DNA of 64,000 bases, from positions 94,798,001 to 94,862,000 of the forward strand of contig OX597824.1 in the NCBI GenBank assembly GCA_951406725.2. Reading direction: 5' to 3'. How positions within the stretch are numbered: the stretch's first letter is position 1; every line of letters starts with the position of its first letter. A program made the translations under genes and the position numbers. Of the stretch, positions 1 to 64,000 are shown piece by piece. This DNA comes from Octopus vulgaris. Lineage: Eukaryota. The notes beneath the pieces were generated by a model, which worked only from the letters and a program-made list of their open reading frames with translations, was not told the DNA's origin and ran no database searches.

Positions 1-803
1 ACAGAACATTGGAGAGTGATATAAAGGCATGAGAAAACCATTTTTTTTCTGATTACAGAAGGAAGATTTTGCTTTTTTATAAGGATTATTTTGCTGAAGA
101 TAGGAAATAGGTGTGTCTTGCAGTTGTTGTTAACGAGTTCAAATTTCTAACAGCATGCATGTCTTGCTACGTTTATGAGGGACTTTCAGTGATTTCAAGG
201 CAGCTTTGAAAAGAAAGGGAATAGCTGTGTTAACTTGGTTCAAATCTGTAGCAGTAAGCATGTCTTGCAAGTTAGTTCAAAGCCATTCTTGTGCAAATGT
301 CTGGTCTGGCCATCGTAGATTATTCCATTTCAGTTTGGTTAGAGTTAGCGAAGATGGAGAATATGGTACTGTTGTGGTGAGAACCACGACACCCCCCTGC
401 AAGAATAGACTTGACCGAATGACTATAAATAGTAGCGGTCTGAGTGAAAGACAGGGAGAGACGGCGATAATTGCATATATGTTGTAAGGTGTTGTTTTAG
501 TAGTTTGTTGGTTTGTGTATCAGTGAATTTATTGAAAGCTGAATGAGAGTAGTGAATATGGCCTAAGTGAATGGACTTGCACTTAACATGCACCCAAATG
601 CTGGGAGATGACACCTGAGTGGTCAACATGGTCCAGAATCTCTGAGTTTCTTGTGTGACTTTAGGTAGCTGTTGCCCTTAAGGGTGGTTATTGTTCTTAT
701 CTCATTTTCTTTTTATAAATTTTTATGTGACCCACTCATGTTGTATGGTGTCCTTTGTACTGTCTCATTGTCTCTGAACCCTTGTAACTAATAAAAAAAA
801 AAA
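1..803 (+). mobile_element. Degraded 3' end of an L1/Tx1-like LINE
   Basis: Ends in AATAAA merged with an A-run at about 790-803. Decayed coding-like text upstream (e.g. CISEF(I)ES.RVVNM near 515-560) recalls Tx1 ORF2 C-termini. Family call from memory. Confidence 0.4.
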
Positions 804-1129
804 TGCTGTTTTTGTCTCTATTGCCTAGTTTTTTTTGTTAAGTAGGACAAAATTTTATTTTAAATGTGAGCAATACAATTATATTATTTATACACAACCA
901 CAAGACACACTAGTTGCTGCAACTTTTCAATCCATTCCTTTGTTAGTCTTGACTTTATGCAAACATTGCTACCATTTTTAAGGCTCCAACCATATTTCTT
1001 CATTGAGAATTTGTGTGAAATTCCTTTGTAGCTTTGTTTACTTATTAAAATCTTACAGTCGTTATATAGAAATTGTAATCATTATTATATGTGGTAAGTC
1101 TTCTTTGTCCTTGATAAACCTCAAACAGA

Positions 1130-1500
1130 CTTGTTTAAATCTTCCTCAACAAAGCTACTTAAATATATGTTTAAAATGAGGACCGCATATTCAAATTCTT
1201 AAAACACTAGAACGGTATGTTTGCATTAAAAATAGGATTGTCACTACTAGAGTGTCGGTAAAACAAATTTTCTTTAGTTGTAACAGTGATTACTTTCTGG
1301 ACCTTTTTTATGCAAAATATTTCAAGTCGAAAATTTTTTTTTTACATATCTCAGAGACACACTACCCATAATTTTGCTGCTAGAATTTCAGTATACAAAA
1401 GAAGCCTAAGTGCTTCTCTTCCATTTCTAGTTGATATCTGTGCATCTAAATTAAAAGTATTTCCTAGCTTGATAAAGGCATGTATTTTTCCAAGCATTTC
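1130..1500 (-). mobile_element. Possible highly degraded CR1-type RT relic
   Basis: Minus-strand remnants read EKHLG and EFEYAV, like the CR1 EKDLG and LEYA motifs. Many stops and frameshifts. Confidence 0.3.
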
Positions 1501-1639
1501 TGCTATTCATTCCTTAGTTTGAAATGAATGTGCACAGCTATTATAATCCTATTAAAGGTTATTTGTAACCATCTTCCTTTCATAGATGCATATCACTTCT
1601 AAGGTACCCCAGCATATATTTATTGTTGAAATCATACCA

Positions 1640-1741
1640 AGGCAGACACTGGAGCTTGGCACAGTCTTCTTGGCTCGTCATTTCCTATAGAACCATCCAA
1701 GCCATGCCAGCCTGGAAGATGAACATTAAACAATGATGATG
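1640..1741 (+). mobile_element. Family C retroposon 3' fragment ((GAT)n tail)
   Basis: Ends ccatgccagcctggaagatgaacattaaacaatgatgatg, matching the family C 3' end seen about 15 times in the window. Confidence 0.65.
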
Positions 1742-2561
1742 TTTATAATTTCTTTTTTAATAATATTTAATTGGTAATGGTTTATACCAGGCTGTGGAGT
1801 CGAAACAAGAAACTTCGACTCTGACTCCTCTTCTGTTGGCACCTCCGACTCCTCTATGTAATTAAGTGATTGTGGTCTATTTTACTGACCCCCGTCTCCT
1901 GCTACCCCTTAATTGTTTCCAACTCTGACTCCACATAGTTTATACATATCTTGCCTTAAAAGACATGGAGTCAGCTTGTTCTCAATGTTGGTAATAATCT
2001 TATTTGTGTGTAGCTTTTTTGATATGTGATATAAAACTCTGAAACTGCCAACATATGGTCATACAACCCTAGAAGTAAGAGAGACAAGAGCCTAGCACTA
2101 GTGTGTAAATAACTATTGCAAACTCTGGCGATGAGCTGACGGAAGCATTGAAAGAGATTCTTTGAGCATTTCTTCCGGCTCTGTACATTCTGAGTTCAAA
2201 TATCACCTATGTCACTTTTATCTGTCCAACCTATGTCAGCATGGATAATGCACATTAAAGGATGATGATGATGATGATGATTAGTGTATCATAAAAATGT
2301 TTTGCTTTTTAAATAAAAAGTAAAATAATATCCCAACTTCAATTAAAAACACACAAAAAAAAAAATACAAAAGTGCCTTTTCGATTACAAGTTCTTTAAA
2401 CAATCATAATATAACTTCTTGATTTTCATTTAGAAAAAATATTTTATACATAAAGGAAGATAATAATTTGAATTTTTTAAAGTTTATTTTCGGAAAACAG
2501 GTAGTCATTGAAACATTTGGTTTTTAGATGGAGGGAGGAGGAATTTCACACAATGCTTTTC

Positions 2562-2823
2562 TAGGGGTTCCAACAATATTTTTACCTATAGATCCCTTTG
2601 ATTCCTATTTTATTCTGAGGGACCCTCCTGGCTATTTGATGTTTAAAAAAATCCTATTATATTTTGCTAATTAAACATTATATAGGAATTGTATTAAAAA
2701 AATTGTTAAATATTTTGTGTATTGTAGCGGTATAAGCAATTTTGTTGCCAATAAATTTTAGCCACAGAATCTTACGTGGCCCTCTCCCCCAAAGACCATA
2801 TTGACTCTGGTTGTGAACCACTG
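2562..2823 (-). mobile_element. hAT-type MITE (same family as 23424-23671)
   Basis: Termini taggggttccaac and gttgtgaaccactg. Body is homologous in reverse to 23424-23671. Confidence 0.6.
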
Positions 2824-4600
2824 GTTTGTATGAACTCCACACTTGCTTAGAGCACTTGTCGAATTGACAGTGTTGCTAACTTGTGACAGCTAAACAGATA
2901 AGGCTGCCTGGAGTAATTGTTGATGTTAGAGAAATGAATAGTACGGCTCTGGTGGCAGGACTTTGATTATTTCACATTTTATTGACTTTTGCAGTTCATA
3001 TTTTTTATCATTGAAACTTAATATTGAAGGAGGTTAGTAGGCCACGTAGTATTTGAAAACAAATTCATAGTTAAATTTGACTAATAAATATCTTTGAAAA
3101 TAAAGACTTCGAAATTCCATGTTTTATGTATTTTTTGTTAGTTTGATGTGTAAATTTATTCATCTTGATAACATTTGTTTCAATATGTCAGAGAGTTTTA
3201 TGATGATAATAAGCCAGACAATGTATTGAGGTTATTGAAAAATTAAGATTTACACAACTTAGAGTGTTAGTAACAATATAATAGATTCTGGCCTTCTCTA
3301 CCTGTAAGGTGTTAATTACAAGTGTGCATTATGTTGTTCAGTATGCAGTTGAGATTCCGGGTTCCTTCCAGATTGTTAATGACATTATCCAACCTTGACA
3401 TATGTGTCAATTAAATATTGTTGAGAAACAAGTGTTCCTGATTTGTAAAAGACATTTGAAGCCACCTCTCTGTGCAAGACAGTAAAACTATTTGCATAGA
3501 TTCTTTACTTCAAAGCTGGGTTCATTGTTCTTCAACATGGTCTACATTATTGTACCATCCAGTTTTATCATTGTGAAATAAGAGCGTAACTCTTATTTCA
3601 CAAAATCAGGTCAGGACGACAAATGTGAGATCGTTGTTGGTGACACATTTCTTAGATGAATTATGATGCCTCTATTTTCTCACGGAGTTCTATGTTCACC
3701 AGCGAGTTCATTTCTTGTAGGAAAATTACACTGACTGATGTTGGAGGCCTTGTCTTGTAGTTCTGTTGACATTTATGGGGCACTGTATTTTCTATAAGTG
3801 CATGTGTCTGTTCATTTATATATTTTTTATATAGTTCAGTGTATGCGGTATGAAAATCATTTCTTGTTTTGTGTCTATACTAAGTAAGCATTTTGAATTT
3901 GGAAGTACTGTTACCAATGATTTTCAACTTAGCTGACCATATTGCTGGGTACAGAGTCAAAATAGATGCACTCATTAGGCTTAAGGTTGAATATTTTTAC
4001 CCCATCTCCTAATTTTTTTTTTTATGATGCTCTTTATTTTTTTAAATTTAGTCTTTAGATTTTTATGTTTTGAATGTCAGATTCAGAATTTATTTTTAAA
4101 AAAGTGACAGAAACTGATAAGAGTTAAATGGTGTAAAGCCGCAGTATTGTTTTTTTTCTTTCTTTTTTGGTCTTTTTCACAAAAATATTTTGTTTCATTT
4201 TTAGAAAAGTGCAAATGTTTTTGCATTTGAAAGCATTTGTTGTTTCACTTTCTGAAAATTTCAAGTGTTTCAGTTTCAATTTATTAAGGATGACAGTGTA
4301 ATGAATTCAAATGCAAATGAAATATTTATTAAAAGGGGAAAAAATACTTCAGCTGTAAATCCTCTAACCCTTGTTCAGTTTTTGATTAAAAAAAAGGAAT
4401 TAATTAAAAAAAAAATTTTTTTACACATTTTGAATCTAATGTTCAAAACAAAAATATAAGAACCATTAAAAACAGAGAAGTTTAAAAATTCTCTGCTAAA
4501 AGGAATAATTGCCAAAATAGAATAGTATGTCTGTCTATGAATTCTTAAAACACTCTTCTGGTTTAGTAACTTTTGTACCAAATAAAAATAAAAAAAAAGA

Positions 4601-4806
4601 ACTCTACTTTTTACTCTTACTCTTTTACTTCTTTCAGTCATTTGACTGTGGCCATGCTGGAGTACTGTCTTTGGTCGAGCAAATCGACCCCAGGACTTAT
4701 TCTTTGTAAGCCTAGTACTTATTCTATCGATCTCTTTTGCCGAACCACAAAGTTACGGGGACGTAAACACACCACCATCGGTTGTCAAGTGATGTTGGGG
4801 TGGGGA

Positions 4807-4868
<62 letters not shown>

Positions 4869-5043
4869 ATATACATGATGACGGCTTCTTTCAGTTTCCG
4901 TCTACCAAATCCACTCACAAGGCTTTGGTCAGCCCAAGGCTATAGTAGAAGACACTTGCCCAAGGTGTCACACAGTGGGACTGAACCTGGAATGATGTGG
5001 TTGGTAAGCAAGCTACCTACCACACAGGCCACTCCTGTGCCTA
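4601..5043 (-). mobile_element. Family A tRNA-derived SINE with internal (CA)n(TA)n
   Basis: Minus strand has a tRNA-like head (A box TGGCCTGTGTGG, B box GGTTCAGTCCC), a central microsatellite and an (AAAAGAGT)n tail. Near-identical copies at 6092, 10849, 25686 and 53458. Confidence 0.9.
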
Positions 5044-5499
5044 CGATTACAATTTTTAATATCTTTTTTCCTAAAATTATTAACATCCTCATTCTTTGTA
5101 TCAAAAAAAGTAGTTTCACTCCATGAAGGTCAGGTTGCAGAAGAGGAAGTTGTATTTTACTATTGACCTGGTGACAAGTTTTTGGTGCTCATTTCTAAAT
5201 TTCAGAGAATGTCAGTGAGGATAGGATCTGTCCATTTCTCTTAAGTCTGCAACTTGTTTTGTTCTCTTGTTTCATTTGAGCACCAAATTGTCTCTGATGT
5301 GACCTTCTTCTTTGAATATTTATCAAATTACACAACTGTTTCTCATTTCATATTTTTTTCGCCATCTTTGAGTTTGTTCCTCAAGTTTCTTGATATTTTG
5401 CTCACTGTTCCGCATTCGAACAATTCACCACACTTCTTTTCTTTACCAGCATTAACCCTTTTATTACTGTATTTCTTTTGAGATGCCCTGTGTTTCTTT

Positions 5500-5678
5500 C
5501 AATTACATTATATATAACAAAGCATTTAGTAAAATTACTTAGTTATCATTAAGCTAGTGTTAGGAAGATAAATTGTGACTAAGGTTTGGTGGAAGATTTT
5601 AATTCAAAACTTATGAAAACAAGACATTTGTACACAGACCCAGGCCGGTTTCAGCCGGGTTGGTAACGAAAGGGTTAA
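5500..5678. mobile_element. piggyBac-type MITE end (family D2)
   Basis: Ends AAAGGGTTAA. Reverse-complement homologue at 63836-64000 begins TTAACCCTTTT. Confidence 0.65.
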
Positions 5679-5684
5679 TACCAC

Positions 5685-5934
5685 TGTAAAGTGGTTGGCA
5701 TTTGGAAGGGCATCCAGCTGTGAAAATCCTTGCCAAAACTAAACTTGCCTCTGCTAGTGCCACGTAAAAAGCACTAAGTCCACTCTGCAGAGTGGTTGGT
5801 GTTAGGAAAGGCATCCAGGCATAAAAACCCTGCCAAAACGAACATGGGGTAGTCTTCTGCCTGGCCAGCTCCTGTCAGCCGTCCTAACCATGCATCCATG
5901 GAAGACGGACATTAAACAATGATGATAATGATGA
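5685..5934 (+). mobile_element. Family C retroposon 3' portion
   Basis: Contains gtggttggtgttaggaaaggcatccag and ends gacattaaacaatgatgataatgatgat. Confidence 0.75.
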
Positions 5935-6091
5935 TAGTTAGGCATTTGTACTCTGTCATTTTGGTCTTTTCCTGTTGGGTTTATCTTAGGCCTTCTCTTT
6001 TATTTCTTCTCTTTCTTTGTCTCTCATCTTCTGCCTTTTTTACTCAATTCCTTTTTTTTTTTGTTGGATTTCAAGTCTTCAGATTTGTTCC

Positions 6092-6480
6092 ATAGACGTA
6101 GGAGTGGCTGTGTGGTAAGTAGCTTGCTTACCAACCACATGGTTCCAGGTTCAGTCCCACTGCGTGGCACCTTGGGCAAGTGCCTCCTACTATAGCCTCG
6201 GGCTGACCAAAGCCTTGTGAATGGATTTGATAGACGGAAATTGAAAGAAGCCCGTCGTAAATGTGTGTGTGTGTGTGTGTGCGTGCCAGTATGTTTGCGT
6301 GTCTGTGTTTGTTCCCCCAACATTGTTTGACAACCGATGGTGTAACTTAGCGGTTAAGCAAAAAGAGACCGATAGAATAAGTACTAGGCTTCCAAAGAAT
6401 AAGTCCTGGGGTTGATTTGCTCGACTAAAGACGGTGCTCCAGCATGGCCACAGTCAAATGACTGAAACAAGTAAAAGAGT
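6092..6480 (+). mobile_element. Family A tRNA-derived SINE
   Basis: Head ggagtggctgtgtggtaagtagcttgc...ggttcagtccc, (TG)n centre, tail gactgaaacaagtaaaagagt. Confidence 0.9.
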
Positions 6481-6487
6481 GAAGTTT

Positions 6488-6690
6488 TTAACCTTTTAGC
6501 ATTGGGATCACTCTGTCAAATTAATGCTTGTTCGTTAACATTGTTTTCAGTTAATTATGCATTAATCTCATTGCTTCAAGATTCTGATGATGTATGCTTT
6601 AGAATGACATTGTAGGGTAGGTGTGAGAAGCTGGATCTAGCCAATTTGAACATAAAACAGAATATTTGGGTTATAATATGGGCGTTTTAG
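6488..6690. mobile_element. piggyBac-type MITE (family D), right end degraded
   Basis: Starts TTAACCTTTTAGCATT. Body matches 15709-15936. Confidence 0.75.
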
Positions 6691-7221
6691 ACAATTAGAT
6701 GTGAAGTGAGAATGAAATTTGCAAGGTAAAAAATTTGCTTTTACTAGCGATAGATTTGAACGCTAATTGAATGGGATTAGATCTGTTATCATCTAAAATA
6801 TTTAAAAAAAAAAAAAGTAAACTAAAAGAAAAAAAATTTTGTTCTAGAAAATGTTTTTTTTTATTAAAACATAAGAAAACATGTTTTGTTTCCTTTCGGA
6901 GTATAACATACAAATACAAACCATAATTAGAATAGTATTTTCGATGACTCCAGTTTTTAAATAATTCTTAATAACCTTGAAATAGATTTTGAATTGAAAA
7001 AAAGAAAATACAAAGATTCTAATTGGAATTCATTTTCATATATTTCAGATCTGAAGTAAAAAAAAAAAATCATTGTTTATAAATTATGGACAGTTGAAGT
7101 CGTTTATAGATTTTCAACCTCTTCAAAGTGAGCTTGTTTCTAGGTGAGATGTTTTTCTTTATTCTATATAATCTATTCCATGTTCTTATGTAATGATAAT
7201 AATAATAATAAGAAGAAGACT

Positions 7222-7432
7222 TTTTACTATAGGCACAAGGCCTGAAATTTTGGTGGAAGGGAAAATGTTAATTACATTGGTTCCTGTGCTCAAATGGTGC
7301 TCATTTCATTGACACCAAAAGAATGTAAGGCAAAACTGACTTTGGTGGACTTTGAACTTAGAATGTAAAAATGAACAAAATGCTGCTAAGCGTTTTGTCC
7401 AGCATGCTAACAACTCTGCCAACTCACCACCT
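7222..7432 (-). mobile_element. Family B SINE
   Basis: Reverse-complement homologue of 18396-18585 and 39491-39872, with head ggtgagttggcagagttgttagcatgctgg. Confidence 0.7.
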
Positions 7433-7489
7433 TAATAATAATAATATTGATAATAATAATAATACCACCACCACCACCAACAACAATAA

Positions 7490-7850
7490 TAATTGTTGTT
7501 TACTGTCCACTTCTTTTACACTTGCTTGGCTCAGGAGGCAGAATTTGTTGAGGCAAATTTTCACAGCCAGATGCCCTTCCTGTTGCCAACCCTCACTTAT
7601 TTCCAAGCAAGGTACTATTTCCCCCATGGCCAAACATGTCTTTTACAGAAGATTGGTATTGCTTGTGTGACAGTGCTGCCTCTTTACGACCATCACGTAA
7701 TAACAATACAAAGACCCCCCCCACATACACACACACAAAAGCCTCTTTCACCTTCCATTCATCAAATCCACCCACAGGGTCTTGGTTGGCCTGGGGCTAC
7801 AATAGAAGACACTTGCCATGAAGCCAGCTTCTTCACTACACAGCCTGTAA
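7490..7850 (-). mobile_element. Composite SINE: family A head with family C-like tail
   Basis: Contains gatgcccttcctgttgccaacc (C-like) and aatagaagacacttgcc (A-like). Same layout as 46005-46397. Confidence 0.6.
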
Positions 7851-7869
7851 CTAAATATAATAGTAATAA

Positions 7870-8082
7870 TGGTTTCAAATTTTGGCACAAGGCCAGCAAT
7901 TTTGGGGAAGGGCTAAGTCGATTGCATCGACCCCAGTGATCAGCTGCTACTTATTTTATAGAATCCAAAAGGATGAAAGGTAAACTCTACCTTAGTGGAG
8001 TTTGATCCCAGAATATAACCACAGACAAAATGCTGTTGAACATTTTGCCTGGAATGCTAACGATTCTGCCAGCTCGCTGCCT
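7870..8082 (-). mobile_element. Family B SINE
   Basis: Contains ggatgaaaggtaaactctacc and ctaacgattctgccagctcgctgcc. Confidence 0.75.
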
Positions 8083-9033
8083 TGTAAATATATGGAAAAT
8101 ATTACCTCAATATAAGCTTGCCACCTTAAAAATAATATTAATAATGTTGATGATAATGATGTTAATTCTTTTAATATTCAAGATTTAATCTGGGTTGTTT
8201 TTAATCATACCTTTTAAAAGCAAACTGATTGTCTGCTGAGATTTGTATATAATTAGTGAAATGCTAAGAAAGAATTATGAATAATTATTTTTTACATTTC
8301 CAGCTACCTTTTGAAGCGAAATTTTTCATTTTTAATTATATTTATTTTTAATTTGATTTACATAATTCCTAGCATTTTAGTTTCTTTCCAATATCTTATA
8401 ATAATAATTTCAGCAAACTGAAATATGAAATAATTTAAATCTTTTCATTTTCATTGGTGAATTATAATGAAATTGTAGTGGGGTGGGGGGTGGAAGAGGG
8501 GGAGAGAAAAACGAGAGAGAGAGAGAGATGTGTATAAGTAACTCAAGCCATATTTTATATTGGTTGCTACTACAATTTGGTTGCTTTATTATTAGATAAT
8601 AAGTATAATTAAAACTGCTTATTAGCATAGTTGACTTGCTAATATGTAAGTGTAAATAAAATCTCAGGTAGTTATTTGAAAATACCATTAATGTACAGCA
8701 TTAAAGTCAAGGTAGACATTCATTTATCAGCTAATGGATGACATTGCATAGAAGATTCTTTGAAAATTACAATATTATAGAATTACTAATTGATGATCAA
8801 ACTACTAAAATGATACAGTAAATTACACAAGTAATTATCTTTAGTTGTTTAATATGGTTTGATTATATCATTAGGTATTTGTTAATTCATTCAGTTATAA
8901 TAATAGAAAAATATTCTACACCTTTAAATCAAATTTCTGTCTTAAATAAAGGGGTACGTTGGTCTTTGCAGTCTAAGATATATTGTATGAAAAAGAAAAA
9001 GAAAAATAATGCATGTTGTTGGTCATGGCTGAT

Positions 9034-9360
9034 ATCATCATCATCGTTTAACGTTCGCTTTCCATGCTAGCATGGGTTGGACGATTTTGACTGAGGGCTG
9101 GTGAACCAGATGGCTGCACCAGGCTCCAATCTTAATTTGGCAGAGTTTCTACAGCTGGATGCCCTTCCTAATGCCAACCACTCCGAGAGTGTAGTGGGTG
9201 CTTTTTACGTGCCACCGGCACAGGGGCCAGTCAGGCGGTACTGGCAACGACCTTGCTCGAATTCTTTTTACACATGCCACCGGCACAGGTGCCAGTAAGG
9301 CGACATTGGTAATGATCACGTTCAAATGGTGCCCTTTTACGTGCCACCGGTACGGAAGCC
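9034..9360 (-). mobile_element. Family C retroposon with internal gtgcttttacgtgccaccggcac subrepeats
   Basis: Begins with (CAT)n, the reverse of the GAT tail. Near-identical in reverse to 52592-52901. Confidence 0.85.
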
Positions 9361-10540
9361 AGTTGGTTGCTCGTTTTTCATACATAGATCTTGTGAAGGA
9401 TGAGGGTGGTGTGAAGTGGGGGTCATGAGATGACCACTCATAGTCTGAAGCTTCATAGATGGTGAGAAGATAGAGAGAGGGAGAGAGAGGGGGGTATGAG
9501 TGCTAGAGGAATGAGATGATTGAAGTGAATGGAGAGATGAGTAAAAGGGGGAGAATGGTCAACAGGTAGATGAGATGGGAAGGCCAGGGGTACAAAAGGG
9601 TGTCTGCAACAATAGGCTTGGCAGGATACAAACACACACACACACACATATATATCATGTTATTATTACATGGGTGCATTTAACCAGAAGTGACCAGGTC
9701 TTCTGCAGCACTGCATACCCCCAATCACTATTGTCCTTTGCTTTCTCCAGTGAGCCACAACATCTTCTAGACAACCTCTAACACTTTGTCCTATGTCTTC
9801 CTTCGTCTTCCTCTTCCACAAGTTCCACTAATTTTGAGTGCACAGCTCTTCCTTATGTAGCAATCATCCTCTTGCACCATGTTACCTTATGTTTGGCTGC
9901 TACATTGCTCCTGCCACAAAACTGGTCCCTAGCTTTCAGTAGATTCTGTTGTAGAAACCCTCCCAGTTTTCTTCTATGTTATATAGGGCTTCTGCCTCCT
10001 TTTCATCATAATGTATCATCTAGAGAAGCTCTGGCAGGAAGATGTTTCAGAATGGCCACTGACTCTCAGTCCATCATCATCCTCATCACCTGCGCTCCAT
10101 GCTTGCATGGGTTAGCAGGTTTGACTGGAGCTGGAGAGCTGCACCAGGTTCCAGTCTGATTTGGCGTGGTTTCTACATGTAGTTTTTAATCTCTAATCAG
10201 TAACCAATGAATTCTGGTAAATTCATTATCAAGGAAGGAATTCATATATACGGCCACCTGTCTTTCCCTTTTCCTAGTGAGAGTGAAATCTACCTGGCTC
10301 GCCCATTCACTTGATTGGGAGGCGGTCAAGCAGTTTGTGTCTGCAAATGGTTAGCTCATTTGTTCCACAGAACTCCAAAAAGCCTTAACCCTTGCTGCAT
10401 TCCTAGAAGAACCATAACCATCTATTCCCAAGTAGCCATTATGGTGCTGCACAAATTTATTGAAGTCACCAACCATGATAATGCTGTTGCTCTCATTTAG
10501 TTATTGATGTGATTTGCAACATGGCCCCGTAACCCCCCCC

Positions 10541-10576
<36 letters not shown>

Positions 10577-10848
10577 TGGAAGAATTAGTTCACTCCCTCC
10601 TCTCAAGCTTACACTTTTTCAGTTTCTTTCTTGAGAAATTTCATATGAAATAATAGTGTTCGTTCACATAATGCTAGTTACTTATCTACAAATTGGTGTA
10701 TATGTGTTTGCTATTAACACGCATGTGTTTGGTATGTATGTTTTGTCTGTGTATTGTCAGTGTCTATTGATAAAGAGAAGTTATTTTTCAGTGTTGGTAT
10801 AGTAAGGAACAAAATTCTTGTTTTAAGTGTTCTAGAACCCAGAAATGT

Positions 10849-11061
10849 ACTCTCTCTCTTTTACTCTTTTACTTGTTTCAGTCATTTGACTGCGGCCATG
10901 CTGGAGCACCGCCTTTAGTCGAGCAACTCGACCCCGGGACTTATTCTTTTTGTAAGCCCAGTACTTATTCTATCGGTCTCTTTTTGCCGAACTGCTAAGT
11001 GACGGGGACGTAAACACACCAGCATCGGTTGTCAAGCAATGCTAGGGGAACAAACACACAC

Positions 11062-11110
<49 letters not shown>

Positions 11111-11278
11111 TACGACAGGCTTCTTTCAGTTTCCGTCTACCAAATCCACTCACAAGGCATTGGTCGGCCCGGGGCTATAGCAGAAGACACTTGCCCAAGA
11201 TGCCACGCAGTGGGATTGAACCCGGAACCATGTGGTTGGTTAGCAAGCTACTTATCACACAGCCACTCCTGCGCCTAT
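10849..11278 (-). mobile_element. Family A tRNA-derived SINE
   Basis: Full-length reverse copy with a (TA)n centre, highly similar to 53458-53900. Confidence 0.9.
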
Positions 11279-11805
11279 ACTGGAAGTTATTTTAGGCAAG
11301 AGGGGTTGTTTCAAAAGTTACATTAGTAAAAACATTTCAGTGCCACAATAAACTTTTTTGCTATAATTGCAGTATTCACAAACAGAAAAAGACACATGCG
11401 ATTTAGTATTATGCATATGGAAATAATGAAATTGGCATCATGAGACACTGTCTTTCAATAATAATTTTAATAACATAGCCATTTAGTGGAATGGCAAAGA
11501 GATATGAATCAGTGTTTTCTCAGAGACAGCTTTGTATCACTCTTTCTAGATTGCATTCATTTCTTGACGTAATGATAAAAATAATTGACAAGTTTTCATT
11601 TGAAAGGGATAAGTATATAGAACAGACTATAATTTTCAGAAAACTGCACCTTCTGCACTACCCGTGTCGAGTACAGACTCTTGACAATGCAACTGTTCAT
11701 GGTGAAGAAAAAAAAGAAAAGAGATTATGTAATTTTTTTTTGTCCTCTTTAGAACTTCCAACAATCTTGAATTTCTACAGGTGCTGCTGTGTTATAATGG
11801 GTTTA

Positions 11806-11991
11806 CTGGCAGACACGTTAGCACGCCGGGCGAAATGCTTAGTGGTATTTCGTCTGTTGTTACATTCTAAGTTCAAATTCCGCCAAGGTCGACTTTGCCT
11901 TTCATCCTTTCGGAGTCGATAAATAAAGTACCGGTTTCGCACTGGGATCGGTCCCCTCTATGTTTAGCCCCTTGTGAGCAATAAAGAAATA
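11806..11991 (+). mobile_element. Family B SINE
   Basis: ctggcagacacgttagcacgccgggcgaaatg...gttcaaattccgcc...gcctttcatcctttcggagtcgataaa...aataaagaaata. Confidence 0.8.
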
Positions 11992-12807
11992 TATAATGGG
12001 TTTACTGTCTTACTACAATACTGGCCAGGAATCAATTTGTGTTGCTTAAAGAACTAAGCTAAAAAGCATCTGATCAGAACTATCCTCCTTCCTAGTTGAG
12101 AAGGTCTTATCTAAACTACACTGTTAAACCAGACATTCCTTCATTGTTTTAAATCCCTTTGTGAGCCCCCCCTTATCCCTCATCAGCAATTTTTTTGTTT
12201 TCGTTAGTGTTGTAGTGATACTTGTCCTTATTTGGCTTCATATTATCTAAAAATCCTGACTCCTATTTCTTTTTTTTTTTACCACAAAACCTATATGAGT
12301 GTCACCAAGAACAAGAAATGTTCTGTTTCTCTTCTCTTCATTACATGAAATTACCATTTCTAAAAGCAATTCTATAATCTCTACCATTGCTCTGATCACA
12401 TTGCAGAACACTTTTAGAATTCAGTAATGTTACATTTGCCTTTCTATATTTCTAACCATGATAGGCAAATTCACGTTCATTTTGCATAATACACTGTCTG
12501 TCTCTTTTGATTTTTTTCAATAACTGCCGTTTCCTTTTAAGCCCCAGACCAAACCCCTTCATACCCAATCAACTTATTATGTCCATTTGCCATTAAGACA
12601 CTTCCTGTACACATTTGTATGTATTTGTTAAATTATATAGTATGAAGTTTGGTTCAGTCTTCTTCTATATTGATTTCATTTGAAAGGCATTTTTTGGCTT
12701 TTAAGTTATTTCCAAGAAACGCTTAATTCTTCCTCTTACTCTCATGTATGTGTGTTCAAAACTTATATATCAGAAGATTTATCATTCAGAATATATGTAA
12801 TATAATG

Positions 12808-13021
12808 ATTACAAATTTTGACACAAGGTCAGCAATTCCAGGAGAGGGGCCAGGTTGATTACATCATCCTCAGTGCTTAAGCTGGTACTTACTTTTTTTG
12901 GTCCCGAAAGGATGAAGGGTGAAGTTGACCTCAGCAGAATTTGAACTCAGAGTGTAAAGACAGACAAAATGCTGTTAAACATTTTGCCTGGCATACTAAC
13001 GATTCTGCTGGCTCACCACCT
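12808..13021 (-). mobile_element. Family B SINE
   Basis: Reverse copy containing cgaaaggatgaagggtgaagttgacc and ctgctggctcaccacc. Confidence 0.75.
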
Positions 13022-13029
13022 TGTAACTA

Positions 13030-13375
13030 TCATCATCATCATCGTTTAACATCAGTTTTCCATGCTGGTATGGGTTGGACGGTTTGACTGGGGACTGGCA
13101 AACCAGATGGCTGCGCCAGGCTCCAATCTTATCTGGCGATGTTTCTACAGCTGGATGCCCTTCCTAACACCAACCACTCCAAGAATGTAGTGGGTGCTTT
13201 TTATGTGTCACCGGCACGGGAGCCATCAGGCGGCACTGGCATTGACCACGTTTGGATGGTGCTTTTTACATGCCACCAGTACAGGAACCTGTTGGTGGGG
13301 CACTGGCATTGACCATGTTCGAACGGTGCTTTTTAAATGCAACCAGCACGGGAAGCCAGTCAGGTGGCACTGGCA
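13030..13375 (-). mobile_element. Family C retroposon
   Basis: (CAT)n start, then tttctacagctggatgcccttcctaac and three internal subrepeats. Confidence 0.8.
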
Positions 13376-13926
13376 TCTATATGTAATATATTATCTCAAT
13401 ATTATTAGCAAGACCCTGTGGTTAAGAATTTCATTTCACAACCACAGAATTTGGAGTTTGATCTGTGTGACACCTTAGGCAAGTGTCTTCTATTTTAGTC
13501 TCAGAATAACCAATACCTTTGTAAGTGAAATTTCATTGGTGGAAACTGTGTCTTGCATAGATTTTTTTAAGGAATCAATATTTCAGAGCATAGGATTATA
13601 CCACCATATAGTCTGTCTGCAAAATTTGGATAACTGCCGCCTGTCTGAGAAATGAACCCCATGATGTGGAGTGGCTGTTGTAGCGAGTGTTGCTGGCCAT
13701 TCTCTGTGGTAACGCCTTTGCAATCATGTCTGTGTGGTGTGGCTAAATATGCCATTTGTCCTGTGGTGCCCAACCCATAACTCCCCCACCCCTACCCCCT
13801 TTTTTTTGTTTCCTTGAAGAGGTAGTTATGGGTTTTTTCTTTCCTTGATAATTTGACCTTTTATACTACTAGTGTTTTTCTTTCTTTCTTTTCTTCCTGT
13901 AAAAATACATTGTGAATAAGATCAGT

Positions 13927-14407
13927 ACTTGACTTGACTTGAGACAGCATTCACCTGGGGTGGTTTGAGCTGGCTTCATTCATCCTCAATGCTGCATCTC
14001 TCACAAACACTGACCAGGCCTGGCGATTTGAGGCTAACGACTGCGTGATCTCCAACCACTCCTTATTCCAGCGGCGAACGCCATAGATAAGGGGGCCTAG
14101 GTTGGGTTCCAGGTCAGCCTTGACTGCCATCAGCCAGGTTTTTCGTTGTCCACCACATCGCTTTCGCCAACCCTGAAGCGGAGCTGGGGCAATTGCTTCG
14201 TAGATGAATTCTCCTGGTTGACGACGGAGGGCATGACCCAGCCAACGCAGATGTCTCGTTAGGATGACTTGTTGGAGGGAGGTGATTTTGCACTGGTGTC
14301 GCACCGAATTGTTGGAGACAAAGTGATGCCATTGGACACGAAAGATGCGGCGCAGACAGAGGTGATCTAAGGATTCTAGTCGCTTAATATCTTTCACCCT
14401 CAGGGTG
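13927..14407 (-). mobile_element. 5'-truncated RTE-clade LINE with 13-bp TSD
   Basis: ORF 13951-14397 (CLRRIF...LRWLGHALR...GGQRKTW) is a typical RTE ORF C-terminus. (CAAGT)n tail at 13927-13942. Exact TSD GAATAAGATCAGT at 13914-13926 and 14408-14420. Confidence 0.9.
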
Positions 14408-14934
14408 GAATAAGATCAGTGATAAACTGTTATCACCAATTTATAGCAAAATTTGCAGACAAAACCTCACTGTCCCTTGCAGCAAAAAGGAATGTAGCAC
14501 AGCAAGAAAGGGCCTTTAAGAAGAGAAAAGAACTTGCACAATACTTCTTTTTTGACAATATCCCCTATTTAAATGTAAAAGCAACTCTTGTTGAATTTGT
14601 AGTAGCAGGAACGATGCCTCCAGATGGAAAGACCATAACATATGTTAGTCATAAATTTTCTGGTACTCAGAGAAGTTGGAATGATATCTCACAGATACGT
14701 ATCATCTGATTCATGCTGGCTGGCAGAAGCACAGCTTGGATTAAGCATGAAGATGAAAAAAAACTCAGTTAACACTAATTGAATAAATTAGCTCCTAAAT
14801 ATCCCCCCCCCCCAGTCACATCTGCTAATCATGATATCATTGAATGAGCCTGTTATCACTGACTTCTCCATCCTCTCTAGAGTCACTGTTTGATCATGTG
14901 ATCCTCCACAGTGATGCTTCTGACAAGTCCAAAT

Positions 14935-15176
14935 CTACTACTACTACTATGACCACGACCACTACTACTACTACTACTACTACTACTGCCACCACCGCCA
15001 GCAGCAGCACCACCACCACCACTACTACTACTACTGTCACCGCCGCCAGTACCAATACCACTACCACTACTACTGCCACTGCCGCCGGTACCACTACTAC
15101 TACTATGACCACGACTACTACTACTACTACTACTACTGCTGCTACTACTACTACTACTACTGCTGCTACTGCTACT
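14935..15176. repeat. Compound (ACT)n/(ACC)n/(GCT)n microsatellite
   Basis: Directly visible. Confidence 0.95.
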
Positions 15177-15708
15177 CGGTACTCCCAGTTCCTCTCATGT
15201 TGTTAACCCTCATGCTAACCCTCACGACTACTTCATGCACAGCAAAACACCACCACAGAATCACAAAAGAAACTTGGAAACTACTAATTTATAATATAGC
15301 ACAACTTTGCTGGATTAATAGTTATATTTTGTCTTTGTATTCTGAGTAGTTTTTCTGTTCTCTTATTAATATGTAAGTGTGTAACCAGTCAACATATGCG
15401 CTCTGCACCTGTCTACTCAAGTCAGTCTGTGGTATAATTGTTTGCTCATGTCGTTCTGTTGTTACATGCCTTTTGCATGTGGTCAGGACTTTTATTGAAC
15501 TGGTACTCTCAAGAAGTCTACCAGTTCAATAAAAGGAATTGTTTGGGTGACATTGGTGAATCATGACCCTCCAATGTGTCTGGAGATTTCAATGTCAATG
15601 TCATTTGTGAACGTGGTAAAACTTTAAATGAAGCTAACATTAAAAATGGTAAAAATAACCAGTCCCATCCCTCTCTCTCTCTCTCTCTCTCTCTATTTAT
15701 TTATTTAT

Positions 15709-15936
15709 TTAACTCTTTAGCATTCAGATTACTCTGTTAAATGTAATACTTTTTCACTCAAATTGTTTTGAATTAATCATGCATTATCTTATAGCTTTGG
15801 AGTTTCAATGATGTGATTGTTTATTTTTAGAACGCCAATGTAGGTTAGGTGTGAGAGGCTAGATATTGCCAGTTTGAATATAAAACATGTAGAATATTTG
15901 GGCCGGATATGGCCGGTTTAAATACTAAAGGGTTAA
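15709..15936. mobile_element. piggyBac-type MITE (family D), full length, about 228 bp
   Basis: TTAA at both ends, with TIRs TTAACTCTTTAGCATT and AATACTAAAGGGTTAA. Confidence 0.85.
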
Positions 15937-16273
15937 GGATTCCAGTACTTTGAAATATATAAGGAGCATTTAACTGAAAGCTCTACCTGTCTTGAACATG
16001 GGCTCAAAGCACAAATAATGAAGTTACATGTTTTGTTTTTTAATTTTAACAGTTGTTTATGATTGTATCTAGCCGGTTCTTCTTTATCAGACTGTATCAT
16101 TGTTTATGATCAGATCTTGGAAATCATCTGTCATTCCATCATTTTCATACAATCCTCTTTTGATTGACAATTAGCTGAATTAGTATGGTCAAAAGTATAA
16201 TCACACAAATTTGTTTCCATCAGATTTAAAACCAACTAAAAAATTTTATGTATTTGCACATGCATACTTTTAC

Positions 16274-16442
16274 ATCATCATCATCATCATCATTTAATGT
16301 CTGTTGACCATACTGTCATGGGCTGGACGATTTGACCAGGTTGGTATGCTGGAAGGCTGCACTAGACTCCTGTCTGATTTGGCACCGTTTTCTATGATGA
16401 ATGCCCTTCCTAATGCCAACCACTCCAAGCGTGTAATGGGTG
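16274..16442 (-). mobile_element. Family C retroposon
   Basis: (CAT)n start followed by the family C 3' body. Confidence 0.75.
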
Positions 16443-16604
16443 CTTGGGTGCTCTTTCTCCAACTGTAATAGCCATGTATCTTTTCTTCTAGAGCAAGACA
16501 CCTGTTTTTGTCCTTTCCATCACCTGGCACAAAGCCACCTCCCTCAATACCATGTCCCCTCCCATTTGAGAAGTTATTGTCTTGCAAACTATGTTGGCGG
16601 CTTT

Positions 16605-16790
16605 GCCAGTGCTTGTACCACATAGAAAGTACTTAGTGCACTCTGTAAAGTGGTTGGGTTTAGGAAGGACATCCAGCCATAGAAACCATGTCAAAACTGA
16701 CAGTGGGGGTTTGTTGCAGTCCCCTGGCTTGCCTGCTCCTGTCAAACCATCCAACCATTGCCAGCATGGAAAAGAGATGATGATGGTGAC
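16605..16790 (+). mobile_element. Family C retroposon
   Basis: gtggttgggtttaggaaggacatccagcc...gccagcatggaaaagagatgatgatg. Confidence 0.7.
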
Positions 16791-17242
16791 GACCGTATCA
16801 AACTTATTGCATTTTGGCAAAAATATAATTTCATAATGTCCAGTCTGTTCTGTTAAAATATCTTCAATTTTGGCTACAGTATCATTTAGCATTAACAAAA
16901 TTTCAAATATATGAAATTATGGTGTCCTCAAAAAAACCCCCAAAAAAACTGCTTTTGAACTTTTTACTTGTAAACTTTCTAAAATTTGCTTAAAATTACA
17001 CCATTAATGAATGTCCCTTTTTTTTTTTATTTGAATTATTTTAGTTTTCAGTTTGCTTCAAGCAATTAAATTATTTTTGTATTTATTTATTTTTTTGTAT
17101 AGGAAGCAATATTTCTGAAATGCTGCTGGTTCGTGTATAGATGAGTTTAAAATAGAACGTGAATCCCTCTCCATTACTGCCTGTATCATCTTTAGGCATT
17201 GCAAGACCTGCTGGTGCTGCTGTTGGCTGGTACTGTCTCACC

Positions 17243-17372
17243 ATGGATCCAAACCACTGGAGTAATTACAATCAGCCCTACAGCCGAATTAACCACAATA
17301 GTACCATGCCCTCAGCCCACAGTTCCATTAACCGTTATGAACTGCCACTTTTGGATCAAGGAATCGGAACAG
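17243..17372 (+). CDS. First coding exon (MDPNHWSNYNQPYSRINHNSTMPSAHSSINRYELPLLDQGIGT) of a putative QSER1/PRR12-like gene
   Basis: Strong Kozak context (tcaccATGg) and in-frame upstream stops. Donor AG|GTAAAA at 17372/17373 is phase 1 and joins in frame to 48267 and 57318. Candidate acceptors at 17102 or 17195. Confidence 0.8.
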
Positions 17373-17617
17373 GTAAAAACATTTACTTCAAGAAATTTAT
17401 AACTTCAAAGCTGTAACACTCTTAATTCTTTCTCCGTTTACATTCTGCAGACCAGCTTCTCTTATTTTTGCGACTCACAAGCATGTGTGCACCTGTGCAC
17501 ATATTTCTCTCATTTTAGTTCCTTTAACATTTATAGACAATAATTTCATCTCTCTCTCTATCTCTTTCTCTTATGAAATCTGTATTTACAGAAATTATGC
17601 TACTGTTATTGCCCCCA

Positions 17618-17625
17618 TTATTATG

Positions 17626-17657
<32 letters not shown>
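17618..17657. repeat. (ATT)n microsatellite
   Basis: Directly visible. Confidence 0.9.
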
Positions 17658-17658
<1 letters not shown>

Positions 17659-18395
17659 ATTTAGAATTTAAGTAGAGAATGCTCATAGTAAAATGTTAAA
17701 TGTTTAAAATGTATTTACTATAATTAGGACATTTTGTAGTTGTATTGATGTTATTTAACTAATTTAAAGTGTCCCCATGGTTTTAAAATTTAGCATTAAC
17801 GAATGTTTTTCAATTAGAATTTTAAAAGAAAATGGGTGGATTTTTCTGCCTTTAATTTTGTATTATTCCGGTTTTGAAACAAACATCATTTTCTGAACAC
17901 AAATCAGATTTTTTAAAAATTCATTTTTTTCTTTTCTCATTTTTATTTTAAAATTGTATTTATTGTTCCCTGTGGCTTTTTAAAGAAAAGATAAAATAAT
18001 TTGAACTTATTGTATCTCAACAATAAATATAGTTGGACTACGATGTGGTCTAAATAACCTACCATGGTTTTAAATATGTTTCCTAAATATGTTCTAAAAG
18101 CAAATTATCTTGTTTTATTCTTCTGTAGAAATGCACTTCACACCAGCTGCATTTGAAAAATGCGCTAATTCTTTTCAAAAGGCTTAGATATTCAGTGTTC
18201 TATAATTCTATAAAACTTATGTTAAAAGATTCTTCAGTGGCTTAGTAATGCTACAGAAAGTTTTCATTAATCTTTTCATTGATACAATAAAAACCAACAT
18301 TTACATAAAAACAACAGAAAGTAACCAATAAGTTGATAAATAATTCAGTTTTCTAAATTCTTGATGATATTTAATTATTGTAAAGATAAAGAACA

Positions 18396-18585
18396 AGGTG
18401 GTAGAATTGTTAGCACTCTGGACAAAATGCTTTGCAGCCTTTCTTGTAGTTTTACTTTCTGAGGTCAACTTAGTCTTTCATCTTTATGGGGTCAGTAAAA
18501 TAAGTACCAGTTGAGGACTGGGGTCAGTTTAATCAACTAACCCCTTCTCCCAAAATTTCAGGCTTTGTACCTGTTGTAGAAAGAA
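18396..18585 (+). mobile_element. Family B SINE (degraded)
   Basis: Contains tctttcatctttatggggtcagtaaaataagtaccagttg and the ccccttctcccaaaatttcagg tail. Confidence 0.7.
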
Positions 18586-18599
18586 TTGTAAGTAAATAG

Positions 18600-20420
18600 A
18601 GCTTAAATTCAAGACAACAGAGACAGCTATGTGCCTTGAGAGATATGATTTTTTTTCAAAAATTAGTAGGAAGAAGTTGATGCTATGGAAGCCAAGAATC
18701 TATGTACAGATATTCTGTAGAGCTAAGCCAAGAAACGAAAGCCATTATTTCAAGAGGTTCCAAGTAATCGTTTTATAAGAAGATAAATATTAAGAAAGAG
18801 AAAATGAATTTGAACAAAAACAATAGAAATTGCTGAGGAATGCTAATGGACAAAAGCAATGGAAGATATTAAGGAATTTGAAAAAAGTGAATAGTGAGTT
18901 CTAACATGCCGTCAAAAAGACGGACAATTATTTGAAGAAAGAATGTAAAAGTGCAGGAGAAAACCAGCAGAAAAAAAGCACTTATCTTCAAATATGATAA
19001 GAAATTTCTAGAAAGTTAGTGCCTAGAATCAGTTTTCTACAGGATAAAAATGGGCAACATATCAATGAAAGAAGTACTATTAAAAGCCTGATAGTTTATA
19101 TAGAAGAAGACTTGTGTGTAAGATATACAAACTCTGTATAGAATAGATTTGGTTAACAAGAGACGATGAGCAATGGCTAGAAGAATGTTAAGCTTTATTT
19201 GATAACCAGTTGATCTAGCAAGCGGGGCCTCATAACAGTGAGAGAGAGGGGACGATGCCGTCGAGAAGTAGGCCCCGGAATGGCGCACATTCTCTCCTGA
19301 TGACCCCATACACTTGCTGACTTCCAGTATGTGGAGTTCTTGACTGGTAGCACCTGCATGTGCAAGTTGTTTGTAAAACATACTAATAGAGCTTGAGAAG
19401 TACCCAACATAATGGAAGCAGAACTAAGTTTGGCAGTTTTTGAAGTAGTGAAAGAAAAGAAGCACCATTGAACTGTAGGAAAACAGTTGATGAAGACACC
19501 TTTAAGTTGCTTATAGAACAAAATTTGCAATTAGTTGAATGATCATTAAACCCTATGAAAGTGGCTGAAAGAAATGGGTGTACCTAAGCACCATAGTCTT
19601 TCAGGTATGAAACCTTTATTGAGAACAAGAAGTTAGAGTAAGGACAAAGATTGGGATGACATATGGTTTATGGTCAAGAAAGGAGTGAGACAAGTTTGCG
19701 TATTTTCCTTGTACTTTTTAATGTGCATAGAGAAGAATATGTGGTAAGCAGGCTCAGGTGAGATAAGTGGGGAGTTAAAAATAGCAGTCAACAACCTGAG
19801 ATAAGTGGATGACACAACATTGTTGATAGAAGAAGTGCAAAGGTGGATTGGAATTAAAAGAAGTAAAAAAATGTCAGATTTAAATTTTAAAGAATTTAAG
19901 ATCAGAGATTAGATGGTGGAAGTAGTGGCTCGTTTGTTTTACTTGGATGCAAGATTGAAAGACGTGGGGAATGTTTGAATGAAAGTGAAAGTAGAATAGC
20001 CTCATGGGAAGGCTGCATTGATCGGACTAGAGAAAATTATCAAAGACAAAAGTATATCCCAAATAACAATGGGAAGACTGTTGAAATCAATGGTATATTC
20101 TGTAATGATGTCTTTGGATACGAATTAATAAGCAAGGTAGATGGAAAATTAATGCATTTGAAATATGGTGCTGATGATTATTGAGAATGTCACGGACAAA
20201 AAGAACAAACAGATCAATACTACTGAAAGTGAAGGAAGCAGTGATTGTCAAAGATTAAAATTCCTTGGTCATGTCTGAATCAATGGTGGATGACATCAGA
20301 AAAGTATTATGTTCTTAGAACTGAAGATTCAAAAGGAGAAAGACAATTGCTCATGGATAGATAGATGGAGGTGAAAGAAGTAAGACAACATCTTTGAATT
20401 AGAGCTCTGAATGTTTATGA
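18600..20420 (+). mobile_element. Degraded RTE/BovB-like LINE ORF relic
   Basis: Decayed RT motifs: WFMVKKGVRQ (about 19663), NNLR*VDDTTL (YADD box, about 19790), KINAFEIWC..LLRM (about 20145), FLGHV (about 20260). Confidence 0.75.
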
Positions 20421-21636
20421 GAAGTAGGTAGAATTAGAGATGGCAATTATTAGTGCTTGTTTTAACCAAAATATTGTAGTTACCAGCTTTAAATGTAAAG
20501 AGCAACAAGAAAACCATTAAACTGGTGCTTTAAAACAGAATTCTGTTGTGATATTTGCTCTGATTTCGTTACAAGACAAACTTCATTGGGAATGTATAAC
20601 TAAAAACATTATCATTTATAAAATGTGTTATAAAATTAAAAAAACAACTAATTAGGTATTTAAAAAAAAAACAAAAAAACAAATAATTTGACATTGTTTC
20701 ATCCATCTTGGCATTTAAATATTTAATCATATTGGTTAAAAATTGCTGGGAAAAAAACAAACAAAAAGCCCATTTGGTTTTGAAATTGACTTGGCTTTCA
20801 TATCCACAGGATTATTGAAATGAGTACCAATAATGTTTTTTTTAACCTGTTAAACTGAATTAGGTATACCTTTACTTTTACAAAAATTGGTCTTGTGCTT
20901 TACATAAAAAATTTGATATTACTTTAAACCAACTATCTTTTATATTGCTTGGCTATAAATTTTGCAGCAGTCTATTAAATTTAACTGTTAAAAAAAATAA
21001 CATAAGCTATGAAATAAATATAGAGTGTGATACGCTGTGTTTTTCCAAATCACACTGTTGGGTTTCTCCTTATATAAATAACATAATGATAGGTTAATTA
21101 ACTGATAAAAAGATAAAATAATACTATGTATATTTTTTTCTTAAAAAATATATTCTAAACCAAGTCATCTTGTTTAATTCTTCTATAGATAAAATCAATT
21201 GTCTATCAGTTTCATATAGGTTAAAACAGACAATAATAACTTGGATAAATCATTGTGCAATTTAGACAGAACATTTCTATCTTAGGGTCACCTATATGTA
21301 CAAGCTAGGGCACAGTGCCTTTGTGGAAGACTTGGCAGCTTTCTGTGCATTTAAATCTGTCTGTCTCTGGAAAGGGTGGCACTTCAGGGATTATGCTACT
21401 TGGCACTGGTGTTATTGCAAGGGTTGCAAAGGGCCAGAACAGATATTGTTAGAAGTTTTTTTTTTGTCTGATGCTATAATAGTACTTCCAACCCACCAGC
21501 CTGTTTTGACGCTTGTTTATTGACCTTGAAACGATCAACAATAAGTATGACTCCAGCAGGATTTCAACACAGCACAGTGTTGAAACAAATACCACAACTC
21601 ATTCTAGCCAATATTTGTGTCCTCCCTCCCAGCCCC

Positions 21637-21780
21637 ATCATTTGACGTCCCTGTTTCATGTTGGCATTGGTTGGGCCATTTGACAGGGTCCAGTGTGTCC
21701 AAGGACAGTGTCAAGCCTCAATGTCTACTTTGGCACGGCTTTTAAAGCTGGATGTCCCTCCTTACACCAACCACTTTGCA
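21637..21780 (-). mobile_element. Family C retroposon (degraded) running into a minisatellite
   Basis: catcatttgacgtccctgtttcatgttggcattggttggg...gctggatgtccctccttacaccaaccact. Confidence 0.7.
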
Positions 21781-22210
21781 GCAAGTACTGGTTGCTTATC
21801 TCGTGGTACATGCACCATTGAGGCCACAGCAAGTACCGGTTGCTTTTCTCGTGGTACATGCACCATTGAGGCCACAGCAAGTACCGGTTGCTTTTCTCGT
21901 GGTACATGCACCATTGAGGCCACAGCAAGTACCGGTTGCTTTTCTCGTGGTACATGCACCATTGAGGCCACAGCAAGTACCGGTTGCTTTTCTCGTGGTA
22001 CATGCACCATTGAGGCCACAGCAAGTACCGGTTGCTTTTCTCGTGGTACATGCACCATTGAGGCCACAGCAAGTACCGGTTGCTTTTCTCGTGGTACGTG
22101 CACCATTGAGGCCACAGCAAGTACCGGTTGCTTTTCTCGTGGTACGTGCACCATTGAGGCCACAGCAAGTACCGGTTGCTTATCTCGTGGTACGTGCACC
22201 ATTGAGCCAC
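21781..22210. repeat. 48-bp minisatellite, 9 copies
   Basis: Unit gcaagtaccggttgcttttctcgtggtacatgcaccattgaggccaca at 21781, 21829 ... 22165. Confidence 0.97.
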
Positions 22211-22635
22211 TGTGCAGTTCACAGGACTTAGAACTCTGTGGGAGTGCCGGGGGCCTGCTTTATGTTTGGAGAGAAGGGGAACACTATGAGGGACAGGAGA
22301 CAGAGCAGGCACCTGTTGAGCATACTCCACTGCATGGATACTCACATTGTGTGTGTGTAAAATAAAACAAAAAGGAACAAAGGTGGTGGTATTGCATTTA
22401 TTTATTTATAATAAATGTGAGAGAGCCGTTTTTATTTTATATTCTGTGATGACTGCTCTATTCTTTAAATCAGTACATTACCTGGATTTTCAGTTGGTAG
22501 AACATTTCTGCTGTATGTGGATGATTTTTTTCCCCTTCTCCCTATACATCCAGTTAACTAGGATTTCACTTAGATTGATGATTGAGGTGTTTGCTTGGAT
22601 TTCCTGAATTCCCCTTCTCTTAAGATGTATATATA

Positions 22636-22870
22636 TATCTGTAAATGTAATATGTGACAATTATTTGGTAGCCAAGATAAAAAAAGATTTTTCATAGCGG
22701 TTTTTTCGATGGCCGGATAACTGAAGAGGTGGTGGTGTGGATTTCCACCTCGGAGTTTTATCTTGGCTACCGAATAATTGTCACATATTACATTTACAGA
22801 TAAATTCCTCTATTTACATGATATTGAGGTCTCTTTCTTTGTTTTGTTATCTTACCGTTTTTATCAATAA
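22636..22870. mobile_element. Penelope-like fold-back fragment
   Basis: 47-bp inverted arms (22636-22682 and 22756-22802, 1 mismatch), a hammerhead-like relic in the spacer and (TA)n flanks. Confidence 0.6.
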
Positions 22871-22873
22871 TAA

Positions 22874-22910
<37 letters not shown>

Positions 22911-23423
22911 TAATTACATGCACCTTAATCATCAGTATTTTTTATTATTGATTTTAAGATTTTTCAGTTTGTTAGAAAGTTAATATTCTAGATTTTTCTG
23001 TTTTGTTTTTGTAAATCTGATTTATATATTCTTTTACAGTAGGCCATTCATTGATTGTTTGGTTCCATTTATTTAGGTTTAGATTGTATTCCCATTCTGG
23101 TAGAATTATGTATATTAACAAGAATATTGATTTCTAACACTAGCATAAAAGACCATCATCAATTTTGGAAAAAGAGAACATTTGATTTAATCAACTGGAA
23201 TACCTGACTGGTACTCTATTTTTTATTGGCCCTAAAAAGGTGTAAAGCAATACTGGCCTCAGAATGTTAAAAAAAGGGTTATCACTAAATATTGCATGCA
23301 TTTTGTCTGATACTCAGGTGATTCTGTCAGTCCATATTTATTAAGCAAGGAAACTGTTGTACACTAATTAACTGTTAATTAACTGGAATAAATATTTGAA
23401 CATGATCTTATTGTGGTTTAAAG

Positions 23424-23671
23424 CAGTTGTACTTAAACTGGAGTCCACATAAGTCCTTATAAGGGTTTAGTTGTTAAAATTAATGTATAATAAATTGTTA
23501 TAATTCTATAGTGCACAAAATATTTTAACAATGTTTTTTTTATACAATTCCTTGAAATATTTAATTAAAAATGCAATGGGATTTTTTGAAGCATTGAATG
23601 GCTGTGGGGGTCCAGTAGAGTGAAATAGGGACCAGAAGGGCCCATAAGTAAAAAACGGTTGAGAGCCACTG
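23424..23671 (+). mobile_element. hAT-type MITE
   Basis: Termini cagttgtacttaaac and ggttgagagccactg. 8-bp TSD GTTTAAAG / GTTTAAAA (7/8 match). Confidence 0.7.
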
Positions 23672-24949
23672 GTTTAAAACATCAGTTACCATTCAGTTCA
23701 TTTAGAGATTGGACAAAAATGAAGAATAAACAAGATAACTTGTTTCAAATCAAAAATTACATTAATATTCAAAAATTATGCTTAGTACATTTAAAATTTG
23801 TTACAAGTAAGTAGCTACTATTTTACCATTATATTTTGAGCTTAAAGTATATTTCCCATCATGCTCTTGCCTTCAGTTTTCAAACTCTTTGAAAACTTAA
23901 CCCTGACACGTTTTTTTTTTTTTTTTTATTATTTAAACTTTTAGTTTTGTTAATCTTGACAAGTTAAAATTTTCTTTATAGCGATTGTCGGTTGTCATGG
24001 TAACTAAATAATAAAATATGAATTTACATAGAGCTAGGAGGTACTGGCTGGACACTTTTATTTAATTCTGGTAGCCAGTATTTTATTTTCAATTAGATTT
24101 TGGTTAGTCAGAGTAGGTATCGTTATGAATTTTTGAAAATATTTAAATGTAATTTCTACTCTGCTTTTTGTTGGAGAACATCCAAAAAGAAACATTTTGA
24201 TAGCTCGTTTGTGAAATTTGAATAAATATTTTAGGAAATATGACAACTTGAATGGTCAGTGAAATGGTCAAGATTTTGCCTAATTTGCATAAATGAATAA
24301 GTAGCTATAGTTGTGATGTCATAACTTAGAAACTGAGGTGATGATCGGTTTCAAATTCCACAAATTAATAGTGACCATGGTATAGTAGTTGCTTAATTTT
24401 TTTTCAGTTTCTTGGAAAGAAAACATTTTTTTTTTTTTGGACAATATTTGAAATAAGTAAAACCTATTTTGTTACATGTAACAAATGGTTGGTTTTTGCA
24501 GTGTTTTCAGACCTAGCTAAATCCAAAATTACAAACTTTAGGAACTTGAGCTTTGGCACCTTTGTAGTAGGTTTGGAGGTAAATAAATAAATCATGAGAT
24601 TTTGGGACATGGCAGCATTTCCATAAAATTTTAATTAGACTATTAAAAATGACTATAAATAGTGGAATTTTGGATCAGGATGCCCACATAAGTTGCATTT
24701 TCTTAGTTTTGACAGGGATTTTCCCCATTTTTTTTCTCACCATGGCCTTGGAAATGAAGAGGGGAAGATTCTTATGAAAAAAAAATTAAATTCCAGCTAT
24801 TGCAAGCATTTCCTATGGTTATATTGTGATCCGTTATCTGCAGGGGGCTCAGTTTTGATACACTGGTACAGGGTATAAAACTGAATCTTCTCTAAGTTTG
24901 GAGCTTTACAATAAATTTAATAAGTATCCTTGGAGAGTTCTGTGGAGGG

Positions 24950-26945
24950 GGTGACACACACACACACAATATGACCACACAAAAACCCATTTTTTTGGTA
25001 CATCATTTTCATGATAAAATACCAATTTTCTTTGGGAAATTATATATCATTTGGAAAGTTCTGGATGTGAACTTTGTTCTCATATAGTTTTAATCAAAAT
25101 CTGACACTTACCCAAGATGTCACGGTCCCTCAAACATCCTGGTGTCTCCACCCATTCACAAAGTTAATCCCATTTTCTTTTGCTATTTTTGACTGCTGAA
25201 TGCTAGCTCTCGATCTAGTTCAGTGCTCTTGAACACTATAAACTCAAGTTGTGTTAATAATCGTATATGCAGGTAGACGATTTTTTAATATTTATTTTGC
25301 TATAAATCTTGATGGTGATAGGTCAAATAATCGTTACGAAACATAAGAGGGAAAACCACATCCTGCTCTTGTGAAAATGTAAACAGTGTGACAAAAATAT
25401 CTGACTATGTTTAAATCATGGGAAAAAAGATTCAAAAATCACATAGCCTACATAATAATATTCATTGTACAATATAATTTTTATTGATGAAAATAGAGAC
25501 CAGTATTTCTTTAAGAAATATTTTATAGGCATAGGAGTGGCTCTGTGGTAAGTAGCTTGCTTACAAACCACATGGTTCTGAGTTCAAAAATCACATAAGA
25601 CTTTAATAGCCTACATAATAATATTCATTGTACAATATAATTTTTATTGATGAAAATAGACCAGTATTTCTTTAAGAAATATTTTATAGGCATAGGAGTG
25701 GCTGTGTGGTAAGTAGCTTGCTTATGAACCACATGGTTCCGGGTTCAGTCCCACTGCATTGCACTTAGGGCAAGTGTCTTCTGCTATAGCCTTGGGCCGA
25801 CCAAAGCCTTGTGAGTGGATTTGGTAGACGGAAACTGAAAAAAAGCCTGTCATATATATGTATATATATGTATGTGTGTGTATATGTTTGTGTGTCTGTA
25901 TTTGTCCTCCCAACATCACTTGACAACTGATACAGGTGTGTTTACGTCCCCGTAACTTAGCGGTTCGGCAAAAGAGACCGATAAAATAAGTACTAGGCTT
26001 ACAAAGAATAAGTCCTGGGGATGATTTGCTCGACTAAAGGTGGTGCTCCAGCATGGCCACAGTCAAATGACTGAAACAAGTAAAAGAGTAAATACAAAAT
26101 TCGAAGAATATGCGCAAGGTCACTTGGTACAAAGTGATAGAGAATAAACAACATTATCAATATGACAATAACATGCTAATTTTGGACTCTTGAGGCCCTA
26201 TTGAACTCAACTTAGTGCGAATTCCTGTAGAAATATGTTTACTTACCAATTAATTTGTTCATTTCTTGGAATTCTGAATCAGAATTGATATTTGAATCCT
26301 TGAATTCATTTTCCTCTTGCTAAGAAGGAATCTGTCAATTTAATAAGTAGCGTCAATATGTGTTGTATGTATACAAAAAGTGTCAATATACCACCCTCTT
26401 CTTTCACTTTACACTTTTCTCTGCCATACCTTGACCAGAATCGGCAATGTCCATGATGGTTTAGCAAGAAATTTTTCTTTCTTATAGTATGAAAATCTTG
26501 AAGGAAATTATCTTCTTTTCTGAGTAAAAATTAGCAATAAACATTTCGCTTTCATATTTTGCGACAGTATCTGACGACCTACCCTCATTGAGTTTTATAT
26601 CAAAATAAAGCTAAGACATTAAATCTATAAGAATATACAATTTTTAACAAAACTTGACTTATGGCGCCCGAGTGCATTGATGTAGAACGAGAGCTACTGT
26701 TCAGAAGATTAAAAAAAAAAAGAAAACTGGGACCAACTTTGAAAATGCGTGAAACTATCAGGGTTTTTGAGGAACCCCTGACATGATATGTACCTGTTGG
26801 ATTTTAATTAAAACTATATGTAAGAATGTTCACACCCAAAGCTTTTCAAATGATGTATAATTTTCCATGGGAAAACAGTATTTTGACATGAAAATGATAA
26901 GCAAAAAATGTGTTTTTTTCTTGTTCAAACTGTACTTGTCTCCAT
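24950..26945. mobile_element. Old non-autonomous DNA element with about 400-bp imperfect terminal inverted repeats
   Basis: About 24980-25355 aligns to the reverse complement of about 26540-26920 (e.g. catcattttcatgataaaatac vs tatcattttcatgtcaaaatac; catatagttttaatcaaaatc vs catatagttttaattaaaatc). Confidence 0.75.
25686..26090 (+). mobile_element. Family A tRNA-derived SINE nested in the long-TIR element
   Basis: Full head, microsatellite centre and gtaaaagagt tail. Confidence 0.9.
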
Positions 26946-27714
26946 TGTATGGCACTCTCTAGTGATACCTAATTATAGCAACATTTTTCATTGATAAAGT
27001 AACTCCTTCCTTCTGTTTGTTTATGAGTCCCTTTCTGAGTGTATAGAAATCCTTAAAAACAAAAAAAATGTTCATGCAGAATTCAACAAAATATATTTTT
27101 CTATATATTCATTTTGATGGGTAATTTTTCAACAGCTGATAAATACCTGTCAGATTGTAATAAATTACTGGTAATTAAAGCAAATATTATTTTTAAGACC
27201 CAAGAAAATAAGAGAATTTGTGATAGATAGTGTCTAAATTGTCTGATACTAATTATTGTCAAATATATGATATTTTAAATTAAAGATCTGAAGTTAGATA
27301 ACTTTAGAAATTCAAAAACATCTTCAACGGAAGTAAATTTTTGGCATTCAAAATTGTTTCACCAAATCTTAAAAATCATCCACATTCTATGATTTCGTTA
27401 GCAAATAAATATTTATGTCACACCAAATATTCTCATTCCTGTTTGTAGTTTGACGGTTGAATTTTGTTGGTTGTATTTGTGAGTTTACAAGACTCCTCAG
27501 TAGCTAAGTGCATTCAAAATACAATTCTGTCGGTAATTTTAAACTGTTTGATTTAAATGCTTTAAATCATATCTCTGCTGTACATTAATTTCTTAATAAA
27601 ACCTGTTCTAAGAACCATAATTTCTCTGTCAGGAAATTAGTAACAGCAGAAAACTTTTTCTTGGATTTCCCTTAGAATTTGATATTGAAGTAATTCACAA
27701 TACTTTGTCATATT

Positions 27715-28007
27715 CAGCGTGGAAGGTGTTTATAAGCCACTTAAGAAACACACGAAAACCGTTAGATTCACTTCAACATTTAGTTTGTCAAAATACTTTC
27801 GTCGCTTTGAGACCATTTGTCAGTGAAGAGGTTGCGGTCTCAAAGCGACGAAAATATTTCGACAAATTAAATTTAAATGTTGAAGTGAATCTAACGGTTT
27901 TTGTGTGTTTCTTAAATGGTTTATAAACACCTTCCACGCTGCAATTGTTTTCATTCTAGCACACGATCTCAGATCAGGTCACTTGCTATGCAAGTACGTC
28001 TCCGTAA
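27715..28007. mobile_element. Penelope-like insertion with inverted duplication and 11-bp TSD
   Basis: About 100-bp inverted arms (27715-27814 and 27836-27941). TSD TTTGTCATATT at 27704-27714 and 28008-28018. Hammerhead-like motif at 27816-27866. Confidence 0.75.
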
Positions 28008-29838
28008 TTTGTCATATTTCACTAAAGTAAAAACATAAATTTTAAACGTTAGATCACTGTAAACAACCAGTAATTGTAGTATTTGTTTGACAATTCTGAA
28101 GTTTAAAATTCATAAAAAGCTGGGTTAACGATGTCTATTTTAAGATTGTATTTCTACCTTGACAAACAAATGTTACTTCATTCTTAAAACTGAGTGATTA
28201 TCATACTTTATCTTTAAGAAAAGTTTAATCTTAATTAAGGAATTTGGTTAAGAGGATGTCAAAGGTTTTGCTGGTATGAATAATAATAATCTGGGTTTAG
28301 TTATAAAATGTTTTATGTGAGGTATACATGCCCATCACTTTTTCTTTATTTTTATGTATTGTAAAGTAGTTTGTATTACGAAGTGCTTCCTACTGTGGAA
28401 ACAACAAAGTTGAATGTATGAGCAAAACATGGTCCCTTCACTCATCTAGGTGGGCTGTGACTGCAAATAACTAATTCAATCCTGTTCAACTGTTGCCCAA
28501 CATGCAAAGCACATGTAAAATTATGGTGATGATGATCTTTCATCTCACCTATCTCCTCTCAAAATGTGTTTCTAAGGCTGCAGGTACTGTTAATTAAGCA
28601 TAATTGTTTGTTGCACTTACCTACAAACAAATAAAGTAATAGAGTAGAGCTAAAAAATTAATTAAAGTAATGTAGTTGAGCTAAATGACATGATTTCATT
28701 CTTGTTTTTTCCCTCCTCAAATTCTTGGAAATGCTGAACATTAAATACAGTATTTAGTTGCATCTCTTCTTGTTCGGAGTTTAACTTAGCCTATCATATT
28801 TCCTGTGCCTGTAAAACGAACATCAAGGTCAATTAAAAAACTGGCTACACACTCTCCTCCCAAGTTTTGCCAGACTGTACAAAATTCTAAAATCAATAGT
28901 GGCTTTTTTATTATTAAAAATATTAATGATGTATAAATTATTAATTTGTGCACACATCTGTTTGTTAGTGTGTATGTATATCTGTGTCTGTCTGGTTTCG
29001 TGTAGGCCTCTGACACAACTGAATTACAGTTCACATGTCCTCTCTTCCTTTAAAATTCTCTGGAATTTTCTCCCAGTCACAAATTTCTTGCAGTTGTCAA
29101 TCAGATCCTCAGAACCTTAAAATGGTTATCAGCTGTGTTTTCCTTGTTTGAGAAACCCTACAATGGTCAGGGGCCCACTGTCCCTCCCACTTTGCTTACT
29201 AAAAATTGTATGTGTGTAGATATAGATTAATAGATAACTAGATGCAGATTTTCTAGCTATTTGAACAGCTCTTCCATTATTCATAGTTAAAAATCAAGCT
29301 AACTTAACCTTGAAATCGTTTCATTTTACCATTGTCTTCATGACTTTTGCAATCTTAATATAATGCTGCAATGCTGCAGACAATCTTTCACAAGAAATCT
29401 ATTAACATGGAAATTCTAAGTTTCTTTTTCACTGCTTTTATATAAAATTTCAAATTGCTTAAACAGAAATGTTTTCATAAATAAAAGTTACGAGGAATAT
29501 AAAACGAAATAAAATTGAAAATGCCTCAAAAACTAAACTTAAAATATAAAACTTAATTAAAATTCAGGTTTGAAAGAAAAAAATCTTTATATTGTAATTT
29601 GAATTAATTTGAATTCTACTGTTATTGAATTTTGGTTTATCTTTAAATCTTAAGATTTTATTTTCTAAAATCTTATTCATATAAAAATGAAAAAAGATTT
29701 GGAAGTGCTCATCTATGGCAAATAAATTTATTGTGAGTGTTATACGTATGTAACATAACGGTGTTAACGAGATGATGGTGCAAGGGATGAGTTAGGCATT
29801 TTGTCAGACTGGTTTCAGTCCCTACTTAGTGCAGTTTC

Positions 29839-30068
29839 CTAACCTTTTAGCATTCAGATTACTCTGTCAAATGTAACATATAACATTCACAATGATTTGA
29901 ATTAATCATGCATTGTCTTGTAGCTTTGAGATTTCGATGGTGTGATCGCTTATGTTTTGAAAGACGTTGTTAGGTGGATGTGAGAGGCCATATCTGGCTG
30001 GTTTGAACATAAAAAACAAGTAGAAAATTTGGGACTGGATTTGGCTGGTCTAAATGCCAAAGGGTTAA
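29839..30068. mobile_element. piggyBac-type MITE (family D)
   Basis: ctaaccttttagcattcag ... aatgccaaagggttaa. Confidence 0.85.
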
Positions 30069-31327
30069 GCACTTGGGTTGCTAATGTCATTGGGTAAGGC
30101 AAGAATGTCAGAATTATTTTATTGTTGAAATCTGTAGGACACTCCAACCATACCCATGCATACGACAGGCTGGAATAAAAGCAAAAATACAGATATTTGG
30201 TGTTATATGAATACGAGATAAATGTAAATAAAAAAGAGGGGGGGGGGCACATGTTCGTGTTTCATCAGTCACAACCATCATCCTTTTATGTCAGTTTTTC
30301 CATGCTCTCATGGGTTGAATGAGTATTCTCTAATGCCTTGTTCCATTCTCATCTTTTCCATGAAGTTTACTATCCTGATAATTGATCTTCATCACTTCCT
30401 ATGTCTTCCTCTTCCGTAAATTTCTTCTACTTGGGGCTACCTGGCACTTCTTTACTCAGCTATCATCCTCACCTGTGTCATACATCTATATTGACAGAGT
30501 CTCTCTTGCACACTACAGCCAATTCCACTTCTGTCCAGTTCTTCTCTTTGCTCATTTGGGACCATTTAAACTCAAATTTACATTTAAACTTCTAATCATT
30601 CAATTAACACTAAATTTAAATTCTTCATTAACACTAAAATTATGTACTTCATTCTTTCTGACCTTTTGCACATCCTTTGCATTCAGTGCTCATGTCTTGC
30701 TTCTCTGCTGTATTGCACTTTGCATACAAATATCAGACAATCTGTTTTTCACTCAAAGAGAGAAGTCCCTAGCTTATAACTCCTTGAACCTTTCCCACGG
30801 TTCTTATTTTATTCTCATTCTAGCTACTCTGCTATCAGAACATTCACCTCCTCCACTACTGATTATGTCACATACATAGTAGAAGCTATCAATTACTTCT
30901 ATGGAACCTTCTGGGTATTTGAAAGAATTTATTTCATAGGTCACTTACTGCTAGCGATTCGTTTGCATATTCGACATATGTCACTTACCCACCTGCTTGT
31001 CATTTTATTCTACCTGTGCAGCTATTGTTTACATTCAGCACACAGTATGGAATCATTATCAATTCCATTTCAGCATATATGGAGCTGAGCTACTTCCCAG
31101 ACACCAGTAGAGTCTTGTCACTTCTGTGAACTGAAGCTTTTGTCTTGTCTGCTAAGTTTAAAGTTTCTTGAATCTTCATTTTGTTTCCAAAACTTGTCTC
31201 TTAATTTTTATGGCTTCATCATCCCATTACCATGTTGCCTTCCAGCTGGCTAACACCTTGCTCCTCCTACACAACTAGTCTATGGCTTACTGCAGGTTCC
31301 TTCAAACTCCTATTTCCTCTATCTCTA

Positions 31328-31557
31328 GGCAGTGGGCTGGCAGAAACGTTAGCACGCCGGGCAAAATGCGTAGCCGTATCTCGTCTGCCGTTAGGTTTTG
31401 GGTTTAAATTCCGCAAATTCGACTTTGCTTTTCATCCTTTTGGGGTCAATAAATTAAGTACCAGTTACGAACTGGGGTCGATGTAATTGACTTAATCCGT
31501 TTTTCTGTCCTTGTTTGTCCCTTCTGTGTTTAGCCCCTTGTGGGTAGTAAAGAAATA
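31328..31557 (+). mobile_element. Family B SINE
   Basis: Full head through the gtttagccccttgtgggtagtaaagaaata tail. Confidence 0.85.
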
Positions 31558-32126
31558 TATTACCTCTATCTCTTTCTCTTCATCACATGTCACCTAGTAC
31601 TTCTCTGGACCTACCTCTCTGAGTCTGTGTCACTCTTATTCCCAAGCCATTGATCCTAGTCTATGCTGAGTGTTCATTCTTTAATGAAAGAGGTTTAAGT
31701 GTTTACAATGACTTGTTTATCTTATTTCCTGGTCAATATGAAGTTTATTTGGCTGATGCTTGACAGATTAAGAGCTGACAAAGTGGCTGAAGTAAGTGGA
31801 AAAATTGTGCCATGCAATTCCAGGAAACTTAAATTCATCTCCGTTCTTTGTTATGTATCCATAAGCTTCATGTACATTTAGAGTAGCAATCTTGATTTTA
31901 CCAACCTGCCTGTTGTGGTCACCAGTTATAATAACTAGATTCTCAATCATTGATGAGAAAGTGTACAAAAGGACACCATGGAAATGGTCTTTTTTGCTCA
32001 CCTGTCAGCCCTAAATGTGATGTATATGCAATGATCACCGTTGCTGCTGGCTTGCATTTCATTAGTCTAAGTTTAATTTTGCTGTTACAGGTTTTGACAA
32101 CCTCAGTTACTCAATACATTTTTATT

Positions 32127-32518
32127 CTCAGTATCGCCTGGCGTTGCTCGGGTTTGTTTCAATCCTTTAGAATTGGAATTTTTGAAAAGTAAAAATTTTG
32201 CGTTATGTAGCTTGTTATTCTCTTTAAGTGAACATTTTTTGGTTGAAATACAACAAAACATGACGGCAACACAGCAGTAAAAAAATCGTAAAAAATAGGG
32301 ATTTTCATAGAAAAAAAGCACCTTCTTGATGTAAATAATTTTTGGTGTTAACATGGTCCGATTTGAATTTTATCTTCTACGAAATGAAGAGCAAGCCTTC
32401 TTCTATCATACTCTCAATTTTGGTCAACTTGTGCAACAGGGTCTCGGAGGAGATAGTGTTAGTCGAAGGCTACCAAACCTGCCATACACAGACAACTTCA
32501 GCTTTATATATATATATG
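32127..32518 (+). mobile_element. Helentron/DINE-like non-autonomous rolling-circle element
   Basis: 5' cagtatcgcctggcgttgctcggg hairpin-type start and 3' cagacaacttcagctttatatatatat end resemble HINE termini (from memory). Confidence 0.55.
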
Positions 32519-33153
32519 TCTGTTCCAACCACCCCAGTGTTCTTACCCAATAGAATTTGTACTTCATGTAGTATGCATTTATTATTTGTGATCTAGTTTT
32601 TAGTAACAGCTATCGCTTAAATAGATTTGCCCTGAATTAAAAACAGTGTTGAGATGATGAATCCGTTTTTTTTTTAGTACAGAATAAATGCAATAAAGTG
32701 GAATTTAGGAATATGATGTTGGTAGCAGTGGTGTTCTGTTTGTGTATGCCTTTTGTTTACATATATATCTGAATGTAAATTGCTTTGTCCTGCAACCTGT
32801 TTTGCGTGTATGTGTGTGTTCGTTAAAGCCATTGGCTTGAATATATTAGGGAAATTTTGGGTGGTTAGCTGGTGATTCATAAACTTAATCATATGCTTAA
32901 CGGCATAGCCTATTAGTCCAGTTGGATTGGATAGAAATTAGCTTATTCCCCATGAATAGCATGTTATCCGTTAAAGATCCATGGTTCATGTATTCTTATG
33001 CAGAATTTGCAGAGCACTCCTGCTTGCAAAATATGGAAATACAACTTCTGGGTACTATGTGAATGCCTATTAATGAAAGTCTTGATATATTGTGTAGGCT
33101 GGCAGGTACTCTGTCATAATCAAATGGGTGAATGCACATGCATATGTGTGCAC

Positions 33154-33199
<46 letters not shown>

Positions 33200-33395
33200 G
33201 CGTTGAAGAATTTAATCAAGAAACTCATCTCTTCTACCGTCAACTACCAATGTTAGCAATCACTCATCAAAATGTCATGAATATGAGCGACTGCTTTTGA
33301 CTCCTTAGCAAGAATGTATTCTCTTTTGAATATTAAATGTTGTCAACTAGAGGTTTCTGTAAACCGGTTAAACAAATAGACAAAACCACACCTAA

Positions 33396-33441
<46 letters not shown>

Positions 33442-34107
33442 AAAATCGGTGGTGCATCAGCATGGTCGCAGCATACCTAAGGATTTTATACATATATAAA
33501 ATTGGCAGTGCATTAGCATGGCCACAGCTCTGAGCTGAAACTTTAAAAAAAATGTATATATATATATCACTTAAGAATTTGTTAGAATAAGAAGTTGCAA
33601 TTCAGTCAGTTACTATAGAAATATGATTTTTAATCAGATGACCATTGCACTAAAAGAGGGAGGAAAAAGATCCTTTTTTGTGGGGACAGCTATAAATAGG
33701 GCTTCAATTGTGAGACATCCTTAAGCTACTAGTATTAGTTTGTATAAAAAGTGAAGGAGGAGCTTAAGAAAATCCTGAAAGATAAAAAAAAAAAAAAATA
33801 AATTATTTGAAAATAATAATAAAATAAATTACTTTAAAGGATTTTATATGCTTGACCATAACAATTGCAATGAAACAATGCACCGATGGCATGTGCTGGT
33901 CACTCACTATTGTATTATAAAGAGCTTTGATTGCAATGCTTTATAAATAGCAACCAGTGAGTCGTAGGTGTTCATGAATGAATGCATTTAATACTTTGGG
34001 AGTAAAACACCAATCTAAGCTGTTAGCACAGTTTGACTTGATAACCTTAGACAAATCACCTGCTAGAAATAACAGCCAAACCCCTATCATTTTATACCAT
34101 GCCATCT

Positions 34108-34292
34108 TTAACCCCTTAGCACTCAGATTATTTTGTCAAATGTATTGCTTATTTATTCACATTGTTTTGAATAAATCATGCATTATCTCATAGTGTTGAG
34201 ATTATGATGATGTGATTGCATATTTTTAGAATGACATAGTAGGGTAGGTGTGAGAGGCCAGATATAGCAGGTTTGGATACTAAAGGGTTTAA
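34108..34292. mobile_element. piggyBac-type MITE (family D), internally deleted
   Basis: ttaaccccttagcact ... gatactaaagggtttaa. Confidence 0.8.
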
Positions 34293-34425
34293 AAATACTT
34301 ATGGAATGGCACATTGGATGGTGTAGTTCTAGAAGACCTGCCTGCAAGAAAAAAAAAGTTGGCTGTTCACAGAATGCTTATGATTTAAGGCTGCTCATTC
34401 AGGTTTGATCTGGGGCTACACATAA

Positions 34426-34588
34426 TCTGGCCAGATCCAGCCTTTGACACCTACCCTACAATGTCATTGTAAAAATAAACAATCACATCATTGAAATCTT
34501 GAAGCTATGAGATAATGCATGATTAATTCAAGACAGTTTTAATAAATAAGCTTTACATTATTTGACAATCTGAATGCTAAAGTGTTAA
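34426..34588. mobile_element. piggyBac-type MITE (family D), opposite orientation to 34108-34292
   Basis: Ends tctgaatgctaaagtgttaa. Body is the reverse complement of the family. Confidence 0.8.
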
Positions 34589-34652
34589 ATTAAATCTTTG
34601 TTGTATTTTATAAGATTTGTAGGATAATTTTTTTCATAAACTTTAGATTAAA

Positions 34653-34875
34653 TCATCTTCATCATCGTTTAATGTCTGTTTTCCATGCTGGCATGGGTTG
34701 GACGGTTCAACTGGGGTCTGGGAAGCCAGGAGGCTGCACCAGGCTCCAGTCTGATCTGGCAGTGTTTCTACAGCTGGATGCCCTTCCTAACGCCAACCAC
34801 TCTGAGAGTGTAGTGAGTACTTTTTATGTGCCGCCAGCACAGGGGCCAGTCAGGGCAGCACTGACATTGGCCATG
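34653..34875 (-). mobile_element. Family C retroposon
   Basis: catcatcgtttaatgtctgttttccatgctggcatgggttggacgg... Confidence 0.85.
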
Positions 34876-37498
34876 TCATGGAAATGTATTTATGAAAGAT
34901 GTCACTGCTAATTTTAGTGGTCATCAACTTAGAGACAACTTTTAAATGGTTTTCTTTCATTGTCGTTTTCATCATCACCATCTTCATTTACATCTCACTA
35001 CTTTCTGTGCTCACTTGTCATTTCTTCTGGGGAAGTTCAACATTTCTGAAATCTGTTTTCATTACTTCTGCCTATGTCTTTCTTGGTCTTCTTCCTTTCT
35101 GCAAAGGAACCACATCATCAGAACAGGGTGGCTGGAACTCTCAGTGAACCTTTTGAAGTCAAAACCTGGTGTTGTCCAAGGAAGCATCTGGCTCCCTTCA
35201 CTTTTTCTGTTATTGACCGATTATGTGATAGGAAAAAAAAAACCTTGTAAGGAAGAGTTTGGTGGAATACAAGGAATAAATAAGTTGCTACTGATCTTCG
35301 TTAATGCCAATAACCTGGTACCGATTACAAGAACAGCGAAAGAAATGCAATTAATATTGAAATAGTTTAATAACAGTTGGAAGCAAAGTTGGTCTGGTTA
35401 TTAACAGAAACGATGAATATGAATAATAACCAATCCATCCAGCTGCAGTATGATGACTTTGAGTACCTGGGAACTATGGCTGTAATTAATGACTTGTTTG
35501 GTTTGCATTTAGGGGGAATAACTAAAAGAAAGAACAAGAATGTGTGAGTTAAAATTGAATTGAAAGTCCAATTATCTTTTGACAAACCCAAAGATGAAAA
35601 TTTGTATAGATGAATAGTATTTCTTATTTATTTCTATTTCTTATTTGATCTTGGCACATTACATTCATTGCAAAATCCCCTAGCATAAAGCCTAATGTAG
35701 AATATAGAGAATCAGGTGGTCAGATCAAGGGACCAATGTGTGGGGTGAGAGAAATAAATGTGACACCGATTGACAACTTAATACGATTGCTGTGTTGGAG
35801 ATGGCTTGAACTCATTTATGGGTGAGATGGACAGCCAGTGGTGGAAGAGGGAAATTGTGAGAAATGTGATGACGAGAGATGTAAATAATGTGAAGCTGAC
35901 TTCAGAGTGATGGCACAAATTGGAGTGGTTGGCAGAAATTCATCTAAACTCTTTGTATCATATGAGTGCCAGAGGATTAGAGGGAGACCCTTTGTAGTCT
36001 AAGCCTTTCTTCTGCCAGTTTTTTTCACTGGTTCAGCTATGAGGACTATGTAATTAGTATACAGAAGTTCCCATGGATAGCTGTCTTAAACCCCTCTGAA
36101 ATGGGCTAGATGATTGTAATAGTCAAAAGGAGACATGACTGGCCTGTTTCTTGGGTCTATTTAGGGCAGACTCTCTCTCTTTTCTATGCCTCCTGTTTCA
36201 GCATCAGTGAAGGCAAGCACATCACAGTAATTCCATACACACTTCTCTTGAACAAAGGCTTAATTCTTTCTGTTACACTGCTTTGCAATCCAGAGCGTTT
36301 TATGCCCCTGATCCACATTGTAGAACCTACAAACCTCTTACTTTTGGCTTCCCCTCTTGTTATGTCTACTTTGTCTTCTAGTTAACAGATGCTGGTTTTT
36401 CTCTCATTTTTTTTTCTTCCAGTCTTTCCAACCTCTTAATTTTTATGTCTCTGTTGATTTACACAGTTCCTAGCTTGAACCTTGCATCAAGCACAGACCT
36501 GGGCTGTTACTCGAAACAGGTCTCTAAAAATTCCCTGTTGTCCTCCATCTCCTCTTTTTGCCAGTCATATACACCAGCCAATCAGAAAGTGTTTTCAGCT
36601 TCTGTAGTTCCCTTCACCAGATTGTCTGTCTTGCTCTTTTTTATCTTGAGGGTTGCTGATCACCAGTCAATATTGTGTGACTCATTATTCTCCAAGGCAA
36701 GCCACAGTATTCACAGTCAGTTGCATATCTTGTTTCCTGGTGAATTTGTGGTCTATTTTGTTTGCATGTCTGCCTTAGTTGTAGACAATCAAATGGTTGG
36801 TCACGTTCTTGAAGTTAGTGTTGCAAATCGTTAGGTCATTTGTGTCACAGCAAATGGAGCTTTTATTCTTCTCTGTCACTCACCACATCCATAGCCTGCA
36901 TGTACATAGGAGAAGCATGTTTATTAAGGACAACAGTCATGATAACAAGGTTGCCTTCATTTGTTAGTGAAACAGTCTGCAAGTGGGCCTTATAAAAACG
37001 GTCCATTCATTCACCTGTCATCCTTCATTGTGATTCATATGCAGAGACGTCACCATCATGTTGTTTGTGACAAAGCTTAATTATTCTATGGCACACACTG
37101 ATAAACCTCAGCTACCTTATCTGTCAGCAATTTACCTACTCCACCCACCCCTCATTGGTACCCACCCAAGAGAATCTGTAACTCTGTTCTTTGTCACGAA
37201 GAGTCTAGTTGAGCTTTTGCTTCGTCTTGCTTGTTGTTCAGAGCTTTTGTTGTGCTTATGTAAATAGTGACAGTGAAAGAGGTGAGGACCTTTCTCTTGG
37301 AGGGTGAATAAATAATTTGATGTTTGTTTTCTGCATCTCAAAAACAGAGAGTTTGTGTGGTTGTTTTGTTGATGGCCAGTGGGTTCCCATATGACCAGGC
37401 GTTTTCATGTACTAAATTATTAGTACAGCCAATCACTGATTACCTTTTGAATCTAGAGAAGTGGGAGCATGCACATAAACACATGCACACACTGCAAC

Positions 37499-37535
<37 letters not shown>

Positions 37536-38119
37536 TGTGTGTATTAAGAGGGCTTACTGAATACCACATGTGGTAGCAATCAGAGATCAGAACTATTTTC
37601 TTTATACTAGTTGCTAAGAGGATGCATCATGTATGATTCACGATACGCTTTTATGAGATTGGAGGTGTGTATGGGGGTGGGGGATTTGGGCAGGTTGCTG
37701 AGAAAGAAACATGTTTCCCCACCTCTTGGCAGTATGTAGATGTAAAAATCTGCTTTCTCTTGATGGAATCTTTTGCAAAACACCAGACATGATGAAAGTA
37801 TGTAGAATCAACAAATATAATTTGTTCGTTTATACTATTACTTTTTCGTGCTAGCATGGGTTAGGTGAATACAAAGGGCATTGTTTAACAGCTAAATACC
37901 CTTCCTGTCGTTATATCCCTTATCAGTTGTTGCAAATAAGGGATGTCTTATTTCATTTGTGTTTAATGGTACAAAATGAGTCAGATGGATGATTTACCGA
38001 TAGGAGAAGTGACAGAAAGAATACTGTTTGTAGTTCACAACTTTTGCAGAGCATAAATCTAAAGAAACACACGTTTGTGCAGGTGTGGGTGTGTGCAGGC
38101 ACACCCATGCACATATGCA

Positions 38120-38327
38120 GTCGTCCAAGAATTTGCACCTGGAGATCTCCATTTCCAGCGACTTCGAGGGCCACCTCCTCCCAGTGGTGTCGGGCGTCAA
38201 CGAAGAGCCCTCAACTACAACAAGACGACCAAAGCCCCACCCCCACCCCCAGGTCTGGGGTCTCCCGCTCCCAAGCCCTAGACCATCACCTAATCACCTT
38301 TACCTGTCTTGTTGCTTAACAACAACA
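38120..38327 (+). mobile_element. Short 5'-truncated LINE 3' end with (AAC)n tail
   Basis: GC-rich island ending ttaacaacaaca. Flanking 13-bp direct repeat ATGCACATATGCA (38107-38119) / ATGCACTTATGCA (38328-38340). Confidence 0.6.
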
Positions 38328-39490
38328 ATGCACTTATGCACATGACAAGCTTCTTTCGCTGACAAAGCCTTGGTTGGTTTGGAACTACAGTAGAAGGCAC
38401 TTGACCAAAGTGCCATGCAGTGGGGCTGAACCCAAAGTGCCATGATTGGGAAACAAATATCTTAACTGCACACACTCTACTGCTTGTGTGTGCATTCATC
38501 GTGTGTGTGTGCGAACAACATCTTCATAGTTTTTAAGTCTGCTTTTCCATGGTACCATGAGTTGGGCAAAACATTTTGAGCTCGTATTTTATAACGAGAT
38601 ACCCTTCATGATACCAAGACATTCATTCAGCCCTTGAAACAGCCTGGGAGTTTGTCTACCTATCATTGAAGCTTGGTTTTGCAGACAGGTATCTCTTCTG
38701 TCATTGATCCATACTAGTTTTGCTAGTATAAGATTTCTTATTTCACATATGTCTTTGATAGCATAAAGGGAGCAGAGTGGGTGATCTGTTGACAGGAGAG
38801 GTGACAACAACAATACTTGCATTCATAGCTTGCAGATTTCTTTGAGCACAAATGTGACAAATAAACATTCAGATATGTACACAACAGAATAGAGAAGATT
38901 TGTATTAGCATATATACATGTATGTGTATGTACATTTGTGTGTGTGTCTGTTTGTATTTGCACCTATGTATATGGAAAGTGCTTTGTGTGTGTATGTGTG
39001 TATTTTATTTGGCTTGAATGTAATATGTAAAAGTTACATTAAAAAGATACTATTATGTATTGTTTTATTTTTTTTCCCTGTTTGTTCTACCAAACCTATA
39101 TTTCTCTCTCTGTGTGTATTAGTCATTATAGATGCATTTAATATATTTATGTGTATATGAATGCGTGTGTTTATATGTACGAGGTATGTAAAATTGAAGT
39201 TGAAAGTGAATGTTAGGTTACTGGTGTCAATAAGATTGTTCTTACTCTGACTAAATGTAAATTGTAATACAATACGTAGAAATTTCAAATGTCTCACATT
39301 TTAAACAATAATTAAATCAGGTGTAACGTCTACTATGAAATAAGATCTGGTAGAAGCAATCCTATTTCTAAGCGTCAGGTATATTAGTAAATTTTAGATA
39401 TTTATTTCTGGTTTTACCTTTATTCTATAAATACGGTGTTACTTTCATAAATCTTGGAGGGATTATATCTTCAATATTTTTTAGTCATAA

Positions 39491-39872
39491 GGCGGTGAGC
39501 TGGCAGAAATGTTAGCACACTGGGGCGAAATACATAGCAGTATTTCGTCTACTGTTACGTTCTGAGTTCAAATTCCACTCAGGTTGACTTTGCCTTTCAT
39601 CCTTTTGGGGTCAATTAAATAAGTACCAGTTACACACTAGGGTCGATATAATCGACTTAGTCCATTTGTCTGTCCTTGTTTGTCCTCTCTGTTTAGCCCC
39701 TTGTGGGTAGTAAAAAAATAGGTATTTAGCCTGTCTTTACGTTCTGAGTTCAAATTAGCTGAGGTCAACTCTGCCTTTCATCCTTTCAGAATCAAAAAAT
39801 TAAGTACCAGTTGTGTACTAGGGTTGATCTAATCGACTGGCCCTCTCCCCCAAAATTTCGGGTAGAAAAGAA
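39491..39872 (+). mobile_element. Two tandem family B SINEs (second lacks its 5' head and has a different tail)
   Basis: gcctttcatcctt...aagtaccagtt occurs twice. Confidence 0.8.
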
Positions 39873-39898
39873 TATTTTATAGTCCTGTTTTCCTTTTA

Positions 39899-40129
39899 TT
39901 AAACCCCCTTCTGCATTCAGATCACTCTGTTGAATGTAATGCTTATTTATTCAGATTGTTTTGAATTAATCATGGCTTATCTCATAGCTTTGAAATTGCA
40001 ATGATGTAATTGTTTATATTTGAAAATGATTTTGAGTAAGTGAGAGAGGCCAGATTTGTCCAGTTTGTACATAAAACAGATAAAAATTTTGGGGCTAGAT
40101 ATGGGTCGGTTTGAATGCCAAAGGGTTAA
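39899..40129. mobile_element. piggyBac-type MITE (family D)
   Basis: ttaaaccccctt ... aatgccaaagggttaa. Confidence 0.8.
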
Positions 40130-40286
40130 TCTCAGTGTTTAAATTTTATATTCAAATAACAGTTTAGTTTGAAGAATAAAGGGTTACTTAAATAATTAGG
40201 CATATTGCTTTTAAAATAGTCATTTTTTAAAGCTACATTAATTGTTCGATTTCTTTGCATTAATTTTGATGTACTTTACATAAAGA

Positions 40287-40455
40287 ACGTAAAAAGCACC
40301 CACTACAGTCATGGAGTGGTTGGCATTGGGAAGGGCATCCAGCTGTAGAAACTTTGCTGGGTCAGATTAGAGCATGGTGCAACCGCTGGCTTTCCAGACC
40401 TCAGTCAAACCATCAAAACCATGCCAGCACGGAAAACAGACATTAAATGATGAGG
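40287..40455 (+). mobile_element. Family C retroposon
   Basis: aaaaagcacccactac...ggaagggcatccagctgtagaaac...ttaaatgatgag. Confidence 0.8.
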
Positions 40456-40865
40456 ATTTGGATTTTTGAACTAGCAAACAAAGATGCTCTTGATTTCATT
40501 TTCTAATATTTTTACATTGTATTTTATAGATTCTTTTAGTTTATAACCTTCTGATAAAACCAGCTTCTTTGTAAGCTTCTTGTTACATTCAATTGTCAGT
40601 AACTTCTTTAATAAATAAGAAAGCCACAACCACAGAGCCTTTAAACATAGCCTTTAAGCATAGACTTTACCAGGTTATAGGGCGAGAAGGTAATTTAATC
40701 ATTATTCCACATAGGGTCATGTATGTTGTCTTTTATCTGTGAATTTATAAATATATGCAGGAAGTCCAATTAAAGATAGGGCAGTTAATAGTTGGAGCTA
40801 ATAGGACCATAAGTTGGAGATTCAGAGTTGATGGTTTTGTGTGCCAACACCATAGCCCTTACACA

Positions 40866-40897
<32 letters not shown>

Positions 40898-41828
40898 TGC
40901 ATGCACATGTGTGCATCTGTATGTGTGTGTGTGTGTTTCTTAAAATAATCAATGCCTAGTTCAAACTTATATGGCATTTCAAATTTTTTTCATATGATGT
41001 ATCTGTTTAATTTTGGTTTTGCATGGAGTCTGGTCCAGCTCCTGTCAAACTGGCCAACCCATGCCAGCCTGGAAGATGGATGTTGAATGATGATGATGAT
41101 GATGATTTTCTTGTGTGTGTCTGTGTGCATGTCTATATGTATGTATATATACATTATGCATGGGTATGTATGAATTTGTGTATAATGAATATTCATTTGT
41201 TCCTTTTGTCTTCCATGTATGTGTGTGTGTGTGCGTGCACACATGCACATGCATCTAATTATCAGGCTCTATATGCGTGCTGTACTTGTACGTTTGTGTT
41301 TATCTCTTTGCAGTTTTGGTGTCTATATGTGTGTGTGTGTGTGTGTGTGGATGGTTGAGTGGTTAAGAAGTTCGCTTCACAATCACAAGGTCCCAAGTTC
41401 TGCCCCATTGCATGGCATCTTCCATAAATGTTTCTTTTCTCATAGTCTTAGCACTACCCAAATTTTATGAGTGGAATTACATTAACAGCAGCTGTGGAGA
41501 AACCCTTTGTACGTCAGAGTTCCGGCCTGGCTACTTTGTGCCACACTCTCTCCATGAGAATTGCATTTAAGTTGACCCACATTTGCAGAATGCAAAGCCA
41601 TTTTGCATATTAATCCAATGAGCAGGTCAGAGGTACTGAATGTATATGTGTTGTTCTTGATGGTAGAGTCTACTATGACCCCCATCATCATCATCATCAT
41701 CATCATCATCATTCACTGTGTGTGTCTATGTAATGCAGTGTTTATCAACTGGGGTTCCCCAGAACCCTAGGGCTCTCACGAGAAAGATAAGCTAATGCTA
41801 ATTTCATGATCTTAATATTACTAGACAT

Positions 41829-42131
41829 GTGCAAGCGCGTGGCTTAGTTGTAAGGTCATGAGTTCGATTCCCGGCGATGCGTTGTGTCCTTGAGCAAGAC
41901 ACTTTATTTCACGTTGCTCCAGTCCACTCAGCTGGCAAAAATGAGTTGTACCTGTATTTCAAAGGGCTGGCCTTGTCACACTCTGTGTCATGCTGAATCT
42001 CCCCGAGAACTACGTTAAGGGTACACGTGTCTGTGGAGTGCTCAGCCACTTGCACGTTAATTTCACGAGCAAGCTGTTCCATTGATCGTATCAGCTGGGA
42101 CCCTCGTCGTCGTAACTGACGGAGTGCCCCT
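41829..42131 (+). mobile_element. Family E tRNA-derived SINE with 14-bp TSD
   Basis: A box tggcttagttg, B box gagttcgattccc, then gtgtccttgagcaagacact. Exact TSD ATATTACTAGACAT at 41815-41828 and 42132-42145. Confidence 0.85.
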
Positions 42132-42284
42132 ATATTACTAGACATATACAACATATCTTGGTTATTGTAATATAGACATCATCCTATCTAACCTATTATG
42201 TTATCAAAAAAATATAACAACCATTGGGGATATATTTAGTGATGCCTATAATTTATGGACACCCTATATATATATATATATATA

Positions 42285-42443
42285 CACTCTCGGAGTGGTT
42301 GGCGTTAGGAAGGGCATCCAGCTGTAGAAACACTGCCAGATCTGACTGGCCTGGTGCAGCCTTCGGGCTTGCCAGACCCCAGTTGAACCGTCCAACCCAT
42401 GCTAGCATGGAAAGCGGACGTTAAACGATGATGATGATGATGA
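42285..42443 (+). mobile_element. Family C retroposon (little diverged, 5'-truncated)
   Basis: Ends gcatggaaagcggacgttaaacgatgatgatgatgatgat. Confidence 0.85.
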
Positions 42444-42796
42444 TATATGAATTTTTTGCATAATGAGATAAAAAACCAAGGCTGTATAGATATTAGAGCA
42501 TTTATAGATAGAGAGTCTTATAGCTCTTTCTAGAATATTAATTAATAATATCCCTTCATCCGAGACGGTGTGAGAGGAAAATTAAGTCATAGTTAGTTTG
42601 GGCCTCAATGACACCATTATCTCTTATACATATATATATATATATAAATGATATTTGCCACGTGAACTACAATGAAAAAATGAGAAAGATATGGTATATA
42701 ATTTTTTTTGTTCGGGTGTTCTTTGAGACATGTAATTTATTTTAAGGGTTATGCAAGGGTAAAAAGTTTGAGCAACACTGATGTAGTGTGTGTGTG

Positions 42797-42836
<40 letters not shown>

Positions 42837-43540
42837 CCATACATGTATGTCATGCTTTTGTTATCACTTTGCAGCAAAAGCTTTCACTAAAAATAACTAA
42901 CAAGTAGCATTAAGCCAATGAGAACTGATTTAGCTTGATAACAATTACGTTAGATAATCTGTACTTACGAGAAAATCCCCCAATATTTTATGCACATATG
43001 CTTGCATACACAGTAGCTGTGAGAGTCCCCGTTATTGTCTACATGTAACAAATGCAGCCGTCATGGGTGTGCATGTGTACACTGATAATCATAGATATGA
43101 GTATAAGTAGTGATGTGCACGTGTGTCTGTACATGCATGCATTATTACGGTGCATGTATTTTTAGTATGTATGTCTTAAGTATGTGTAAGAAGGGGTTTG
43201 TATTTTGCAACAAAATACAAACCCAAATCAAATGCACAGATACATCCTGTAAAAATGTGTCGTGATATAAATGAAATCTAGGATTTACTGTTTTATGATT
43301 TTAAATTTGGCATTGAGGATTTTTATCTGCTATAAAAATGATTCCCAAGACCCTGTGCAACTTAATGTGGGCCATGTAGCACTTATTGTATATAACATGC
43401 CATTATAACAGTTTTTAATTTGAAAATGAAATTATGAAAGTCTGGAAATGTCTGACTGATGGAATCGAGAACGTTAATCTTCTAGTTATTGTTCCCGACT
43501 AAATATAAAGAACTTGCGTGTCCCCCTCACTTTCCTCTTC

Positions 43541-43795
43541 ATTTAAACTGTTGAATAAGTGGATAAAACTGTAAATAATAAATAGCTTGTAAATATTAGG
43601 TTAAAAAAACGCTTTGATTGAAAGAGCCCAAAGTTGCTCTTGGGACACGAACCCACATCTTCTGTACGTATGACACATGTCCTACCATTGTCCCACTAGC
43701 GGTCTTTGGCTTTTTCTATTCAAAGGGTTTTTTAACCCAATATTTTACGCATTATTATTTATAGCTTTGTTCACTTTGAGTTCAACAATTAAAAT
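43541..43795. mobile_element. Fold-back element with about 90-bp imperfect arms around a tRNA-like core
   Basis: Arms 43541-43633 and 43704-43795. Minus-strand core has tgggacaatggtagg and gggttcgtgtccc (A/B-box-like). Confidence 0.55.
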
Positions 43796-46004
43796 AAATT
43801 ATTTCACACTCTCTCATAGTTTCTAATTTTTTTAATGATATAAACATGTGTGTATAAAAGGTCCGAAGCCTTGTAAAATGTGTCTATACATTGTGCTTTA
43901 TTTTGATGTGTGTGTTGGATATGTATGTGTTGTCTGTATCTAATTATGTATTTGTGTTGTTGTTGTTGTTGTTGTTGTTGTTATGTTAATGTGTATGTGT
44001 TTTCTTATGTCTCTTTCCTATCAATGGTGTTGGTAAAATAAGGAACAAAGTTTGTTTTGACCATTTGAGGTGTCAGAAGTAGGGGGAATTTTGGACAGGA
44101 TTTGCGTTTATGTGGACAAGGGCCAAAAAAATTCTTGCAGTACACTGGACTGTTTTTATAAAATGTAAGGAACACACAGAGAAATAGATTATGAGCATTG
44201 TTGTTATATCACGGAAAATGGATAAAAAATAATGATGATGAGGACAACAGTGGCAGTGATGATGATGGTGGAGGTGGCATTTAGGCTGAAGTATGGTGGA
44301 GTGGCTAAGATGTTCCCTGGTTTGATCCCAGTTGTACCAAAACACCCCTTTCTCTAACCTAGTATACTGTATGAAAGGATTGAGAAACAGAGACAACACA
44401 AGTTGTATTGACTTTAATGAGAAATTAGGGTACATGTAGGGTATCCCACTCTTCTTCAGAATGGGATTTAGGAAGAGGGAAACACTTCTCTCTACATCTT
44501 TGATGTTTCTAGCCAAGAAATTTTTGGTCCCTAATGAGGCAAAATTAGCAAGCACACAAATACCATGAACTTTTTGCTTGTGCATAATGAGTTTAGTTCT
44601 TGTTGAAATGGCATCCCTTTCAACATCACTTGTCCAGACTTGATCTTGCAGATCACTTGCTACAGTAAAAAAAAAAAACTAAAAAAAAAACTCCCTGTTC
44701 ACTGAGGGGTTTCTGTCTTTTTGAAGGTAGTGGCCTATAGAGCAACTCTTAACTCACTTTATGGTATCTTGAGAAACTACATAAGACTCGCAACCATCGG
44801 TTTCAATGGCTGCTTCTTCAGCATATGCATTCTTTCAGGACCCAGGGACAAGGAAAACTCCATTTCCTTATTTTGTCTTAGCTGGAGGATTCAGGATGAA
44901 GGAAATGAGCCGGTTGGTATAACCTGGAACATTATTATCAAGGCTCTTCCTTATAAAAACGAGCCTTATACATCAGCAAAAAATGACAATCAGCCTTATT
45001 TAGAAGGCATCACTGCCTCACCCATTCCTTATCATTGCACCTTAATGGCCAAACATGTTTTTGCGTTCGTGGAACTTTTAGCAATGCAGATCTCTCAAGT
45101 TCTTAATACAAATATTTCACCTTTATCACAGTATTTTCTCTATACTTTTATCTTTTGTTTGTGTGTATGTGTGTGTTATTCTTGTAGGTGTATGTATATG
45201 TTTAAGCATATGTGGTGTATTTATGTTGTCTACCTATCTATCTATACACATACACCATAGGAAATGTCTGTCATCTTTTGGCTTACAGTTTCAGTGACTA
45301 CCAATAGCATAATGTGCATAAAACAGGTAGAATATTTGGGCCTGATATGGCTGGTGTGAATACTAGAAGGTTAAATCTATGTGTTAAATTTTTTTGTTCT
45401 TTTTTATGTTTCATCCCCAAGGCTGTGGCCATGTTGGGACACCATATAATTTTTCTTTGGAAAAGTTCTTAGTCTTGGTAGAGTTATTTACGAAATGTAT
45501 ATCTGAATAATTCTTGTAATGTTGGTAAGGATTAGCATGTTACTTCTGAAGACAGTTTTGTTTATCGCTGGCATTTCATATTGTATACTTGCTGAAAGAC
45601 ATGGGATGCGGTCATTTGTCATTATTTCATATTCTAAAACGGTTTAAAACTTGTAGGTTATGGAAGTAAGCTGATAATGGCATTTGTAATATAGTATGCA
45701 TGAACACTGCTATAAGAACTAGTGGCAGCTTAAAAAGCTTAAATGATGTTGCACAGCATCTGATAAAAGCTTGTTAATATTTGTTGGGAATATCATGAAA
45801 ATAAAGAATGTTTCAGGAATCTTGTTGGATGCAACTTTTCATTTGTTACGGAGAATTAGGGGAAAGTGGATTATGGAAGTGAAGTATACAGTTTAAGAAC
45901 ATAGATTGCTGATCTGTGTTGGAAAATTGGATGTTCTACATCTGGTTTGAAATTATGCTGCAGAGCTTTTTCCTAATTTATATGGAATATAATAGGAATA
46001 TAAC

Positions 46005-46397
46005 AGGAATAGCTGTGTAGTTGAAAAGTTTCCTCTCCAGCCACATGATTTAGGGTTCAGTCCCACTGCATGGCACCCTGAGCAAGTGTCTTCTACTATA
46101 GCCTTGGGCCGACCATGACCATGATCTTTTTGAGTGGACTCGGTAGATGGAAACTGAAAGTAGCCTGTTGTGTGTGTGTGTTTTTTTTATGTCTCCTTGT
46201 CTTTGCATCACACAATGGTTGTGAATGAATGTCACTTTTGTGCAAACATATCTGGCTGTGAGGAAAGGATTCCCTGCTTAGAAACGAGAGGGATTTGTTA
46301 ACAGTAAGGGCATCAGGTTGCAGAAAATCTACTTCGGTGAATTCCATTTGACCCGTGCAGGCATGGGAAAGTGGACATTAAAATAATGATAACGATG
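46005..46397 (+). mobile_element. Composite SINE: family A head with family C-like tail
   Basis: gggttcagtcccactgcatggcaccctgagcaagtgtcttc...(TG)n...aagggcatcagg...gcatgggaaagtggacattaaaataatgataacgatg. Confidence 0.7.
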
Positions 46398-46969
46398 TTC
46401 TCTTTATGCTAATGGAATCTTTTAACAAACTTGGTTAAATGAATGTTTGAAATGAGCTTGAAAGGATAATTTTAATTCAAATGCAATCATTTCTAAGAAT
46501 TAAGTCAACTTCATTAATTCATGTTTAAACCAGATCTGATGCCCAACATGGCTGTGTGGTTAAGAAGTTTGCTTCATAACCACATAGTTGCAGAGTATGG
46601 CACCTTGGGCAAATGATCTCTACCGTAACCTTGAGCTGACCAATGTTTTTGTGAGTGAAATTCGATTGGCAGAAACTATATGGAAGCCCATCATGTGAGT
46701 GTGTGTGTGTGAATGTTTCTGCATATCTTCACATTGTTATTGTGTGAGCAAAAATGGTGACAGTGTTTATATCTGATAAATAACACACCCCACAGCTTGG
46801 CATGGCAATGTTGTAGCCTGCACAGACCAGCGGAGCAAAATCATCTTACTTGAAAAAGAAGTAAAGGTTGGAAACAGGAAGGATGTTTTGTTCTGTAGAA
46901 CTCTCTCTCTCTAAGCAACCCCTGTCCAATTCCTGTAAAAAGTGGGCATAAAAACGCTGTTGCTGATAA

Positions 46970-47250
46970 TCATCATCATCATCATTTAGCGTCCGTTCTC
47001 CATGCTGGCATGGGTTGGACGGTTCAACTGGGGTCTGGGAAGCCAGAAGGCTGCACCAGGCCCAGTTTGATCTGGCAATGTTTCTACAGCTGGATGCCCT
47101 TCCTAACGCCAACCACTCCATGAGTGTAGTGGGTGCTTCTTACGTGCCACCGGCAGAAGTGCCAGACGAGTCTGGCAAACGGCCACGATCAGATGGTGCT
47201 TTTTACGTGCCACCGGCACGGGGGCCAGGCAAGGCTGGCAACGGCCACGA
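46970..47250 (-). mobile_element. Family C retroposon
   Basis: (CAT)n start, family body and two subrepeats. Confidence 0.85.
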
Positions 47251-48266
47251 TGGGTTATGGTATTTTTTGATATAAACCATAAAATGAAAGGGTTTTTATT
47301 TTCACTCTTTATTCTTCATACTCATGTTTGAGTGTTATGCTTTAATCAACTTTAACTGTGGAGTGATATCAAAACCAAATCAACAAAATATATTGAAACA
47401 TTGTTATGAATTTTTGCATCAAAACAGAAATGAGAAAATATATAAAATTGGAATTTCCATGGTCTTGCTAATTGAAAATAAAACAGCAGCAGTACATAGT
47501 AATTTAACGGGATAAAAAATTAATCGTACACATGTTTAATGCAATATATAAGTTAATAAATAATTTCACTAATTGCTAAAATATATCTCCTAAAATACAA
47601 ACAAATCATAATAAACTCAATAATATAAATGGTTTTTAAAATATACGTTGCTAGATTTCATATATTATTTCCTCTATGTTGTTTAGAATTTAATATCTCA
47701 TAATCATTAAAAAACTTTTTATATTGTAGGAAAATAATTCTTGAAATTCTCAATTGAAAATAAAGTTAATTAGGAAGAACTATTTTGTCAAATGCTAATC
47801 TTAAACAGATTTAGGTGTATTTGTATTATGTTTAGTATTGGATAAAAAAAAAATTTTTTTAAATAATTTAATGCCCATTTGATATAAAATAGTCTTCGAG
47901 GTTTTCAGTAAGTTCCTTCCACCACTTTTTTTTTTTTTTTGCTTGCTTCATTAAAAAAAATTTTTACTTTTTAAATTTAGCTTTTAAAAACTGTGCTTCT
48001 GAAAATATTAATAACTCTAAAAACATTGGGACTAAATGAAAGTCAAGATGTCATTTATGTAGTAACAATTTGCTCTTTATGACAAGTTGCTTGTGTTAAT
48101 TGAAGCTTTAAAACAAATCTCATTTCATTCCCAAAGCAATTTTGTTATGCATTTTATTTAAGAATAAACCATAGAGTGAGTGGGTGGATGGGCGAGTAGG
48201 TTGTGCTTTTCAGTAGCAATTAATAACTGAAAACTTACAAACTGCGTTAAAATCGTGATTTTCCAG

Positions 48267-48323
48267 CTGTTTCCTGCCTTAACCGTTATGACTTGCCGCT
48301 ACTGGATCAAGGACTTGGAACAG
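48267..48323 (+). CDS. 57-nt phase 1-1 cassette exon ((A)VSCLNRYDLPLLDQGLGT), paralogue of the 3' end of the first coding exon
   Basis: Acceptor ttttccAG| and donor AG|GTAAAT. Frame-preserving, 14/19 aa identical to 17316-17372, with mostly synonymous differences. Confidence 0.75.
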
Positions 48324-48690
48324 GTAAATAATCCTCCTTACTGCCAGTTACACTGTGCTCACTTAGTTTTTCCCCCCTTCCCCACATTGTCCCTTGCCTG
48401 AGAACTTGCAATTAAGTGACAACATTCCTCTCACAATCTTTGCAACCAAAATCATTCCAACATCGGTTGTTATTTGATGAGAGCAGCAGTTTCTCTGGTT
48501 GTAGGCTCTATGTTAATTTCATCTTGGTTTTTTTTCCAACTGTGGATGCTTTTTAAGGGTTCATTTTTTTTTTTTTACTCCTGCTAGTAATGCAATTTTC
48601 TTTTCATATCATTACCCTTTTCTATTTTTCTGTTTTTATATCTTATTTGGTAGTTACAAATTCCTCCATGTTCTAATTGTTTTTGTGCCT

Positions 48691-48734
<44 letters not shown>

Positions 48735-49592
48735 TTTTCCCCTGAAAATATTCCTCAGCTGTTTTAATAAGTTTTTGTTCATTGCTCTGCTTGCAAATTA
48801 GTTGTTGCTGATTGCTGCTTAGTTTTGTTGGTGTGTATATATATATATATGTAGTTTTGGTTTAGTTAAAGAATGTCTTCTCAGTTATTTGTCACCGGTC
48901 TAACACTAATCACAGAATTAATTTAAACAGAACATTTTTATAACTGCACTCCAAAGTGCAATTATAATACATTCCTTTCTGGCGAATTACTCAGTAAATT
49001 TATTATGCATTTATGATGAAATTCTTTGGGTGTTATTGCCTACAAACAGAGAGAATACATGGTATTAAATGCATTTACTGAAATGTTGCTTGTTATAAAA
49101 AACTTGCGAAAGCTTGTTAAAAAGGGAATGGTTTTTATTATCTTTGAGAAATCTTTCTAAACTTTAATTTGCGTTTTGGATGAAGATTATGAGTAAATTG
49201 TTGAAGTAACTGGCTCAGTAAAGCAATCAAGCTACCTCGTTAGGGAAACAAACTTTGACGACATTTCAACTGAGAAGCCGTAATAAAAGCAAGAGCTTTC
49301 AAATGTGTTTATTTGTAAAATCCATGTTGCTATGGAGAGTGTGTTAGCATATTATATTTATGAAGAAATTAAGATCGAAGATTGATATGTATCACAAAGA
49401 AAGAAAAAAATACAAAACAAAAACACCCTATACACATATATGCTATTGATTATATAGATTAGCAAACTGACATGAGCGTGATCTAATTCTAATTTACTGA
49501 GGTTGATGAGGTGCTTGACTGTAACTAACTCACAGCTCGTTAATGTGATCTGTCACAGCATCTAGTGCCATTAGGTCAAGCAGTAATTTTGA

Positions 49593-49797
49593 TTAACTCT
49601 TTATCATTTAGATTACTCTGTCAAATGTAATACTTATTTATTCACATTGTTTCGAATTAATCATGAATTATCTTGTAGCTTTGAGATTTCAATGATGTGA
49701 TTGTATATTTTTAGAATGACGTAGGGTGGATGTGAGCAGCTAGATCTGGCTGGTTTGAAAATTTAGCTAGAATATTTAGTCTGGACATGGCTAAATT
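49593..49797. mobile_element. piggyBac-type MITE (family D), right end degraded
   Basis: ttaactctttatcatttagattactctgtcaaatg... Confidence 0.75.
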
Positions 49798-50424
49798 TAC
49801 TATTCTATGTTCATTAGTTGATTTGTATAGCTACTTTATCGAAAGAATAAATAACTTGTTTCTTTAAATAACGGAGTGTAGTAGGCTTCTTTGGTACATC
49901 ATCTTTGATACCGTTTCAAAACAAGAAGGGATCTTTTCCAGGAAAGATTCATTCTACAAGTTAAATTTGGTAGTTGATATCAGTATTTCATAGATATAAT
50001 GTGATAATGTTAGAGACGTCTGACAGTGAGTTGCATGTATCCCAATGTTATTTATGAAACTTATCAGTCTTGGTGAAGAAGTTGAATGAGATGCTAGAAG
50101 ACTGAAGAAAATTTTATACTTTTTGTACTTAATAAATCTCTTCTTTGTGCACATTTTGTGATTATGTTGGTGGTGGTTAAATGATCTAATCTGTATATAA
50201 ATGATATCTTATCAAATTATTACTCTGGAGGGGGATGAAAAGCAAATTAAGCCCTGTCTGGATTTGAAATAAAAAATACTGAACTACAGAATACCAGTGG
50301 CTGGGGTATCAATCCCTATTACTTGCAGCAGTAATACCACTACCATTTAGAAAAACTGGTGGTGGGGGCTTTTAAGGAGGGAAAGTGAAAGAGAAGAAAA
50401 TGAAATTTAATCATTTTTACTAGC

Positions 50425-50731
50425 ACTTTTGCTGGTGGCACATGAAACATTCAAGTGAGGTCGTCGCCAGTGCCGCTGGACTGGCTCCTGTGCAGGTGGC
50501 ACGTAAAAAGCACCATTTGGGCGTGGCCGTTGCCAGTTCCACCAAACTGGCCCTTGTGCCGGTGGCACGTAAAAGCACCCATTACACTCTTGGACTGGCT
50601 GGCGTTAGGAAGGGCATCCAGCTGTAGAAACTCTGCCAGATCAGATTAGAGTTTGGTTCGCCAGACCTCAGTCAAATCGTCCAACCCATGCTAGCATGGA
50701 AAGCAGACGTTAAATGACGACGACGATGATG
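50425..50731 (+). mobile_element. Family C retroposon
   Basis: Subrepeats gtggcacgtaaaaagcacc, then the family body and a gacgacgatgatg tail. Confidence 0.85.
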
Positions 50732-52591
50732 TACATATTTTTGCAGAACTGCAATAAATTATTGGCAAACCGGGAGAACTAGTTCAGTTTTCAATGATAC
50801 CACTTTACTTTCTAAGAAATGTTTTATTTTTGCATATTAATAGCTGTATAGTATATACTAATAAATAACTAGTGAATTATAAAGAAATTTCATTCATTAG
50901 TTATTGTGGTTTCTTGACAAAGTATCACAAAATCCATTTATCGTTTGTTGTAACTGTTTAAGAACAAAAGTAGCTATTGTTACTATTCTGTGAAGAACCA
51001 AAATGTTTGCATTCATGTCTGAAGCCTTGTTTTTGTTCTCGTTGTTGTTGTTATCATATCACATTATCTATACTGTAATCATCATTATGTCATGTTCTGT
51101 TTTTGACCATCATTTTCATTTTGTATCACCATTTTCATCTTGCGTAACCATTAAATTTGGCCCATCAGATTTAGTATCTCTGAGTTATTGTATAGAGCCC
51201 CTCTGTACCTTTAGGGGGTAGTGCTTGCGATCTTTCTTTTTCTCATTTAATAATGTGCAATTTGGTAGGTTCTCCCTATGTACCCTAAAAAATTAAGTAC
51301 AAAAAATATTGATTTTAACAAGAAACACATTTTGTTAGTGAGAAGCTTGGGCAAATTCCTTCAGTTCCCTTCCTTTTCACTCTTCATAAGATATTCTTCG
51401 AATATGTCAGTCTTAAATTGTGAAATTGTTGTATCTGTTCATTTGGCAACAAGTTCATTATTATAAAGGGAAAACGTTAGCAACTGCACAACAAAGATAA
51501 TTTTAAGGTTTGATCAAGATTGGAGCCTGGTGCGGCCATCTGGTTCGCCAGCCCTCAGTCAAAATCGTCCAACCCATGCTAGCATGGAAAGCGAACGTTA
51601 AACAATGATGATCTGAGACCTGAAAATGTTGACCCGCAAACCCATTTTGATGGAAATCGAAGCATTGCTTGAATAAAACATTTAGCAATTTGTATGTATT
51701 TCACATCCAAAACCAAAAATCACGCAAATTCTTCTCAGTCCAGAATTATCATACTGGAGGTCTACCACTAGCTTCTCTTGCATACCTGTGCAGCCTGCAA
51801 ACAGTTGATTATTTGTGATGAAAGATTTAGAAAGTAGCCATTAAGTTTCTGTTTTCGCTTCATAAGATGCTCAGTAATGGAATTCTTTGAGTATGGTGGG
51901 GCTAAAAATCTATTGTCGATTTGAATTCTTTGTAACACGAAAGAAGGGGGGGGGATTGAAATAATTGGTAATTAGTTGGTGCTATGTAAAAAGCACCCAG
52001 CACACTCTGTAGATTGGTTGGCATTAGGAAGGGTTTCAAGATGTAGAGACAGGCAATTGGAGCCTGGTGCCGCTCTCTGGTTTGCCACCGCCACCTCACC
52101 CCAGTCCATGCCAGCATGGAAAATGGGTGTTAAATGGTGATGATGATGGTTGCATGTGTCAGTTGTTTTGTGATGAATTTATTATACTGCATGGCAGTGT
52201 ATACCATGCACAGTTGTACTCCCATACACGGTTATCTTCTTATGTAGATCTTGGGAATACGTGCACCTCCAGTTGAGAGTTTCAAATCATGTACATATTC
52301 GTCTTAATGAAGACCATCCTTCTCTCTCTAACACATAATGCCTCCCAATGTATTGGTTAGAAATTGTCTAATAAATGTTTTGTAAATGTGTTGCTATTGA
52401 TAAGCTTTCTTCCTTTGCTACCAAGACCCTAATCTTGCATTCCAGCACCTTTCTCTTGAACTCTAAATTGGGGGACTAAAAGTGTACTAAATCCTCTCTA
52501 ATGTGAGCATGTTAGAAATAATAATCTTAGTCACTGCCATGATTCTTACATTTGTAATTCAGACAATCTGTTGAATAATATAAAGCTAAAT

Positions 52592-52901
52592 AAAAAAGGG
52601 CACCATTCGAGCGTGATCGTTACCAACGTCGCCTTACTGGCACCTGTGCCGGTGGCATGTGTAAAAAGATTTGAGCTAGGTCGTTGCCAGTATCGCCTGA
52701 CTGGCCCCTGTGCCGGTGGCACGTAAAAAACAGCCACTACATTTTCGGAGTGGTTGGTGTTAGGAAGGGCATCCAGCTGTAGAAACTCTGCCAGATCATG
52801 ATTGAAGCCTGGTGCGGCCGTCTGGTTCGCCAGCTGTCAGTCAAAATCGTCCAACCCATGCTAGCATGGAAAGCGGACGCTAAACGATGATGATGATGAT
52901 A
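52592..52901 (+). mobile_element. Family C retroposon
   Basis: Reverse near-identity with 9034-9360 and a (GAT)n tail. Shorter copies at about 51515-51611 and 51983-52148. Confidence 0.85.
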
Positions 52902-53457
52902 GATACCATTAATTCTTTTAGTTTATCTGTGTTGCTTGATAAGCACTGACGGCACAGCGTCAAACAAACACCAGACAACAGCTATTGTCCATCACTTGAC
53001 CAGAATAAGAAAAACTAATTATTTCAGTCAATTATTGCAAATGAGCTGTTTTGTTCTACGTTGGATGTGAATGAAGGAATATGGCTGGGGAAAACCCTCA
53101 AGGAAGGCTCTTGAAATCTTTTGCTACATGTTTTTAGTTACAGTATCATGGACAGGAAATATTAAACTTAACAACAGATGGAGAAACTCCTGTCTGTTTT
53201 AAAAACAGTCCAAGCATGATCTAAGTTTGTTTGACTTATAAAAATCTTGGCTTGCTCCCAACTTTGTGTATATCATCAAGCTCTTTATTGGATTGTTAGA
53301 AATTAATTTGACAGGAAAGATGCATGATCACCTGAAAAGGTGTAGTGAAAAAAACAAAAACAAAAAACAAACCTTAGGTCGTTATGTTTCCAATGTAAAG
53401 TGCATGTTATTTAATGTTTTATATTTTAATGTTATTGATTTCCTTTATAAAAACAAA

Positions 53458-53629
53458 ATAGGTGCCGGAGTGGCTGTGTGGTAAGTAGCTTGCTAACCAA
53501 CCACATGGTTCCAGGTTCAGTCCCACTGTGTGGCATCTTGGGCAAGTGTCTTCTGCTATAGCCCCGGGCCGACCAATGCCTTGTGAGTGGATTTGGTAGA
53601 CGGAAACTGAAAGAAGCCTGTCGTATATA

Positions 53630-53684
<55 letters not shown>

Positions 53685-53900
53685 ATATGTTTGTGTGTCT
53701 GTGTTTGTCCCCCTAGCATTGCTTGACAACCGATGCTGGTGTGTTTACGTCCCCGTCACTTAGCGGTTCGGCAAAAGAGACTGATAGAATAAGTACTGGG
53801 CTTACAAAGAATAAGTCCCGGGGTCGATTTCCCCCGACTAAAGGCGGTGCTCCAGCATGGCCGCAGTCAAATGACTGAAACAAGTAAAAGAGTAAAGAGT
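53458..53900 (+). mobile_element. Family A tRNA-derived SINE
   Basis: Full length with (TA)n(TG)n centre and gtaaaagagtaaagagt tail. Confidence 0.9.
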
Positions 53901-54546
53901 ATAAGTTTTTGAAGCATGGAAATATACTTTATCCGGACAACCAGGATTTGAAGTTGATATAAATTATCCTAGCAGAATCCAGAATTTTCTGGCACTGGGA
54001 AAATTACAATCAGTTTTTAGTTGCCAAATTAGATTTAAAAATATAAGTTTTCCTGGAGCCTTTACACATGAAAAATTAGGCTAACTTTTAACTAAATCAT
54101 GATATATTGTTGCGACAAGCATATTGATGTTGTAGGCAAGAGTTATTGTATGATTAAAATAATCTCCAGTAAGAGAGTTTAGTAACTTTTTGTTTTGTGA
54201 GTCTTTCTGTTTTGTTTAATTTTTGCCTAAAAAAAAAAAAGAAGTCTTTCTGACCCCCACCCACCCTCCCTCTTCCTGTCTTTCTTTCTCTCTCTTTCTC
54301 ACACACTCTTCCCCCTCCCCCTAAACACCCTGGATGTTTTCACACACAAATATCATGATCATTACAATTCTTATTGTGCCTCCTGAACATAGCTGCTTCT
54401 GTCATGTACCCCAATCTTTTGTGGTTTCCTACCACTTGCAGAAACATTGCTTGCACGATGATATTTATGTTTCCAGATTCCATTGTTTGAGTTTGTGGTC
54501 TTCAGTTGTTTTAACTGGATGTGTGAGACGACTGATGGACATAGAC

Positions 54547-55305
54547 ACACCACCACCACCATTGCCACCACCACCATTGCCACCACCACCACCACCACCA
54601 TTGCCACCACCACCACCACCACCACCATTGCCACCACCACCACCACCACCACCACCACCACCACCACCACCACCACCACCACCATTGCCACCACCATTGC
54701 CACCACCACCACCACCACCATTGCCACCACCACCACCACCATTGCCGCCACCACCACCACTACCACCACCACCACCATTGCCACCACCACCACCACCACC
54801 ACCACCACCACCATTGCCACCACCATTGCCACCACCACCACCACCACCACCATTGCCACCACCATCACCACCACCACCATTGCCACCGCCGCCACCACCA
54901 CCGCCATTGCCACCACCATTGCCACCACCACCACCATTGCCACCACCATCACCACCACCACCACCACCACCATTGCCACCACCATTGCCACCACCACCAT
55001 TGCCACCACCACCACCACCACCACCACCACCACCACCACCACCACCATTGCCACCACCACCACCACCACCACCACCACCATTGCCACCACCATCACCACC
55101 ACCACCATTGCCACCACCACCACCACCATTGCCACCACCATTGCCACCACCACCACCACCATTGCCACCACCATTGCCACCGCCACCACCACCACCGCCA
55201 TCACCACCACCACCATTGCCACCACCACCACCACCACCACCACCACCATTGCCACCACCACCACCACCACCACCACCACCACCACCACCACCACCACCAC
55301 CACCA
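54547..55305. repeat. About 760-bp (CCA)n tract interrupted by TTG, TCA and CCG triplets
   Basis: Directly visible. Confidence 0.97.
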
Positions 55306-56040
55306 TTATATGTCATTGTTTTCTTGGTTTCCTTCCTGATGCTTCTGTAGAATAGAGAATAGGATATGATTCCATTGAGCTTCAGCAGTTGTTTTTTCTT
55401 GTTCTTTTTGCTTTTTTTCTCAATGACATTATGATATATAAAAAAAAAACAAAAAAGGGGGGTAGAAATTCATGTCTGTATACTAGGGTTGGGTTGTCTA
55501 TGACTGTCCTGTCCAGCAGACATTTTCTATGTTTCTTTTCAATGTAGTGAGATATGTATTTTAAAATATGTAATTTGCCTTGAACAAGTTGTTTGCCTGA
55601 CATGTTAATAGTTAAATTCAGATCAAGTTCATTTGATGTTTTGCTGTCCCTTTTGCCTCTAAGCATTTAAGTTAAATGTTCTTAGTGCCTAGCCATAAAA
55701 CACTGTAAGATACTGATCTAAATTCCTTGTTGATAATTACGATAATAAGAATTTATTTTGGCATAAATTGTTTCTATATTCTTTACTTATTTATATTTCG
55801 TTCTTTGTTACTTGATTTTCATTTTTAAAGTCTTCTGCAGGAAATAAAATTTTCTTTCCTCATTTAAATTCTATATCTTCAAATATTGTCTTAATTATTT
55901 TTTCTCGTTTCCGTAATATAAAAATCGGTTATTTTTTCCCAAGTTTAAATTATATTAATGATAACACAATGAAACTGTAATAATTAGAAGATGCCAGGCT
56001 ATCGGTGATAGTTATGAGTTTGAATTTTTCTCCAAATATT

Positions 56041-56477
56041 AGTTAGTTAGTTAAGTTAGTTAATTTTTTGGCTCAAAAGCAAAAAGCAAGGCCATGTAGG
56101 GGGACATGGGTGGTGTTCCTGTAAAGAGTTCAGGCCACTTGAGGTCAAGGGAGACTTAGAACAAAGCGGTCGTCAGCATCTTCACTATCTCGTCTGGCAG
56201 CTTGTTCCACGGATCCGCAACCCGGATGGAGAAAACTCCTCGCCTTCGATTGAGATAAAATCGTCGCAGGTAGAGCTTTTCGGAGTGACCCCGCAGCCAA
56301 CGCTCTGGAGCAGGAGGGAAGAACAGCTCTTTCGAGAGGTTACACTTTCCGCTTATGATGTTGTGAGCGAGAATGAGATCACCACGGCAGCAGCGTTTTT
56401 CTAGAGAATAAAGGTCGAGCGTCTTCAGCCTTTCTTCATAAGACAAATTCTTGAGACCAAGAACCATGCGGGTAGCC
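56041..56477 (-). mobile_element. 5'-truncated CR1-clade LINE 3' end
   Basis: ATRMV.GL..LSYEERL..L.LYSLE.R..RGDLI...RGHS.KL...FS.RV...WN.LP is the canonical CR1 ORF2 C-terminus. (TAAC)n tail at 56041-56062. Possible ATATT TSD. Confidence 0.9.
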
Positions 56478-57101
56478 ATATTGTGAGATATCTTATTGTA
56501 TGATGTAGTAAATTGACTGCTTTAGTTTGTCCACCTGAAAATAGCTTCCATCTTCACTTGCTGATTCAGAGATTAGCATCAAGAGGGCCATCTAGTTTCA
56601 GCAACTTTTTGAGTCTTAACATTCGCAAAAAGGAACCACCACCCTGTACAGCAGCTGCGATAAAAGAAGCAAAGTGATAACTTTAATTTTATAATTCATT
56701 GAGAATTCATTTTGTGTTCAAGCTGCCTTTTCCTGGCAGGTATTTATCAAGCACAAATTCTGTTGATTATAATATTTGTTTCTCTCATCGGCATTATTAT
56801 GCTTTGATTAAATTAAAGTATCTCACACTGCTTATTATAAAACAGATATTTAGATTGTAAGGAACCAGAATACTTGTGGTACATGTTGGATTGATATGTA
56901 AATTCTGACCTGTTTATTTTGAATGTAGAAATTAATCTTATATTTGTTATCCTCATTACAAAAGAAAGACATGTCTTAAAAAGATAAATGTTTGATTAAA
57001 TATTAACCATAGAAATAAAGGAATAGAAACATCAATGAACTTCATTCGTTTTAGTAAAAAATATTTTAGTTCTTAATGTTAAATTTATTCATCTTACACA
57101 T

Positions 57102-57150
<49 letters not shown>

Positions 57151-57317
57151 GTAATTTAGTTTGAAAAAGAAACTGTTAAAAATCCAAATAGCTATGTTTT
57201 GAGAATCCTTTTCCAAATATTGACCCTTTTTTTTTTCTATCTAGAAATACGAACACAAAATTCAATAACTTCCTTTGGCATTTGTCTCAATGTTTTTTCT
57301 TTCTTTTTTCTTTGTAG

Positions 57318-60300
57318 GTCTAGGGGCATTGTCCCCATCTCTCTCCCCACATACAAGTTTACCACCAGCTCGTGGTCTTGGGGGTATTCCCCAAGTAAAC
57401 TATGGCCATCCATTACACAATTCAGTCACTCAGTTTTTGGATAGTATGAATCTACAATCATCCTTCCCTAGCCAATCACATTACAAACCGGTTCCCACCT
57501 CTTTTCCTTTTGATTCAGCTCCTCGGTCATCGGCAGAACAACCAACCTGTTACAGCTCGGGGAGGTACGTGACCTCCTCTCACAGTGGAGTTCCTGCTCA
57601 CAGTAAATCTCTCTTCAATCAAGATTTTCATTCAAGCAAAGATTTAGCCAGCAGCCTCACCCCATCTCCTATGTCACCCAATCCTCATGTTCCTGAAGCA
57701 AGTAGCAAAAGCTGGAGTCTGTCTAATTTTGTCCCAACCTCATCAAATCCCTTTGCAAATCTCACTAACGAGCTCTCTGGACCAGGAAATTATGCGCCAG
57801 CGTCTCCTAGTCCCCAACAACACATTCCTCCCCCAGCTCACAGCACCAACAGAGCAATCAGTAGTCTTTCTCAAAGAAGCCCCTACCAGCCAGACCCTAT
57901 CTACTGTTCAACTTCTCTACCTAGTAGTAAGTCGGTTCCATCTCCACAGTTACCGCCAGTCTATAGCCGCACCACTTCACAATCAACAAAACCGGCCCAC
58001 TCGCCACAGTTGCCTTCTTCATACAATATGTCCAACATGAATCATGAGCAACAACAACCTGCTACCCCCCTCTCTCAACCTCCAACACCAAGACCATCAA
58101 ATTATTCTTCCCCCCAGGACTTGGAAAATATGTCTGGCTCACAGTCACCCATGTATGATCCCTACAGCTGCATCAGTACTAAAAGTTATTCTGTAGCATC
58201 TAGTGCTCCCACTTACTCTTCTGTAAATCATGTGACACCCGAGATGGGCTATGATCCTGTTAGTCCAACTCAACCACTCTCCGAACAACCATCTCAACAG
58301 CATCAACAGGGGGATTCTTTCTGTACAGTCTCTTTGCAAGATTTGGCTTCAATTGGATCTAGTCAAGACCGCATGCAAGATATGAAAAATCGAGAAAGTG
58401 TGTTGCTTCAAGAAACCTCTCATATCATGCTGCACAGTACTGCCAATAAGGGAGTCTCTCCTTCACTTTCTGATCTGCAGCAGACTGTCCAGAGTATCAC
58501 CTCACGCCCTCAGACTATTCCAGCAGCACACAACATGCATAATGGCCAACTTTCTCAAAGTGTTCACAGTCCCATGCAGCAATCACCTATCAGTGTGGGG
58601 AGTCCGCAGGCTCCAATAGCACTTGGAAGCCCGCAGACTCCTCTTCCCAGTTCCACTATAGTGCAAGCACCTCCTCCAGTTCAAGCGGTTGCTGATTCAA
58701 CAACCAAACCCAAACGTGGACGTGGACGCAAGAAGAAAGACATAATTTATGACAAAGCTCTTGAACTTGGACAAGAACATTTATTTAATGAAGAACCCCT
58801 AAATATGACGCAAGGAACAGCCAATGTATTCCCCAACATGGCACAAGTGATGTCGCAACAGTGCCATGACACCCTTCCTCCACAACCATTAACTGAAGAT
58901 ACCCTGAGCCCCACTTACCAAGACCACGTTGACGAACAGCGACTCAAAGTTCAGAACGTCAGTCCTGTTTTAGACCCTTCTTTATCTGTCGGTCGCTTAA
59001 ATGACCACCACCAGGATGCATCTCCTGTAAGTATGCAACAGTTTTCAGTACGAGGTAATGTTGAGAGCTCTCAACATGGATCTGATCATGTGACAAACAT
59101 GCACCCCCCATCAGTATCTGGTAGTATTGGTAGTCCACAAGGTGTTTTATCGGAGGATATGCCCAGTGCCGCTACACCTCTCTCTGAACGTATTGAACAG
59201 CCATCTGCCATTACTGACCAATACTCAGATAGTTTAACTCCACCCACAACAACGCCAGATCTACCAGATATTCAGAACTATGGTATGAGGCGCTTGACTG
59301 AATCATCTTATGTTAATACGATGGCATCCCAACTTGGCCCCGGCCAGATGAATTTGCACCAGCAGGATCCAATGTGCCAAGACAGTATGACGCTTTCTAA
59401 GCAGAATGCATCTTTGCAAATGCAACCTCCTCCATCTTACATGAACTTCTCTCAGGTATCAACGCCAAAAGATTTGGTACCTGCTTCTAACAGTTTTGAA
59501 GATTTAGCTATGGATAAAGATGGTGATGCACCCGAATTCGATGATTTAGTTGATGCCAACACTGCTGATACGAAGCGACAGTTGCTCTCTCAAGAAGACG
59601 AGACCATTGGAGCAGCTATGGCTACCATTTCTGCTGACTTCTCTTTGTCCGATAAAAAGCAAAAAAGAAGTCGTACTAAAGCAGAACAAAAACAAATGCC
59701 TACCAATGTAATAGCTGTTACACTCCAGGCTGAGTTTGATGAAGAATTCCAACACTTGCAAGATAAAGTTATGCTTGATGGTGAACTGCTGAGAAAAACG
59801 GAGAATAAATCCAAAAAGTGTTTTGATGCTTTCCAAGAAAGCTACATAAATTTCTTACAAGGTAAAAAAACAGAGACGCTCTCCAGCCTGAGTTATTCTA
59901 ATATTACTAGACGCACCCATGCTACGAAATATGATCCAAGGTTTTATAATTCTATATTAAATAATTTGCCAGTTGGTGATTTTGGAACTGGGTATAAAAG
60001 ACCTCTTACTACTACAACAGATTTGGGCAGTTCTAAATTGAATGATACATTGGGCATGAATCAGCCTGCAACCCCTTTTTCTGATGAGGAGAACAGTATT
60101 AATACAGTTGAAGATTTATTTCAGAATCTTTGTGATAACTTTGAATCTGACAATCAGATGCATAGACAGTCAGTAGAGTTTGGACGGGGTCCTCGTCGTG
60201 GGCGGGGAGGCCGTGGCAGTAGAGGGCCCCGTGCAAAACGAGCACGTGGTAGGAGCCGAACTTTCTCTGGTGAAAGAGAAGTTATGGAGTTCTTTGATAA

Positions 60301-60413
60301 AGGAACAACAGAAAACGATGTTGAAAAACCCATTGTACCTGTGTTACCTTTAAGGCAAACTTCTTCTCGTAAGGCAAAAGAAAAAACCCTCACACGAAGA
60401 AAGCGCAAAAATG
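57318..60413 (+). CDS. 3096-nt internal coding exon of a Ser/Pro/Gln-rich nuclear protein, putatively QSER1/PRR12-like
   Basis: Open for over 1000 codons of non-repetitive sequence. Acceptor ttcttttttctttgtAG| and donor G|GTAAGT, phase 1-1. Contains an AT-hook-like KPKRGRGRKKK, an RG-rich segment and FQESYINFLQGKK. The exon is well supported; the family call is from memory and much less certain. Confidence 0.9.
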
Positions 60414-60716
60414 GTAAGTCAGACTTTTAGTTCCATTTCGTAATATTTTTTTCCAGGTTTTTATGTTCTCAGAACCTGTTTTAAATTAACTGTATTGCTC
60501 TTTTTTTTAAAAAATGCTAATGAATGTTTTATTCCTGAAAGATTTTGGTTTATGTGTCTTGAGTTGAACCTTGTCACTGCCATATTCTGCTTGCTTAGGC
60601 CAACCTAGGTAACATCCCATTGACTTGAAAGTTGCCTTGTATCAATTATTGATGACAATGATAGGCTTGTCCCGTTCATTCGATATTATGGTGGAATTTG
60701 TTTATTTCATGCTGTG

Positions 60717-60944
60717 TATGAAAGCATGCTGAAAAGTTTCTGGCTTTGGACAAAAAAAAAAAAATCCCACAGGAGGATCAGTTAATTATGATTTTAGTCA
60801 ACACATTCCACTTTGAGATTTATATGCTTATTGCAGTGACCCTTCAGTTTTACTAAGCCCTGTAAAACAACTCAGAAAGTTGGGCCTCCAACCAAGCCTT
60901 TTGCGATGCCCTTAAAGCCAGGAACCTTTCAGCACCCCCTTGTA
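60717..60944. mobile_element. Tc1/mariner-type MITE
   Basis: TA-flanked imperfect TIRs: tgctgaaaagtttctggcttt and aaagccaggaacctttcagca. Confidence 0.7.
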
Positions 60945-61549
60945 TATATTTGTCATAATTTTAACCAAAAAAAAGAAAAAAAAAGTAGAGATGGTTCTAA
61001 AAAAAATTTGGAACTCTTCAGACTGATATCATGTTAAACTTAAATTACATTCTATGTTTTCCTGTGATTATAATTGTTTCCATAGCAATTACATGAGGTG
61101 TGGGATTGTGTGAAATAGCACTTGTATTATGAGAACAACATTTTTTAACGGATAATATATCATCATTATTCTTAGATGAACTTATTCACTGTTGTAATAT
61201 TGTAATTTCTGAGAATTTCTGTGATTTTCAGTCTGGTTCAATTCACATCTGTGTGAATAAAGTGCCAAGAGTGTTATGGCAGACCATCAGATTTTTAGAA
61301 GTTTTGTAACATATAAAAATGAAACGAGAGCATTAAAATTGTTTTAAAACAAACACGAGTGCACACATTGCACTTTGTTTCAAAGGAATATGCACTCACT
61401 GGGTGTAGTGTATGAACGAAAAAGGTGCAACTTGCACTGGCGTAAATGTTGTTAGTACTTAACAGATTGGGCAGAAAGACTACAGAGTCGAGACATTGAA
61501 AGTGGTTCCATCTCCACAGTTAACTCCAGTCTAAAGAAGCACTACTTCC

Positions 61550-62532
61550 CAATCGACAAAACTGGCCCACTTGCCACAGTTGCCCCTTTCATATGTCCAG
61601 CAGGGCACAATCGACAAAACTGGCCCACTCGCCACAGTTGCCCCTTTCATATGTCCAGCAGGGCACAATCGACAAAACTGGCCCACTCGCCACAGTTGCC
61701 CCTTTCATATGTCCAGCAAGGCACAATTGACAAAACTGGCCCACTTGCCACAGTTGCCCCTTTCATATGTCCAGCAGGGCACAATCGACAAAACTGGCCC
61801 ACTCGCCGCAGTTGGCCTTTTCATATGTCCAGCAAGGCACAATCGACAAAACTGGCCCACTTGCCACAGTTGCCCCTTTCATATGTCCAGCAGGGCACAA
61901 TCGACAAAACTGGCCCACTTGCCACAGTTGCCCCTTTCATATGTCCAGCAGGGCACAATCGACAAAACTGGCCCACTCGCCGCAGTTGCCCCTTTCATAT
62001 GTCCAGCAGGGCACAATCGACAAAACTGGCCCACTTGCCACAGTTGCCCCTTTCATATGTCCAGCAAGGCACAATTGACAAAACTGGCCCACTTGCCACA
62101 GTTGCCCCTTTCATATGTCCAGCAGGGCACAATCGACAAAACTGGCCCACTCGCCACAGTTGCCCCTTTCATATGTCCAGCGGGGCACAATCGACAAAAC
62201 TGGCCCACTTGCCACAGTTGCCCCTTTCATATGTCCAGCAGGGCACAATTGACAAAACTGGCCCACTCGCCACAGTTGCCCCTTTCATATGTCCAGCAAG
62301 GCACAATCGCAAAACTGGCCCACTTGCCACAGTTGCCCCTTTCATATGTCCAGCAAGGCACAATCGACAAAACTGGCCCACTTGCCACAGTTGCCCCTTT
62401 CATATGTCCAGCGGGGCACAATCGACAAAACTGGCCCACTCGTCACAGTTGCCCCTTTCATATGTCCAGCAGGGCACAATCGACAAAACTGGCCCACTCG
62501 CCACTGTTGCCCCTTTCATATGTCCAGCAGGG
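61550..62532 (+). repeat. 58-bp minisatellite, about 17 copies, derived from the gene's own exon
   Basis: Unit caatcgacaaaactggcccacttgccacagttgcccctttcatatgtccagcagggca. Unit and flanks match exon sequence 57930-58065. Confidence 0.95.
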
Positions 62533-62574
62533 ATTATGAGCAACGACAATCTGCTACATTTTTTTAGTAATACT

Positions 62575-62830
62575 AGTTGTATTGCCCGTACTTGTTGTTA
62601 TCATGTTTACGGAAGGGAAACAAACTTCCCAAAGATATGAAGTTAAGAAAAGGATTGCTTTGAGTGTTTTTGTTGTGATGAAGGGGTTTCTAAACGGGAG
62701 AGCGAACCAGGATGAAGCTGTGTCTGTTGATGCCTGCTGAAGTTTCAGCCTCCCACTTCTGATTTCTGGATACTTATCTTCTTCTGGAATGGTAAATTTC
62801 ACTGACTCAGACATGTTTAGCATTGACATC
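62575..62830 (-). mobile_element. hAT (Charlie-like) transposase C-terminal relic
   Basis: EEDKYPEIRS.RLKLQ.AST....W...TKTLKAILFLTSYLWEVCFPSVNMI resembles the hAT dimerisation region (KALKILLPFxTxYLCExGFS). Confidence 0.6.
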
Positions 62831-62855
62831 TGTCCCTCTTATCCACTGAAGATGT

Positions 62856-63016
62856 ATAGGCGCAGGAGTGGCTATGTGGTAAGTAGCTTGCTTACCAACC
62901 ACATGGTTCTGGGCTCAGTCCCACTGCAAGGCACCTTGGGCAAGTGTGTTCTACTATAGCTTCGGGCTGACCAATGCCTTGTGAGTGGATTTGGTAGATG
63001 GAAAATGAAAGAAGCC

Positions 63017-63053
<37 letters not shown>

Positions 63054-63065
63054 ATGTGTTTGTGC
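62856..63065 (+). mobile_element. Family A SINE, 3'-truncated
   Basis: ataggcgcaggagtggctatgtggtaag head through (TG)n(TA)n. Confidence 0.85.
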
Positions 63066-63835
63066 GACTCTTATCATGTTAGTTTTTCTTTAAAAGAATT
63101 CATTTTTGTCAGTGCAACTAAGAATATTTCCTTTTTCCCTGCATAAAGTTCAGAGGTCTATGATTTTGAGATGAGGTCTTTTCTGCAGATAAAATGGTGT
63201 ATATAAAAAAAAAAAAAAAAATTTGCATTCTCAACATAGAAAGCCCACCGTCTATGCAGATACTGATATATATATTGTCCATGATTAATTATGGGAGTAG
63301 AAATAACTTAACATAAAAATATCTTTTCCTCTTGTTGCTTCTGATAATGACTTACAAAATAAAATTGCTCCCTGATGTCTTTATTACAAACAAAATCTTG
63401 TGAATGTTAGAAGCTGAGCTTTACATCGGTGGATTCATTCAACCGGGCAGCTTGTGTGCATGCACACACAACACATAGATTCTTTTATGCATTGGCTAAC
63501 AGTTATCCAGCATAGGAAGGCTAGTTCTTCTCGTATGCCTCGGCAAATGGAATATTCCCCATTTTGCAATATCCAGGGGAAATACTGACTTGGCTTTTTT
63601 CTTCATGAACCCTGTTATGAAAATGTCTTTTTTAGCTGACTTGGAACCAGTGTCTAGTTTGCTGGTTTCTCAGTACATATGATGTGGCTGCAGGTCTCTC
63701 AATGAAGTAAATCTGAAATCCAAATAGTTCTTATTTAATTGGTGCACTATTATTTTGGAACCAGCACCAGGAGCAACCAATTCTAGTATCAGTTACTATC
63801 ATCAAATTAGATATTTTTAACAATTTTTTTCATGG

Positions 63836-64000
63836 TTAACCCTTTTGTTACTAACTCTGGCTCTGTGGTAAAATGTCCTGCTTTCATAAGCGTTGAATTA
63901 AAAATCTTCCACCAAGCCTTAGTCACAATTTATGTTCCTAACACTAGCTTAATGATAACTAAGTTATTTTACTAAATTCTTTGTTATATTTAAAATTAAT
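63836..64000. mobile_element. piggyBac-type MITE (family D2), runs off the window
   Basis: Starts TTAACCCTTTTGTTAC. Reverse homologue of 5500-5678. Confidence 0.65.

Follow-up and report, generated by a model that had tools for sequence, protein, structure and literature searches.

The 64,000-nt stretch of the Octopus vulgaris genome analyzed here (the window) contains two 57-nt segments, 31 kb apart, that encode similar peptides, which raises the questions of whether the second segment is an exon, how it arose, and what a second copy of such a short peptide contributes to the protein. As the first-pass annotation had reported, the segments lie at 17316–17372 and 48267–48323 and are each preceded by CAG and followed by GTAAA; it also gave both peptides correctly, except that the reading begins one base earlier, at 17315 and 48266, both segments being in phase 1 at both ends. 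The two peptides are identical at 14 of 19 residues, and a recount of the last 14 codons returned the same 8 identical codons, 4 synonymous differences and 2 replacements. The TAA at 48248 is indeed the nearest in-frame stop upstream of the second copy. At the DNA level, the copies are connected by an alignment of 50 nt that is 86% identical (E = 2.6e-11 in the window) and ends at the donor; the first 11 nt align poorly, and the sequences flanking the two copies do not align. Because of this E-value, and because these were the only two places found when the whole 2.8-Gb genome was searched (a count that is a lower bound), the match is not attributable to chance. The upstream segment is a 57-nt parent as proposed, but it is not a separate exon: it is the terminal 57 nt of the 270-nt exon carrying the ATG. 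The exons and introns of the gene are as follows.

17103–17372, plus strand: first coding exon, 270 nt, with the ATG at 17244 and 43 codons plus one base
17289–17315, plus strand: latent acceptor-like sequence within the parent exon, with CAG at 17313–17315
17316–17372, plus strand: parent copy of the motif, residues 25–43, at the 3′ end of the first coding exon
17373–48266, plus strand: intron of 30,894 nt, GT..AG, phase 1, seen in joined form in contigs
48267–48323, plus strand: 57-nt cassette exon in phase 1-1 that supplies residues 44–62, the second copy of the motif
48324–57317, plus strand: intron of 8,994 nt, GT..AG, phase 1
57318–60413, plus strand: large exon of about 1,030 residues, with an S-, Q- and P-rich composition and RGR (AT-hook-like) motifs
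Beyond the window, L005–L011: 14 further coding exons, residues 1094–1659, including a duplicated domain and DUF4211

Splicing was analyzed in 8 of the 20 listed sequencing runs, as assembled contigs. The records carry no RNA label; runs whose contigs bridge GT..AG introns were termed RNA-like. The join 17372–48267 was present in all seven RNA-like runs, so that both copies were connected in one transcript in 7/7, and the join 48323–57318 was seen directly in each of the four runs with contigs over the cassette. In these four runs, which come from four studies, the cassette was contained in a 110-nt contig whose loose ends corresponded to the exon end at 17372 and the exon start at 57318. In run X3, inclusion was represented by a 110-nt contig at depth 109 and skipping by a 53-nt contig at depth 43, and this was the one run among three RNA-like runs covering the donor in which the skip join 17372–57318 was seen directly; X7 and X17 showed inclusion only, within long contigs, and in the DNA-like run X15 the donor at 17372 was read through unspliced. 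With 7 nt in common between the two exon ends, a splice bubble assembled at k = 31 is calculated to have arms of 110 and 53 nt, exactly as found, and the contig ends and bubble geometry imply that the skip path is also present in the four runs that cover the cassette. All three junctions entailed by the first-pass proposal (17372–48267, 48323–57318 and 17372–57318) were thus recovered in contigs. These data indicate that 48267–48323 is a real, frame-preserving cassette exon, coding by way of splicing, as had been predicted: both of its joins were found in 4/4 runs and the reading frame is kept.

Protein models gave the same picture. In the Octopus protein cluster, 10 of the 11 members have an N-terminus, of which six contain both copies, four the first copy only and none the second copy only. 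Pairs of isoforms differing by exactly these 19 residues exist in O. sinensis (P0032/P0028), O. bimaculoides (P0034/P0035) and O. vulgaris (P0033/P0030); the O. vulgaris models may derive from this same assembly and were not taken as independent. Contigs and isoform models therefore agree with the earlier proposal that splicing toggles the N-terminus between one and two copies of the motif. The second copy had been called optional, which is right, yet inclusion of both copies seems to predominate; the depths in X3 correspond to roughly 70% inclusion, a rough figure given that depth is unreliable and that the depth of the shared exon (100) is below the sum of the two arms. The pyrimidine tract of the cassette acceptor (10/17) is weaker than those of the flanking acceptors (13/17 and 16/17), which fits partial inclusion. 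The cassette contained no variant letters in the contigs of four runs, which would not by themselves exclude RNA editing. Assignment of the cassette to the microexons, whose length limit is about 27–51 nt, was rejected because 57 nt is too long.

The first-pass annotation had further suggested that the copies might be swapped, through another upstream exon or donor. Homologous substitutions at the N-terminus are indeed common among human duplicated-exon events (PMC9741552, as far as its available text goes), but at this locus 17372 was the sole upstream partner of the cassette in 4/4 runs, no model among the ten with an N-terminus carried the cassette without the parent copy, and the parent copy belongs to the ATG exon. 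Contigs lose rare forms, so a rare swap or rare junction could be missed; even so, we regard use of the copies as mutually exclusive or alternative first exons as very improbable indeed. Mutually exclusive exons leave one copy per transcript, whereas here both copies occur together. The features expected of an additive duplicated exon are all present, namely homology to part of an exon, symmetric phase, both copies in a single transcript and outgroups with a single copy.

The exon 17103–17372 matches residues 1–44 of Octopus proteins. Contigs of three RNA-like runs span exactly 17103–17372, which is preceded by TAG, and continue 126–176 nt in the 5′ direction with other sequence (126 nt in X3 and X17, 176 nt in X7). 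This extension indicates at least one unmapped upstream exon, perhaps in two forms, and the 5′ sequence likely represents one or more non-coding exons. A second in-frame ATG occurs at 17307, directly ahead of the parent motif, and the proteins P0003 and P0037 begin at a Met matching this ATG, perhaps by truncation. Several repeats were also observed in the introns of the window: a tandem array at 21779–22210 with a 48-bp unit (9 copies, 98% identity), a 760-bp CAC-rich run at 54548–55305 that yields long spurious ORFs, and a 58-bp array at 61500–62557. The last comprises 17 copies derived from the coding sequence 57929–58065 of the large exon (80–89% identical) and constitutes a third partial-exon copy in the gene; a stop and indels occur in its aligned parts, and it is absent from all the models compared. 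On the minus strand, open stretches at 13954–14415 and 56159–56521 bear a putative resemblance to the C-terminal end of LINE reverse transcriptases.

The identity of the gene was assessed from the large exon and the exons beyond the window. The large exon, which begins at 57318, has 98% identity with a protein of Octopus bimaculoides and 99.8–99.9% with proteins that carry the names O. vulgaris and O. sinensis. It also matches molluscan PF13926 proteins, some of which are named QSER1-like or PRR12 in their sources. DUF4211 scored 63.9 bits against a Pfam cut-off of 27, and the best Atlas cluster, with a score of 0.93, is named QSER1 family; DUF4211 alone does not suffice to assign the family, because it is also present in a CCD82-named cluster. 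A search of the octopus genome itself with PF13926 gave no match, the domain being split over short exons and the controls likewise silent. The S-, Q- and P-rich composition, together with AT-hook-like motifs (six RGR-type matches in the large exon), gives the protein the low-complexity arm of this family. Taken together, these similarities mark the gene as a QSER1/PRR12-like DUF4211 gene, which likely encodes a chromatin regulator. According to the available portion of a recent report, mammalian PRR12 binds cohesin and NIPBL via its C-terminal part, which in the human protein is sufficient for binding both, and its first 1564 residues are predicted to be unstructured (bioRxiv 2024.03.29.587394). 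QSER1, a paralog of PRR12, is described in the accessible part of its source as guarding DNA from de novo methylation together with TET1 (PMC12648955). As far as the available texts describe them (PMC12648955, PMC11050278, bioRxiv 2024.03.29.587394), the human proteins share with the octopus protein a long low-complexity arm, followed by a folded domain and then a C-terminal DUF4211, and AT-hook-like motifs are described for human PRR12 as well. The N-terminal profile had no vertebrate sequence among its named matches.

To follow the two copies through the family, a motif profile was built from 12 non-cephalopod rows and applied, with a cut-off of 8 bits, to the first 150 residues of 86 proteins longer than 900 residues. 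Two tandem-repeat ORFs, P0077 (11 matched stretches) and P0078 (9), gave spurious motif matches and are unrelated; P0077 was omitted from the 86 and P0078 fell under the length limit. Two matches were found in 8 of the 14 cephalopod rows and in none of the 72 others, Nautilus not being among the named rows and gene models being able to miss a short exon. Among the 72 non-cephalopod rows, 31 had one match and 41 were below the cut-off; many of the latter are truncated, but several, including Aplysia, Mytilus and Lingula, are full length, indicating that the motif can erode or vanish. In other molluscs and a nemertean, a single copy occupies the place of the parent. Babylonia (P0024/P0058) and Nucella (P0025/P0064) each have two DUF4211 family proteins, one of each pair with an eroded N-terminal motif.

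The eight two-copy rows include two proteins from transcript assemblies, P0003 and P0037. P0003 is 77.5% identical to the O. sinensis protein, and in a quick tree of 21 rows P0002 and P0003 together were sister to three Octopus species. The split of octopuses from squid and cuttlefish is dated at 285–340 million years, and the shallower split used for comparison at 13–34 million years, in the portions of the two sources available (PMC10925132, PMC10700109). Set against these dates, the divergence of P0003 makes it likely a squid or cuttlefish, with a deep octopodiform as a possibility. Each copy is identical to its counterpart in P0003 at 18 of 19 residues, compared with 14 of 19 between the copies, which fits one old duplication. 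The duplication would predate the split of Octopus from the lineage of P0003, which is likely on the squid/cuttlefish side, and the second copy would have been kept for probably hundreds of millions of years. A search of metagenome contigs with a degenerate DNA pattern of the motif, aimed at finding the exon in another cephalopod, gave 0 matches.

The first-pass annotation had attributed the similarity of the copies to purifying selection, and this interpretation was upheld: dN/dS between the copies was 0.25 over 19 codons (Fisher p = 0.016), and conservation in relatives extends to the distant cephalopod P0003, with its 18 retained cassette residues. Over the last 14 codons, a window picked post hoc, dN/dS was 0.10. 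An alternative is that the exon is real but near-neutral, a tolerated insert in a flexible arm that is held by its splicing signals rather than by its peptide. The erosion of the motif in many molluscs and the production of both isoforms agree with such an insert, and the synonymous identity between the copies, 8/14 compared with 4.7 expected at saturation, may reflect constraint at the DNA level. However, the differences between the copies are mostly synonymous, as the dN/dS value shows, and the cassette is better retained in P0003 than the large exon, of which 75% is identical (residues 121–1100), although 19% of 19-residue windows are as conserved as the cassette. We consider this alternative unlikely and favor retention of the second copy for its peptide.

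With regard to origin, the 43 frame-preserving positions in the coding part of the first exon include two with AG and a single one with CAG, and this CAG sits exactly 57 nt from the donor; a branch-point-like YTNAY occurs 27 nt upstream of it. The CAG at 17313–17315 was not used as an acceptor in the parent exon, since no contig break was found there in the 3/3 RNA-like runs that cover it. Five short ORFs of other animals span Met and motif without interruption and part from the family sequence about 10–14 residues after the start of the motif core, and several others start at the GLG right behind the motif. From these proteins, the ancestor may be reconstructed as one exon with an intron straight behind the motif. 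The cassette is probably a copy of the 3′ portion of the ATG exon, donor included. According to this model, that portion would have been duplicated downstream along with the donor, the latent exonic CAG of the duplicate would have become the acceptor of the cassette, and the introns on either side would then have lengthened. With a donor already in place and a latent CAG a multiple of three bases away, the duplicate would have been includable with the frame intact. Where the acceptor came from is less certain, because alignment between the copies is poor over their first 11 nt. It might instead be supposed that a separate 57-nt ancestral exon was duplicated whole and that the intron before the first copy was lost afterwards, in which case the equal length and the CAG before both copies need no coincidence. 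This account requires one additional event, and it conflicts with the exon structure suggested by the five short ORFs, in which Met and motif are not interrupted; we judge it improbable, and duplication of part of the exon is preferred.

In 23 rows chosen for a recognizable core, the core of the motif reads [FLI]-P-[LI]-L-[DENA]-[QA], with L in 23/23 and P in 21/23. The longer motif NRYxLPLLDQG proposed at first thus holds in its conserved core but not as a whole across relatives. In the same selected rows, the motif stands out as a conserved hydrophobic island within a variable arm. When 1.84 billion representatives were searched with a profile, 24 matches were obtained, two of them the spurious repeats P0077 and P0078; the named ones are molluscs, a nemertean and a brachiopod, and none of the named rows lay outside lophotrochozoan-like sequences. 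The N-terminus gave no match by sequence to the PDB and none to the Atlas, and among 1,564 candidates no shorter protein with residues 1–120 scored. Judging from its conservation, the peptide is likely a binding motif; whether the cassette doubles a protein-binding (docking) motif is, on the sequence evidence, an even bet. In such a case, the hydrophobic core would lie in the low-complexity arm of a nuclear QSER1/PRR12-like protein, and inclusion would leave copy 1 beside the N-terminal motif and place copy 2 beside the downstream motif. Two docking copies might provide higher avidity or engage two partners, and skipping would return the ancestral one-copy layout.

Two observations weigh against a core role of the motif: its erosion in several molluscs, and the position of the cassette outside the only tested region of PRR12, given that the C-terminal part suffices for binding cohesin and NIPBL. 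The second copy might instead have a job of its own, with either the cysteine-containing stretch at its start, which sets it apart from the parent, or an R-x-x-L sequence serving as a modification site or degron that alters turnover. R-x-x-L is the pattern of the APC/C D-box degron, and both cephalopod copies carry it; the five residues that begin the cassette, the stretch in which it departs most from the parent, are also identical in P0003. R-x-x-L is present, though, in 9 of the 23 family rows only, while the hydrophobic core is nearly invariant, and the cassette retains a D that is present in Lineus and Solemya, so that its core looks ancestral and not new. We consider a separate function unlikely. 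Overall, we favor the reading of 48267–48323 as a partial-exon cassette that adds a second copy of a likely docking motif, to which we assign a probability of about 0.55.

The cassette is one of two cephalopod-only duplications in this gene. Residues 1371–1460 repeat residues 1211–1295 at 64% identity, and a domain of about 90 residues ahead of DUF4211 is thereby duplicated on pairs of exons of matching phases.

L007, 1660–1797 and 5144–5272, beyond the window: duplicated-domain exons, one copy
L010, 2444–2584 and 4247–4375, beyond the window: duplicated-domain exons, the other copy

This domain may correspond to the ‘binding domain 1’ of PRR12, judging from a placement ahead of DUF4211 and some resemblance. 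Among 66 proteins longer than 1150 residues, the domain is present twice in eight cephalopod rows, two rows end before it and all 56 others contain it once; the available text on PRR12 describes one such domain, in contrast to the two at this position in cephalopods. The first copies of Octopus and P0003 cluster together (support 99) and are 70.5% identical, whereas the second copies are 96.6% identical, so that the first copy changes faster than the second. The models P0031 and P0027 are without the 46-residue exon of the first copy, which is thus apparently switchable, judging from gene models. Synonymous identity is alike in the two duplications (8/14 for the motif, 28/53 for the domain), which fits a similar age. 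It is conceivable, if rather doubtful, that early coleoids rebuilt a QSER1/PRR12 factor by two duplications within the gene, of a docking motif and of the domain predicted in PRR12 to contact the cohesin loader NIPBL, each switchable by an optional exon. If this were true, splicing would set the number of contact modules in each tissue and would be a candidate lever in cephalopod chromatin regulation. In any event, two module doublings, both confined to cephalopods and apparently switchable, coexist in a single likely chromatin regulator.

The literature examined assigns no function to the N-terminal arm of QSER1/PRR12. We found no paper on exon duplication with alternative splicing in cephalopods, in a search with little coverage of subscription journals and supplementary splicing tables, and none on QSER1 in cephalopods or DUF4211 in molluscs, again largely without subscription journals. 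The isoforms are already in public annotation, and no description of them as a duplication was found. The cassette points to an unstudied motif, for which the one- and two-copy isoforms offer a built-in comparison for finding its partner, and it provides a clean natural example of an exon likely born from part of an older exon via a latent splice site.

Among known systems, the tandem duplicated exon substitutions likewise involve old, conserved homologous exons in alternative splicing, to judge from the available part of the report (PMC9741552); those exons replace each other, whereas the octopus copies co-occur in a transcript, 31 kb apart, as an addition. The nearest described case that we found is exon H2d of the vertebrate COE/EBF genes (PMC2394523), and the following comparison is limited to the accessible portion of that source. 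In both cases, a nuclear regulator has gained, in one lineage, a duplicated exon that supplies a second copy of a motif in tandem. In COE/EBF, one cryptic splice site fixed the phase and made H2d includable, and skipping would restore the ancestral form. The two differ in that the whole exon was copied in COE/EBF and a new donor came into use, whereas in octopus part of an exon with a latent acceptor was likely copied; the octopus motif, unlike that of H2d, sits in a low-complexity arm. Finally, within that portion, the authors found no skipping of H2d, whereas the octopus cassette is skipped.

What the first reader, a model, noticed from the sequence alone, without database searches (positions are those of the whole stretch)
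61501..62556. A piece of the gene's own exon copied into the next intron and amplified 17-fold
Seen: 61501-61549 matches exon 57930-57979 (ggttccatctccacagtta..ccagtcta). The 58-bp unit matches about 57980-58037 (QSTKPAHSPQLPSSY becomes QSTKLAHSPQLPLSY). The right flank attatgagcaacgacaatctgctac matches atcatgagcaacaacaacctgctac. So about 135 nt was duplicated in the same orientation 3.6 kb downstream, diverged, and its middle then expanded into homogeneous repeats. Because 58 is not a multiple of 3, the unit cycles through all frames and two stay open for over 320 codons. Inference: birth of a minisatellite from coding sequence, probably by templated repair. It could act as a decoy for exon-binding factors, a recombination substrate with the exon, or raw material for exonisation. 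It is the second local self-copy in this gene.
Basis: partly seen in the sequence, partly recalled or inferred. Interest (0 to 1): 0.8.

Follow-up and report, generated by a model that had tools for sequence, protein, structure and literature searches.

The report
Exon-derived minisatellite in an octopus intron
In an octopus gene, a 137-base piece from the middle of a large exon sits as a decayed copy in the next intron, with 58 of its bases repeated 17 times; it likely began as a DNA-repair accident followed much later by ordinary repeat growth, and the likely-RNA data examined show no splicing into it.

Summary
Observation confirmed. The gene is an Octopus QSER1/PRR12-like gene (exon identical to an O. 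vulgaris model). Exon bases 57929-58065 recur 3,571 nt downstream at 61500-62557 in the same orientation: 113 of 131 aligned bases are identical, with two deletions and a stop. The middle 58 nt forms 17 units that differ by 4.2% on average. The unit-to-unit junction is present in 6 of 7 public runs laid, so the array is real. At 85% likeness only the exon and one pair of flanks carry the unit, so it is not a dispersed family. Depth suggests roughly 12-17 copies in one vulgaris-type run and 3-7 in sinensis-type runs. Substitutions fall 6/6/6 across codon positions, as in neutral decay. Three likely-RNA runs and 14 protein models show no exonisation. Best reading: a repair-mediated proximal duplication of the kind described by Pace et al. 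2009, which later seeded a variable minisatellite and is spliced out unused. Exon-derived intronic arrays are known (chicken exon stuttering, amphioxus mirages), but these usually copy exon borders; here the source is mid-exon. The scan had not found this unit elsewhere, though it noted exon-border arrays in skate, shark and octopods. A clean textbook case of low-to-moderate interest.

The parts
57318..60413 (+). Large coding exon of a QSER1/PRR12-like (DUF4211) gene, the source exon
   Evidence: 0 of 1031 aa differ from O. vulgaris CAI9730706.1 and 16 differ from O. bimaculoides XP_014781450.1; likely-RNA contigs span 57316-60413; acceptor and donor contexts
57929..58065 (+). Donor segment (137 nt), 611 nt from the exon's 5' end and 2,348 nt from its 3' end
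57978..58040 (+). Part of the donor (63 nt) that corresponds to the 58-nt unit
61500..61547 (+). Single-copy left part of the intronic copy (6 substitutions, a 1-nt deletion, TAA in the donor's frame)
   Evidence: no difference from the window in run X6
61548..62532 (+). Minisatellite: 17 units of 58 nt (unit 14 is 57 nt), 4.2% mean pairwise difference; the first and last units carry private variants also seen in run X6
62533..62557 (+). Single-copy right part of the intronic copy (3 substitutions in 25 nt)
   Evidence: joined to the last unit in X2, X3 and X6
61456..62640 (+). Open frame of 394 codons through the array; no sign of use
   Evidence: Pfam hits have 0 passing stretches
61535..62539 (+). 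Second open frame, 334 codons
61464..61466 (+). Weak candidate splice acceptor that would join the exon in frame to the 394-codon frame (391 aa to stop); not seen used
   Evidence: 9 of 17 pyrimidines against 16 of 17 at the real acceptor; no likely-RNA contig on 61383-61549 in X8 or X9
61493..61497 (+). ACATT, repeated at 62556-62560: a possible 5-nt target-site duplication or a chance match
   Evidence: about 7.5% by chance
48267..48323 (+). Context: the earlier self-copy in this gene (57-nt cassette exon)
   Evidence: earlier finding e1-9805773

Best explanation
A 137-nt piece from the interior of the exon was copied 3.6 kb downstream into the next intron, likely as a patch during repair of a DNA break; the copy decayed by about 14%, likely without selection, and 58 nt of it later multiplied into a 17-unit minisatellite that likely varies in copy number and is likely removed unused with the intron. 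Step 1 (inferred): a broken intron end invaded the nearby exon, copied 137 nt and re-annealed (synthesis-dependent strand annealing, or polymerase-theta-type templated synthesis; the two cannot be told apart here). This happened after the octopus line had acquired its own version of this protein segment. Step 2 (pattern shown, neutrality inferred): substitutions are spread evenly over codon positions and over the three parts of the copy, with two frameshifting deletions and a stop. Step 3 (inferred): one tandem duplication of a 58-nt sub-segment, before the vulgaris-type and sinensis-type lines split, since both have the junction and share the end units. Step 4 (inferred): copy number changed by unequal exchange, conversion or slippage among units, shuffling variants inside while the end units stayed put.
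For: Size (137 nt), distance (3,571 nt) and single other copy fit the proximal repair-mediated duplications of PMC2671141 (mean 162 bp, within 5 kb). The 18 mismatches fall 6/6/6 by codon position, 6 of 48 in the left part, 9 of 58 in the unit (8 fixed) and 3 of 25 in the right part. The donor peptide is unchanged across the three named Octopus species. The copy has the Octopus states (extra Thr, Thr for Ala, short Gln run), not those of P0002/P0003. Similarity stops at both ends: 81 of 100 and 68 of 100 shuffles score as well as the collinear flanks. The junction is in X2, X3, X5, X6, X9 and X14, not in X8. At 85% likeness 12, 4 and 5 contigs of X2, X3 and X6 lie on the last unit and its flank, and the only loose ends are the exon and the left flank. 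Junction depth over flank depth is 5.0-5.7 in X6, 2.6-3.2 in X3 and 1.7 in X5; summed unit depth over flank depth is 11.6-16.5 in X2 (rough). X6 differs from the window at 7 of about 1,440 bases laid downstream of the exon, far below the 13.7% between copy and donor. All four allele combinations occur at 5 of 10 pairs of variable columns. The same gene holds another GC-rich array, 48 nt x 9, grown inside a dispersed repeat.
Against: No empty site or unexpanded orthologue was seen, so microhomology, filler and deletion at the breakpoints are untested. A 5-nt direct repeat flanks the copy, and a run of 7 T begins 1 nt past its right end; the T run is on the wrong side for a poly(A) tail. The array ends show no microhomology arms, so the seed duplication does not fit the common microhomology model. 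Copy numbers rest on contig depths, which the tool says are no copy number. The RNA evidence is 3 runs only guessed to be RNA, kept as contigs that drop rare forms, and the tables were cut (2 joints and 227 loose ends not shown). A stop-free unit is uncommon (6-8%).
Confidence: 0.68

Rival explanations
1. The first step was RNA-templated: a fragment of the gene's own transcript was reverse-transcribed into a break in the same gene, and the later steps were the same.
For: The copy is wholly exonic and in sense orientation. ACATT flanks both sides and could be a target-site duplication.
Against: There is no poly(A) at the 3' end and no splice junction inside, so nothing requires RNA. The 5-nt repeat arises by chance in about 7.5% of trials. 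In PMC2671141, 0 of 39 proximal cases had a poly(A/T) tail against 17 of 29 distant ones.
Confidence: 0.11
2. The copy is the remnant of a larger tandem duplication of the exon region that was later trimmed by deletion.
For: Same orientation and short distance. The gene has another local duplicate, the cassette exon.
Against: There is no residual similarity on either side, and no other exon-intron match in the window. It needs a second event.
Confidence: 0.07
3. Insertion and amplification were one old event (repeated template switching, or rolling copy of a small circle), and the units were homogenised afterwards.
For: There are no microhomology arms at the array ends, and the array predates the split of the two lineages seen.
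Against: All units share 8 substitutions and a 5-nt deletion against the exon, including the end units, which usually escape homogenisation (PMC3087553 section 16). Divergence is the same in the flanks and in the unit.
Confidence: 0.06
4. The array is used: a weak acceptor at 61466 (or the CAG acceptors in each unit) makes an alternative last exon that replaces the DUF4211 half of the protein with a repeat tail, or the array acts as a splicing decoy.
For: 61466 is in phase with the donor and opens 391 codons; two unit acceptors open 345-346 codons. All three TGA variants share one frame. The junction is present in 2 of 3 likely-RNA runs. The X8 exon contig ends one base past the donor, which I read as two spliced continuations.
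Against: No contig lies on 61383-61549 in X8 or X9, and X14 has no loose end into the unit and no right flank. Junction depth (6.6 in X9; 28.1 in X14, about 1.8 per junction if there are 16) is at the level of intron pieces (2.9-5.6). 0 of 14 protein models hold array peptides. The frame is not the donor's frame. Rfam finds 0 matches and the unit does not fold better than shuffles (z 0.25-0.97).
Confidence: 0.05
5. The unit belongs to a dispersed repeat, or was carried by a transposon (a Helitron-like end lies 14 nt to the right on the minus strand).
For: ACTAGT at 62572 with a short imperfect stem beside it (the Helitron end motif is recalled, not from a call).
Against: The right flank 62540-62850 is covered by one contig per run at 85% likeness, and no foreign flank joins the unit. 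The stem is weak. There are 0 matches in metagenome and viral contigs.
Confidence: 0.03

Closest known systems
Proximal repair-mediated duplications (Pace et al. 2009, PMC2671141; parts 1-5 of 8 of the text read; term search)
   Same: Short (137 nt against a mean of 162 and a maximum of 619), within 5 kb of a single donor, no poly(A) tail, neutral decay; exons copied into introns of the same gene are reported (ACSBG2).
   Different: Described in vertebrates only; here a mollusc. That paper does not mention minisatellites (0 occurrences); here the copy later seeded one. Breakpoint signatures could not be checked.
Exon stuttering of chicken dot chromosomes (Hron et al. 2026, PMC12954441; abstract, section 7 and the first part of section 9 read; figures and supplements not seen)
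   Same: Exon sequence multiplied in tandem in the neighbouring intron (1-44 copies, exon parts 20-187 bp), the exon left intact, length varying between individuals.
   Different: There over 90% of sources lie within 1 base of the exon border and carry the splice site. Here the source is 611 and 2,348 nt from the borders, carries no splice site, and the array is 14% diverged from it and starts 1.1 kb into the intron. The minority of non-border chicken cases may resemble this one; the unseen Fig. S5 would tell.
Mirage minisatellites of amphioxus (PMC3087553; abstract and section 16 read)
   Same: Intragenic minisatellite containing exon sequence, allelic copy-number differences, end units excluded from homogenisation, normal splicing.
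   Different: Mirages span an exon-intron boundary and are continuous with the exon; this array is detached and derives from a prior interspersed copy.
Doublets (Thomas et al. 2004; seen only as cited in PMC2671141; otherwise recalled)
   Same: Short local duplications at close range.
   Different: Defined as near-identical pairs under 100 bp; this one is longer, 14% diverged and amplified.
Microhomology-mediated tandem duplication as the seed of tandem repeats (bioRxiv 10.64898/2026.02.28.708716; abstract and section 9 read)
   Same: A single-copy segment goes from one to two to many copies.
   Different: No microhomology arm is seen at either end of this array.

Membership tests
Proximal repair-mediated duplication (PMC2671141) | Insertion of at least 50 bp with one other copy in the genome | tested here: met
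   137 nt; only the exon and one pair of flanks at 85% likeness in X2, X3 (76% of the run read) and X6. Tested on contigs of runs, not on an assembly.
Proximal repair-mediated duplication (PMC2671141) | Donor more than 50 bp and less than 5 kb from the acceptor | tested here: met
   3,571 nt
Proximal repair-mediated duplication (PMC2671141) | No poly(A/T) retrotransposition tail | tested here: inconclusive
   No poly(A). A run of 7 T begins 1 nt past the right end; it is on the wrong side for the tail of a sense or antisense RNA copy (inference), but meets the paper's literal wording of a tract of 5 or more.
Proximal repair-mediated duplication (PMC2671141) | Microhomology, filler or deletion at the breakpoints, judged against the empty site | not testable with these tools
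   No genome held; no orthologous locus in metagenome contigs
Proximal repair-mediated duplication (PMC2671141) | Divergence from the donor as under neutral evolution | tested here: met
   6/6/6 by codon position, two frameshifts, one stop
Single-locus minisatellite / VNTR (definition recalled) | Head-to-tail units of tens of bases at one locus | tested here: met
Single-locus minisatellite / VNTR (definition recalled) | Copy number differs between alleles or individuals | tested here: inconclusive
   Depth ratios point to about 3-7 copies in X3, X5 and X6 and about 12-17 in X2; rough, and no reads span the array
Single-locus minisatellite / VNTR (definition recalled) | Interspersed variant units with stable end units | tested here: met
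   Four allele combinations at 5 of 10 column pairs; first and last units unchanged in X6
Exon stuttering / mirage repeats | Exon sequence multiplied in the adjacent intron, exon intact | tested here: met
Exon stuttering / mirage repeats | The unit includes the exon border and its splice site | tested here: not met
   Source 611 nt and 2,348 nt from the borders
Microhomology-mediated tandem duplication | Microhomology arm at the array ends | tested here: not met
   0 matching bases on extension to either side
Helitron-carried or dispersed repeat | Multiple genomic copies with different flanks; 3' hairpin and CTAG end (motif recalled) | tested here: not met
   One contig per run on the flank at 85% likeness and no foreign flanks; weak stem

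The most novel reading that the evidence does not exclude
The array is a cryptic alternative last exon. In some tissue the big exon splices in frame to the acceptor at 61466 and yields a QSER1/PRR12-like isoform that loses its DUF4211 half and gains a 391-residue tail read through all three frames of a piece of its own exon, with the tail's length and ending set by the minisatellite allele.
Probability: 0.04. Interest if true: 0.7.

Novelty: new variant of a known kind. Interest (0 to 1): 0.3.

Why it matters
The ancestral sequence of a minisatellite unit is rarely known. Here it survives, under purifying selection, 3.6 kb away, so the order of events (local copy, long decay, late seed duplication, lineage-specific growth) can be read directly and dated once more octopod introns are compared. 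It extends repair-mediated duplication from vertebrates to a mollusc and shows a second route to exon-like intronic arrays that does not start at a splice site. It may also serve as a length marker between vulgaris-type and sinensis-type animals. Nothing found suggests a function, and each step is a known process, so a specialist would find it neat rather than surprising.

Tried and rejected
No whole genome is held, so genome-wide BLASTN was replaced by laying contigs of public runs. A protein search among longer proteins found nothing; the near-length search worked. Pfam hits on the two array frames (alpha/beta hydrolase and others) have 0 passing stretches and come from summed repeats, so they were rejected; the exon itself had 0 families. 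Hairpin-driven expansion: the unit dimer folds no better than shuffles (z 0.25 to 0.97). Rfam gave 0 matches in 57000-64000. Gene conversion from exon to copy: the longest perfect match, 21 nt, is reached in 49% of simulations. Seeding by the exon's own internal SPQLP repeat: its spacing is 60 nt, not 58, and the unit borders differ (read from the sequence). An assembly artefact was rejected by the junction contigs. Helitron capture is not supported. The search for orthologous loci found none: 187 pattern matches and 0 relatives in metagenome contigs, and 0 matches of the unit core in metagenome or viral contigs. Lack of RNA cover on 61383-61549 and on 62540-62850 is absence in contigs and only weak evidence. 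Seven literature searches listed no paper on a repair-type exon copy that later became a minisatellite, or on this locus. The library lacks most subscription journals, and only listings were seen for papers other than the four read.

Full report
What is there. The window is octopus DNA. The 1,031-codon stretch read from 57320-60412 is identical to O. vulgaris CAI9730706.1, differs at 1 residue from O. sinensis XP_029642578.1 and at 16 from O. bimaculoides XP_014781450.1. Relatives carry PF13926 (DUF4211), and one is named glutamine and serine-rich protein 1-like, so I call it QSER1/PRR12-like. Coding pieces in the window are 17243-17374, the cassette 48267-48323 and the large exon 57318-60413; the next exon was not found in the window. 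Everything from 60414 on is therefore intron.

The copy. With the array collapsed to one unit, 61500-62557 aligns end to end with exon 57929-58065: 113 of 131 aligned bases are identical, with a 1-nt and a 5-nt deletion. The score is 176 against at most 48 in 30 shuffles. No other exon-intron match occurs in the window, and similarity stops sharply at both ends. The 18 mismatches fall 6/6/6 on codon positions, include a stop, and are spread evenly: 6 of 48, 9 of 58 and 3 of 25 in the left part, the unit and the right part. The donor peptide is the same in all three named species, so the changes lie mostly in the copy. The copy has the Octopus form of this segment, not that of the two more distant unnamed relatives P0002 and P0003, so it arose after those lines parted. 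Run X6 (sinensis-type) differs from the window at 7 of about 1,440 bases laid downstream of the exon, so the copy is roughly 25-30 times more diverged from its donor than the two lineages are from each other. I give no absolute date.

The array. It is exactly 17 units in register with the exon (61548-62532; unit 14 lacks one base), with 11 variable columns and 4.2% mean pairwise difference. All units share 8 substitutions and the 5-nt deletion against the exon, so amplification most likely came after most of the decay. Variants recur in non-adjacent units and show all four combinations at 5 of 10 column pairs, as expected from exchange among units; recurrent CpG change could account for columns 7 and 25 but not column 56. 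The ends show no microhomology arms, and the unit has no unusual folding. It is 53% GC in an intron of 34-36% GC, like the 48-nt x 9 array at 21779-22210 (52% GC), which grew inside a dispersed repeat. Local arrays are therefore not rare in this gene.

Independent data. Twenty of 24 listed runs hold the region; I laid 7 of them on two stretches, each with one unit. The unit-to-unit junction is in X5, X6 and X9 but not X8, and in X2, X3, X6 and X14: 6 of 7 runs. The four large genomic-type runs come from three studies. At 85% likeness only 12, 4 and 5 contigs of X2, X3 and X6 lie on the last unit and its flank, and the loose ends are the exon itself and the left flank (6 pieces not shown; 76% of X3 was read). 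That is the result expected of one locus plus the donor. X5 and X6 carry the allele that gives the O. sinensis residue, and X3 shares all 6 right-flank differences with X6, while X2 shares 2. Depth ratios suggest about 6-7 units in X6, about 4 in X3, about 3 or more in X5 and about 12-17 in X2. The tool warns that contig depth is no copy number, so these are indications only. The first and last units, with their private variants, are unchanged in X6: the array predates the split and has changed inside.

Is it used? A weak acceptor at 61466 would join the exon in frame to a 391-codon read-through, and each unit holds a CAG pair after a short pyrimidine run. In X8 and X9 the exon contigs end at 60413 at depths 81.9 and 42.8, intron pieces sit at 2.9-5.6, and nothing covers 61383-61549. 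In X14 the only two contigs laid are the exon and the junction, with no loose end into a unit acceptor and no right flank. Junction depth is 6.6 in X9 and 28.1 in X14, about what pooled intron background over many units would give (inference). None of 14 protein models holds array peptides. No variant appears in the donor segment in 4 of 4 runs, and the longest perfect match between donor and array is 21 nt, which 49% of simulations reach. Against full confidence: these runs are only guessed to be RNA, contigs drop rare forms, tissues are unknown and the tables were cut. The two long frames are mildly unusual (a stop-free unit in 5.6-7.9% of controls; three TGA variants in one frame, 1 in 9), but they are not the donor's frame at the entry point.

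Mechanism. I commit to two steps far apart in time: a repair-type templated copy from the nearby exon, then an ordinary minisatellite expansion on the decayed copy, with no function (0.68). The copy's size, distance, decay and single-locus state are shown; the repair pathway, the order of events and neutrality are inferred. The rivals are an RNA-templated first step (0.11), a trimmed larger duplication (0.07), one-step amplification with later homogenisation (0.06), use as an exon or decoy (0.05) and transposon carriage (0.03).

Comparison. The first step works like the proximal repair-mediated duplications of PMC2671141 (824 human cases within 5 kb, mean 162 bp, including exons copied into introns). 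It meets the size, distance, single-donor and neutrality features; the breakpoint feature cannot be tested without an empty site, so membership is likely rather than shown. The end state resembles chicken exon stuttering (PMC12954441) and amphioxus mirages (PMC3087553) but fails their border-and-splice-site feature, so I do not file it there; a minority of the chicken cases had non-border sources, and I did not see that paper's figures or supplements. It fails the microhomology-arm feature of the bioRxiv model. Seven searches listed no paper on this two-step combination or this locus, within the limits of the library. The scan's own index has no look-alike of this sequence but has several exon-border arrays in other genomes and in this one; those notes are unchecked AI notes and served only as leads.

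Verdict. Real, single-locus, old copy with a young, probably variable array; a new variant assembled from known parts; no sign of function. Interest 0.3.

Noticed in passing
window 61020-61027: Two O. bimaculoides models (P0024, P0025) end with one Asp right after the big exon. The only AG followed by an Asp-completing pair and a stop in 60414-64000 is at 61022: a possible stop-containing alternative exon 480 nt before the copy. It is not listed as a joint in X8 or X9, and an X8 contig runs unbroken across it.
   Followed up: partly
window 60413: The X8 exon contig ends one base past the donor with no unspliced continuation, which I read as two spliced continuations that share a first base; neither was seen in the stretch laid.
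   Followed up: partly
window 21779-22210: A 48-nt x 9 array at 98% matches grown at the end of a dispersed repeat that has many diverged copies in the window; several open frames run through it. Same kind of expansion, different seed.
   Followed up: partly
window 48267-48323: A 57-nt cassette exon resembling the end of the first coding exon, present in some protein models and absent in others by length; the subject of earlier finding e1-9805773.
   Followed up: partly
window 62572-62612: ACTAGT with a short imperfect stem beside it, like a decayed Helitron 3' end on the minus strand (motif recalled); the flank is single-copy at 85% likeness.
   Followed up: partly
window 54548-55305: A 760-nt degenerate CAC/CAT triplet array with 27-nt and 33-nt higher periods and long open frames in five frames.
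   Followed up: no
window 22633-22805: A 50-nt inverted repeat at 96% identity with about 73 nt between the arms.
   Followed up: no
window 60769-60945: A short very-high-copy dispersed element between the exon and the copy; thousands of contigs lie on it in X5 and X6, with sharp ends near 60769 and 60945.
   Followed up: no
window 13951-14415 (-) and 56156-56521 (-): Two open frames that look like the C-terminal ends of non-LTR retrotransposon proteins (resemblance recalled, not tested).
   Followed up: no
window 57938-58014: The donor segment holds an internal SPQLP repeat 60 nt apart, conserved in P0002 and P0003; the array did not use this spacing.
   Followed up: partly
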